Source: Yuukianura sp. NJ FZ-2021
Lineage: Eukaryota
Length of the DNA: 64,000 nt
Reading direction: 5' to 3'
Assembly (NCBI GenBank): GCA_046563655.1
Contig: CM102286.1
Coordinates: 5,208,001 to 5,272,000 of the forward strand
Part shown: positions 1-64,000 of the stretch, in pieces
How positions within the stretch are numbered: position 1 is the first letter of the stretch
Layout: every line of letters begins with the position of its first letter
Translations under genes and position numbers: made by a program
Notes under the pieces: generated by a model
Database searches by the model: none
What the model was told of the DNA's origin: nothing
The model's input: the letters and a program-made list of their open reading frames with translations, nothing else

Positions 1-1076
1 ATCCTCAGATAAAGACACGAAAGAGCACTGCTTCAATCCGTGGGTTGGATTTAGGTTGTTCCGTCGTGCCTTATTCTTTGGGGCATTTCATCTTTGCAGT
101 ATCGTTGGAAACCACCTTCCAAACATCTTCTGTCATTCTTCACAGAAACTGCCAAGCAAAAGGAAAGTATACGGCCAATCCCAGTGTACTTACAAAGTCA
201 TTCACTAGTGCTTCAGAATGAAAGTGAAATTTAAGCATTGTTGTGTCTTTGAGTAAGGGTCTGTTGATCCAAGCGTGACTGTTTACAGAGAGGCCTTAAG
301 GGTCGCTCTATTGTTTTCCAAAAGATTCCATTGTTGTGTTACAGTGTCTTTGGGTGTATCGGTTCTAAGATCTTCCTGGACACGAGACGACAATAGGGCT
401 TAGGAGTAAGTGTCAACACGGAGATCAACTATGCAAGTGAATTAAGTTGGGCCAAACAATGGAAGGGTGACGAAGGGGTCCTGTGAATCATAGAGGATTC
501 TGGAACTTTGTTTTGTTTGTGTTCCTTCGTGTGAGTAAATCTTGTTGGAATTTGAGCAGGGAAGTACTTAGTGTCAAAAGGAATAAGCCCTGTGTCAAGT
601 GTAACAATACAATCTTTGAACAAAATCTGAGCTAACAAGATTCGACAATACGTCTCCTTCACATAAACCACTTAAAAATATGAAGTGGTTCTGCCACAAC
701 ACTACCAACAGGAAAAAAAATGTGCTTCTATCAGCATTTTACATTTTTATGTACACTGTGCACGTCTAGCTCTGACGATGTTTTCGTGAAAGTGAAGTTT
801 TGTTTTTAAAATGATAGGACTTAAGATTTAAATGGACGTGAATTGCAGTTGTTTCTTCCTCTGAAGCTCAAATTAGAGCACTTCCGGAGGAATAAAAACT
901 TAATGCAGAGTTAATATTTTGGTTTACTTGGGTTGTGCGTTGTGCCTCCAAGTAATTTGCTGATCGTGAGCTGATGACAAATGATGAAAGTGAATATGAC
1001 AGGATGTGTTTAGGCTTTCAGCTACAATAGTCCTTGTTTTTTTGCTCATAAACTTCCATTGTTAAAATCCATTATT

Positions 1077-4000
1077 ATGTACACAACCCCAAGGAAAGTG
1101 AAACAGGAGTCAAGGCTTCGGCGCACCCATTCGCTGACCAACACAATTCCAGTTACGGACGTCATGGACGAAGAGCACTGCGCAGGTACTGACAAGCGTA
1201 GTGTCTGGAATCAAGTTGTACGAAAACTAGTCTTGAGCCACGCAAATTTTGCCGACTATTTTAGAATTCTTTCTATTATTGATGTTTCTTCCAGCTTACG
1301 AGTTTAAAACTCTGTAGCCCAGCCGAGCCTCCGGACGTTCTAAAAATTTGCGAAAATTTTCCTCAGAAAGAAAGATTTTCCCTTGAACTTTCAATGCCTC
1401 ATTAGCTTTACGAATCTGGACTTTGCGCGATTTGAATTACTTTTAGGCAAAGATTCTCTCGGATTGACCTAAAACCGGTATCTTTTCCAAATTATTCGAA
1501 AATGGCGGGCGTGGGATCGAAATTTAAGACGGTTGTAATGAAATTATTTTTGACATAAGTTCATGTAATGTGCCCAAAAACGACTTGATAAATGAGGGTG
1601 GATCCTTGCTGTTTGTTTTCAACGAGGACAAAATATTGCGTGTGACTGTCAATAGTATCTTGGAGGGAATCAGGTGTATTATGGGCGGATGAGGAATGAC
1701 GTCGACGTTTCTTTCGGATCAAATTTTGTTCGAAGCGGATGAGAATGAAAATTTCCATTTCAAATGAAGCGATGGACGCCTTCTCGTTTTGCCATATTGA
1801 CTTGCAAATCATTTTGAATGAAAACTTTTGTCCCTTCCTGTGACACTTTAATAATACACATTGATGGATCGAATCAGCTCATCAGTCTTTAGATTGGAGC
1901 TCTTAAGGAATAGTTGTTGTTGGTGCTAAATAGCAAGTGCCAGGGGTGTCACGACGAACGACGCACTTGATGGGAAAATAATAACTCACGACTCGGAGCC
2001 AAAAAGATTTGATGAGGATACAAGTTTGATGCAGATGATGAAGATGCTGATTTGGAAAAGTGCGAAAGTGATAAATTGTTACTGTTTTGTTCCCAAAGTG
2101 CACCAGCAACTTATGCGTTGCACCATTTGTAAAGCACAATGTCTAAGCCTTCACATTCATCCCTAGAAATTTCACCCTAACATTAACATTTCCATGGAAT
2201 AAATTTCTTTCAACATATTTTTCAAAAAATGAAAGCGAAAATAATTCAACTTTTGCAAATTTGACAGGCGTGAATTACGACACAATTTTGAATTGCAAAG
2301 TCTGTAAATAATTCGATATAAATGCAAACTAGAACTTCCAATGTCATTGCCCCCCGCTCTTCCGGATCAAAGTAGCATTTGATGCATGAGATTGGCCAGA
2401 TATTTTTGAAATGAATGTTGAAAGAGGTCACAGGTCAAAGGTCAAGTGTCAGGGTATGTTTTTGTTGTTGGTTGAAAATTGATTCTAGCCACATGCCACA
2501 ATGACATGCGCATTTTGTCCGTCGTCTTGACTAAATTGCCTTGTGCCAAGGGGGTATTTTAGGATGAGTCATTAGTTAGTCACAAGGTGAGGCGGTGAAA
2601 TGTGAATTGAAAGTTGTAGATTAATAGGAGACCATTGTGGTACTTCTGAAGATGTAATTTTAACCCACTTGACTTTGGCATCTCCCTTAAGTGATTCCTT
2701 TGTATTGTTCTGTTTTCAACAGGGGGACTTGGCACGATTGACGGTTCGTTTGAACATTTTCCTCTGGACCCTTCGTCATTCCTGAGCTATTCGGAACAGA
2801 ATTTAGCTGGAGGAAATCCCACTGCAAACTGTGCGGTATTTTCAAACGCTCAACACTTATTACCTCCAGCACAGCAAAGGCTCAACGGGCCATCAGACTC
2901 GGCGGTGTACTGCTCCAGGGATCTGAGGCCTCAGAACAACCAAGGTCAAGTTGTCTACCAAACGCACTCCACAAAATTCCCTGTAAGTAGCCGCCAATTT
3001 AATTAATTTTTAATTAAGAAACATTTTCAAAATTGGTTTCGAATCTTGAATAACCATGAATACATAATTGTGCTTTGCCTGCCCTTCAGTCCAAGTAGAA
3101 AAAAAAATTCTGCTTTATAAATAGGAAGCTTTGAATCATCATTAGGTGAACATCATTCACTTTGGGCAGAATTTTTTTCAGGGGAAAATTTTAATCGTGA
3201 ATAAGAAATATTGGCATGTCTCATGAAAGCTTCAAATTGTAGCAAAAAATATCGCGTTTTTGAAATTAATTTCTTTAGTGACTTCTTTTATAATGACAAT
3301 TTGGTTGGTGAAATTTTTTTTAAATCGTTTTCACGAGTTCATAATTCAATTGAACTGATTTTTTAAAGCTCAGGATAGGAAAGTTTATTCCTAGTATTTT
3401 TTTAGAAAGTTGGTATATCCAAATATGTTAAACAAATCTACTTATATAAAATCGAGACCCTGTTTATCTGTGTGTGTGTGTGTTCCACTACTCCTCCGAA
3501 ACTACTGAACCGATTTTGACAAGTGAGGTGTCCTTTTTATCGTGAGGTCACCCCGCAGAGAATAGGCTATGTCACATCTTGACCTGCGACCTTTGACCTT
3601 TGACCTAGCGCGATGACCTCACAAAATCATACCACACACATGCAAATGACATATCGTTCGAAAGCAGAGGTCAAATGCAGTCGATTGATGTATGACACAT
3701 TGACCTGTGACCTTTGACCCTTGACCCAGAGCGGTGACCTCATATTGATTTAAGCTGAACATAGGCATGTTGTATATCGTCCGAAACGGGAGCTTCAAAG
3801 GAGTTGATTGACGTATTTCACGATGACCTGTGACTTATGAGTTATGACTATTGATTTAACGCAGTGACCCCATCTACTTATATAACATCGAGACCGTGTT
3901 TATTTGTGTTTGTTCCTCTACTCCTTCGAAACTACTGGAGTGATTTGGACAAATGAGCTGTCCTTTTCTTCGTGAGGTCTCCCCGTAGGCTATGTCACAT

Positions 4001-7000
4001 CTTGACCCGTGACCTCTGACCCTTGACCCAGCGTCATCACCTCATCATATCATATCAAACACACGCAAGTGTCATGTCATTCGAAAGCAGAAGTCAAATG
4101 CAGTCGATCGATGTAATGACCTGTCACCTTTGACCTTTGACCTATCGCGGTGACCTCACATAAAATCAAACGAAAAATAGGCATGTGATATATCATTCAA
4201 AAGGGGAGGTGAAATGCAGTTAGGGACATTGACCTGTGACCGTTGACCTTTGATCTATGGCCATGACCCAATAAGTACACACAAACATAGGCCTGTGATA
4301 TATCATTCGAAACAGGCGGTCAAATGGACACTTGGTTTACGTATGTCGCGTTAATTCTATGACCTATGGCACCAAAAAGGAATTAAGTTCCACAGTATAT
4401 GTCTCTCCTCTACATGTTAAACATTAATTGGATGGACGGGTAGTTTTAAGGGATTTCCGCCTGGGCAAAGGGTAGGGTATGATATTTTCATAAAAATAGT
4501 CCAAGCGGGTCAGCATGTATCTCAAACGGGTAGCGGGTTCCCAAAAGTGATACGTTTTTCTGTGTGTGTTCGTATACACTACCACAAAAGCTAGCCCCGC
4601 TTTCACAAGCGGGTATCATACCTTGTATGTTAAATAAAAATTAAAAGCACTAACGTTTTACGTCATTGAATAGCGATTCCGCTTAACAAACGACTTCCTC
4701 TGAATCTGAGCAGCGGAAAACGGAAGTCACATATGAATTCTGCTTTCCCAAAAAAAAATCCCGCCGTTCCACTGCAACTTGTTGCCGGTTGACTGAAGCC
4801 CCTTCCCAGAAACTGAATGAATCCAAAAGCCCTTGCTCTGGTCCCTTCCGGTTGTCTCCATTTCCTGAGTGAAAACCAACAATAGAATCAAGCTAACAAT
4901 ACTTGCAGTATCACACTCTCAGATTTCATCCATTCACTCAAAAATAGTTCCTTTGTTACAAAATTGGGCTAAACCATTCAACAGATTCTGTTTCAGTTCG
5001 TCCCCAAGCAGAATATATTGAGGTGTTGATCGGAAAATAGTATCTGAAAAAGAAATTTTCTTGGGAACTGCTAGGTTAAGGTTGAATCCGTTAGTTTTAA
5101 CCACACAAAACTGACTTTGTTTTTTATTAAGTCGTTGAGGAAGTGAGGCCGGAAGTCAAGAAGACTTTAGGTTAGGTTAAAACTGCGTACGTTAAGGCCT
5201 CGGGAGGAAGCATTTGTCGGTTAGAGTAGAAATTAATGGCAGCCTTAACCCCCTCCTAAGCCTTAGCCGTTCTTCACCTGTTGTAAAATTATTCTTGTTG
5301 GGCTTCCTTCTTCTGTCTCCCTTCAGTTACACTTGAAAATCATGAAGAATTGTCGTCCCCAATTGCAATGTCTTCAACTCGTTTCCGTGGAATCGACACG
5401 AAACGGACCTTAGTTCCCCTCAGTACTTGTGACAATAACCGTGAAGTAATTCAGTTTCATTTGATTTATACGGAACAGATTGTAAGAGAAGTGACTGTAA
5501 CGACGCGGCAAAATTCAAACACGAAACCACCCGCAGACGGAATTCCCTTGAGCAGAAATAACCTCCTTCAAGACAGCACGTTACCGCCAAGAATTCCGAG
5601 TCAAAGCTCGAACACGCTAACGGATGAGCAGAAAGCTGTAAGTATCAATTCAACTTGTCACTTAGCACATGATCCCATAAATTCCAAATCTGCAGGGATT
5701 CAGCGCAACGATGGGGTCATAAGGCACACAAAAGTCAAATTTCCATACCCGTCTAACCTAATCCATAATCCAACGAACATAACTTAACTCACTACTCTAA
5801 GATTCCTCAATTGTCTCCAGGGGGTAAATTATAAATTGTGATGTCTTTCGAGCCAAATTTCAAAATTATCTTTTCAAGAAAAACCGCAATTTTTTCCAGA
5901 AACTTGTTTAAAATGAGTTCTTTTGCAAGTTAAATGGGAGTTTAAATTGTCGGGGGACTAAATTTATTACGGTGTATTGTTTTTTAAACAAAAGGAAAAC
6001 ACGGTAATATACTTTGCAATGTTTGGCAATCTTTGTTACAGAAGTAAATATTTGCCACAATGGATTTGGCCAGAACATAGTTTTTACTTATTTTTTGTTT
6101 TAAATGTTTTTGACAAATTTTATTGGCGGTAATCAGAAACCATATTTTAAGTACGTTTTTTTGTTGCAGTTGACGCTTGATAGTTGCACAGCAAAAGTGA
6201 TTCAACAAAAACTGTTTGCAGACCCAACGCAGACAATACGACGTCGCAATAGTTTGGATCTCCAAAAATTTATTCAGGTAAATTTTTTTTTGTAAAAAAA
6301 AAAAAACATAAATTCTGCCAACGTACAGTGCTTTTCGCTATGAAACGCGAGGACGAAAGTGTCGAAATTAAATTTCGACATGAAAGTTACTTAAGTGAAC
6401 TGTTTTCAAAAAATTCTTTTGATTCTGGGCTAGTTACTCACGTATTGTAGTAGAATTTTGGGTTGGATATATTTGGTAAAAATTTAATAGGTTTTTGCAG
6501 ATTTAATTAAAAGATAAATGGACCAAATTTCCAAAGTTAGGAATCAATTGTCAAGATTAATCAAAAGACTTCAACGTCTGTATAAGGCAAATCCACTCAC
6601 CCTACACTATCATTATGAAAAATGGATTTAGTATCAACTTTTAACATAGAAAGATTTCAAACTGAAGATGAGATTTGAAACAATGGAAAACCAGTAATTA
6701 AGGACTGTAGATGGAGGTAGATAAACCTACTTCTAGAGTCACACACAAAGTAAATTGGAAATAGGGGTCGAAATTCGTCGTGGTTTTGCCCAGATCCGAA
6801 TCCCGAATCTATCCGAATCTGATCTCGGCAAAATCCGAATCCGGATTCGGATCTCATTTTTTAAAGAAATTCGCCCTTACATAATAGAAATTAAAAAATA
6901 ACACTTTTATTTATGATTGAACACTAACTACCCGTTTATGTTGAGTTTGTTTTCTAAAGTAAAAAGTATTGAAACTAAGTAGTAAAGACTACGACTCTCG

Positions 7001-10000
7001 GTAAATGAGAGAACCTGAAAATACGAACGAAGAAAGCAGACATTGTCTAAAGTGTCATCGCTTAGGCGTGATCGCATTTTGTTACAAAAATATCCGGCAG
7101 ACGAAAATGATCTCTCCGCTTCAAATGTTGTTGGTGGAAAATCAGTAATGGTACTGACAATGTCTTCGAACAAAGATAATCCAAATTGACTAAGTTTGGA
7201 ATCCGCAGTTGAAAGTACCGCTTCGGCTGTCATGGAGTTTTGAAGTGGGATCAGTCCAAGGTTCCAGACTCGCCGCTCCGTGGAAAACAAGTTAAATGTT
7301 CATGCACTTTGCTGACTGCCCTGATTCTTCACGTAAAAAATGCTTACCCTTGATTGGCTAAAAGTAAACTTCAACTGATTTGAGTTAAGGTTGATTATTT
7401 AACTCAAAAGTAAGATTGAACGGAATGGGAAAGACAAGGAACAGAATTAATTAAGTTGAGTTTTCTAAAAACATTTCCGAAAAGAGGCTCCTTAAAATTT
7501 AAATTCGCGACTACATCTATTTAAGTCTCAAATTCGTTTGGATCCGAATCCGCATGCTGTCAGATCCGAATCCCGAATTATTCGGATTCGTCAAAAATTC
7601 GGATTTGGATCCGAAGTCAAAATCCGAATTTCGACCCCTAATTGGAAACGAAAGGCCGGTTTTCACTCAACGCGGTAGCTTAAACGTTTGAACTTATTGG
7701 GGACCAAAGTGTGATGAGAATGTAATCAACTAAAGAAAATTGTAGGTTAAAAAGACGGTTAAGTTACAATTCAGTTGCAAGATCATCGACGATCTCATTC
7801 AAAAAGAGGTAAACTCGGCCAATGATGTTCTAGTTTGCCACAAATCTGTCGATGTGACATTTTCCTGTTTTTACTTTATGCGTGTTACACAAGCTCAATC
7901 TTCGGTAACTTCAATCTGCCAATGAATGCCTAATTTTCAGGTTTATGAAGACAACTATGTCTTGATAAATTTTTATAACTTTTGCGAAATTCTTGTTGAA
8001 TTTGAAACTTTGTGAGGCAACAATGTCGACTTTTGTCACAAATTGGAATCCGGTACTTTCTTTGGACACTGTCAATTTACTTTCCAAGTTTACCGTTACA
8101 ATTTCTTGAATCATGACTAGGACCACCCTCCATTTAAATAGTTTGGTTACCATGAAAGATGAGACAATATCTACAGTAGTAACTCTGCTCCTTGAACTTG
8201 ACATCGAATAGTACGTCCTAACTGCAGTTATGTTGGAGGTCAAGTTCATTACGGAAGGCGAGGTTGTTTTACTATTTGAGAAAAATGACTCTCCCAGTTG
8301 CTTCTTGACAAAACCATTAGTCACGATTGTAATGAGGACTTTGTAGAGGTGGACTCGAGGCAGGATGCTCAAATGGCATCAATTTAGGTTTATGACTTTA
8401 CTGGTCGCATTGACAGGAGCTGCTACAGTTAGGCCTGAAATGTTGCAACTTGCAGTGCCAAGGACTTGTTTACTTAAGAGTTCGATGTCGCAAGTAACAA
8501 GGTTGAAATGTGCGTGAAATTGCAGGTTTTTAATGAAGAGCAAATTTTGATGTCATCAATGCAGGGGCGACATCCGTCTGAATCTGGAGCAATTCAAACT
8601 CCAAGTTTGGAAAACACCCAAAACTACAAAATGTACGACAGTTACAACGGAAACAGCAATGGAGTCGCCTACTACAATGACTCTAATTCATCAAATTCAC
8701 TTAGCCTGTCCTCCTCCACTGCTGACAGCCTCGACACCGTCATTTACAAAACGTAAGTCACTTTAATTCAGAAACATAACAAAATGTAATTTCAACGTTG
8801 TCTATCCTCTCACTGCGCAAAAGTCGTGTTTTCGAGTAAAAAAAAAGAACTAGGACTAGATGAGGAAAAATTTTAAGAAAACTTTTGATGCCTTTCCCAA
8901 GGCCATATACTGATTGAAACTAATTTTTGCAGTCCTCAGGCATCGGGTCCTTCCAGGAATTGGCGTGAACAAATATTCACAGACTCATCTTCTTCTGGGA
9001 TGCAAATGGACCAAGGTCCCTCCCACTCTACGCGTAGTAAGAACAATGGCTATCCTGAAGGTAGCAATCAATTCCAAGATCACAATCACTCTACTCAGTT
9101 CCAACAGGTACTAATTTTTGTTAACAAACAATTTCCACTGACCAAATCACTATGATTTGCAAAGGAAACATTTGCAAAAGTTCATTCCTCGGGATCACTT
9201 TCACTTTCCTACGCTTTTTAGTTCAAATATTTTACCAAACTACACCAAAATCAAGAAATAAAAATCTACGCATTTCTTTAAATTTTTAAGAAACTTTCCG
9301 AAATTGGTATTCTATGGCAAAATTCTGTTGATAAAGTTTGAAAATTCACATATCAGCTCACTTTTAACGGATAAAAGCTGCAAACACAAAAAGCTAAAGT
9401 GCTAAACACGTCAATTTTCAGGGTCCGAGTCAGTCGTATGGTGTTCACAACAATAATTATGGCCTTGAATACCGGGCCCAGAGTCAGCAGCACCTTCACC
9501 ACATGCAGCACCTATCTTCAACATCTTCCCTCGCAGGTTCCCACAATGGTCCAACCAGTAGCCTGAGAACAGGAAATGGACCTACCAACGGAAATGGCAA
9601 CATCAACGCCTACAGTAGTCAGTCCCAGCCTCATCAGTCCAGCAATTCGTCCACCAACAGTCACTTCAGTAAACAAAAGGATTTCACTGTGTCCAGTACT
9701 ACTGGCTCTGCCTTGGACAAAACCAAAGAATCAACGAAGCTTTTCCCCACCAAAACTTATAACCACATCAAAGACATGATCTCTAGTCGATTTGGAAATC
9801 CCACCGGTGGTCCAGGTCAAACAAATCCGAAAGGAGTTCTGTCCAGTGCCAGTGGCGGGACTGACAAGAATTTGAATAATGCCGCCAGTAGCAATGGGAG
9901 TGGAGGACCTGTTTACAACAATGGAATTGCGGACTCCTGTGGAGGGAACATTGGGCTGCCTACGACATCCTACAACCCGCACCATCATCACTCTGGCGGA

Positions 10001-13000
10001 TTAGGTCAAAGTTCATATGCTCTGCAAGTGACGAACGGACATGGACCACCCTACTACGTCCTTCCACAAAACGCTTCTCCAGAATCTTACAATGGAAATA
10101 GTGGGGTCCATCAAGTGAATAATTCAGTCCCACCAAATTCATACCGAAGTCCACAATTGACTGATCGGAAAGATGTGAATACCAGTTTTAGAAAAGCTAT
10201 TCAACAGAGCACTCAGAAATCAAATTTAACAGAACTTTCTGTCCAACTAAGAAGAAGCGTTGCAGATTCCCAACATTTTGAAACCAATTCTCAAAACTTT
10301 GAATCTGAGCAGCAAGTGCTGCAAAATGGCAATTCGTCTGAATTGGGCCACATTGAAAGAGCTCATAGAGCACTGGACAAATTACTGGATCCGATTCCAA
10401 GTTCTGGACAAGAGCTGACAAATTCGGCGGGAAATTATGCCAGGTTACAATTCCATGCAGCAGATGACAAGAGGCCGTACAATACTCAGCAGTACACTGC
10501 GAATGCGCAAAACGATCCTTCATCCAGGTTAAAAAATGGTTGCATAGATACAGCTTCAGGTCAGATCTCACATTCCACAAAAACACTTTCGAAAAGAACT
10601 TTCCCCGGTGACCTGAAGAAGGTCGGAGGTCAAACGCATTCTTCAGTACAAAATTCTCAAGCAACTCTGGGATTGCCGTCGGTTCCACTCGTACGTGAAA
10701 ATGGGGATGGCAGTAGCGTCATTGTCGACGGCATTTCATCAAAGTGTTCAAATCCAAATGGAGCTGAAACTACCGACGGCAGTGTACCGTTTCGGAGTAC
10801 CGGTTTACAAGTGCTAGCAATTTCTCCTGGAACGGAGAATGCGTCTAGCAGTAGTGAATGTGAGGTCAAGGGAGGTCAGAGAGTGGGCAGTGGCCAATCG
10901 CATACGACGACAGATTCAGGATTAGGTACTGTTGTTATGACAAAGTCTTCACAGCATTCGGCTAACACGAATGAACCGTTAGATGGACTTCTTGCACATC
11001 ATGTCAAATTCAATGACAACATGGCTGAAAGCATTTCTTCTGGTAAGCCCATTTTTATTTTACTTTCATTACAGTTAATATAAACTGTAGTTAATTGATT
11101 TCAAATCGTGTCGAGTTTTCGAAAATCGATCATTTTCCGGTTCATCATTGGGTTTCGGTCTCGGTTTCAGTAATCTCTTCGACCTCTTCGACTTCCTCTC
11201 CGCCCTCGCCTTGAGGATCACCTTGTCCTTGTCCTTTGGACCCACCAGCGCAAAAGTTTTCGCAGTTCTTTTGACTAACAAAATTATTGGCATTGCCACC
11301 ACAGCCACTGAAAAGTCCAAAAATTTTCAATTTTTAGAAACCGAAAATTTTAAAATCAAATTACATGAAGCAACCATACCCATAAGTGAAAGATCGGCAC
11401 TCCCCAACTTGGTTGTTATAGTACCACCGTTTTTGAAGGTCCACGCACTTCCCGCGGCGTCGAGGTTGCGAGCAGGCATCAGATTGTCTTCCGGCTGGCC
11501 CGCCCCATGGCCCGTACGAACGTCGCCGCACGTAGTAACGACCATCGTCTTGAAAATTTTTAAGCACGAATTTTAGAATTTTGCAATTAGAAAAAAAACA
11601 ACTACCGAATTAAAAATTTCATAGCATTGTTTTAACAATCCAAGGTGGAAGCATACGAGGCTTGACGTCAGAACATGGTTGGTTGCTTCCCCTTGGAAAG
11701 TTAAATAATGCCGCCATTTGTTTTAAGAAGTAAATGGGCGATATCGTTTGCCCTTGAAATTCATAGCTTTTTTTAAAATCCACGCTATGTCGTTGAAAAC
11801 AGCAGGCATACGTTAATTCATTGTTCAATGCAAATACTTTTTGTAAGAAATCTGTTTGTTCAAATGCAATGTTTTATGTTAATGTATTTTTATTCCAGAC
11901 GACCAACGTCTTGAAACTTTTTAAGCAAGAATTTCAGAATTTTGGAATTAAAACATCTAGCAACTAGACCAACTAGCTAGAATATACAACTAGCCAACTA
12001 AAAACTAACCTTCATGGGAGTCACCCTCACGTGACCTTGATTCGTCTGTATCATGCGAATAGCGCTCATCCGATCTACTGTCACTATCGCTGTCACCGTC
12101 CCTGTCATGGTACCTGTGTCTTCCATATCTTCCATGTCGTCCGTGTCCTCCATATCGCGGATGGTGGTCGTCATTGTAGTATGTTCTGCGTTCGTCGCGA
12201 TAAACAGTTGTGTTAGTTCCACTTCCAGGTCGTCGTCTAGTAACTTTACGATCTTTCCTTGAAAAGTCTCCGGGACTGAGAGTCAAATTGTTCAAACTCT
12301 GTGCCAAAATCTCTTTTGCAGGCACTACTCCTGCAATTCGGTCATCATCCGCTGAAAAAACAAATTTCGAATTTTAAAGTAAAACGTAACCATAAATGTT
12401 GATTTCAAGCATTGTGTATTTCTAACGTTTTCTGGTTTCGGCGGCTGGAAAGTAGGAAATACATATCAAGACGCCTAAAACTCCGAAGATTATCACCGTT
12501 TTCTCCATGATGAGTAATTCCCGAAGCTAGCTGCAGCGGGAACAGCTTCTCCAGAACTGCCACCTTTGTGTTCTAAACTCGTAATCCGCTTACATCAAAC
12601 AGAAATTTCATAGCATTGTTTTAATAATCCAAGGTGAAAGAATACGAGGTTATAACGTCGGTACATGAATTGATTACTTCCCCTTGGAAAGTTGAATAGT
12701 GCCGCCATTTGTTTTAAAAAGTAAATGGTTGATATCGTTTGCCCTTGAAATTCATGGCTCTTTTGAAAATCCGCGCTACACTTAGTTGACGAACGTAGTT
12801 GAAAATAGTAGGCATACGTTAATTCGTTTTTCAATTCAAATGCTTTTCATAAGAAATCTCCTTTTTTCAGATGCGATGTTCATGTGTTATTCAAACGCGA
12901 CTGCTTTACCTTTTTTTAAACGTTCCCGGGCTATGGTTGGGCCACTATGAGAGAAATGTATGGCGAAAGCAGCTTTCCTCAACATGCATTCTCCTATTTC

Positions 13001-16000
13001 GTGGAATGCAAATCCCGCATGCAATGTCAAAAAAAGTTCTTTCTTATTGGAAACTCGGTATAGCCCAGAACATTATTTTTTTGAATTTAACATTTAACGA
13101 AGTTTTTAAATTCATTTTAGCTCCTTTAATAGATTCCAAACATTTAACTTAATTTGCAAGTGAATTATTATTCATATGAATTAATTTTATTAATGTTTGT
13201 ATTCTTTGCTGGAGTTCTCTTGGAGAAGTCCAACTATCAGCGTTCGTAGTAACGCTAGTCGTCGTGGTCATAGTCGTCAGTTTCATCCCAATAAAGTTCA
13301 CCCGTATCCTCCGGGCTGTAGCGGTCATCGTCATGGCCATAACCTCTGTCATGGTCGTGTCTTCTGTCGCCATGACCGTGCTCTCCCGACGAATACCGCT
13401 CTCCGCTATATCTGCCTCGGCCACCACGTCTGCCGGCTTGACATGCCCGTCGACATTTCCTCTTTGACCTGTAGTTGTTTCCATTTCCACCGCAGCCCAA
13501 GTAGCGAAAACGCATGCAACTTCCACTCCCTGCCTCGTAGTACCACCTTGTCCTCCGCCTAGCGCCACATCTTTCTCCACGGTCTACTTCGCTGTAACAG
13601 TCCTCGTTTCCACCTAAACGTCAAAGTATTTTGACATTTGACATGTTGATATGTGACATTTAGGCTTAAAAAGTGCACGGAATTACCCGTCTCGTCAACA
13701 ACGTGTTCCGAAGTGCGGGAGAAGTTGAGAGGATTGATTCTCGGATTCTCTAGTATCTTTGCTGTTCCATTCTTTACGCTGACCACTCCCAGTATTACGT
13801 CATTGTCACCTAAACACATAGTAATTCATGCTTAAATGTTCAAGCGTGGTTTCAAAATGACTTTTTAACTAAATTGTTGTAAATTATGTAAAGGTGATTT
13901 CGGTACCTCTGTCGTCTTCTGAACCTTTGATGACGTCAAGGGGAGTCCCTGCCTCAGAGGTTGACCACGTCAAAATCGCTGCACCTAAAATTAGTAACCC
14001 GAAAAGTTGCGCCATTGCACTCCCAGTACCAACTGTAGAACTTTTTTTTTTCAAAGTACATTTTTGAGCGCGGCAATCTCCAAACACTGGAAATTTATGA
14101 CGTTACGAAACGTCAGAAAATGAACCACAAACAATACCTCCATTAAGGGTTTTATTGTCGTTGCTTTGAGTATGCGCAACTGAAGGACAAGAAGCAAGGT
14201 CGATACAAAATTCATAACGTTTAATCTGCTTTCTAGTAAAAATTATTATAAAATACCCACTTAAAATAAGAAAGTATAAAAATTTAATTGTTTACGTTAC
14301 CCTAAATCCTGGCGTATAGCCCGAGGGTTATGCGCCAGAATTTAGGGTATATTTAATTGCTCCAATTTTTTCTATTTCTAGGCAACGATTCCGAATGGGT
14401 GGACATCGTTGAGCCAGAAATCCGCCAAATCCTTGAACTGGAGCGTCTGAAAAAAGCGGGAAAGTTGACAACTTCGGAAGTACAAAATGCTGGGAATGTT
14501 TTGCATCCAGGTCAATCCAGAAGGTCAACTGTCAACAGTGAAGCCATGAGTTCATCCCATTCCACTGACAAAACCAAGGAAAACGGCCTACACGATCCTG
14601 CCATCATCGAGTCCTCCCCAAAACTCCCAAAGAAATTTGATCTCAGTTGTTCCAAGTGAGTTAAATGCTGAATTTCTGCTTAAGCCTTGTTATTTTCCTC
14701 CATAAATCTGTGAGTAATTTAAGCTGATTCATGGGATGAGGAAGATGAAGATCTAGAGGGAGGCAATGTCTCAATTTCTCAAATGATAAAAGACTTCCCG
14801 CTGATTTCTGCTTTTTTCGTGCACTGCTAACGATGTATCCATCTTCTCTTTTCTTCTTATTAGCAAAAAATCGAGTCATGAAGTTCTGCCAGGGTCAAGC
14901 ACTGGTCAAGGTCCTTCGCCAGTCCACTCCCCTCAAAAGTCGAAGGCTACAAAGCTGCCTTCGTCTCTTCTGCGTTCCAACTCTGGAGCAGGTCAAAGGT
15001 CAAATCCGTGGGCAACCTCGTCAAGACAAAAGCTTCTTTTGAATGACAAGGGCAAGGCGGCAACAGTTGGACGGAAAGATCTCGTTAGTCATACCAAGGC
15101 TGGGAAGCTCACGCGTAATGCCATGAGTAAGTGACCTTTTGACCCTTGAGAAATATTCGCAGTAAAGTGTACGTGACGCATGAGTTTTTGCTTCCATTTT
15201 TAGCCAAGTTCATTTTCCTATTGATTTTGGTTGGTTTCTAATATTTCAAAGTACTTCCAAACATAATTCATTTTTGTAAAAATTATCAATAATTTTTTAC
15301 ACAAAAAATGCATTTCCGAAAGTGTCGCAAAAAGCTTCAAGATGAAACAGTTACATTTTTTTCTCCGGGCAGGTCAAATATTGTATTCATTGAATGATGA
15401 TGCTGGTGACATGACCTCGACAACTGGAGGGCTGGATTTGGAGTCGATGCTGGACGGAAGAGGAGACAACAGCTCAGAAGATGACGATTTAAGTACAACC
15501 ATCGACACAACCGATGCTCACGCCATCCGGAGGCAGCTCGAAAGTCTTGAAACTATGTATACAGAGGTAACTCTCAAAAAGATTTCCACTATGAATTCAA
15601 TTAATCTTCATCTTCTGAGCATCTATTTAATTAACGTAGGTACTGAAAGCTCTGGGAGGAAAGAAACAAATGACGGGATCACGACATCCTCCACCAGTAT
15701 CATCAGACTTGAGGCATTCCAGGCGACGCCCCTATGGTAGCATGTCCTCCCTCCCAAGCTCCGTTAGCAGTCGACCTTTCAGAGAAAGCAGGAAGAGAAT
15801 TGAAGAAAAGAAGAAGGTCAAGGACATCAAGGTAAACCAGTTTTTAAAAATGCCGCTTTTTTGTTTCCTTCCATGAATTCAAACGCATATCCGGAAATAT
15901 TTAACCGAATTTTCGAACTGCTTTAGTTTCAGTGGTTTTCCTCGCGGTAGAAAAATGCCACCTCAGTTTAATGTAATGTAATTCTTTCCAACTGAAATTA

Positions 16001-17027
16001 TTAAGAAACTAAGGAAAGTCCGGTTCCGGATTTGGTCCACAGGTTAATATTATTGAATTTCACAAAGTTGGTCGACTTCCCGCACGCATCAAGAAAGTGA
16101 CAAAAATATGTATTTTCTTGCCAAACTGAAAGCATTTGAGTGTTAATTTTGTGATTTGCCACTATCTTTTTCCTGAGGTAGCTTATGAAAGGCTTCCAAT
16201 TTTATTACATTTGTTTCCTTTTCAAAAAAAGTTTTGTTTCACAATTTAAAATATTTTGTTTTTTCCCCATTTTAGAGCATCAGTAGAAGATTTCAAAGAT
16301 TGGAGTCACATGTAGTCACGCTGGCTCGAAGCGTTGCTCATCTTTCATCAGAGATGCGAACGCAGCATCTGATGGTTCAGGTTAGCCTGATCTCAAAATG
16401 CTGAATAAGCAAAAAATTTGTTTTGTTTAGGTAATTGAAATTTCAACTAAGGTTTGATGAATTTTTTTTTAGGAAATGGAGTCTGTTCGAAATGAATTGA
16501 CACAAGTTCGCAATCTTGTACTCAAGTCAACAGCACAAAGTCAACCTGGAAATACAAATAATAGTTCTGGAACAGGAGTCCAAGGAAGAGCTGCCAATGG
16601 ACGCCAGGGTGTGCAGAGCTCAGATTGGACAACATTTCGAAATGCTTTACCGTCACTAACTAATCCATGTCGTGTTAAAAAGTTAACTCAATTCTTTGGC
16701 GACGAACCACCCCTCATACGCATATTTCTCAAAAAACTGGGATACGAGGTGAGTTTTTCAAAAGAGAAAAAAATCGTACGTTTGAACTGAAAACTTAAAT
16801 ATTTTTTTTTAAATTAGAAATATGCGTTCCACTTTGAGCAAGAACGAATTGGTATAATGGAACTTCCATATTTGACGGAAGAGCGACTTCAGAAAATGGG
16901 AATTCCAATGGGACCGCGTCTGCGGATTTTGCAAGAAGCTCATCTCTGCCTCAAGCCCGGGGCGCAATTTACTGTAGAAACACAACACAACGGAGGCACT
17001 GGAAATCTTAGTGTTTATGTTGTTTAA
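1077..17027 (+). CDS. Large Ser/Asn/Gly/Gln-rich low-complexity protein with C-terminal coiled-coil and SAM domain (uncharacterised), multi-exon
   Basis: Phase-consistent GT-AG exons: 1077-1185, 2723-2982, 6170-6277, 8526(or 8565)-8752, 8933-9107, 9422-11042, 14382-14655, 14864-15126, 15373-15566, 15640-15831, 16276-16380, 16473-16748, 16818-17027. The C-terminus FLKKLGYEKYAFHFEQERIGIMELPYLTEERLQKMGIPMGPRLRILQEA fits the SAM consensus and the protein ends in SVYVV. The 5' exons are less certain than those from 8526 onward. Confidence 0.8.
3437..4625 (+). mobile_element. Non-autonomous Helitron-like element with duplicated 5' end and internal TGACC(T)-rich repeats
   Basis: Starts A|TCTACTTATATAAAA followed by (TG)n. 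A second copy of the same 5' end begins at 3873. Internal ~120-bp imperfect repeats are present. The 3' hairpin CCCGCTT-tcac-AAGCGGG is followed by CTTG|T (CTAG-like), so the element sits between A and T with no TSD. Confidence 0.65.
5368..5637 (+). CDS. Probable alternative first coding exon of the SAM-domain gene
   Basis: Open frame MSSTRFRG...DEQKA ends at a phase-0 donor GCT|gtaagt (5637), compatible with the phase-0 exon at 6170. An acceptor (cttcag, 5326) and a CCGGAAGT motif (~5149) lie upstream. Confidence 0.45.
6762..7640 (-). mobile_element. Internally deleted hAT DNA transposon
   Basis: Perfect 16-bp TIRs (TAGGGGTCGAAATTCG / CGAATTTCGACCCCTA), 8-bp TSD ATTGGAAA (6754-6761 and 7641-7648) and subterminal GATCCGAAT repeats. 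The remnant ORF 6928-7290 has the hAT C-terminal dimerisation motif PPTTFEAERSFSSAG...RSRLSDDTL. Confidence 0.95.
11145..12508 (-). CDS. Secreted Kunitz/BPTI-domain protein A with His/Arg/Asp-rich segment and acidic tail; nested antisense in SAM-gene intron
   Basis: Exons 12508-12427, 12351-12010, 11548-11380, 11307-11145. Signal peptide MEKTVIIFGVLGVLICISYFPAAET. Kunitz domain CSQPRRRGKCVDLQKRWYYNNQVGECRSFTYGGCGGNANNFVSQKNCENFC has all six Cys. Confidence 0.9.
11614..11880. repeat. Dispersed ~270-bp repeat, copy 1 (intron of Kunitz gene A)
   Basis: Colinear high similarity to 12604-12890 (AAATTTCATAGCATTGTTTTAA...GCCGCCATTTGTTTTAA...GGCATACGTTAATTC). Confidence 0.8.
12604..12890. repeat. 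Dispersed ~270-bp repeat, copy 2 (upstream of Kunitz gene A)
   Basis: Direct-orientation copy of 11614-11880. The parallel spurious ORFs MNNELTYACCFQ and MKNELTYAYYFQ reflect this duplication. Confidence 0.8.
13255..14015 (-). CDS. Secreted Kunitz/BPTI-domain protein B with C-terminal Gly/Arg/His/Asp-rich tail; nested antisense in SAM-gene intron
   Basis: Exons 14015-13907, 13809-13687, 13613-13255. Signal peptide MAQLFGLLILGAAILTWSTSEA. Kunitz domain CYSEVDRGERCGARRRTRWYYEAGSGSCMRFRYLGCGGNGNNYRSKRKCRRAC. Confidence 0.9.
14298..14349. repeat. 25-bp near-perfect inverted repeat (hairpin)
   Basis: TACCCTAAATCCTGGCGTATAGCCC-ga-GGGTTATGCGCCAGAATTTAGGGTA. Confidence 0.85.
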
Positions 17028-17373
17028 GACCAAAAATGGCAAATGAGTCCATTTCCTGGAAACCTTCCATCTTGTATTGCCCTCCAAAGTTCAAGTCACA
17101 AAAACTTTAGACAAAGTTTCCCCAAAACATTGCTTCATTTTGTTATGATAGTTATCTACCTCAGTTAACTTAAAAATTTGTTCACAGTGTTTTCAGACTA
17201 CAAAATATATTTTCTATTTTGAAATTAAAGTTGAGATAAAATTTTTTGCAAGACATCACATGCACAAAGCATGCCATTTTGAACATAAGAATAAGTACAA
17301 TCGAGAGAAAAAAAAATCCCTTTTTAAAAAACGAATTATTGCGAACTTGTCCAAAATCCTAACTTTAGTCCAG

Positions 17374-17431
17374 CATGCTTCCAGAAACGTGGTCTCAATG
17401 CATACTCCGGTATATTCCGGTTTCAATTGAC
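17374..17431 (-). pseudogene. Degenerate fragment paralogous to exon 2 of the adjacent Gly/Ala-rich gene
   Basis: cag|GT CAA TTG AAA CCG GAA TAT ACC GGA... (GQLKPEYTGVCIETTFLEAC) matches cag|GT CAA GTG GGG ACG GAA TAC ACT GGA (GQVGTEYTGLGVEATLVEAS). Similarity is lost after ~20 codons. Confidence 0.6.
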
Positions 17432-17961
17432 CTGGAGTAGCTAATGCTAAAATTAACACCTAACCAACCTATGATTCATGAGCAAGATCGACAATTTGAA
17501 ATGCAATCCACTAACTACTTCAATCGTTCAATCATCAATGAATATATCAATCAAATTAATGTTATCGGGGGACACGGTTAAAAGTCTCAAGTCTCAACCG
17601 CGTCAAACGATAACAACTTGAAACAACTTCAACATTGTACTTTGGACATACGATTCCCGCGAGTACAAAAAATGCGTGCAAAAACGTGCTAAAAATCCAA
17701 AGTTCAAACGACTCATTAAATTAATACTTCAATTTAAATAAAAAAGGTTCTCCCATTTGGTACATACACATCGGCAATACAATTTTTTTTTATTTCATTT
17801 AATAGCTAAAGTCTAAAGAATTAAATTAATCGTTAATATCGTTAATTCCAAATCCAAAAATATTAATTTAATAATATCAGTTAACTTTACAAAAAATACT
17901 CTTTTAGCCCTCTTCAAACAAAATGTCAAATGTTGAATTCAGAAGAGTAAGAGCATTCAAT

Positions 17962-18525
17962 TCAATCCTTCTTGCCAAACCAATTGTACGGACTGGCCCA
18001 AGAGCCTAACTTCAACCCTGATCCGAGCACGGTAAGTTCCACGCCCTTCCCATCAGCCTTCACTCCGGTTCCCAAAATCTTTGCTTGAGCTCCCTGCGAT
18101 CCAATTCCCAAGCCAGTATCCGCACTTAGCCCCAATTTGACCCCACCGACATCTTTGTACTCGGCGGATGCTTCCACCAAAGTGGCTTCAACACCCAGTC
18201 CAGTGTATTCCGTCCCCACTTGACCTGTAACACAAGAATTCCATGTTATAGCTCCTACAAGTTATCATCACATGGACATGACACACGTTGGATTCTTTGC
18301 CTTAAGAGACTTAGGATTCAAAAAACGAATTGCTATTAATAAGAACCCACCATCAACTCCAGCAGTCATTATTTTTCCTTTAGCCTGGACCCCACTATCG
18401 GCTACTGGTGTTGAAATGTCAGCGAATCCCGCTCTGGCGTGAATTCTCCCTTGATCCGCGTTTGCATTAGCAATCAAGATGTCCACCCCTTCAGGTCGGT
18501 TCGTCGTAGGATGATTTTCGGCCAT
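17962..18525 (-). CDS. Small Gly/Ala/Val-rich protein of unknown function (~145 aa)
   Basis: Two exons, 18525-18351 and 18224-17962, joined in phase 1 (GAT G|gtgggt ... ttacag|GT CAA). The frame is continuous and has no signal peptide. Confidence 0.75.
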
Positions 18526-19891
18526 GTCAGTAGTTTCAGATTTTAGTTTAGACTTTGTGACAAATCTCGTGCAACCTGCTCCAAACTGTTATTAACAGAT
18601 GACTAAATCCAGAACACGACACGCTTTGCTGAATCACCAAATATTATAGTAGTGCTTCCTTATCCGTTATCACATGGATTGGATTGGATGAGATTGAATT
18701 TCCAAATCTCTTGAAGTTAAGCGCGCAACAACCTGAAATAAAATTGTGATTAAACTAGTATACCTACACAGTACAGTACAACTTAAGCTAATGTTCAACC
18801 AATAACTAAACAAACTTACTACATACCATATTCACTTCTTACACAAAGTGCAACCCCATTATTCCATCATTTAGAGGTTGCTAATGTCCGTGAAAATAGA
18901 ATAGATTTCGAAGTTCCACTTTATTGTATTGGGACTTCAATATTTGCCTAATTCAATACATTTATCTAAATTAAATTAGATTGTCTAAATCAATAACATG
19001 TAATGAAGTTTTTCAGCGATAGACGTCAACTTCAAACCAGAAAAAAACTGGACATGCGCAACCAAAATACTGTTGGCGTTGGCGCTTATGGTGTTTACTG
19101 TTTACATCACAACAGCGCTGTTTTATTCATGGAAAACTTCCATCTTTGTATTTCCCCCAGAATTTATCTAGGTACTACAACAATTACAAAATGTTGTTGA
19201 AAAGCTTTCCCCTACACATTTCGATAGACTTAAGGAATCGTTCAAAAGCGTAGTCAAAATTATATAAGTCTGGAAATGATAAATTTAGGCCAGCAATTTC
19301 TTTAATCACTGCAATTTGTTACAAATCGATAAAGATTTTAGAAAGTTCTCATTGTGCAGCGGATCGATTTATTGAAAATTGTGTCTAAATACTTTTAATA
19401 CAGGGGCTCAAAAATGCATACACCTATAAACAAAATTTTGGTTTCAAGACTATTCCACTCGGGAAATTAAAAAAGGAAAGACCTTCGAATAAATGACGCT
19501 TCCCCTAGAATCGCTTGGACTTTTGGCACAAACATAGGGACGGCACATGCTCACTTCTGACGCCATCCATAGTTTATGATTTATGGCACAACCAATGATT
19601 AAAACTAAACTCTGGTTTTTTGTTTACTAAGGACTAAAGTGAAGTGGAGTCCACTTAATAAGAAAAAGGCTGAGACGTCTGAATAGATAAAAGACTAATC
19701 TAACTTCGTCATTCAATCTGGATCGTTGGTCTTTTATGTAACCCTGTCCAAAACGAAGTAACTCTGGAAAAGAACCATTTAGTTCCGCAGGTTCACTCCA
19801 ACAGTCAAGTTGTTCCAGAACTTCATTTTTGAACAGCATTTGTTTCGGAAAATCAATTCAGCGAGAGTTTTTGATAGAAGAGAAACCGAAA

Positions 19892-21021
19892 ATGTTCAAA
19901 CCAGCAATTCTGTTGATCTCTTTCGTTTTGTCGGCGCTGATCATGGCTCACGCGGATGCTGTCGAATTGGAGTACCGTTTGTGCAACGGTTCTGACGTTG
20001 AAAGAGATGGTAAAAGCCATTTATGTATTTATATTTTTTGGGATTAGAATTTAATTGGATGTGTCAAAGTTACAGTAATAATTTTCTATAACTATTTTGT
20101 GGAATCCGAACGTAAGCTTCAAGACTTAATTTTAATTTTGCTTAACTCTGATTCTCCTCACATTCAAAGAAAAACCGACTTACATACGAACGAAATTTAA
20201 TACGAAAAGCCAAATGGCAAATTTCATATGAACAACGAACTAACTTGTTCTGAAATTCTGCAGAATTGTAAGAGGTTGGAGTTCAGAGATACTTTTGATA
20301 ACTCTTGAATTGCGAATGCGACTTAAAGTTTGTCGTTAGCAAAAAGTTTTTGAAAAGTTGAGGTCACGGGTATGACCCTTCCAAGAAGAAAATGCTCGTG
20401 TCATCTTTCATCCCGTTCCTCCTTGATAAATTGGTTTAAATGGGATTACGATCTAGTGCGTTAGAATTTGAACTTGTTTGTGTATTTTTCAGCAAAGAGT
20501 GTCGTGCATAGCGTGTCACTTGAACCATGTAACACAACGACTAATGGCGCCTGTGACATTTTGGCCGGAGGAAACGCAACTGTGGTTGTCAACTTTAGTC
20601 CAAGTAATTTCAGAACAAAGACTTTGATTGGTTCATTCAATTTTGAAATTTTTGTTAACATTGCGTAATTTTTAGCTGAAAAGATTGGAAACGCTGCTCG
20701 TCAAGGACTTTATTGGGATACGACTGTTCAAATGGAATTGCGTGGATTGCCAAAGAAAGCGTGCCGAGGATTCGTCGACTGCCGATTGGATGCCAATCTT
20801 CCACGCGATTACACCGCTGTCATTCCTTTAAAACGATCATTTCCAAAGGTAAATTTTCATAAAGATTCAAAACTGCTTGCACCATATTTCTGAATTTAAC
20901 AAAAACTTGTGCTAAATCTTCTAATTCACTTTTGCAGAGGTTGTACGACGTCAAGGTGAAGCTGTACTTGGGGAGTCGGAAAACTTATTTCTGCGTTATA
21001 ATTCCAGTTAACCTAAAGTGA
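19892..21021 (+). CDS. NPC2-like / ML (MD-2-related lipid recognition) domain protein
   Basis: Exons 19892-20009, 20493-20603, 20676-20848, 20938-21021. Signal peptide, six Cys in ML spacing, and motifs SVSLEPC, C-x5-C-x-L, IPLKRSFP and FCVIIPVNLK. Confidence 0.85.
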
Positions 21022-21528
21022 AGAGCTCTTAAGTAAATCATATACTACGGATTACTACTGCGTCATAAGTCATAAACTAAATAACTACTGGCATCAATTA
21101 AGATTATCCAATTTAACATAAAAAGTGTGATCAAAGTTACCTAATTCTCCCTTGGCCTAATACGCAGCTAAATTTCAAATATCTTAATCATATTCCTTAT
21201 TCGTCAGCAACGATTTAAGTGCTAATGCTCTACAGCAGTTAAATTAACCACACAATAATGCTCCTAAGTGTTAAATACTTAACTTAAGCCCAACCACTTT
21301 TTTCTAGATTGCGTAAGACATATTACAATAAAAGTTTGAAAAATCCCAAAATTATGATTGTCTCGGTAAATTGCTGGCTAAATATTCTAGATGCAGCTTA
21401 GGATTTCAAAGACGGTCCATTCATGATATCGTAAGAATTCAACAGCAATTTTTTTTGTAAAAATTCATTTGCAAATTCAGTCATACAAAAGTATAAAAAA
21501 ATAACACGCAATTAAAGCTATCACTATT

Positions 21529-22780
21529 TTAAAATGGGTTATTCTGCGGTGGGCTGGAATAGTCTCCACCAATCGGAATTTCTCTAGACTGTCCAGGATT
21601 GAAGTTGATAGAAAATTGACCTCCGTTTCCTAAGTCAAAGTTTCCATTGAAAGGTCCAGCCGGATCCTGGTTCAGTGGTGAAAATGCTGCTCCGAGATTT
21701 TGACCTCCATGGGGTAGCGGGCGTGGTGCTGCGTTAATAGGTGCTGGAGGAGCTTTGTATCTGTTGGCACTTTGAGATGGTGCTCCATAGTTGACTGGTC
21801 CAAAGTCAAATCCTTGACCTCTTCCGAAGACTCCAGCAGGGGATATCCCTTGGTAGTCTTGACCTTCAGGGGAACTGTGCTGGTGCTGAGGTCGGTGACC
21901 TCCGTGACCTCCAAATGGTGCTGCACCGCCCCCAAATCGTGGAGGTCCGCCGTGATTGAACTGTGGGGATGGAGCATGTGCTTGTTGATAGTTTCCTTGT
22001 TGCCTATCGTATGTGGGAGCGTGAGGTTGGGCATGATGCTGTGGCCTGTATTGTTGGGGTGCGTGACCTCTTGGGGGTGGGGCTGGGTAGCTACCATCTT
22101 GGTGTGAATGACCTTTCTCAGGAAAGTAAGCGCCTTCATCTTTGTCACTGTGACCTGGTACGTTTGGTTGTTTTGGCAAGTGATCACCTTCTGCGATGAA
22201 TCCATTTTTGCCTGCAGTGTACTTGACTGTGATTTGTTTACCATCAGCGCCAGGGTACGAGTAGAATCCACGGCGTGTCCCATCAGCATCTACAGTTTCT
22301 CCTTGCTGCAGACCGTTGTCAGCAGCATATTGGAAGTTAATTGTTCCGTCTTGATTCAGCGTACGACTGTCGGATAGAAGAAGGGGGTAAGTGGGTTTGG
22401 CAGCAGGCTGATGGGCATGGTAGTGTCCACCATGATTTGCCTGGCTTTGACCACCGTAGGGGTCACCTTGCTGACCGTGACCTCCTCCATGTCCATGTCC
22501 ACCGCCATGCTTCTGTCCTTGGCCGTGTTTTGGTTGTTTTTGACCTTGAGACGCTCCAAGGATTCCTATAAACTGAATTTAAATGAGGATTACTTTAAAT
22601 AATAGCTTACAAAATTGCGACTTCAAACCAAATTTTCAAAAAAAATTGAAAAGAACAGATGAAATTGTGGGAACGTTTGTAGATGCTACTTGAGGCTGTG
22701 TGATCGAAAGGTTTATGCTTGTTTTGACTGTCTAAAAATATTTCCAAAAAATTTACCAAAATCAACAGACGGATTCTCAT
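21529..22780 (-). CDS. Cuticular protein, Rebers-Riddiford (RR-1-like) chitin-binding type 4
   Basis: Exon 1 (22780-22757, MRIRLLIL) joins exon 2 (22572-21529). R&R consensus DGTINFQYAADNGLQQGE...RRGFYSYPGADGKQITVKYTAGKNGFIAEGDHLPKQP, with Gly/His/Pro/Gln-rich flanks. Confidence 0.92.
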
Positions 22781-24820
22781 ATCGAAAATATTTTGGAAAT
22801 TTCTTGAGCAAGAATAATGTCAACAACCGAAGCACAACGCAATCCAAGAAGTAATGTGGAAATGGAGTAAGAATTGGAGCAAAACACTTGGTTTTAAAGA
22901 AGTTAGGTGATAATGGACGCAGTGAAGCAAGCCATTTTTGTAACTATCCCTCCACTTTTCATTTTGCAACAAGCCTAATACTATTCCATTACGATTGCAG
23001 TATAACTAATGGAACTCACATCGCATTTAATTTTTTATCTATCAAGTATCTCTAAATCTGCAGTAACATTAAGTAGGGGAAGTCAACCCAGAAGACGGAA
23101 ATCTGTGGAGTGTTGCTGCATCAATGTTAGTAACAAGGCGTATTTGAAGAAAAAACAAGCGTTGTTAGTAACTGTCGTAAATTCACACTCAATGTAATAA
23201 TAGAAATCTTAAGACAATCATTGTTAATTGCGGTAAAAATACTAAACAATGGATAGAGATGCACATCATGTGAGAAATTTAATTTTCCAAGAGGAAATCT
23301 GATACTTTCATATTTTTACTCATCTGAAATCCGGAGAATTGTAATTGAACTCAATTGAGTTTTTAATTGCTTTTAAGATTTAATTGCAGTGAGTTTGTAT
23401 CTACACTTCATTAGTTCATTAAGTCCTGAACAACTTCACGAACATTACTTTTTTCAATGCCTGACTACCTCGCTCAAAATTTACAAACGTTGTTGCAAAA
23501 TAAAATTCTCCACGATTTTTTCGAAATTTTTCTCTCGAAAACTTTAGTATTTCCCACAGTTAGTACACACCTCGACTCTCAGCAAATTTGTTGTTTTGAA
23601 ATTGTCAAATTCGACCTCAAATTTTCTTACCTCGATAGAATAATTTTTTGTGAGAAATTTTTTTGTCAGAATAGTGCAACAGATTTGCAATCACTTCCGG
23701 CACCTTATTCGTTTTCCATTAACGTGTTCCAATTTTTTTTCCACCACAGCCTACGCAACGCTAAATTCATGAAGATTTTGATTTGATTCCTATGCAAACG
23801 ATAATCGACATCAAGCAACGCCTATAATTTTAGTAACGAAAACGATTAAGGCCAAATATTATTATACTTTGAAAGTTATACATTAAAATAAACGGATGCG
23901 ATGGCCCAAGGTAGTTGGTGACAGTGACAATGCCCTAAATTTTACATAATAAATTTTGTTGAACCGAAGAATTGTTAAGGTTAAATTGCAACAGACTTAC
24001 GCAAACTTAACGCACAATTAACCACCAATTAACAATGGCTGGCTCTTATATTATAGTGAAGCATTTTTGTGCCAAGTTCTTTAACGTTTAAAAAGAATTA
24101 TTGTAAAAACAAAGCGTACTTAAGAATTAGAAATTTTTTAATTAATTAATTTATGCCTTGTAATGATATAACTTTTTGCACCAAAGTTCAATCTAAAGTT
24201 ACAAAAGTGAAAGTTTATATGGGTCAGTGCGGAAGCTTGCTTCGCCAAATTACGATGAAAACCACAACTTACATTGGATTTATCCTAATATCATCTTATA
24301 TGACTTTCGCGAACTGCGTTAACTGATCAAGCTTAGTTAATTAACTAAAACTCAAACAATTAAATTATGCCTAAGTTTACGTTCATAAATGTCGTATGCG
24401 TATTTTGTGAATTGAGATAAACCAGAGATGAGGGAGGGGATTTGACTTTCTCATCTCGAAGTGAAAAGATTTTGTCGTTTGCTTTGCTTTGCTTACAAAT
24501 TGACGTTACTTTTGTACAACTTAAGTTATGTTTGGGCTGTATTTTAGCAAATTTTAGATTAATATGGTTAGTTTTTAGTATTTGGGTAATTTCCTTAGCT
24601 TAACGCTGAAATAGACGTCAACATTGACAGTTAGGTTTAGGTACTTCCCATAACCTAGTGATCTTTGATCTTTCCATTTCAGATTTCAATTGTAAAGGGT
24701 GGGGTAGGGGTAGTTCTTTTAGGTACAGGGTGATCAATCAGTGATGATATCATCAAGTCAGCTGTAACGAGTAACTCTTCTGGGAGTGGACAGAAGACAT
24801 CATACGTCAAAGGTCAAACG

Positions 24821-27729
24821 ATGTGCGACAATAACGGGAATATTTGTTGTGGAGATTGTAATGCTCCAGGCAAGTTAACTAAACACTACTTGGAAATTGA
24901 ATTATTTAACAAAATATGTACATTTATAAAACGTTTTTGTTTGCTTTATGGTTTAGATCCTGCTTGGGCTTCTTTGAATCGTGGGCTGCTGTTATGCAAG
25001 GACTGTTGCTATATTCATCGTACCTTGGGGCCTCAATTCACAAGAGTAAAGTCTCTCAAGCATTCCAAATGGCATCCAAATCTAAGAAAGGTTGGAGCTT
25101 TCGCAATTTGCTTTTATTAAATTGGATTAGTTGATGGGTTTTGTTTATATTTATTGATTTGATTTGATTTTAGTTGGTGTATACACTGGCCTCTGGTCCA
25201 GCCAATCACATCTGGGAATATACTTTGCTAATAGAACCCAGTAAAGCCGACTTGAACATGAAACCATCTCCACATGATTCGCTGGAGAAGAAGAAACGAA
25301 AATTCATTACTGCCAAGCATCTGATGTGCCAATTCGTGCGTCGACAAAAATCGGACAGCACGAGCAATGAACTTCATTCAACTGTTCGTACAGCTGACAT
25401 TGGAACTTCTCTCAGACTTTTGGCAGCAGGAGGTGATCCGAATTTTTTTCATCCTGTCCAAGGGACAAGGCCGTTACATGTCGCCGCTAGACATGGCCAA
25501 GGTGACCAGTTACAGTTGATTGAACTCAATCATTGTATAAAACTCGAAAGCAACCAAATCATACGATACGGTTGATTTTGTTTCAGGTCTACAAGTGGAA
25601 CTACTTTTTCTTCACGGGGCTCAAACTGATGGCTTGGATTATTTGGGTCAAACGCCTGTAGAGCATGCTCTGTAATTTTAAAATCAATGCTAATTGATCG
25701 CTATTGAATTTGTTTCAAATCGTTTATGTTTTGTATTCTGTGACCTCTATTTTCTTCTACAGAGCTGCTGGTCACAAAGATTTAGCCCTAAGGCTGCTCG
25801 AGCTACGATATTACTTGACTGACAAATTCACTTACTTTGTCTGTTCCGAAGTGCCTGATCACTCGACACAGAAGCATATCATCATTCCCAAGGAAAGTAC
25901 AATTGGAGCAAATCGAATGCGACAAGAGCAGCTGCTTCGGAGTGTAACTACCAACATAATTCATTTATCAATTTAAAAGTAATGCTCACAATATAATCTT
26001 GAAAAAATAATTCCGCAGCAACAACCTCACGTCTTGGAGCAATTTGCTGCTGATCTGTATGATGAATTGGATCGCCGAGAACTTGAAGCTGCCATGCTGG
26101 AAAACTTATCTGGACCTGAAGCGTCTAAGTATTCCGTCGCATTCTTACCCGTTCATTCGTATTTCCCATCAGTACGAAATCAGACGAGACAGAAGTTTGC
26201 AAGGCTAACAAAAGACGAATTGGCTTCACTCATCACGCTTGTTCTTATGGAAAGTAAGCGGCGACATTGCATCAACGTGTCCACGGATGTCGGGGTTGAC
26301 AGGGACATCTTCATGCATCTGGACAACCGAGTTGTTTCCGCAGCGCCTATAAGCAACGGTACTACTGCTCCTAATGGTAGTGTTGTTCAGCAGACCGTCG
26401 TGGAGGACGACGAATTTCCGTTATACGATAATGTGGCAGATGAAGATGACCTCATTCTCACAGAAGAACAAACTTTATTATCTCGACAGGTAGTTGATTA
26501 CAATACAAGTAATGAATACTACTTAGAATCCTATGAGACGCTTAAAGGAAATACGCTTTTTTAAACAAAAGATATAGATAAAAAATCTTGTCGTTTTCTA
26601 GAGATCCGCCATGGAGGTTTCGCCAATAAGTAACTCAAATGTCAACCCTATCTCAAAATACGATTCTAATGGCGGAGATCACCATCCTTCGTCAAAGTTA
26701 ATTGACACGGAAATCAAGTTACGTGAACTCTCTCAAAACAACGAACGTATGAAGTCTGAAATCACTGTTCTACAAAAGATGGTTAGTCACTTTTAAACAT
26801 TATACGTTACCTGCGCTCGTTTCGTTACACGTTCAAAATGTGGATTCCTCAATGTAACAATAATATTGATAAAAAATTCCTCAATTCGTTATTAATTTCA
26901 TTATTTATAATTTCCGTCAGGTCGAAATGGTCATCACAGAAAATATGGAGCTGCGGAAGAATGTCGGTCGTAATTCCGTTCACAATAATACAGCGCATAC
27001 TCCTCTTGTAAATGGGCATTCAAGACTCCGGACGACCTCCTCGGATCTAATTCATTCTAAACCACCAAGACCTGTATCAATGTGTGACCCGGCATTGGAG
27101 AAGCATGATGTACGTTTTTTTTAATATTAGTTGATGGAGACGTTTTTAGAAGCTAACAATCGTTAATCGTTTGTGTTTTGGCATTTGCAGGGTTGCGTGA
27201 ACAGATCCAGTTCCACTGACATTTTTCTCCGGAAAAGGACAAGCCCGGCTAAAGAACTGGCGCACAGCGGCCCTGAATTGGTTCAGGATACGACGAGAAA
27301 AGTTGTGGAACTGATAAAAGTTCTGATTGAACAAGCCAACATTAACGACTTTTGTGGAATACAATTCACCTGTTGCCAAATTCACGACGTAACTCAGGAC
27401 ATGGCAATAAGTCTTGTCCAGGTAACAACTTCAACTGAATATTTTTAATTGGTTAACGATTTAAGTACTTTGATTTTTTAATGATTTTTCAGGATAAAAG
27501 AAACAACGACGTTACTGATGTGCTCCAGCACGTTCTATTCCAAGTTTTGCGAATGAAGTCTGAAATTGATATTATCGTTTCTACGAAACCAGAAGACAGT
27601 TTTGACAATAAGGGAACAGAGGCAGCTTCCACAGATCTTATTCAAAGGATAAACCGTATTTGTTTTGATGTCGGAGCAGCTATGAAGCTGCTAGTGTCAA
27701 GGATCCTTACGGCAGGGTCTGTTGTTTAA
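24821..27729 (+). CDS. Git: ARF GTPase-activating protein GIT (GIT1/2 family)
   Basis: Exons 24821-24869, 24957-25090, 25174-25501, 25587-25671, 25763-25943, 26019-26489, 26602-26781, 26921-27108, 27191-27421, 27493-27729. Contains the ArfGAP C-x2-C-x16-C-x2-C-x4-R motif, ankyrin repeats (GTRPLHVAARHGQ), Spa2-homology repeats (DLYDELDRRE, RNQTRQKFARL), a coiled coil and a C-terminal helical domain. Confidence 0.93.
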
Positions 27730-29641
27730 TTTACATTAACTTTCGTATTAATTGTCGGGAACAGTTGGAGCAATCTTGGCAGATTATTTTAGTATTATCA
27801 CTTGACTATATCATATTTATACATCTCAATGAGCCTCGAAAAAAGATTTCCAGGTGATGAACGCTGGTTCAAGTTAACTCTGGATCTGAGAGTGCGAATT
27901 TTTTACTGCCTGGTGAAAAAAGTTATGCTGCTGCACAGTTATACGTTCGCGAGTGTAAAACCGAAAGTGATTACTGTAAAATGTTGTTGAAAAGGACAAG
28001 ATTTTAAAGCGGCTAACGCTGTGAATACGAAATGCCCGGCATTTCCATTTATAACATGCGTTATTTTGATCTTCCTCTTCTGAGCGCTGAACAATGTTTA
28101 GAACTTTTATTTCCAAACTTCTCGACTACCTCTGCTGCTTCAAAACTTAACGTAACAATATAAGCTAAAGTTGTAAAAAAAATTTCAATTAATAATTTTT
28201 TGTCACTTTTTTCGGCTTTACTGTCGTGACTGTGCGAAGGCGTGAAGCAGAACCAGGTGTAGAAAAATTCGCAAATTTAAACAATGCGTTATACGAAATA
28301 CGACCATAATTGGAAACTTAAACGTTGCCAAGTTCAGGAAATGACTTAAATTATAAGCCCGTCCTAGGACGTAAACTTATTGTATCTCTACTAATGTTTA
28401 AATGTTTCAAATTTATGACAATACAAATATTTATAAGAAGAAGTTCATATTTCATCTCTGTAATAGCGTGCCTTAACACTTACAATTACAAAGTGTAAGA
28501 ACTCCATATTTTATCCCTGTTGACTATGCGAAAAACATACTAGCCCAATAGATTTTCAGATACAAAATAAATTTCTCACTCGAGGAATTCTTATTTGTCA
28601 CGACGCTATAAGCTTTTTACTGTGTGTATAATTAACTAGGCCCTAATTTGTAACATAATTGTGTTTGAAGCCAAGGAAGCAGTTTAGTTTTCAAGGCTTT
28701 TGAACCCCCGTCTTATTCATCTTCATAAATTAAGAGTCAGTCAGCTCTTAAACGTAGTACGGAGGTAAGGGAGGTGTCTAAACTCTTGAATGTTTCAAAG
28801 ATGAAGTTTTTATTCGGTTTAAAGCTTAAGAGATCTCATCAAACCCTGCATTGTTGGGGGAGGAAAGCGTCGTACACCATACCTGTTTCACCTCTATATT
28901 TTCCATTGTAAAGTGCAAGTGGCTAAGGGGTAACATTGCAACCTCAAGTGTCAGTTCGTACCAAAAACCTGACTGATTCAGACGTATACGTAAATTTTCA
29001 ACTCTCGTTGACACTTCAAAAGTAATTGTCTCCCCAACGCACAACCTATTGCACCGGAACTAAATTTTAGTTACCGGAAGTGGAAGTTCGTGGCTCTCGA
29101 AGCCTTACAAACATTGCCTTTTGGACGCGAGAATTCGAAAGTGAAATAGTTTTTAACGCTAACTTGTTTCAAAGAGTTTCTTGCGTGAGAAAGTGACTTA
29201 AAATTTTAACTTTCGAGTTAAAATATATTAATTAGCGCAGGGGAGACATTTGGCACTGATTTGCAGGAAATCATTTTTATTTTTTGGTAAGACACTTTCA
29301 TATCCACAGATAAACTAAAGGATAACGAGGCCATTGTGCATTTAACACTCTAAAGTGTATATGTAGTGGCAAATATTAGTTTACTTACATGTCATTTGCC
29401 TCTGTGAAAACGTTAGCTTAATTTTGACAGAAAAAGTGACACTAATCTTATCATTTGTCTATCTTTCTTATATTGTGTGTTTTACGCACAATAAATTTTT
29501 TGACCGCATTTTGAAAACAAGTTTCTGTGGGAAGTTACTTATTTCAATTTTTACTTTTTATTCACAACCACTACAGATAGGAAGCGTGTTTGAAATCTCC
29601 TGCGGTTAACATCCTAGAACTTAATTTCGGTTTTAAACAAC

Positions 29642-43886
<14,245 letters not shown>

Positions 43887-44218
43887 AAATGGCAACAAAA
43901 ATTCCATGAAAAACTTAATGCTGGGGATAGAGAATCACGAATTGTGGTAAACAGGATAAACAAAGTCTTAGCCTTATATGTTAAAGCTTAAATACCTCCA
44001 CCATTCTGCGTATAAACTTTTTAGTCATATTTTAGTAAACACATCTAGAGAATACATGATTCAATTTACAGATTTGTATTTATACTTTGCAATTAAATTT
44101 TAGAGGTACAAAAAATTTAAAACATACAGACCACTACCAAATGCTTTATGAACAGTAAACAAAATTCATTGTGGTTCCGGAAAAATAGATCAGATACGTT
44201 ACATGAACTGGACTTACG

Positions 44219-45190
44219 CTAATTCCATCGGCGTTTTGCGGAATCTGTTTCTTTAAGCCCATTGTGCGGTCCGCCCAAAACTCTCAGAAGCTTCCCCCTT
44301 GTCATTTCTTTCTTCTCGTCAAGTCCCAATTGGTGTGCAATGTTCTGAAGTTTCCTCACTTCCTCAACTAAACTTGATGACGTCAGGCTTCCGAACTCTA
44401 TTTTTAAAATACGTTTGACGCTTGATTGACTTGATGATTAAGAAAGATGCAAATCAAGTTCACTTACGATGGAGTAGGTTGATATCCTCTGGATCAAGGC
44501 CTTGTGCCCAACTCCCGGACATGTCATTTTCACCTGTATTCACTTGGTTGTTGTACAACAACTGCTTTGCAGTAGTAGGAACTGTGAAAGGAATTAGAAA
44601 TATTGAGTTAGATCATGTTAGGCCCCGTTCAATCCGCAAATCTTTACAAACTTACGGTTTGTGGGCCACAAGTCCGGAGATGAGCGATCAAGCTTCTCGG
44701 TGCTTTTGAGCTGATCTTCGGGCGACAATTCGACCTCCAATTCCGCTGTTTGCGGAAAAAAAGTGCCGTCTGTGCTAATCAGAAACTCGTGAGCCGGGAT
44801 TGTTTCCTCCGTAATGTCCATGTCTACGTCCACTCCGTCCATTTGAATATTAATGCTAGCCACAGCATCCGCTTCTGCTTGAGCCTGCGCAGCAGCAACC
44901 TCATCAACGGTACTTTCTAAAACGAATGACAAACCATACGCATATAAATTGGTTGTGATTAAGCTCAGTATTCTTGTACCTATAAAAATCTTGTCTTACC
45001 TACCCACTACTGGTTCTGACTCAATCTCGAGTTCCACTACATGACCCGCTTCTTCTATAGTTTCGCCTTCCTCTTGAGTTTCAGTAGTGAACACATTGGT
45101 CAATTCCTCGTCAAATATGAGTTCCGGATCAGGTTCAGCCTCCTCTCGACCATTGCCTTCCATGATTATCTCCTGATTCTCCAGCTCCAT
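44219..45190 (-). CDS. lin-52: Protein lin-52 homolog (MuvB/DREAM subunit) with long acidic N-terminal extension
   Basis: Exons 45190-45004, 44916-44656, 44581-44468, 44397-44219. Contains LKSTEKLDRSSPDLWP (LxSxExL plus the DYRK1A-type site) and WAQGLDPEDINLLHQFGSLTSSSLVEEVRKLQNIAHQLGLDEKKEMTRGKLLRVL. Confidence 0.92.
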
Positions 45191-45710
45191 GTTCTATGGA
45201 TTAAATTATTTGAAATTTAAAAAGTTTAATAATGCTAGGAAAAATTACAACAGGTTTTACGGTTTTACTCTAAAGTGCTGCAGGACTACGATGAATGACC
45301 TTCGAATTAATCTTCTTTTACTAAACTAAAACAAAAACAGTTGTTTATGTTTTTAAACCTAATTTCAAACTTGATTTTTTTTACATTTCAAACTGTAGTG
45401 GAGGTTTGAAATGAGTCCCGCGCCCGCCAGAATCTGACGATCAACCTCCCATATCCAATAGTCCCAGCTTTTAAACTTCGAACACTGAAAATTGAGGAAA
45501 ACTTCTTCCAAAATTATACTATAATAAATATTTTCCAAACCTTTCGAAAACGAGTTACAACAGTTCAAGACAAGGCGAATTTTCTGACAGGCGGCTACAA
45601 ATGTTGCCGCTCAAGCGTAGACACCCATTGTAGTGACTCAAGATGACCGCCAGCGGGTACATTGTTCGACTACACTACAATGATGATTGTTAAACCTTAC
45701 TTCAACCGCA

Positions 45711-45722
45711 CTCTCTTCCGTC
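45711..45722 (+). promoter_or_regulatory. Polypyrimidine TCT/5'TOP-like initiator of RpL36
   Basis: CTCTCTTCCGTC lies ~200 nt upstream of the RpL36 ATG and is followed by a non-coding exon and an intron (45849-45910), as is typical of ribosomal protein genes. Confidence 0.55.
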
Positions 45723-45911
45723 AGCTGCTGCCACTCAGTGTGTTGTGTCGAAAAATTGAAGCTCCGTCCTTCAATTTTTCTCGTGTCGTCGGTTTCTTCC
45801 TTTCTTCAATAAATTGTTCGATTCCGTTGTTTCGCCTGTTTGCTTGAGGTAATCAATTGAGCACTGTTAATTATAATTAATCAGTACTAACTGACTAATT
45901 TCTGGGACAGC

Positions 45912-46437
45912 ATGGCCCCCAGACTTGAGATCGCAGTTGGCCTAAAGAAAGGTCATCCTACAATCAAGAATAAACTTGCAGAACGACCCGCAAGCAGGAA
46001 AGGAGTAAGATAAGAAATAATTATTATGTTCATAATATATTCAGTTCTTAATTATTTGTGTTTCTTGACTTTATGGATTGCGCTACTAAAATGTCTGCTT
46101 CCACTTGTGATTGACTAATTTATTGTTTATTTTTGTTTTCCAGCGTCAGACAAAACATAACAAGTTTGTCAAGGACATTGTTCGAGAGGTCTGCGGACAT
46201 GCTCCATACGAGAAGCGAGCTATGGAATTGTTGAAGGTGTCTAAGGATAAGAGGGCCCTTAAATTCCTGAAGAGACGGGTACGCTATCATTTCATTAACT
46301 ATTCTTCCTGAAGCAATGAAATGAAAGCTTAATTTTTATAAATATTTGTTTTATAGCTTGGAACCCACATCCGTGCCAAGAGGAAGCGTGAAGAATTGAG
46401 CGTAACCTTGACTCAGATGAGGAAGGCCCAGAAGTAA
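45912..46437 (+). CDS. RpL36: 60S ribosomal protein L36 (eL36)
   Basis: Exons 45912-46004, 46144-46278, 46357-46437. Sequence includes [53 protein letters not shown]. Confidence 0.98.
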
Positions 46438-47285
46438 ATACAGTTTTAACTCTATGCCCCTTTTTGCTAATTCGTAAGTGGAGTTAAATATAAAGGATTA
46501 ATAAATGGTTAGCACCTTTAACTTTCATCGGTTCTGTCGATCTCAAATTCTAAGCATCGTTTCTATCCAGATGGGGAACTCTATAGGATATAAATACCCG
46601 TCTGATTCTACAAAACGATGTTAGTAATTGTAGTACCTGAATTTTTCTTCCCCATCTATCATCAGTATCACTTTATCGTTTCAGAAATAGAATTTAATAG
46701 GGGTTCCATTACTTCCAATCCTCGTTGTATTGCAGTTCCAGCGACAGCGAGTCTTCTCATCAGTTTAAGTCAATTGTTCAGAATTTGCTTGAAAGTAAGC
46801 CCTAGATATAACAAATGCATTTCATAATTTCGAGGACTTTTATTTAGTGAACTGACGACGATGATGACAGGATTTGATGGTGACAAATGAATCAGTTGAA
46901 GTGAAGTTAACAGGCTTCACTTTGATCGGTGTTAGTGGTTTCTCGCTGTTGTAATAATTTCAGAAGGAAGCTTAACAAGCGATAGAGATTGAGAAGCTTG
47001 ACCTTGGTTTGGTTGTCTTTCGAAACGGGGTTCTAATCGCTCATTCGTTCGCATAAAACCATCTTCCCCTCCACATGTCAAATTGGCAGGCCAAATACGC
47101 AACGCACTATATCCAATAGCCTAGTAACCTAAAAGTCAAGAAGATCACGGCACGACTCTCCTTCAACATAAAACACATTAGGCTGACTCAAATGCCTGTC
47201 TTCTTCAATTGACACTCCACTGGACAAGACACACTCTCTCCGGTAATCGTCAACTAAAAAATAGTACAGCCTGACCCTAGTCAAA

Positions 47286-49733
47286 ATGAGTCGACTTGTG
47301 AGACAATTACCAAAGGTAAGGTTCATTTTCGTTTCTTTAAACCGGTAAAGTCGACAGATTGGATTTCAAAATTTCAAAGGCTTAATCCAGTGACGCTAAC
47401 TACGATCGTAGATGTTTGCTATTTTGGTAATGATTTGGTTTTTTTGGATTGACTTTACAGGTCCAAGGGAGCGTCAGGGTACCCAAGGTCCATGGCAGAT
47501 TTTATTCCCCACCAGCTGTGGCAAATACAAAGTTATTCATCAATGGGAAGTTCGTGGAATCACAAACGAAGGAATGGATCGACCTTCACAACCCGGCGAC
47601 AAATGACCTTGTCACGCGTGTACCAAAGGCAACGCAAAGTGAAATGTCAGATGCCACAGAAGCTGCCAAAGACGCTTTTAAGACTTGGTCAAAGACTTCG
47701 ATTCTCTCACGTCAACAAATCATGTTCAAATTCCAGCACATCATCAAAGCAAACATGGTAAGACAAAATGTCATAGTTCGAGATAATCAAGCGTACGATT
47801 CTGACCAAATTTTTCTTTTTTTTAGCAAGAGCTGGCCAAGAACATTACACTGGAACAAGGGAAAACCTTGATTGATGCCGAGGGAGACGTTTTGAGAGGC
47901 CTCCGTAAGTTCAATTGTTTATGAATCAAACTCAATTTGAAATAATCATGAATTAAACGTTCTGAATTTATGTTGCAGAGGTCGTGGAACACTGCTGCAG
48001 CGTCCCCAGTCTACAACTAGGAGAAACTCTGTCTGGAATTGCAAAGGACATGGACACATTATCATACCGTGTACCACTCGGTGTCTGTGCAGGAATAACC
48101 CCGTTCAATTTCCCGGCGATGATCCCACTATGGGTAAGTAGAAGCCTGTTTTCGATATTTCCCGTACCCGGACATTGATTTCGTTTTCTTCACTATGTAA
48201 TTCCTTTACTATTTTACAGATGTTCCCATTGGCTCTTACTTGTGGAAACACTTATGTTATCAAACCATCAGAGAGAGATCCCGGAGCCTGTATGATGCTT
48301 ATGGAAATGTTCCAGGAAGCGGGTATGAAAATGAAACCCATATTTGACCAAAAGTGCCAATAATTTCCAATAATTTGTCCATTTTTTTCAGGAGCACCAA
48401 ACGGTGTCGTCAACGTCATTCACGGAGCTCATGAAGCCGTCAACTTTATTTGTGATCATCCGGCAATCAAAGCGATTTCCTTTGTTGGATCCGACCAGGC
48501 CGTAAGTTGCATTTAAAGAAAAGCTAAAGTCAGTGTTACATGATGTAACTTTTACATCTTCTAAAGTGCTCAGAGTGAACGTTTTGATATATTTTTTAGG
48601 GAAAATACATCTACGAAAGAGGATCCAAAAATGGGAAACGTGTGCAAAGCAACATGGGTGCTAAGAATCACGGAGTCATAATGCCAGATGCCAACAAAGA
48701 AAATACTTTAAATCAACTGGTCGGAGCTGCCTTTGGAGCTGCTGGACAGCGATGCATGGCTCTCAGCACGGCCGTATTCGTCGGAGAAGCTAAAGAGTGG
48801 ATACCTGAATTAGTCGAGAAGGCTAAACGGCTCAAAGTGAATGCTGGTACGAAATACTTTTTACAAGTTCAGTTTCAATTGCAATACTCGTCCGATTCTA
48901 TATTTTTTATCTTAACTTTTCAGGACATGAACCTGGAACTGATTTAGGTCCAGTCATCTCACCGCAAGCGAAGCAACGAATCTTAGAATTGGTTGAGTCA
49001 GGAATTCAAGACGGTGCTCATTGCCTCTTGGACGGTCGTAACGTCAAAGTTCCAGGTTATGAAAAAGGCAACTTTGTTGGCCCAACAGTCTTGGCCGATG
49101 TCACTGTAAGTCGTTAAAAACAACAAATGATGTTGAAAGCTTATTCCAACTGAAGATATCGACCTTCTTTACTGACTATATTTAGCCAAAGATGAAATGC
49201 TACACGGAAGAAATCTTCGGACCGGTTTTAATTACTGTCTCAGTTGACTCTCTTGATGATGCAATTACTCTCATTAACAACAACCCATACGGAAATGGAA
49301 CCGCCATTTTTACAACTAACGGTAAGCTTTAAGCAAATATTAAAGTTATCCTACCCTATCAATTATTCTGATTGTTAACAAAGCATTTTATGGACATTTT
49401 ACATTTCTGAACTTTATTTTAGGCGCCACCGCTCGTAAATTTACGCATGAAATTGATGTTGGACAAGTTGGTGTTAACGTGCCTATTCCAGTTCCACTCC
49501 CCATGTTTTCATTCACGGGTTCCCGCGGAAGTTTCATGGGCGACACAAACTTTTATGGAAAAGCCGTAAGTTTTTACAGGCTTAACATTTTATTGATCGC
49601 ATTTTTATATTGAAACGTTTTTGTTCTTAAGGGAATCAACTTCTACACTCAAATCAAGACTGTGACGCAAATGTGGCGAGAAGGTGACGCAACCATTTCC
49701 AAGCCCACTGTAGCCATGCCAGTGATGCGATAG
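47286..49733 (+). CDS. ALDH6A1: Methylmalonate-semialdehyde dehydrogenase (acylating), mitochondrial
   Basis: Multi-exon. Motifs [35 protein letters not shown], catalytic [18 protein letters not shown] and [12 protein letters not shown]; Arg-rich N-terminal transit peptide. Confidence 0.97.
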
Positions 49734-50083
49734 ATTTATGATCTGAAATTGGAGCATATTCTATGCAGTACATTGGTATCGAACGCAGTTGTAAATCACG
49801 AGAGCAATTATATTTATAGTACATGAGCCGCTACCAATTCCATCCCATTCGAAATTCTTCATTTCTTTAAAAGTCAGAGCAAAGGTGCTATTCAGTTGCC
49901 AAAATTTTTATTAAATCAAAGTCAGCAAAGCAACATTTAGTAATTATTTTATTCCACCCAATTCGTAACAGTTTGAACACAAAAAAGTTGAAGCTGAACA
50001 GAAGTTTATGTTAGGGAGCAGAGAGTTTAGAATATTAATATCTAAACAAATATTGAAATTGCTAAAAATTACAAAAGTTTTGG

Positions 50084-51199
50084 CTAAAAACTGGATTCTT
50101 TGAAAGCGATTTCTTCCCTTTCAGGCGGCGTATGACCCCCAACAGTTTTTGATTGTTTGTAATCATAGCTTTCTGTTTTTCGTTTTTGAATATGAATTAC
50201 TTTTACGGCACGAGGATGACGAGTAGCCAGTAGTTTGTTGACTGTTTCTGCGTCACTTGTTTTTTCATGCTCTGGCTCTTTGTCCGGCATTTGTACTGGA
50301 TCCATTGCACTTAGCGGTGTTGGCGTCCTTCGTGGTGGTCTTGACGGTGACACAATGGTGGAAGGTGACGGTTGTCCAAAAAGTTGTTTCGAGGCTTGTC
50401 GGAGCCTTTCGGCCGAAAGTGGTTGGTCATCCTCAGTAGGACTTTCAGGCAATGGCTTCCGTTGTGTTTCGGGTGACCTAGTGACCGTTTTGCTTTCTTC
50501 GTATTCTTCCGTTTTGTATGCAAACCTCTTAGGAGGTGCTAAGTCGTAGGTGCGAACTAAATATGGAAATCTTGCAATTTCAGGTTTTTCGGGCGGCAGG
50601 GGCTTCCGAGATCCTGCTGCAGGCAATGTCAGTGATTTTTCATACTGATCTTCAGCTGAAGTTTCAGTATGCTCAGTTATTTCTTTATCGAATGCTTGAT
50701 GCCTTTGATGAGATTGCTCATATAAATCTGATTTTGGTAGCAGTGCGGCTGTTGCTGTTGGAGACGTTGCTGGAGACTCTGGACCTGGTTTGCTGGACTT
50801 TGTATTTGAAAATCTGTCAAACAGCCTGGAAGTGAGGACTTGTTTGTCGTCGGGCGGAGAATGCGATGCGGATTTGTGAAACGATGGTGGTGTGCCGTCT
50901 CTGTCGAGATATCTCCCGTCCGGTCCAGGCGAGTATGAGCGTGACAAGTATCCAAGATCTCTGTCATCTTCTTCAAATGGTGACGGAGCCAGTAGAGAAG
51001 AGAGGTGCTGAGATAGAAGTTGATCTGACGGTGCAGTTGCATCAGGAGCCAACCGAGTTCCTGGAGCACTGGATTGTTGTACCTTGTCGTCGTTTCTGAC
51101 ATTCAAATGGGATGGACGAGGCGGCCGGGGCAATTCCTCGGGAGTGAATACTTGCGAAGTATTTGTGGACTCCTGAGACCCTGTCCCGGCGGCTAATTG
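50084..51199 (-). CDS. Putative stop-codon-readthrough extension of the claudin (371 codons, Pro/Ser/Thr-rich, ends ESSF)
   Basis: In frame with the claudin TGA (51202-51200), with no stop until 50086-50084. No in-frame ATG occurs until near the end. The stop context is TGA-CAA-TTA. Confidence 0.75.
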   Translation of the reverse strand, partial: QLAAGTGSQESTNTSQVFTPEELPRPPRPSHLNVRNDDKVQQSSAPGTRLAPDATAPSDQLLSQHLSSLLAPSPFEEDDRDLGYLSRSYSPGPDGRYLDRDGTPPSFHKSASHSPPDDKQVLTSRLFDRFSNTKSSKPGPESPATSPTATAALLPKSDLYEQSHQRHQAFDKEITEHTETSAEDQYEKSLTLPAAGSRKPLPPEKPEIARFPYLVRTYDLAPPKRFAYKTEEYEESKTVTRSPETQRKPLPESPTEDDQPLSAERLRQASKQLFGQPSPSTIVSPSRPPRRTPTPLSAMDPVQMPDKEPEHEKTSDAETVNKLLATRHPRAVKVIHIQKRKTESYDYKQSKTVGGHTPPEREEIAFKESSF

Positions 51200-51202
51200 T
51201 CA
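51121..51202 (-). promoter_or_regulatory. Candidate readthrough signal: UGA-CAA-UUA plus 3' stem-loop
   Basis: The mRNA strand reads TGA CAATTA GC-C-GCCGGG-A-CAG-GGT-CTC-A-GGAGT-CCACA-AATACTT-cgc-AAGTATT-C-ACTCC-C-GAG-GAA-TTG-C-CCCGGC-C-GC, with nested complementary blocks. Confidence 0.7.
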
Positions 51203-52355
51203 AGCTTTCTTGGGGTAACCTAAAATACCCCTGGGGGAGGGGGATCTCAATTCGTAAGAGCCTGTGCGAGACAAACGTTCTCGGCGACGCCATTGAATTG
51301 ACGCTTCAATTAAAAAGAAGATTCCAGCGATATGGAGTAGAACGACACCTACGACTGCGCAGACATATGCCCAGGCCAAGTCATTAAACTGCCACTCTGG
51401 TGCCCACACGCGGCTTGCGCTAAGTGTCCCAAAGACTATGACGGCCACTGACCCGAGAAGACCTGGATTCAACAGCGATTGGCAAAATATCAATTTTGAA
51501 AAAAAAAAAAAATTTGAAAATTTTAAATTTACTGTTGATTACCCGCCATTTCGATGAGCATTCCAGTGACGATGAGGTAATGCACCAGTCCGGAATCTGC
51601 TTCCGAAAATTTTGCCAAGTATGCAATCACCATGAACAAGCAAATCATTGCAGTTACGAAGCAGAGGGCGTAGCTTATTTGAACAGGAACTAAAAACGCT
51701 GCAAAAATTCAAACATAAAATTCAGATTTGAACAGGAAGTAAAAACGCTGCAAAAACTAAAACATGAAATTCAGATTTGAACAGGAGTTGAAAACACTGC
51801 ATTCCAAACAGATTCAGATTTGAACAGGAGCTAAAAACACTGCAAAAATTCAAACAGAAAATTGGTTTAAAAAACTCTCTTTTTCAGGAAATGCAGATGC
51901 AGAAACTGCGCACGCAATTTCCGACCTATCAGAAAATTTGCTGTGACTTTTTTTGTCCTTTGTCAAACATCAAAGTTCGAAAACTTGTTGAAATTTTGCA
52001 TAAGTGACTTAATTACTTTCGAAACAGCTTTTTTCTTACCGGGCAGAATGAATTCGCGGATGTCGTTGTAAGTGACCGTGATCGGGTAGTAGATCCATCG
52101 ACATCCTTCATAGCCTCCGGTCAAGTAGGGGTCATAGTAGTACGGGTCATGGATCAACTTGTAGCAGCTCATCCATAAACCCAGTTTTTGAAATTTAGAT
52201 GAACTTGGCGCCTTGTCTTCATCCACAACCAGCCAATCAGGAGCCACCATTCCAATGAAAATGATGAGAAACGCCACCATGAAGATGACCGTGGCAATGT
52301 AGGCAACAATGGAACGACCTCCGCCGCATCCGGATGCATTTGAATGGCTATCCAT
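51200..52355 (-). CDS. Invertebrate claudin-family tetraspan protein (kune-kune/sinuous/pickel-like), 244 aa to the first stop
   Basis: Exons 52355-52040, 51698-51543, 51462-51200. Four hydrophobic segments, the claudin W...GLW-x2-C...C signature (PDWL...KLGLWMSC...EGCRW) and second-loop WAPEWQFNDLAWAY. Confidence 0.9.
51678..51863. repeat. Tandem 49-bp repeat (~4 copies) duplicating the claudin exon-2 splice acceptor
   Basis: Units start at 51678, 51727, 51776 and 51819 (TTTGAACAGGAx...CTGCAAAAATTCAAACA). Confidence 0.9.
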
Positions 52356-53201
52356 GCTAAGGTCAATGTGAACTTTTTATACAAAATTTAATAATGTGAA
52401 TTTTTGGATTTGCAGCACATTTAAACTATTTTTTGTAGCTACATGGTTTCCTTATGTGACTCGAGCAGCAACTACCTGCAGACTGAATGTAAGGTGATGA
52501 AAGTTAAAGTATGGGGATGTAAAAATTAAGATTTAAAGTTAAACCTACTCTTCAGCACTTTAGCTAACCCCCGATTCTGTTTTGACTTAAATGGAGGCGT
52601 CGTTAGGTGGAATAAGCACACAAAGCTAAGGCGGAGTCCTAAGAGGTGATGCATAACAATTCTAAACGCTAATTGTGTTTTGTTTAAGCTGTTGGATGAC
52701 CTGTGTTTCGAATGTGACTCATAACTTAATAGTCTCCAAATTATAGTCTGTTTATTGATTAGTCTTAAGTGATTGGATTCTTTCAGATTTTAATTACTTG
52801 AAGGCCAAGACTCATTAACTTTGGTTGTGTTTTATTTTTGTAACGCCGAAATCTGCATTTTAGGATGATGACAAATTTTTCAACTGCAAATTCAGTCCAA
52901 TTTTGCTTCAAATGATTTATTCTACTTATTTCGAAATTTTGAAACTCAACGTTTCCTTTTGAAGGAGTGACTCATTTGAGACGCGTAAAGTCACCCGCAT
53001 CTTTAAATATTTTTAGTTTCCAAAAAGTCCTTGGACGATGCTTACTTAACACTCCAATGTTGAAGTAAAAATTAAACTTAAAATATTCAACAGGTAATTC
53101 ATGACTCATGAGAAACCAGAGTCTTCATCACTAAAAATAGACGATTCAACGTTTTCTCGTCAAAACTCGATGTTTTACAATTCCAGTTACTAAAAAGTCA
53201 A

Positions 53202-53821
53202 TAGCTTGTTTCAAATAAAGCGATTATAATCGCTTTTCAGATTAATCTGCCAAGTCAGATTAATCTGAGGTGGTGCGCAGGCGCAGTGCGCCACTTTTTG
53301 GATTATAATCGGCCAAAAAAGAATCCACAAAAACCACGATTCTCTTGGATTAATCTGCTCCCTCCACCCGACCATCACCACCCACTGTTGTTATTTTTGA
53401 AATTTTCAATTCCCGCCCTTCCACATCAGCTGACAATCGGCCGAAAAAATCGAGTACACTCAAATTAATCGATTATAATCCAAGCCGGGTTAATCCGCGG
53501 AGGATTATAATCTTTTATTTGAAACAAGCTATTAATCTGCCAAGTCAGATTAATCTGAGGTGGTGCGCAGGCGCAGTGCGCCACTTTTTGGATTATAATC
53601 GGCCAAAAAAGAATCCACGAAAACCACGATTCTCTTGGATTAATCTGCTCCCTCCACCCGACCATCACCACCCACTGTTGTTATTTTTGAAATTTTCAAT
53701 TCCCGCCCTTGCACATCAGCTGACAATCGGCCGAAAAAATCGGATACACTCAAATTAATCGATTATAATCCAAGCCGGGTTAATCAGCGGAGGATTATAA
53801 TCTTTTATTTGAAACAAGCTA
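53202..53821. mobile_element. MITE-like element with internal 290-bp tandem duplication including the right TIR
   Basis: Left TIR TAGCTTGTTTCAAATAAA at 53202; right TIR TTTATTTGAAACAAGCTA ends at both 53531 and 53821. 53241-53530 is nearly identical to 53531-53820. Internal GATTATAATC/GATTAATC palindromes are present. The flanks AAAGTCAA and ATATTCAA may be a decayed 8-bp TSD. Confidence 0.8.
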
Positions 53822-55340
53822 ATATTCAAAATCAATCGCAGTAACACGCAAAATACAACAATAGACTCCGTATTGACAAACATCATTCGGAATAGACATT
53901 TGGGAACAAACAAAACCGCTTTCTAAAGTCGTTCAAGGATATCTTCGCACAAGCATTATTGTGAATTTTTATGAGCCGCTAGCAAATGACAGTTGAGGCG
54001 TTAGAATAGTAGTACTTTATGACTAGCGTCAATATTTTTAGCACTTTGCTCAGGAAATAGTTTAACGACTTACACCGTTAAGTCCTTGGAGGGTGAAAAA
54101 TATTGTTCCTTACCCTCCCCTTAACGACACAACCAATTTACACTTCAACTTTCCAACGCATCAAGCACTTCCCTTTAGTCTCTTTATGGAAATGAACAGT
54201 ACTTCATCCAAAATTGCGTAAATGTGCTTCATAACCATGTCAAAGTACTACACCTATTTGCTTTAGGTAAAAGGTGTGAAGATGCTAAGAACCCCCTCCG
54301 CACATTTGACAGTAACCGAAACAGAAACAGACTACGCATAAGTATTTTGAAGTATTTTTTTTTGGCAAATGTTGCAATAGCCAAAAATGTTACGAAAAAT
54401 TGTGGCTATTGTTAAACTGAGACTATAATAAAGCTAATTAATAAAATTATTTTAAATTCGTTCATTTACATTTTAGAAATGAATATCGTTGATTCACATG
54501 GACATAGTAGAATATAAAAATTGAAAATGAAATCGCTGGTAGCAGTGTTCTGTTTACCATTTTATTATGAACACAAAACGCTGGCAAAATAATAAGCATA
54601 GAACATTATAGGTGAATAACAATAAATAATTAATGTGCTCTTTAACTATCCCGATTAGTAGTAAAGTAAACGTAAATGGGTCAAAAGTGATTCAGACAGT
54701 CATACCGTGGTATACAAAATAAAGTTTTGAACACAAATAGAAATAAGCTTAAGATTAACTTCGACTTGGATTACATTACAAATATTTTTGAACTTTAAAG
54801 TTCAGGAATTTTGTAACAAGTTGAAGAATATTTAATTGTGGACCAGAAGACGAGGAGCATAAACGTTAAGGAGGAGAGACTGAAGTGAGGCTATGAATAA
54901 AGGAAGTCAAATTAAAATTGCAAAATATTCTTCTCTGTCATTTCCTGGGTGCATAACAATGACTTATTCGCATGTTCCTTTGCACACCCAAATTCGACTA
55001 ATGCATGTACAAAATTCCCACCGCTTAACCTGACTCCTAAAGCATGAACTCTACAAAGGAATTAGCGTCTTTAGTCCACAAATTCAACCGTCCCGTTGCC
55101 CCTATTATCGTTAGTCATCTTCATCACTAGTACGCTTCTCTCGATCACGAATAATCGTTTTGATAATGGGCGCCTTACTGGATACTCCCACTCGACTTGC
55201 AAGGATTTGCTTCCTCGGTTGTTTTATTTCACCAACAGGAACGTTAAAAAATGGCGCTTCCATCAATCTGTAGAAACATGAAATTGGGTTATCATGAAAT
55301 ATACGTAAAAAATCGCCAATTTGGCATGATATTTAGGTTC

Positions 55341-56290
55341 TTACAGTGAACTGCCATTTCCTGAATTTGGATTTAGAAAGTCATTGCCCATGTCCACTTC
55401 AACTAAGTCAATCGGGGCAATACGACCAGAATCAACCATCATTCCAATGTCGTCGTCGTCATCGTCCACTTCCATTCCGTCTTTGCCACTATCGTCCAGT
55501 ATCCTGTCGCCGTCATCTTGTCCTGAAGATGGAGTGACTTCCCAGTCGGGTGAAGTGAGATACAAATGAGACTCGTCGTAAATTCCGTAATCGGCAGTCA
55601 GTTTAGAAATATCTGCAACAAGAAAGGTAAAGCAAATGTTAAGTTCAAAACTATAATAAAAATGATAACAAACTCGGAAATGGTTAACTAACCAAGTTCT
55701 GTGAGGATCTCGCTAACTTCTGACAAATTGCTCATTTTGCTTGAACATTTCTCTTCGGTGATTCTAAGGTGCCAGTAGCCATTGACGTGATACTTGGTAG
55801 GATCTGACGGAGCCTTGATGATGTGTCGTATCTTGGAATTGTTTCTTTTTGCAAAAGCCATTTTGAATTTGAGTAAATTCGTCACGAGTTTTATGTGTTC
55901 TTGAGTTCCAGGGGAGTTGCTATTTGACGAATTGCATAAACGGTACAACTGTAGAATTTGCCCATGACAGGGAATACACAAGGCTACCGTTTTCACCCTT
56001 GCTTCGGATAGTTGCACAATTTTTTTATTCGCATTTCTTACGCACAAGATTTTGGCAAAATGGTTGAAGATTTTTGAGTACAATGTCATGGGGTAGTTGG
56101 TGGTGTCCATTGCAAGTTCCGGTGAGTCCTTTGTGTTGACAGTACATACGAAACAATTTATTTCCTTCGTAGTCGTAAGCTTCCGTACCAATTGTCGCGG
56201 TGGATTTGAAGTAGTGTTGCCAACTCTAGAATTCTCAACAGAATTGGATGGTGATGAATTAAACTTTTCAGGGGTACTCTTGGCCGTCAT
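55341..56290 (-). CDS. ZAD(zf-AD)-like C2-C2 domain protein with acidic C-terminal region; 3' end uncertain
   Basis: Exon ~56334/56290-55693 has CFVC...(~55 aa)...LCIPCHGQILQLYRLC, spliced in phase 1 to an Asp-rich exon at ~55612-55341. A further possible exon lies near 55268-55111. Confidence 0.6.
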
Positions 56291-57016
56291 TGTGATTGTC
56301 GTATCAAGCGTTTCCTGCTTCTGCGCTATCAACTGAAAACAAAGTTTCACAAACTTTGTCTTTTGCAAACGATTTAAAAGATAGTGGAACGTTTAAAATG
56401 AGCTCAACTGACATGAAATGCGTGCATTAAAAAGTAAACAAATTAAAATGGATTCCACAACTTTTCCTGAAGGTGAACTAAATTGAATTTCCCTCTCTTT
56501 TCCATCTACCTCTCTCGGCCGAGAGAGGGTGAAATTGTATTTCAGTTTTACAAATGGCAACCATTTACAAAAAAAAACAGTACGTATCATAAACGTCATT
56601 AATAAGTTGTAGTTTGACTCGTTTTCGATGAATCAATTAACTGCGGCTTTAAATTCTTAATTATTGATTAATTGAGATGTGAAAAGGAATTTTTTTTAAT
56701 TTTCATGGTGTTGTTCGCTCCCTAAACTCCATTCATATGGACATTGTGAAGTGCGGCAAATTGAAATTCTTGAATAATTTTAGTGGCGGGAATTTGTAAA
56801 TCCTTTCAAACTTCAAACAGGCAAAAAGTGTTTTCTTTCTGCTCTGCCGCCACTGCTGGCAAAAAACAAGAAACTGCAATGTGCCATGTGTTTTTTTTTG
56901 AAAACATGCAAACATAGAATTTAGCGTTGCACTACTGCCCTTTAGTACTTCGTTTGTAACTTCTGTTTTCAGTGAATTTGCATTAACTTTGACTTATTCT
57001 TTCAGTGTTGAAAAAG

Positions 57017-58073
57017 ATGTCGATGTTAGCAGAACCCCGTCGAAGACAACGAATCGGTCCAAATCCCAGAGGAAAGTTCTATGGAGAACAAGACAAGAAC
57101 TTTGGTAAATCATTACTGGAAAAAATGGGCTGGAAGAATGGGGATGGACTTGGGCTAGAGAGGCAAGGAATCACAGAAGCGATTCGTCCCAAGATACAAA
57201 TGTCGTCCAAAGGTATCCAACACATTTTAGACATTTTGAAAGGAATTTTGTGACATGCTGTTTGTGCCGGTATTTAAAAAGCTAGGTTTTTACCTAGGTC
57301 TTGGATACGATCCGAAAGAGAATCCATGGGTGGAGCACAACAGGGAATTTGAAGAAATTTTGAAAGGCTTACAGGCTGAAGGAACTCTAGATTCTACCGT
57401 TCAAATTCAAACTGAAAAGGGCGAAATTGAAGTTGATGACCAAACTCAAAAGTTGGAAAGAAAATCGAAGAAGTCACGCGCTCGTATTCAGTACGTACTA
57501 GATTGTGATCCCTATTTTTTATACAATTATTTCTAAGGGATTACTTAATAGAACTTAAGTATTTTATATTTCAGTTACCACAAACTTGTGAAAGGCAAAG
57601 ACCTAAGTCGGGCATCATCGGATGACATGAGGTCGATTTTGGGCACAACAAGCTTTCAAGAAACCGTTGATGTCAAAGAAGCGACCGTAGTCACAGTCGC
57701 AACGACTAGTGAATTCAAAGCTGAACCTGCAGAAGGAAATATCATCAATAAGGGTTCTATGGTAGATTATTTTCAGCGAAAAATGAAAGAAAAAGCATTG
57801 AAGATGGCGCCGATGGAGCCGGAACCAGTTCCAAAACAGGAAGTGAAAATAGAGCGTGCATATTCTGAACTTCTCGCAGAATCAGACGACACGGGAACTG
57901 GAAGTATACGTTACGAAGTGTCTGAACTAGAGGAGCAACTTAAATCTGAAATGGACAATTTGCAAAATGGGAAGAAGAGAACGAAGCAAAAGTATTTTTC
58001 ATCATTGTCTACAGTTAGCAAAAAATTTAAAGGGTCTAATATCCACAAACTCAAGGGATACACACTTTATTAA
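57017..58073 (+). CDS. PINX1: PIN2/TERF1-interacting telomerase inhibitor 1-like G-patch protein
   Basis: Exons 57017-57212, 57298-57490, 57575-58073. N-terminus MSMLAEPRRRQRIGPNPRG, G-patch FGKSLLEKMGWKNGDGLG...GLGY, and LERKSKKSRARIHYHKLVKGKDLSR. Confidence 0.9.
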
Positions 58074-58802
58074 AGTTTCAGCATTGTTTGTTCTATCATT
58101 TTTGAAATTCACCCGAAGATTAAAATTCATTGCGCTGTTAAATTCCATTGAATTTCTACGACATGTCGTAGAAGAGAAATTGAGGTTTGTAGCTTGTATC
58201 TAGTGGTGCTAGTGAGTGAATGGTAGGTAATCTACCTTAGTAATTAACATGTAATCATTCAATCATTAAGCGTCAACGTGTTTGATGTCACATGTAGGTG
58301 TAAAACACTTCGTCACCGGCACCTTCATCATGCTTTTTCCACCATGTTATCAGAACTTGATAGCCGATGATGAAGTGAGTGACTCATTCACACTTCTCCA
58401 GTTTGTAAGTTCCCTCCGTTTTCTTTGGAATGAATTCAAATTCAACTTTTTTTTCAAGGTTTCCTTCTTTTTCATCTTCTATTCCGAGAATTACAAAACT
58501 TTTTACTTTTGTTTATTTTTTAACTTAAAAGTAACTACTGTTAATTAACAGCTCCAATTAGTAGTCTTGCCTCTTGTGTCGTTGTTGGATTGTAAGCGGA
58601 CGTTCATAACCATAACGTATTACGTAAGTAGCGTGTTCAAGCCTAATTTATAATACCTAAGTGTAAGTCTAACGTAAAATGTCATTAAGCAAACTCACAC
58701 TCCGTTCAAACGTTTAACTCGGCGGTAAATTAGAACCGAATATCGAACTACAACTGTAACTGAACGGTATGTATATTTTTTCAACAGATTTGCCTACCAG
58801 AA

Positions 58803-59235
58803 ATGAGTCTGCGAAGCCTCTTCTCCATTATTTCTGCAAAATGGACCAAGTTGTATTTGAATTACTCAATGGTTACTGGTACGATTACTAACTACACGTC
58901 AGTTTTCAAATTCCGGTTCTAATTAGTACTATACTATTTCAGCGCTGTATATGATGGAGCCAGTTGAACGAGTTGTGATTAGTAAGTACAAAATGCTGCG
59001 AGCGGAATGCACACTTTGAGTGAATCATGGTAAACGATTATGACTGGTCACATGGACGTATTTTTTCATTCTAGATACCATTGTTTTGATTATGCTAACA
59101 ACAATGTTGTATTCATCATGGGTGTACTTGCCTCATTACACTCTGAAGACCTTGGCTTTTACGGGGATCATCTCGGGAGAAGGACTAATAGTTGACGACC
59201 CGGAATCGGAGGATACTAACACAATTTCAGATTAA
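58803..59235 (+). CDS. SPTSSA: Serine palmitoyltransferase small subunit (SPTssA/B family), ~91 aa
   Basis: Exons 58803-58878, 58943-58981 and 59075-59235 splice to MSLRSLFSIISAKWTKLYLNYSMVTALYMMEPVERVVINTIVLIMLTTMLYSSWVYLPHY..., matching the family motif Y-x3-TALYMLEPWER-x3-N...Y-x3-V-x2-P. Confidence 0.88.
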
Positions 59236-59540
59236 TTCCATTCCACACTGCATTTGCGCGACTTTTTAACTAACACTTAAATTATCAATAATGTATAAAA
59301 GAAAGAACCCCCAAACACCCGTATAATTACCATCAGTAGAAAAAAGAAACACTTAAAGTTGACGTGACAAGTTATTTAATGGAATTAATTGAACCCAAAT
59401 GCATTTACGAAATTAACTCCAATAAAGGGCGCAGCCCTCAGTTCGGTTCGCTGCAAAATTAGATTTGTGCACTATTTTTAGTTACTAAAGATAAGTGTTA
59501 TGGTACAAAGTGTTTTACTTTCTAGTTTTAATACGTTATG

Positions 59541-62500
59541 TTAATCGAGTGTGAAAATCCGCGCAGCGATATCGTTTGTTATCCAATCCATTCCTTCCAA
59601 TAAATTTTCACCAGTTACCGCGCTACACCATACGATCTGCCAGTGATGAGTTGTAATTTTATCCAGTTCAAGGGCCTGGAAATAAAAATTTGATAGGAAG
59701 TTAAATCAACCCCGAAATTCAACAACTTCTACACTAACAAAATATGGAACATTTTAACAGTTTTGTATTGCTTTACGTCTCTGATTTCTTGCGCAGCTAG
59801 TGCTCCAGGAAGGTCACACTTGTTTGCAAAGACGAGCAGTGACGCTCCACCAAGGCGCTGTAGTGTAAGAACGTAAACATGTCATTCGCTTCAGTGTTAG
59901 CGGTTTTAACTTTCATTTAGAGGTAATATCTCAATCATATTACACAGTTCTTTAACACAGTCCTCCTGTCCTCTGTGTGTGAGTGAAATGAGAGTTAACT
60001 CCTGGCTCTCTTATTCACTTTGTGTGAACAGGAGCAAAACATAAACAGTTAGCTCTCACTCAAGCACACGAGGAAAAGAAGCTATATGTCGTAGTAGTGT
60101 TCTTCTTATCCACTCTCCTCATTTACTCTCCCAATAGCGAATTTACCCTCCGTTGCGCGCATGACAATTTGGTACAAACAAGGGTTGAAATAAACTCAAT
60201 ATTGGATAATTGTACCCAACATTTGTTTTTGGCCCGTCTTTTTGTAAATTTAACTATTGGGTAATCGTTTTTTGTGCGTTTAGTCAGTCAAACTGGTACG
60301 TACGCAACAGTCTACAGGGCGTTCGAAAAATTTAGCGGGTCCCCGCCCCTATTCCCCCCCTCTCTTTTTGAAATTTCCGCTAAAATCTGGGAGTTGTGCC
60401 GAGTTATGCGCAACGAAGTCCAAAACTCCAATGTAATTCCCGAATTATCTGAAAAAATACAACAAACTGATTAATGCCTTCCCCCTGATGGGGGATCAGG
60501 CTAGGGCGGAAGGCGTTTAAAATAGTGCCTGATCCCCTGCGACTGATCGCGTAGTATCTGTTCATTTAAAATTAGAAACAGCTGGAAAATAATTGTAAGA
60601 CATATTAAACAAAAGTAGGCATAGCGAAGTACCGACCCCGTAAAAAATGAGTTACCTTTAGAAAATTTCAGGAAATAAGAAACAGTTTTATTTACATAAG
60701 ATGTTCGAAAATATTTCCGTTCTCCTGGAGGCAAAGTTGAATACGTTTAAGGAAGTTGGCCCTCACATTTTGCAACATCTCAGCAGTGACAGTATTAGTA
60801 TAAAAATTTTCTACCCTGGTCTTTAAGGCTAAGGGTGTGGCTGCAACTGGAGGCAGAAAAACGATGTGTCTCATGAAGCCCCAAGAGAAGTAGTCCATCG
60901 GATTGTAATCGGGACTTCTTGGTGGCCAGTGGATTGGACCTCCCCTTCCGATCCAACGCCCGGGAAAATTGAGATTTAACCAGTCCTATTGGATAAATTA
61001 AAATGGTTATGAGTTTAGTGTTAAAATAGTGTCAAAGTCCAACTAACCCGAGCAATTTTTGAAAAATGAGCCGGGGCCCCGTCGTGCTGGTACCATAAGT
61101 CATGCAGTTGGAGTCCTTGCTGAGCAGCAGCTACACGGATTTCAGGAATGGCATTGTTCAGAATATCCACATAATCTTGACCAGTCAAATTTCCGTCAAA
61201 GAAGTAGGGTCCGATCACGACGTCGCCAAGCAGTCCACACCAAATGTTCACTTTTGGGGCCCCTTGCATGCGAGTTCCAACGACCCAATTTGGATTTTCT
61301 TTGGAGAGATAACGAAAATTCTGCTTATTGAAAGTGTCGTTCAGGAAAATTGTGGCTTCGTCAGTCCAAAGAATCTTCCTCAGAAAGTTCGGGTCATTGT
61401 TAATCTGGGCAAGCATAGCATTCGCAAAAACGACACGACTAGCATGATCTTGTGGCAATAGTTTCTGCCCAACTTGCAGTTTGTATGATTTGTAGTTGTG
61501 AGCCTTTAGGACTTTGTGGACGCTGCTATGCGCAAACCCAGAATCCCGGCCAAGTTGTCGGTATGAGATGTGGGGGTTAACAGCGACAGCAGCCAGGAGC
61601 CCTGGGGCAGAATTCTCGTCTGAAACAGTCTTCCGTCTGCCAGTCCTTTTCCTATCCTTAACGTCCCCAGTTTGTCTGAACTTTGCCACTATCTTTGGAA
61701 TGTCGTCAGGCCGTGTCATGGGATGTGTTAATGCAACAGGATCCGCATTATAGCGCTCCATGACGTAAACCAGGCTCCGGTCCCTGTGCTCTAGCCTAAG
61801 TTCAACAATTCGGGTCCGCTGCTCGTGTGTGTAGGGAACTCGTTGTTTATTCATTCTGGACCAAAGAAGTTTAAAAAAAATTCAAATTCAGGTACTTTAA
61901 AACAGAAATCTCATTATACCCCATATTAAGTCAAATTCAGGTACTTTAAATCAGAAATCTCATTATGCCCCATATTAAGTCAAATTCAGGTACATTAAAT
62001 CAGAAATCTCATTATACCCCATATTAAGTCAAATTCAGGTACTTTAAATCAGAAATCTCATTATACCCCATAATAAGTCAAATTCAGGTACTTTAAAACA
62101 GAAATCTCATTATACCCCATAGTAAGTCAAATTCAGGTACTTTAAATCAGAAATCTCATTATGCCCCATATTAAGTCAAATTCAGGTACATTAAATCAGA
62201 AATCTCATTATACTCCCGTACGAAGACAAAGTCGCACAACACCCCACTAATATGACAGACAGACGGACAGACCGACAAAACGAACACAAGCATGATCAGT
62301 TTACCTAACCTAACGATTCTTCTTTGTCAATCATGAAACCGAAATCCGGAAATCGCCGAAGAACATCATCATACCACCATTAAACTACTTTTCAATAACA
62401 AAACGATCTTAAAATAATTCTGACCTCTTCAGTTGACCTTTCCTTTCAGTTTCTCCGTTCAGGTTACCCTGTTCCTTCTCCTTGACGGGAATTCAGTTGA

Positions 62501-63737
62501 TTGTTCACGTTGTGTCAGGTGAGATGCAACTAATTAACTTTAATAAAACTGAAAACTATTCGTTATAATCAAAAATTAACTTAACTCGTTACAACAGATC
62601 CAAAAGAGTAAACAGTTTTAGGCGGGATGTCAAACCAACGCGCAATTTCGAGCAGGGTTCGTCACTTTAGGACCCCAGTAGCAAAAGCTTACCACCCAAA
62701 TCCCGCTAAATTTTTCGAACGCCCTGTAGAATCTTTCGGTGGCCGCAGGCCACCGAAGATTCTAGTCTATTTTATATTACAAAATCTCTAACACAGTCCT
62801 CCTGTCCTCTGTGTGTGAGTGAAATGAGAGTTAACTCCTGGCTCTCTTATTCACTTTGTGTGAACAGCAGCAAAATATAAACAGTTAACTCTCACTCAAG
62901 CACAGGAGGACAAGAAGCTATATGTCGTAGTGGTCTTCTAATTCACTCTCTTCATAATCTCTCTCCCAATAGCGAATCTACCCTCCGCTGCACGCATGAC
63001 AATTTTGTACAAACAACGGTTGAAATAAACTAAATATTGGATAACTGTACCCAACATTTGTTTTTATCCCGTCTTTTTGTAAATTTAACTATTGGGTAAT
63101 CGTTTTTTGTGCGATTAGTCAGTCAAACTGATACGTACGCAACAGTCTAGAATCTTTCGGTGGCCGTAGGCCACCGAAGATTCTAGTTGTATCACATCGT
63201 ACCTCCTCTGTCAGAAGTTTGTGGAGTTCGATTTTACAATCTTCCATTCTCATTTTGTCTGCACTATCAACGACCCAAACTAATCCATCGGTACTTTCAA
63301 AGTAATTCCGCCAGTAAGATCGCAAACTTTTTTGACCGCCAACGTCCCAAATGTTTAGTTGAAAACTGAAATGAAGTAAGTTAAGTAAGCGAGGATTAAA
63401 CTGTTAACATGTTAGATTTGATAATTTTGGAACAAAACTCACCCTTTGTGTTCCAAAGATTTAATGTTAAATCCTAAGGTTGGTGAAATATCGTAGATAT
63501 CTTCTCCGTTAAATTTTTTCCAGATTGTAGTTTTGCCAGCATTATCTAATCCGCTGAAAAAACGAAGAAATGTTGAGTCCGTATACCATAGTACAAGTTA
63601 CTTACAATGCAGTGTCAACAATTATACGGTCTGTTCGAAGTGCAAAGTACTAAAATATCAAAGAAAACTTACAGCATAAGGATCCGCACCTCCTTTTCTT
63701 TTTGCTTCAACTTTTTCAAAATTTTTAGCAACCCCAT
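59541..63737 (-). CDS. Arl2: ADP-ribosylation factor-like protein 2
   Basis: Exons 63737-63673, 63553-63442, 63366-63203, 59857-59777, 59675-59541. Sequence includes [66 protein letters not shown] and [10 protein letters not shown]. Confidence 0.97.
60692..61854 (-). CDS. DD41D transposase, two coding exons (~366 aa)
   Basis: Exons 61854-61048 and 60985-60692 (CGG|gttagt...caatag|GAC). Motifs [13 protein letters not shown] and [12 protein letters not shown]. After splicing there are 41 residues between the second and third Asp. Confidence 0.9.
61883..62217. repeat. 49-bp minisatellite (~7 copies) inside the transposon, upstream of the transposase ATG
   Basis: Unit CAAATTCAGGTACTTTAAATCAGAAATCTCATTATACCCCATATTAAGT starts at 61883, 61932, 61981, 62030, 62079, 62128 and 62177. 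Confidence 0.97.
62766..63186 (+). mobile_element. Non-autonomous Helitron-like element copy 2 (intact)
   Basis: Begins with TC directly after the CTAG of copy 1. Ends with the palindrome CTAGAATCTTTCGGTGGCC-gta-GGCCACCGAAGATTCTAG|T. Confidence 0.85.
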
Positions 63738-64000
63738 CGCGAATCGAAATCGTCTGAACGCCCGAAGCGATTGTTACGATAAGGCGGTGTACTAATAATG
63801 ATGCTAAGGAGCACCTAATTAACCGTAATTGAGAAAACGTCGCTTAATTAATTAGTGAAAACCCCACAGTGCTTAACGATGTTCGCTAAATTAGAGATTC
63901 ATGCTAAATTTATGCGAATGAATGAATCACCTGAGTTTGTTTACAAGTTCTCGGTTTGACGGATGGTTGATCAAACACTACGCACGCCCATTCCTTACGT

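Follow-up and report, generated by a model that had tools for sequence, protein, structure and literature searches.

The window analysed here is a stretch of 64,000 nucleotides of genomic DNA, and the feature of interest is a claudin-like gene on its minus strand. The gene was compared with two metagenomic sequences: L001, which is the syntenic orthologous locus, and L002, which is more distant. Its product is a four-pass membrane protein belonging to the PMP-22/EMP/MP20/claudin superfamily. Three exons, totalling 732 nt or 244 codons, precede the first stop.

Exon 1 (52355–52040, with the ATG at 52355–52353) encodes the first transmembrane segment and the first extracellular loop, containing the sequence KLGLWMSC...GC. 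Its identity to Folsomia candida XP_021950046.1 is 62%, and to the corresponding exon of L001 80%. Intron 1 (52039–51699, 341 nt) begins with GTAAGA and ends with TTTTTGCAG, and contains a tandem array of its acceptor region. Exon 2 (51698–51543; 71% identity to the L001 exon) encodes TM2 and the start of TM3, and is followed by intron 2 (51542–51463, 80 nt), which runs from GTAATC to AATCCAG. The part of exon 3 that belongs to the first ORF (51462–51203) encodes the end of TM3, TM4 and a basic cytoplasmic stretch, ending ...GYPKKA.

Pfam assigns the protein only to the broad superfamily named above, and the part in septate junctions suggested in the preliminary description is accordingly speculative. 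Claudin_2 (PF13903) matches the exon 1 fragment with 27.6 bits and the exon 3 fragment with 29.1 bits (cut-off 29.1), and matches the full-length Folsomia orthologue with 86.9 bits over profile positions 2–192 of 192. Word-based searches using exon 1 and the 260-residue Folsomia protein as queries gave the Folsomia cluster as their sole match, one for each query, and retrieved no insect junctional claudin of the Megatrachea/Sinuous/Kune-kune type.

The open frame beyond the stop

The first ORF is closed by a TGA at 51202–51200. As noted in the preliminary description of this DNA, the frame ...GYPKKA-TGA is followed directly by CAA TTA and by an extension of 371 open codons (51199–50087), until a TAG at 50086–50084 closes it after ...KESSF. 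The same description had seen no polyadenylation signal ahead of the second stop. Indeed, neither AATAAA nor ATTAAA occurs on the mRNA strand from the start codon until 49953–49948, where an AATAAA lying 131 nt beyond the TAG is the likely polyadenylation signal. In L001 the first AATAAA after the coding sequence is at position 7428, approximately 144 nt past its TAG. A product reading through the first stop (the 244-codon ORF, the UGA and 371 further codons) would have 616 residues.

The open frame is not a chance feature, since the other two frames of the window extension hold 9 and 20 stops. In all three species the extension (371 codons in the window, 339 in L001 and 362 in L002) is continuous with the frame of the first ORF and has no stops in that frame, as against 9–24 in the others. 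The values of pN/pS across it are 0.200/0.780 for window and L001, 0.372/0.741 for window and L002, and 0.341/0.812 for L001 and L002. For exon 3 the comparison of window with L001 gives 0.227/0.811. By this measure, purifying selection acts on the extension as strongly as on the claudin exon (window versus L001).

The tail encoded by the extension is rich in Pro, Ser and Glu, and would be cytoplasmic and mostly disordered, with conserved short motifs. AlphaFold2 gives a mean pLDDT of 49 for it and places only four short helices. No Pfam family matched the tails of any of the three species. An exhaustive profile search with the tail alignment returned only P0004 and P0005 at E ≤ 0.001, both of these being tail-only ORFs from prokaryote-style gene callers. 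In Folsomia candida, too, the tail lies downstream of the orthologous gene (hhalign probability 95.7%).

The motifs picked out in the preliminary description, namely the SH3-ligand-like RKPLPPEKP, RKPLPESP and PRPPRP and the terminal ESSF, are all present in the window tail, but the SH3-ligand-like motifs differ in how well they are kept. PRPxRP occurs in each of the three, and its coding sequence shares nucleotides with the 3' arm of the stem described below. RKPLPPEKP is conserved only as PERP in L001, and RKPLPESP is absent from both relatives. The C-terminus reads ESSF, ESSF and ESCF in the three species and ESSI in the Folsomia tail model, and so the PDZ-ligand-like end is indeed a conserved feature. 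Vertebrate claudins carry PDZ-binding C-terminal ends. The protein described here resembles them in being a four-pass member of the same superfamily with a cytoplasmic C-terminus and a PDZ-ligand-like end, and differs from them in that the putative ligand-like end would be found only on a readthrough isoform, at the end of some 370 mostly disordered residues.

In-frame ATGs occur in the window extension only at residues 299 and 304. The tail thus has no initiation of its own before residue 299, in line with the earlier remark that it lacks an early start. This bears on the suggestion that the tail is the product of a separate gene, which would agree with the RefSeq annotation, where the tail in Folsomia is a protein of its own with 454 residues and an internal Met as its start, and with the calling of P0004 and P0005 as tail-only ORFs. 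Yet the first 298 codons of the window extension, which contain no in-frame ATG, are conserved and constrained (for the first third alone, pN is 0.185 and pS 0.79), and in all three species the frame simply runs on from the first ORF. A decaying remnant is ruled out by the combination of synonymous saturation with a pN near 0.2. An assembly error or a private nonsense allele, both raised as possible refutations in the preliminary description, are ruled out because the same TGA is present in three independent assemblies. Taken as a group, these explanations are very improbable, and marginally the least probable of those considered here.

A reading of TGA as a sense codon was also considered and rejected: TGA occurs just once in the 617 codons of first ORF plus extension, and each of the 7 codons for Trp is TGG. 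The database protein P0003 has a W at the position of the stop, which results from a TGA=W reading that also crosses an intron.

Sequence and predicted structure around the stop

When the window, L001 and L002 are aligned, the proposed leaky stop falls in a single column, and in all three sequences it reads TGA-CAATTAGCCG. The 13-nt block TGACAATTAGCCG, which starts at the stop, is the longest run that is invariant in all three sequences in a codon alignment of about 1.5 kb. The leaky context TGA-C is found in three of three species, as is a CAR-YYA hexamer directly 3' of the stop. The spacer CAATTAGCC (51199–51191), consisting of the tobamovirus-like hexamer CAA-UUA followed by GCC, separates the stop from the stem by 9 nt and is likewise invariant in all three. 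The second stop does vary, being TAG in the window and in L001 and TAA in L002.

This conservation is set against a background in which synonymous sites elsewhere are saturated (pS 0.74–0.91), and in which only 35 of 173 columns with the same residue have an identical codon in all three species. Synonymous conservation is modestly raised over the first 28 columns of the extension (10/14, compared with 105/266; P = 0.019). A search of relatives for a conserved TGA and a coding signature, suggested in the preliminary description, was positive on both counts: TGA-CAATTAGCCG is present in 3/3 and there is purifying selection in frame.

Downstream of the spacer, the RNA is predicted to form an extended stem-loop (51190–51124). 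Its basal helix pairs 51190–51185 (GCCGGG) with 51129–51124 (CCCGGC), and its inner helices include the hairpin AAUACUU-CGC-AAGUAUU. In all three species the basal helix, G(C/U)CGGG : CCCG(G/A)C, pairs the same columns of the protein-guided alignment. It contains one compensatory pair (C-G, C-G and U-A) and one further change from G-C to G-U. The loop that it encloses is 52–55 nt long in two species and 113 nt long in the third.

The window stem fold has a z-score of −2.72, with none of 200 shuffles as good, and −3.78 when 20 nt more of upstream sequence are included. The relatives give −2.43 (3/200) and, for L002 at 145 nt, −2.71 (2/200). As a control, 100-nt windows were scanned: the stop-proximal ones rank 1–2 of 68 in the window sequence. 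In L001 they stand lower, at 3 and 7 among 63, and in L002 they take ranks 1 (at −40) and 7 among 65. RNAalifold run on a MAFFT alignment, in which the 3' arm of L002 was misaligned, found a weak consensus of −9.46 kcal/mol with one pair showing a double change. The helix is clear only when a longer stretch of L002 is combined with the protein-guided alignment, and a second MAFFT alignment still split the 3' arm. We would describe this as a probable stem, starting after a 9-nt spacer, that is conserved and has compensatory support, the latter being thin (one compensatory pair among three sequences).

A conserved stem close to a UGA brings to mind two other ways in which the codon might be decoded or removed. 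UGA is the selenocysteine codon, and A-to-I editing, which needs double-stranded RNA, could change UGA to UGG. Editing is among the processes that, according to PMC3159437, might mimic readthrough in candidate genes. No SECIS element was found: Rfam matched no family at E ≤ 1 between 48500 and 53000 of the window, and no SECIS family was matched in L001 or L002, where the only matches were weak ones to miRNA and snoRNA families. The UGA lies in a disordered linker and not in a redox motif, and in the predicted folds it is unpaired or in a weak 3-bp helix. Neither selenocysteine insertion nor editing explains the exact CAAUUA context. Both are highly unlikely.

A very short intron as an alternative

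The most serious alternative is that a very short frame-preserving intron is spliced out of some transcripts, giving the long isoform with no need for recoding. GT..AG pairs in the right phase are present in all three species, the candidates being 51228–51181 in the window (minus strand, 48 nt) and 6242–6283 in L001 (42 nt). Removal of such an intron would delete the last 8–9 codons of the first ORF, the TGA and the next 6 codons. The window candidate had been pointed out in the preliminary description, with the comment that it lacks a pyrimidine tract. It does exist, and it has no T-rich tract, with an acceptor at the level of decoys.

A micro-intron is not an absurd proposal, because the donors GGG/GTATTT (window) and GGG/GTAATT (L001) score 7.1 and 7.5 with a position weight matrix built from local donors, values that real donors also reach and that lie close to the 99th percentile for decoys. 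The sequence CTTGAC/CCTGAC around the stop also seems to resemble a branch-point consensus. The acceptors are less convincing, scoring −6.6 (window) and −5.8 (L001) as against a median of −6.6 for 215 decoy AGs in the extension ORFs, though 2 of 15 real acceptors also fall below zero in a leave-one-out analysis. At 48 and 42 nt, the candidates would be shorter than all 25 introns inferred nearby, of which 15 span 66–1065 nt and the 10 in L001 span 65–797 nt.

The simple presence of a GT..AG pair here means little, because frame-preserving pairs of 27–70 nt bracket most ordinary codons in these ORFs (317/398, 283/366 and 230/385). Neither the donor nor the acceptor is conserved in L002, in which the best candidates have donor/acceptor scores of 3.0/−8.6, −2.3/−0.1 and −2.7/−8.6; even so, L002 shares the stop context and the stem with the other two sequences, and its tail is likewise constrained. 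The sole acceptor common to all three species, CAATTAG/CC, would imply introns of 36 nt in the window and 30 nt in L001. Furthermore, splicing offers no reason why the TGA and the CAATTAGCCG directly after it should both be invariant.

The Folsomia locus has been annotated in three inconsistent ways: as a short form, as a spliced long form, and with a separate "formin-like" gene. The spliced long form is the MAKER model OXA57735.1, in which a predicted intron removes the stop (...DLRS/AADSGEG..., compared with ...DLRSGGASG...GEKA in the short form). According to the account in PMC5490193, the pipeline behind this model drew on both RNA-seq evidence and ab initio predictors, either of which may lie behind this intron; the model speaks for splicing. 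RefSeq, on the other hand, models the short form and, separately, the tail, and its cluster includes no long form made by splicing. An annotation based on readthrough would reconcile all three. Overall, we regard it as unlikely that the 48-nt candidate in the window is an intron, and splicing as a whole is an improbable explanation of the long isoform, even if it is clearly less improbable than selenocysteine insertion, editing or a separate gene.

Proposed programmed readthrough and known systems

At the sequence level there is conservation of the stop and its 3' context, of the stem, and of the signature of coding sequence in the extension. Because the stop, the 3' sequence and the RNA stem are kept in the relatives, and are followed by a long conserved coding tail, we hypothesise that a conserved programmed readthrough of the UGA makes the long isoform, with a probability of roughly 0.7. 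This supports the interpretation offered in the preliminary description. Most ribosomes would terminate at the UGA, to give the short protein ending ...YPKKA, while a fraction would use a near-cognate tRNA to decode it and go on to translate 371 further codons. The signal for leakiness would consist of the UGA and following C, the CAA-UUA hexamer, and the extended RNA stem from 9 nt after the stop. Readthrough would add a mostly disordered cytoplasmic tail with a conserved C-terminal E-S-S/C-F/I, resembling a class I PDZ ligand. It is from these features that we infer readthrough by the ribosome; any rate given for it, like any binding partner of the tail, would be conjectural.

The closest parallel in a cellular gene is Drosophila kelch, which is described as having, like the gene here, a UGA in an arthropod cellular gene, a long in-frame second ORF, a fully conserved spacer and a conserved extended stem (PMC3159437). 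It differs in having UGA-AUG and an 8-nt spacer (PMC3159437), whereas the gene reported here has UGA-CAA-UUA and a 9-nt spacer, encodes a four-pass membrane protein, and has readthrough that is predicted. In both alphaviruses and kelch, a spacer of 8–9 nt precedes an extended stem (PMC3159437). Alphaviruses share with the present locus a UGA followed by C, a spacer that in them is 8–12 nt, and a stem of about 6–12 bp with a variable loop of about 50–150 nt (PMC3159437); they differ in that this gene is cellular, and in that its predicted basal helix has 6–7 bp with further inner helices.

The hexamer belongs to a different group of signals. Tobamoviruses and benyviruses use the context UAG-CAA-UUA (PMC3159437). 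CAAUUA is reported to promote readthrough in yeast (PMC4615788), and to work with UGA in mammalian systems, such that UGA can substitute in animal systems (PMC13517186). A review among the sources on this group (PMC3159437, PMC13517186, PMC4132726) places type I signals in plant viruses, and gives animal viruses only types II and III. The locus resembles the type I signal, stop-CAA-UUA or CARYYA, in that the stop is followed in three of three species by precisely the hexamer CAA UUA. Unlike type I, the stop is UGA and not UAG, the gene is an animal cellular gene, and the hexamer is accompanied by a 3' stem.

Readthrough is described as abundant in insects and in a crustacean, with TGA and a 3' C commoner among the ancient cases (PMC5100048). 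The present locus is like these pancrustacean candidates in its conserved stop, leaky TGA-C and coding signature after the stop, some of the candidates also having RNA structures, and its lineage, probably a relative of springtails, seems to lie outside their sampling (PMC5100048). With 371 codons against 244, the extension here exceeds the first ORF in length and is equally constrained, whereas the pancrustacean readthrough regions, taken as a group, are reported to be under weaker constraint (PMC5100048). It is likely that the locus adds to this class, of which insects and crustaceans already supply many members, and that it does so with a CAAUUA of the tobamovirus kind. Judging by titles and the openings of abstracts, no paper that we found describes readthrough in Collembola or in a claudin-like gene of an arthropod.

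A bolder suggestion, to which we give slightly less than even odds, is that UGA-CAAUUA, the 9-nt spacer and the covarying stem form an ancient isoform switch in springtail-like hexapods, between a bare four-pass protein and one carrying a disordered scaffold tail of 340–530 residues with a PDZ-ligand end. The UGA, CAAUUA, spacer and stem have all been conserved between lineages that have reached saturation at synonymous sites. If this suggestion is right, no natural type I readthrough signal would have been described in an animal gene before, and the extension would exceed the main ORF in length while matching it in constraint. Readthrough at this locus, if confirmed, would provide a natural test case for the combination of stop context and downstream structure in an animal, and a membrane-junction-type protein would appear to gain a scaffold-binding tail by recoding and not by splicing.

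The claudin-like gene and its neighbourhood

The claudin-like gene lies on the minus strand and has three exons, starting with the ATG at 52355: exon 1 (52355-52040), exon 2 (51698-51543) and the first-ORF part of exon 3 (51462-51203). Together these make 732 nt, or 244 codons, and the frame ends ...GYPKKA directly before a TGA at 51202-51200, which is followed by CAA TTA. The same frame then stays open for 371 codons, to a TAG at 50086-50084, and the other two frames of this extension contain 9 and 20 stops. The only in-frame ATGs of the extension are at residues 299 and 304. Reading the mRNA strand from the start codon, neither AATAAA nor ATTAAA occurs until 49953-49948, 131 nt past the TAG. 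The preliminary description had reported this open frame, the missing early start and the absence of an AATAAA ahead of the second stop, and all of its statements about the sequence are correct.

Scored as exon fragments, the protein reaches 27.6 and 29.1 bits against the Pfam family Claudin_2 (PF13903, PMP-22/EMP/MP20/claudin), for which the cut-off is 29.1 bits. The sole named relative found, XP_021950046.1 of Folsomia candida (260 residues), is 62% identical to exon 1, and at full length scores 86.9 bits over the entire profile. With Folsomia as the single named match, the DNA probably comes from a springtail or one of its close relatives. Protein searches with exon 1 and with the Folsomia protein retrieved no known insect claudins. 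The protein has four hydrophobic segments, with a basic stretch beyond the last. The topology of the PMP-22/EMP/MP20/claudin superfamily is established, and together with the four segments it suggests that the C-terminus is cytoplasmic.

A scan of metagenomes identified two related loci. One, L001, shares synteny with the window across more than 11 kb; the other, L002, is a contig of 1.6 kb whose source is more distantly related. L001 and the window have in common an upstream gene, the claudin-like gene and a convergent aldehyde dehydrogenase gene. The upstream gene (minus strand, 55114-56392 in the window; 247-1604 in L001) is conserved in three blocks of 54-86% identity, and its largest ORF matches no Pfam family. 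The aldehyde dehydrogenase-family gene (plus strand, approximately 45900-49730; PF00171 on two exons) has at least 13 short exons, which are 78-96% identical to those of L001, and its last conserved exon ends around 220 nt from the AATAAA of the claudin-like gene. Where the window has a 69-nt intron in this gene (48323-48391), the L001 coding blocks are contiguous, so this intron was gained or lost between the two species.

A 290-bp unit is present in two copies (53241-53821, 98% identity) some 900 bp ahead of the claudin-like start codon, and the same peptide-like ORFs are listed twice. A tandem array on the minus strand (51677-51863; period 49, 3.9 copies, 79% matches) extends from intron 1 into the start of exon 2. 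Each repeat carries the 3' splice site ...TTTTTGCAG together with the opening ~22 nt of exon 2, and only the last copy runs on into exon 2; those upstream of it provide decoy or alternative acceptors. In L001 the corresponding intron is a plain one of 77 nt. A weak Rfam mir-4637 match in the intergenic region after the gene in L001 (7499-7573; 30.2 bits against a gathering threshold of 89, E 0.019) is most likely due to chance.

The extension in relatives

In both L001 and L002 the claudin frame closes at TGA, followed by CAA TTA GCC G, and the reading frame then stays open for another 339 and 362 codons, ending ...ESSF and ...ESCF respectively. Synonymous sites are saturated among the three species (pS 0.74-0.91). 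Between the window and L001, pN is 0.200 and pS 0.780 in the extension, compared to 0.227 and 0.811 in exon 3, and the first third of the extension, abutting the stop, gives 0.185 and 0.79. Since pN is low against saturated pS, even in this first third, the tail appears to be translated from its first codons onward, in frame with the first ORF, and it is under a constraint as strong as that on the membrane domain. A conserved TGA with a coding signature in related species had been proposed as a check, and the TGA, its context and a constrained frame are indeed present in both relatives.

The tail matches no Pfam family. AlphaFold2 predicts it to be mostly disordered (mean pLDDT 49), with four short helices. 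Conserved blocks include LLAPSPFE, IARFPYL.RTYD, DDQPLSA..LR, SRHPR.VKVIHIQKRKTESYDYKQS and the C-terminal ES(S/C)F. The SH3-ligand-like motifs noted previously hold up in part: PRPxRP is found in all three species, RKPLPESP is gone from both relatives, and RKPLPPEKP survives only as PERP in L001.

A query of exon 3 plus the extension, with the stop written as X, matched three proteins. One of them, P0003, spans the claudin part and the extension with W at the stop position. This W is the gene caller's reading of the TGA in L001 DNA as Trp, and the caller also crossed the upstream intron. Folsomia has a cluster of three models (P0006, P0007 and P0008): a 260-residue short form, a 791-residue MAKER model in which the claudin part is spliced to a long tail ending ...ESSI, and a 454-residue RefSeq model of the tail only. 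The last, named "formin-like protein 20", is merely the proline-rich tail from an internal Met, and the formin label looks like an artefact of low complexity. Within the Folsomia tail, it is the C-terminal part that shows homology to the extension (hhalign probability 95.7%). An exhaustive profile search with the tail found no new relatives, its 2 matches being already known.

Sequence and structure around the first stop

The first stop is TGA in all three species, and the second differs (TAG, TAG, TAA). The longest run of the codon alignment that is invariant in all three is TGACAATTAGCCG, 13 nt, which starts exactly at the stop; the runners-up, of 11 and 8 nt, are close to the C-terminus. 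Where all three species share a residue (173 columns), the codon is also identical in only 35, so that four successive identical codons at the stop stand out. CAA-UUA is described as the tobamovirus-type hexamer (PMC3159437), and the CARYYA motif is named in PMC4132726. CAAUUA stimulates readthrough in yeast (PMC4615788), and with UGA it functions in rabbit reticulocyte lysate and human cells (PMC13517186). According to that review, type I signals are known in plant viruses but not in those of animals.

The 100 nt from the stop are predicted to fold into the same four-helix stem-loop in the window (z -2.72; 0/200 shuffles as good) and L001 (z -2.43; 3/200), starting at nucleotide 13. L002 looks unstructured at 100 nt (z -0.79; 36/200); at 145 nt it forms an extended stem-loop, also from nucleotide 13 (z -2.71; 2/200), with ~60 additional nucleotides in the loop. 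In the codon alignment, which was protein-guided and blind to RNA structure, the basal helix pairs the same columns in all three species. Its 5' arm, G(C/U)CGGG, directly follows a 9-nt spacer, and its 3' arm lies in conserved P/A-R-P codons. One basal pair, the only such pair in the three sequences, shows a compensatory change (C-G, C-G, U-A), and another reads G-C, G-U, G-C. The combination of an invariant 8-9 nt spacer with an extended stem behind it is also the arrangement reported for alphaviruses, several plant viruses and Drosophila kelch (PMC3159437).

When all 100-nt segments are ranked by their folds, the stop-proximal ones come first and second of 68 in the window. They do less well in the relatives, placing 3rd and 7th of 63 in L001 and 1st (at -40) and 7th of 65 in L002. 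Over the first 28 columns of the extension, the rise in synonymous conservation is no more than moderate (10/14 against 105/266 elsewhere, P=0.019; P=0.011 and 0.047 for the other two species pairs). A-to-I editing of the UGA is a further, improbable rival; the codon lies outside stable helices in the predicted folds.

Probable readthrough, the splicing rival and other candidates

The main rival to readthrough is splicing of a frame-preserving micro-intron (48 nt in the window, 42 nt in L001) that takes out the stop, which we consider unlikely. Both are shorter than all 25 introns inferred for the aldehyde dehydrogenase and claudin-like genes by comparing conserved exons of the window and L001. 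Of these, 15 (66-1065 nt) were used for the scoring matrices and 10 are additional L001 introns (65-797 nt); the junction 48100 to 48175 was left out for want of cross-species support, and intron 48323-48391 was retained though it has no L001 counterpart. The micro-intron donors score well (7.1 and 7.5; real leave-one-out range 0.8 to 12.5, decoy 99th percentile 7.5), but the acceptors, at -6.6 and -5.8, resemble the median of 215 decoy AGs (-6.6). Real acceptors left out in turn score at least 1.8 in 13/15 cases, the remaining two giving -3.5 and -7.0. In L002 the aligned donor has no GT, the aligned acceptor is out of phase, and three frame-preserving candidates all score poorly. The sole acceptor common to the three species (CAATTAG|CC) would leave introns of 36 nt (window) and 30 nt (L001). 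A GT..AG pair at the stop is in any case expected by chance, because frame-preserving pairs of 27-70 nt bracket 317/398, 283/366 and 230/385 ordinary ORF codons.

In support of splicing, the Folsomia MAKER model removes the stop, at the junction ...DLRS|AADSGEG.... This would fit a G|GT donor and the CAATTAG|CC acceptor, with an intron of ~69 nt if the context is conserved. The Folsomia annotation pipeline is described as using ab initio predictors plus RNA-seq evidence (PMC5490193), either of which may underlie that intron; among the cluster's RefSeq models there is no spliced long form.

Selenocysteine at the UGA finds no support, as no SECIS element was detected at E<=1 in the window region, L001 or L002. 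Evidence also stands against three further candidates: a genetic code with TGA as sense (one TGA in 617 codons, with TGG at 7/7 Trp codons), a separate gene for the tail (its first 298 codons are constrained yet have no ATG), and an assembly error or nonsense allele (the same TGA occurs in three independent assemblies).

Conserved programmed readthrough of the UGA is thus the best-supported reading, with a probability of roughly 0.7. Termination at the UGA would give the short 244-residue claudin-like protein, and readthrough would extend it to 616 residues, adding a disordered cytoplasmic tail whose PDZ-ligand-like end is conserved. A literature search at the level of titles and abstract openings found readthrough reported neither for Collembola nor for any claudin-like gene of arthropods. 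Since readthrough is already described as abundant in Pancrustacea (PMC5100048), this would be a further case of a known phenomenon. It is of specialist interest for its type I CAAUUA context following UGA in an animal cellular gene, for its invariant 9-nt spacer and covarying stem, and for an extension that exceeds the first ORF in length and equals it in constraint.

Follow-up and report, generated by a model that had tools for sequence, protein, structure and literature searches.

The UGA codon and hairpin described here lie within a three-exon gene of the claudin superfamily, carried on the minus strand of a 64-kb stretch of DNA (referred to as the window, meaning the whole stretch that was analysed) from a springtail-like arthropod (Table 1). 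Exon 3 matched the Pfam family Claudin_2 (PF13903) with 34.5 bits, exceeding the curated cut-off of 29.1 and thereby placing the gene in the superfamily. Exon 1 alone scored just under that cut-off (27.6 bits, E 2.9e-6) and was found to be 62% identical to Folsomia candida XP_021950046.1, and the full-length Folsomia protein reached 86.9 bits against the same family. The frame of exon 2 is consistent with that of the Folsomia protein P0004 and with an orthologous metagenome locus, L001. The claudin part of exon 3 ends at an in-frame UGA, and this codon is followed by the hexamer CAAUUA, by an extended stem-loop, and by a long open frame that is closed by a second stop.

Table 1. Features of the claudin-like gene and of the proposed readthrough cassette, in window coordinates
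Feature	Position	Strand	Remarks
Exon 1	52040..52355	-	ATG 52355-52353; donor GT 52039-52038
Exon 2	51543..51698	-	Phase 1 at both ends; splice sites read from sequence
Exon 3, claudin part	51203..51462	-	Runs to the codon preceding TGA
In-frame UGA, proposed readthrough stop	51200..51202	-	TGA at 51202-51200
CAAUUA hexamer, CARYYA-type leaky context	51194..51199	-	CAATTA at 51199-51194
Extended stem-loop, 73 nt	51121..51193	-	MFE fold; starts 6 nt after UGA
Basal helix P1, 5′ arm GCCGGG	51185..51190	-	Pairs with 51129-51124; starts 9 nt after UGA
Basal helix P1, 3′ arm CCCGGC	51124..51129	-	Within Pro-Arg-Pro codons
Apical 7-bp stem AAUACUU/AAGUAUU, CGC loop	51147..51163	-	MFE fold and inverted-repeat search
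Proposed readthrough extension, 371 codons, ends ...KESSF	50087..51199	-	Open frame
TAG, second stop closing the extension	50084..50086	-	Read from sequence

A pattern scan of metagenomes gave 112 matches, which reduced to two loci, L001 and L002, and these together with the window are the three orthologous DNA sequences compared (n = 3); pattern scans of genome contigs and of viral contigs returned 0 matches each. Searched with a profile, 1.84 billion representative proteins yielded only P0002 and P0003, and when exon 1 or the Folsomia protein served as the query in word-based protein searches, the Folsomia cluster alone was matched. In all three DNA orthologues, exon 3 is separated from the homologous C-terminus by a single in-frame stop, TGA in each case. 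The open frame that follows comprises 339-371 sense codons and ends in homologous C-termini (KESSF, RESSF, and KESCF), terminated by TAG, TAG, and TAA, respectively. Homologues of the extension, P0001-P0003, were matched with E-values from 3e-112 to 4e-37. The extension showed a pN of 0.20-0.37 versus a pS of 0.74-0.81; the pN of the claudin exon was much the same (0.22-0.26), and the other two frames of the extensions contained 9-24 stops. As judged from its sequence, the extension is protein-coding and under protein-level constraint, and no Pfam domain was detected in it. The first Met of the window extension is residue 299, so that independent AUG initiation cannot yield the conserved part. 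Each of the three DNA orthologues presents one in-frame stop followed by a long constrained open frame, the signature expected of a recoded stop.

The equivalent locus of Folsomia has been annotated in different ways. The RefSeq claudin-like protein ends in ...GEKA where that of the window ends in ...PKKA (C-termini compared by eye, at the protein level only), and a downstream Folsomia ORF contains the C-terminal motif of the extension (hhalign probability 95%, E 3.5e-8). RefSeq places two genes at this locus, one of them named 'formin-like protein 20', with no spliced isoform, and OXA57735.1 joins the claudin and the extension by a predicted intron. In the metagenomes, the gene caller translated TGA as Trp. 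It can be asked whether splicing bypasses the UGA, with CAATTAG serving as the 3′ splice site to an upstream donor (by way of a small in-frame intron, or straight from exon 2) and the hairpin perhaps regulating the choice. The OXA57735.1 junction fits an acceptor at CAATTAG, as deduced from the protein only, in-frame GT...CAATTAG intervals of 36, 30, and 57 nt are present in the window, L001, and L002, respectively, and YTGAC resembles the branch-point consensus. However, the in-frame GT sites near the stop vary in position between species, none being conserved in place, and the only donor common to two species sits in a membrane-span segment and is missing in L002. Introns of 30-36 nt are below the normal length of animal introns, and the putative acceptor is without a pyrimidine tract, unlike the real acceptors of the gene. 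Bypass by splicing, which would also leave unexplained the selection for TGA specifically and for all six bases of the hexamer, is quite improbable.

The CAATTA hexamer directly after the stop is identical in all three sequences, despite the saturation of synonymous sites between the orthologues (pS 0.74-0.90). Over TGA CAA TTA GCC G(C/T)C GGG, 17 of 18 positions are identical across the three, and the codons for identical residues near the stop are themselves identical in 7/12 and 7/10 cases with L001, and in 8/8 and 4/4 with L002, the gene-wide fractions being 0.41 and 0.37. The 9-mer TGACAATTA is present in two copies in the window, a number that is not significant alone (chance mean 1.26, with at least two copies in 41 of 100 shuffles); its weight derives from conservation at the UGA site, and not from its frequency. 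The CAR-YYA motif of the Type I (tobamovirus-like) context was found in all three orthologues, although the stop here is UGA and not the viral UAG.

The mRNA immediately after the hexamer was predicted to fold into an extended stem-loop, with an MFE of -30.9 kcal/mol (z -3.74). The original prediction had described a GC-rich 73-nt hairpin starting 6 nt after the UGA, and both the start position and the GC content (0.616, versus 0.35-0.44 in 2-kb segments of the 64 kb) were confirmed. The pairings it listed are exactly those of the MFE fold (GC/GC, GCCGGG/CCCGGC, CAG/UUG, UCUC/GAGG with one U-G pair, GGAGU/ACUCC, and AAUACUU/AAGUAUU around a CGC loop), except that the step given as CTC/GAG comprises four pairs, UCUC/GAGG, rather than three. 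Likewise, the 6-nt spacing applies to the full hairpin of the window, but not to the conserved basal helix (P1), which starts at 9 nt. The pair probability of P1 in the window was 0.99-1.00 in a 403-nt context, and in an inverted-repeat search of 501 bases (50900-51400), the only long pair reported consisted of the hairpin's own arms.

Comparison with codon-level controls, also foreseen in the original prediction, bore out the stability of the fold: none of 1000 synonymous-codon resamples, and none of 200 dinucleotide shuffles, matched -30.9 kcal/mol, and 17 of 1000 within-region synonymous permutations were as stable. None of the 128 other 75-nt segments of the same ORF was as stable, and the segment directly after the hexamer ranked first of 436 at the structure's own length of 75 nt. 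At six other lengths, the corresponding ranks were 7-32 in the window, 27-127 in L001, and 5-122 in L002, the top position being reached only at the fitted length. In a scan of both strands of the 64 kb, 34 of 25,572 73-nt segments reached -30.9, and the best 25 of these 34 fall at five loci. The plus strand of the hairpin folds better than the sense strand (-40.9, z -5.1) and is the most stable 73-nt segment in the 64 kb, as might be expected if the hairpin were a miRNA-like small-RNA precursor transcribed from the plus strand, antisense to the gene. Rfam, however, gave no match at the hairpin at E-values up to 10, and across the whole window all families stayed below their gathering scores. 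Moreover, the antisense fold decays in the orthologues, to z -2.6 (3 of 200 shuffles as stable) in L001 and z -1.3 (22 of 200) in L002, whereas the sense fold stays significant, with z-scores of -3.7, -3.7, and -3.4 in the window, L001, and L002; a precursor of this kind is barely conceivable.

Stem-loops were found at the same place in L001 (-29.1, z -3.66) and in L002 (-43.2 over 136 nt, z -3.38, a span chosen after the complementary arm had been seen), and in both cases 0 of 200 shuffles were as stable. Over the first 86 nt after the hexamer, L002 folded no better than expected (z 0.05). Among synonymous resamples, 1 of 1000 for L001 and 9 of 1000 for L002 equalled or exceeded the native stability, no other ORF segment of the same length was as stable (0 of 121 and 0 of 106, respectively), and the segment directly after the hexamer, at its own length, ranked first of 405 and first of 403. 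In all three orthologues the same codon positions are paired in P1, starting 9 nt after the UGA, and P1, thus, provides each of them with a stable stem some 7-9 nt 3′ of the stop; the outer GC/GC pairs are confined to the window. Apically, the three differ in both size and sequence: six pairs of the apical stem are kept in L001, and the stem is missing in L002, where a larger insert is present.

Several of the differences between the orthologues preserve pairing. Pair 5 of P1 is C-G in the window and in L001, and U-A in L002, which has CCCGAC opposite GUCGGG, and pair 8 is G-C in the window and in L002, and G-U in L001, where the 3′ arm reads CUCGGC. The consensus of the window and L001 comprises 22 pairs, of which one changed on both sides, two on one side, and none was broken. 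Of the 44 paired columns, 4 differ between these two sequences, as do 13 of the 23 unpaired ones (Fisher p 5e-5), with the consensus structure derived from the same sequences on which it is scored; among third codon positions, 13 of the 16 that are paired agree, and 1 of the 6 that are unpaired. The pair-preserving changes amount in total to two double-sided and three one-sided; this gives phylogenetic support to the structure, albeit thin, because the covariation comes from three DNA sequences and two double-sided changes. A three-way MAFFT nucleotide alignment misplaced the 3′ arm of L002, and P1 was therefore compared by codon position from separate folds. As the 3′ arm of P1 falls within the codons of a conserved Pro-Arg-Pro, its conservation may in part reflect the protein sequence. 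In L002, the pair probability of P1 was 0.47-0.60 (403-nt context), and the MFE fold there pairs the arm upstream.

These features bear on whether the fold arises as a by-product, through the encoded peptide and local GC content, without a function at the RNA level. Such an origin would be in keeping with the partly conserved residues that the region encodes (QLAAG, TSQVF, and PRP), with the small number of sequences (three), and with the antisense strand of the window, which folds as well or better. Nevertheless, when the peptide was kept and the codons resampled, equal stability was rarely or never regained (the 0, 1, and 9 of 1000 given above for the window, L001, and L002), the differences avoid paired columns, and in L002, where the peptide is quite different and carries a large insert, the basal helix is still kept via a compensatory change. 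Little credence can, thus, be given to a by-product. The stable duplex adjoining the UGA might also be a double-stranded substrate for A-to-I editing, which would change UGA to UGG (Trp), and the three bases of the UGA show a degree of predicted pairing in the window (0.82/0.88/0.16) and in L001 (0.88/0.87/0.82). The UGA, however, lies outside P1, its predicted partners are short upstream stretches that differ by species, with weak pairing in L002 (0.28-0.54), and editing would leave the conserved CAAUUA unexplained; the chance that it operates here is very small.

Extended stem-loops located 7-9 nt after the stop have been described in alphaviruses, furoviruses, benyviruses, kelch, and headcase (PMC3159437), and a conserved basal stem with a variable loop in VEEV, furoviruses, BNYVV (UAG-CAA-UUA, 9-nt spacer), kelch, and headcase. 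Like kelch and headcase (Firth et al. 2011, PMC3159437), the claudin-like gene is a cellular arthropod gene with a long conserved extension after one stop, and with a conserved basal stem and a loop variable in size and sequence, the stem in those genes starting ~8 nt after the stop. However, kelch has UGA-AUG and headcase UAA, neither with CAAUUA, the loops measure 268 nt and 52 nt, and the gene families are unrelated to the claudin-like gene. Readthrough of kelch and headcase was shown experimentally, whereas that of the claudin-like gene is proposed. The coat-protein signal of Beet necrotic yellow vein benyvirus (BNYVV) also combines CAA-UUA after the stop with a stem-loop at a 9-nt spacer, but it belongs to a plant virus, uses UAG, and forms only a small hairpin (12-nt stem, 8-nt loop) instead of the extended interrupted stem found here. 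The Type II signal of alphaviruses (VEEV, SINV) shares the UGA followed by C, and an extended stem-loop with a variable loop (8-9 nt spacer, and an 11-12 bp stem with a bulge); it differs in residing in a viral replicase gene, in having natural hexamers of the CGG or CUA types, and in its loop of ~100 nt. With the VEEV stem-loop, readthrough increased 10- to 14-fold. A construct in which UGA-CAAUUA was joined to the VEEV stem-loop, the same arrangement as in the claudin-like gene, gave 10.1% readthrough in cells, and in the literature examined, the two elements are known in one signal only from such an engineered construct.

It has to be considered whether readthrough is driven by UGA-CAAUUA alone, the hairpin being a regulator site, an mRNA localisation or stability element (the region being 3′UTR to ribosomes that terminate), or a trans-factor-dependent tissue switch. 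In human cells, CARYYA after UGA was reported to suffice for ~15% readthrough without structure, all six hexamer bases mattered, and UGA and UAG were equally efficient in this context. Tobamoviruses, which share with the claudin-like gene the six bases after the stop (UAG-CAA-UUA) but differ in the UAG stop, show no extended 3′ structure, and neither do pomoviruses with this hexamer. In addition, the stem-loop-bearing candidates SACM1L, ACP2, worm C18B2.6, and some from flies gave little readthrough in heterologous assays, which led their authors to propose trans factors, and a conserved hairpin, thus, does not guarantee stimulation. On the other hand, P1 is found at the 9-nt spacing in all three orthologues, within the 7-9 nt of validated or predicted stimulators, and in BNYVV, which has the same hexamer, readthrough drops when codons +3 to +34 are deleted, although the deletion spares the hexamer. 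Readthrough owed to the hexamer alone is, on these grounds, unlikely. The SEPN1 redefinition element, a conserved stem-loop in a cellular gene that starts 6 nt after a UGA and stimulates readthrough even without a SECIS, suggests another role for the hairpin, in which the UGA would encode selenocysteine. SEPN1, however, works with a SECIS to insert selenocysteine, and no Rfam SECIS match was found in the window (gathering thresholds), at the claudin-like gene (49000-53500, E up to 10), or in L001 and L002 (E up to 1). The UGA lies in a variable linker with no Cys or redox motif nearby, no homologue was seen with Cys at the UGA position, and selenocysteine insertion is hardly plausible.

The probable explanation for the locus is a programmed UGA readthrough cassette, driven by a tobamovirus-type hexamer together with a 3′ stem-loop. 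We infer both readthrough itself and its stimulation by the hairpin from the observed fold, its conservation, and the coding constraint on the extension. The original prediction had proposed such a bipartite signal, and this reading gained support from the fold controls, from conservation (two orthologues keep TGA, CAATTA, and the position of the stem-loop, with base-pair-preserving changes, if thinly at n = 3), and from published parallels, the stop-proximal 3′ stem-loops that it had cited in alphaviruses and headcase being documented in the literature. In the proposed mechanism, the majority of ribosomes would terminate at the UGA, yielding a protein of ~245 residues with four predicted membrane spans, and a fraction would decode the UGA via a near-cognate tRNA and continue for 371 codons, adding a long, presumably cytoplasmic tail with conserved motifs and giving a predicted long isoform of ~615 residues. 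This fraction would be raised by the CAAUUA next to the UGA, which forms a CARYYA context of the tobamovirus type, and by the extended stem-loop with its conserved 6-bp basal helix 9 nt after the UGA. A spacing of 9 nt would place the helix approximately at the mRNA entrance of a ribosome with the UGA in its A site. The extension ends in -S-x-F/I, which we take to be a possible PDZ-binding motif class. Tentatively, the locus may be a natural cellular gene that combines UGA, CAAUUA, and an alphavirus-like stem-loop to give efficient (10% or more), possibly regulated readthrough into a tail longer than the core, with a possible PDZ-binding end, and that has been retained throughout Collembola, with the Folsomia lineage among them, ever since these groups diverged long ago.

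Abundant functional readthrough recognised by comparative genomics has been documented mainly in flies and mosquitoes. In a literature search, no paper dealing with readthrough in springtails or in Folsomia came up, and a search combining readthrough, claudin, and Drosophila found nothing relevant by title or abstract. The locus offers a clean, testable case of probable readthrough in an early-branching hexapod lineage, and a natural experiment in which a hexamer context and a downstream helix are combined, with the basal helix kept and the apical part remodelled between species. Recognition of readthrough would also correct the intron and two-gene models of the Folsomia locus, and the TGA-as-Trp call in the metagenomes. 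If the long isoform is real, a claudin-like protein would acquire a large tail, through which it could be connected to scaffold proteins.

A claudin-like gene was found on the minus strand of the window, and its three exons jointly encode a claudin superfamily protein of about 245 residues. The sole named relative found for exon 1 was the Folsomia candida protein XP_021950046.1 (62% identity, 82% query coverage) and, because of this match, the source of the window is most likely a springtail-like arthropod, a placement inferred from one gene. Intron 1 contains a 49-nt tandem repeat (51677-51863, minus strand; 3.9 copies, 79% match), and each copy, read on the gene strand, echoes the acceptor and the start of exon 2 (...tttgcag/cgttttta.ttcctgttcaaat...), thereby lining up a series of decoy or alternative 3′ splice sites in the intron, ahead of the true acceptor.

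Features of the claudin-like locus, the basal helix (P1) in three orthologues, and other highly stable 73-nt folds of the window
Feature	Position	Strand	Remarks
Exon 1	52355-52040	minus	Pfam Claudin_2, 27.6 bits, slightly below the cut-off of 29.1
Exon 2	51698-51543	minus	one of three exons
Exon 3	from 51462 on	minus	Pfam Claudin_2, 34.5 bits, over the cut-off of 29.1
In-frame TGA	51202-51200	minus	directly after the exon 3 end ...GYPKKA
CAATTA	51199-51194	minus	directly after TGA
73-nt segment	51193 to 51121	minus	directly after CAATTA
TAG closing the extension	50086-50084	minus	after 371 same-frame codons past TGA
P1, window	51185-51190 / 51124-51129	minus	5′ arm GCCGGG, 3′ arm CCCGGC; reference
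P1, L001			5′ arm GCCGGG, 3′ arm CUCGGC; one G-C to G-U
P1, L002			5′ arm GUCGGG, 3′ arm CCCGAC; one C-G to U-A, both sides changed
Other fold	about 63111-63220	both	-39.7 kcal/mol
Other fold	14276-14370	plus	-37.6 kcal/mol
Other fold	53226-53310	plus	-33.1 kcal/mol
Other fold	6781-6853	minus	-32.7 kcal/mol

Protein searches with the 371-residue extension gave three matches in total, P0001 (E 3e-112, 61% identity), P0002 (E 6e-75), and P0003 (E 4e-37), and a profile run against 1.84 billion representative proteins recovered P0002 and P0003 only. A metagenome scan for orthologous DNA revealed two loci, L001 (which encodes P0001) and L002. In both, exon 3 meets one TGA, followed by CAATTA, and the frame is open beyond it, with 339 (L001) and 362 (L002) sense codons up to the homologous C-terminus, closed by TAG and TAA, respectively. 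Synonymous sites are saturated among the three sequences (pS 0.74-0.90), pN is 0.20-0.37 in the extension versus 0.22-0.26 in the claudin exon, and the other frames of the extensions contain 9-24 stops. The first Met of the window extension is residue 299, and separate AUG initiation therefore cannot yield the conserved part.

The extension has further features of its own. Synonymous identity is raised at the C-terminal motif VKVIHIQKRKTESYDYKQS (alignment columns 450-489, window about 50087-50250, minus strand; identical codons 15/20 against L001 and 11/18 against L002), which could reflect a further RNA element or strong codon preference; a smaller such zone (columns 330-359, 10/14) was seen in the L001 comparison only. 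The tail ends in -S-x-F/I, a suggested PDZ ligand, which is our assumption. The most stable L001 segments at 90-150 nt lie about 690-800 nt past its TGA (e.g., -57.9 kcal/mol at 150 nt), and a weak Rfam mir-4637 match just past the extension end (L001 7235-7309, plus strand; 30.2 bits, E 0.019, where the gathering score is 89) is probably due to chance.

Public gene models mishandle this locus. The metagenome gene call behind P0001 (L001 5420-7020) runs through an intron and places a Trp at the position of the TGA. This residue was rejected, as the L001 DNA has TGA there; it is a gene-calling artefact, since the same call reads TGAs as Trp in clear intron sequence. The Folsomia RefSeq claudin-like protein ends in ...GEKA (matched by eye to ...PKKA of the window on printed C-termini), and the downstream ORF is named "formin-like protein 20". 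An older Folsomia model fuses the claudin part and the tail through a predicted intron that skips the stop. The C-terminal motif of the family recurs in the Folsomia tail (hhalign probability 95%, E 3.5e-8; BLASTP E 0.001).

Routes other than readthrough could carry the frame past the UGA. Splicing might remove it by way of a CAATTAG acceptor, and in-frame GT...CAATTAG intervals are present in the window, L001, and L002 (36, 30, and 57 nt); however, their starts are non-homologous, the putative acceptor lacks a pyrimidine tract, and a conserved donor near the stop was not found in the three sequences, which weakens this explanation. Decoding of the UGA as selenocysteine likewise lost ground, as SECIS searches gave no match at the gathering score in the window, at E up to 10 in 49000-53500, or at E up to 1 in L001 and L002. 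Editing of the UGA is made somewhat less plausible by its position outside the conserved helix, and by predicted local pairing that varies between species.

The nested helices of the original prediction are exactly those returned by RNAfold for the 73-nt segment (-30.9 kcal/mol, z -3.74; 0/200 dinucleotide shuffles as stable). The hairpin is kept in a 152-nt context (z -2.98, 2/200), and in a 403-nt context the pairs of P1, its conserved 6-bp basal helix, have probabilities of 0.99-1.00. A comparison with codon-shuffled controls had been proposed, and it came out in favor of the hairpin: none of 1000 peptide-keeping synonymous resamples drawn from the gene's own codon usage, and 17 of 1000 within-region synonymous codon permutations, were as stable. 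None of the 128 other 75-nt segments of the ORF reached this stability. In an unfitted scan over seven lengths, the post-hexamer segment ranked 1/436 only at 75 nt, and 7 to 32 at the other six. Across both strands of the 64 kb, 34 of 25,572 segments reach -30.9 kcal/mol, the best 25 of which fall in five loci; the fold near 63131 forms on both strands and resembles a plain inverted repeat. Assignment of the hairpin to a known RNA family is weakened by the absence of Rfam matches at the hairpin, and of any family at the gathering score in the window.

The plus strand of the hairpin locus forms the top fold across the 64 kb, and in the window it is more stable than the sense strand (-40.9 kcal/mol, z -5.1). 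Antisense folds are weaker in L001 (z -2.61, 3/200 shuffles as stable) and L002 (z -1.32, 22/200). The conserved structure was assigned to the mRNA strand, because sense z-scores are steady in all three sequences (-3.4 to -3.7), and the G-U pair of L001 P1 becomes an A-C mismatch on the opposite strand.

Conservation around the stop extends to the nucleotide level. In TGA CAA TTA GCC G(C/T)C GGG, 17 of 18 positions are identical across the three sequences, and in two 20-codon stretches around the stop, residues shared with L001 are encoded by the same codon in 7/12 and 7/10 cases (gene-wide 0.41), and those shared with L002 in 8/8 and 4/4 (gene-wide 0.37). L001 folds with the same architecture as the window (-29.1 kcal/mol, z -3.66, 0/200). 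The first 86 nt of L002 show no excess folding (z 0.05); a 136-nt span, picked once it was seen that GUCGGG, near the start, could pair with CCCGAC some 120 nt further on, gave -43.2 kcal/mol (z -3.38, 0/200), and an unfitted scan of L002 ranked the region 1/403 at 135 nt and 5/398 at 150 nt. Synonymous resamples were as stable in 1/1000 (L001) and 9/1000 (L002) cases, and other same-length ORF segments in 0/121 and 0/106.

P1 begins 9 nt past the UGA, and its codon positions are shared by the three sequences: the second of the Ala/Val codons together with the Gly codon forms the 5′ side, and the Pro/Ala-Arg-Pro codons form the 3′ side. RNAalifold of the window and L001 gave 22 common pairs, with one double-sided change (G-C to A-U), two one-sided changes, and none broken. 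These two sequences differ at 4/44 paired versus 13/23 unpaired columns (Fisher p 5e-5), a test that is supportive rather than decisive, because the structure was derived from the same sequences; third codon positions are identical at 13/16 paired and 1/6 unpaired sites. The apical part is variable, with a 3-nt deletion in L001 and a much larger insert replacing the apical hairpin in L002. The expected conservation among orthologues was thus recovered for TGA-CAATTA and P1 (3/3, with one U-A compensation in L002), and the hairpin is very probably a selected RNA structure.

Published passages on readthrough describe close parallels. Firth et al. 2011 (PMC3159437) report extended stem-loops 7-9 nt downstream of readthrough stops in several systems, including alphaviruses and headcase, in agreement with the parallels first cited for this locus. 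The VEEV stem-loop boosts readthrough 10- to 14-fold, furoviruses carry an extended stem-loop past the stop, BNYVV has UAG-CAA-UUA with a stem-loop at a 9-nt spacer, and kelch has an 8-nt spacer; in headcase and kelch, as here, the basal stem is conserved and the loop variable. CAAUUA substituted for the six bases past the VEEV UGA brought readthrough up to a level of 10.1% in cells (same source). In Loughran et al. 2014 (PMC4132726), CARYYA past the OPRL1 stop gave about 15% in human cells, with all six bases mattering and UGA equal to UAG in efficiency, and SACM1L and ACP2, candidates with predicted stem-loops, showed little readthrough.

Literature searches on readthrough in springtails or Folsomia returned nothing relevant, and neither did those combining readthrough with claudin and Drosophila. 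Searches from exon 1 and the Folsomia protein identified no insect orthologue. By analogy with the known systems, the locus would combine a Type I hexamer with a Type II-like stem-loop cassette. Judged from sequence, it has every sequence-level feature of readthrough with a 3′ stimulatory structure. Readthrough as such is probable, and the fuller statement, that it occurs and is stimulated by the hairpin, is moderately favored.
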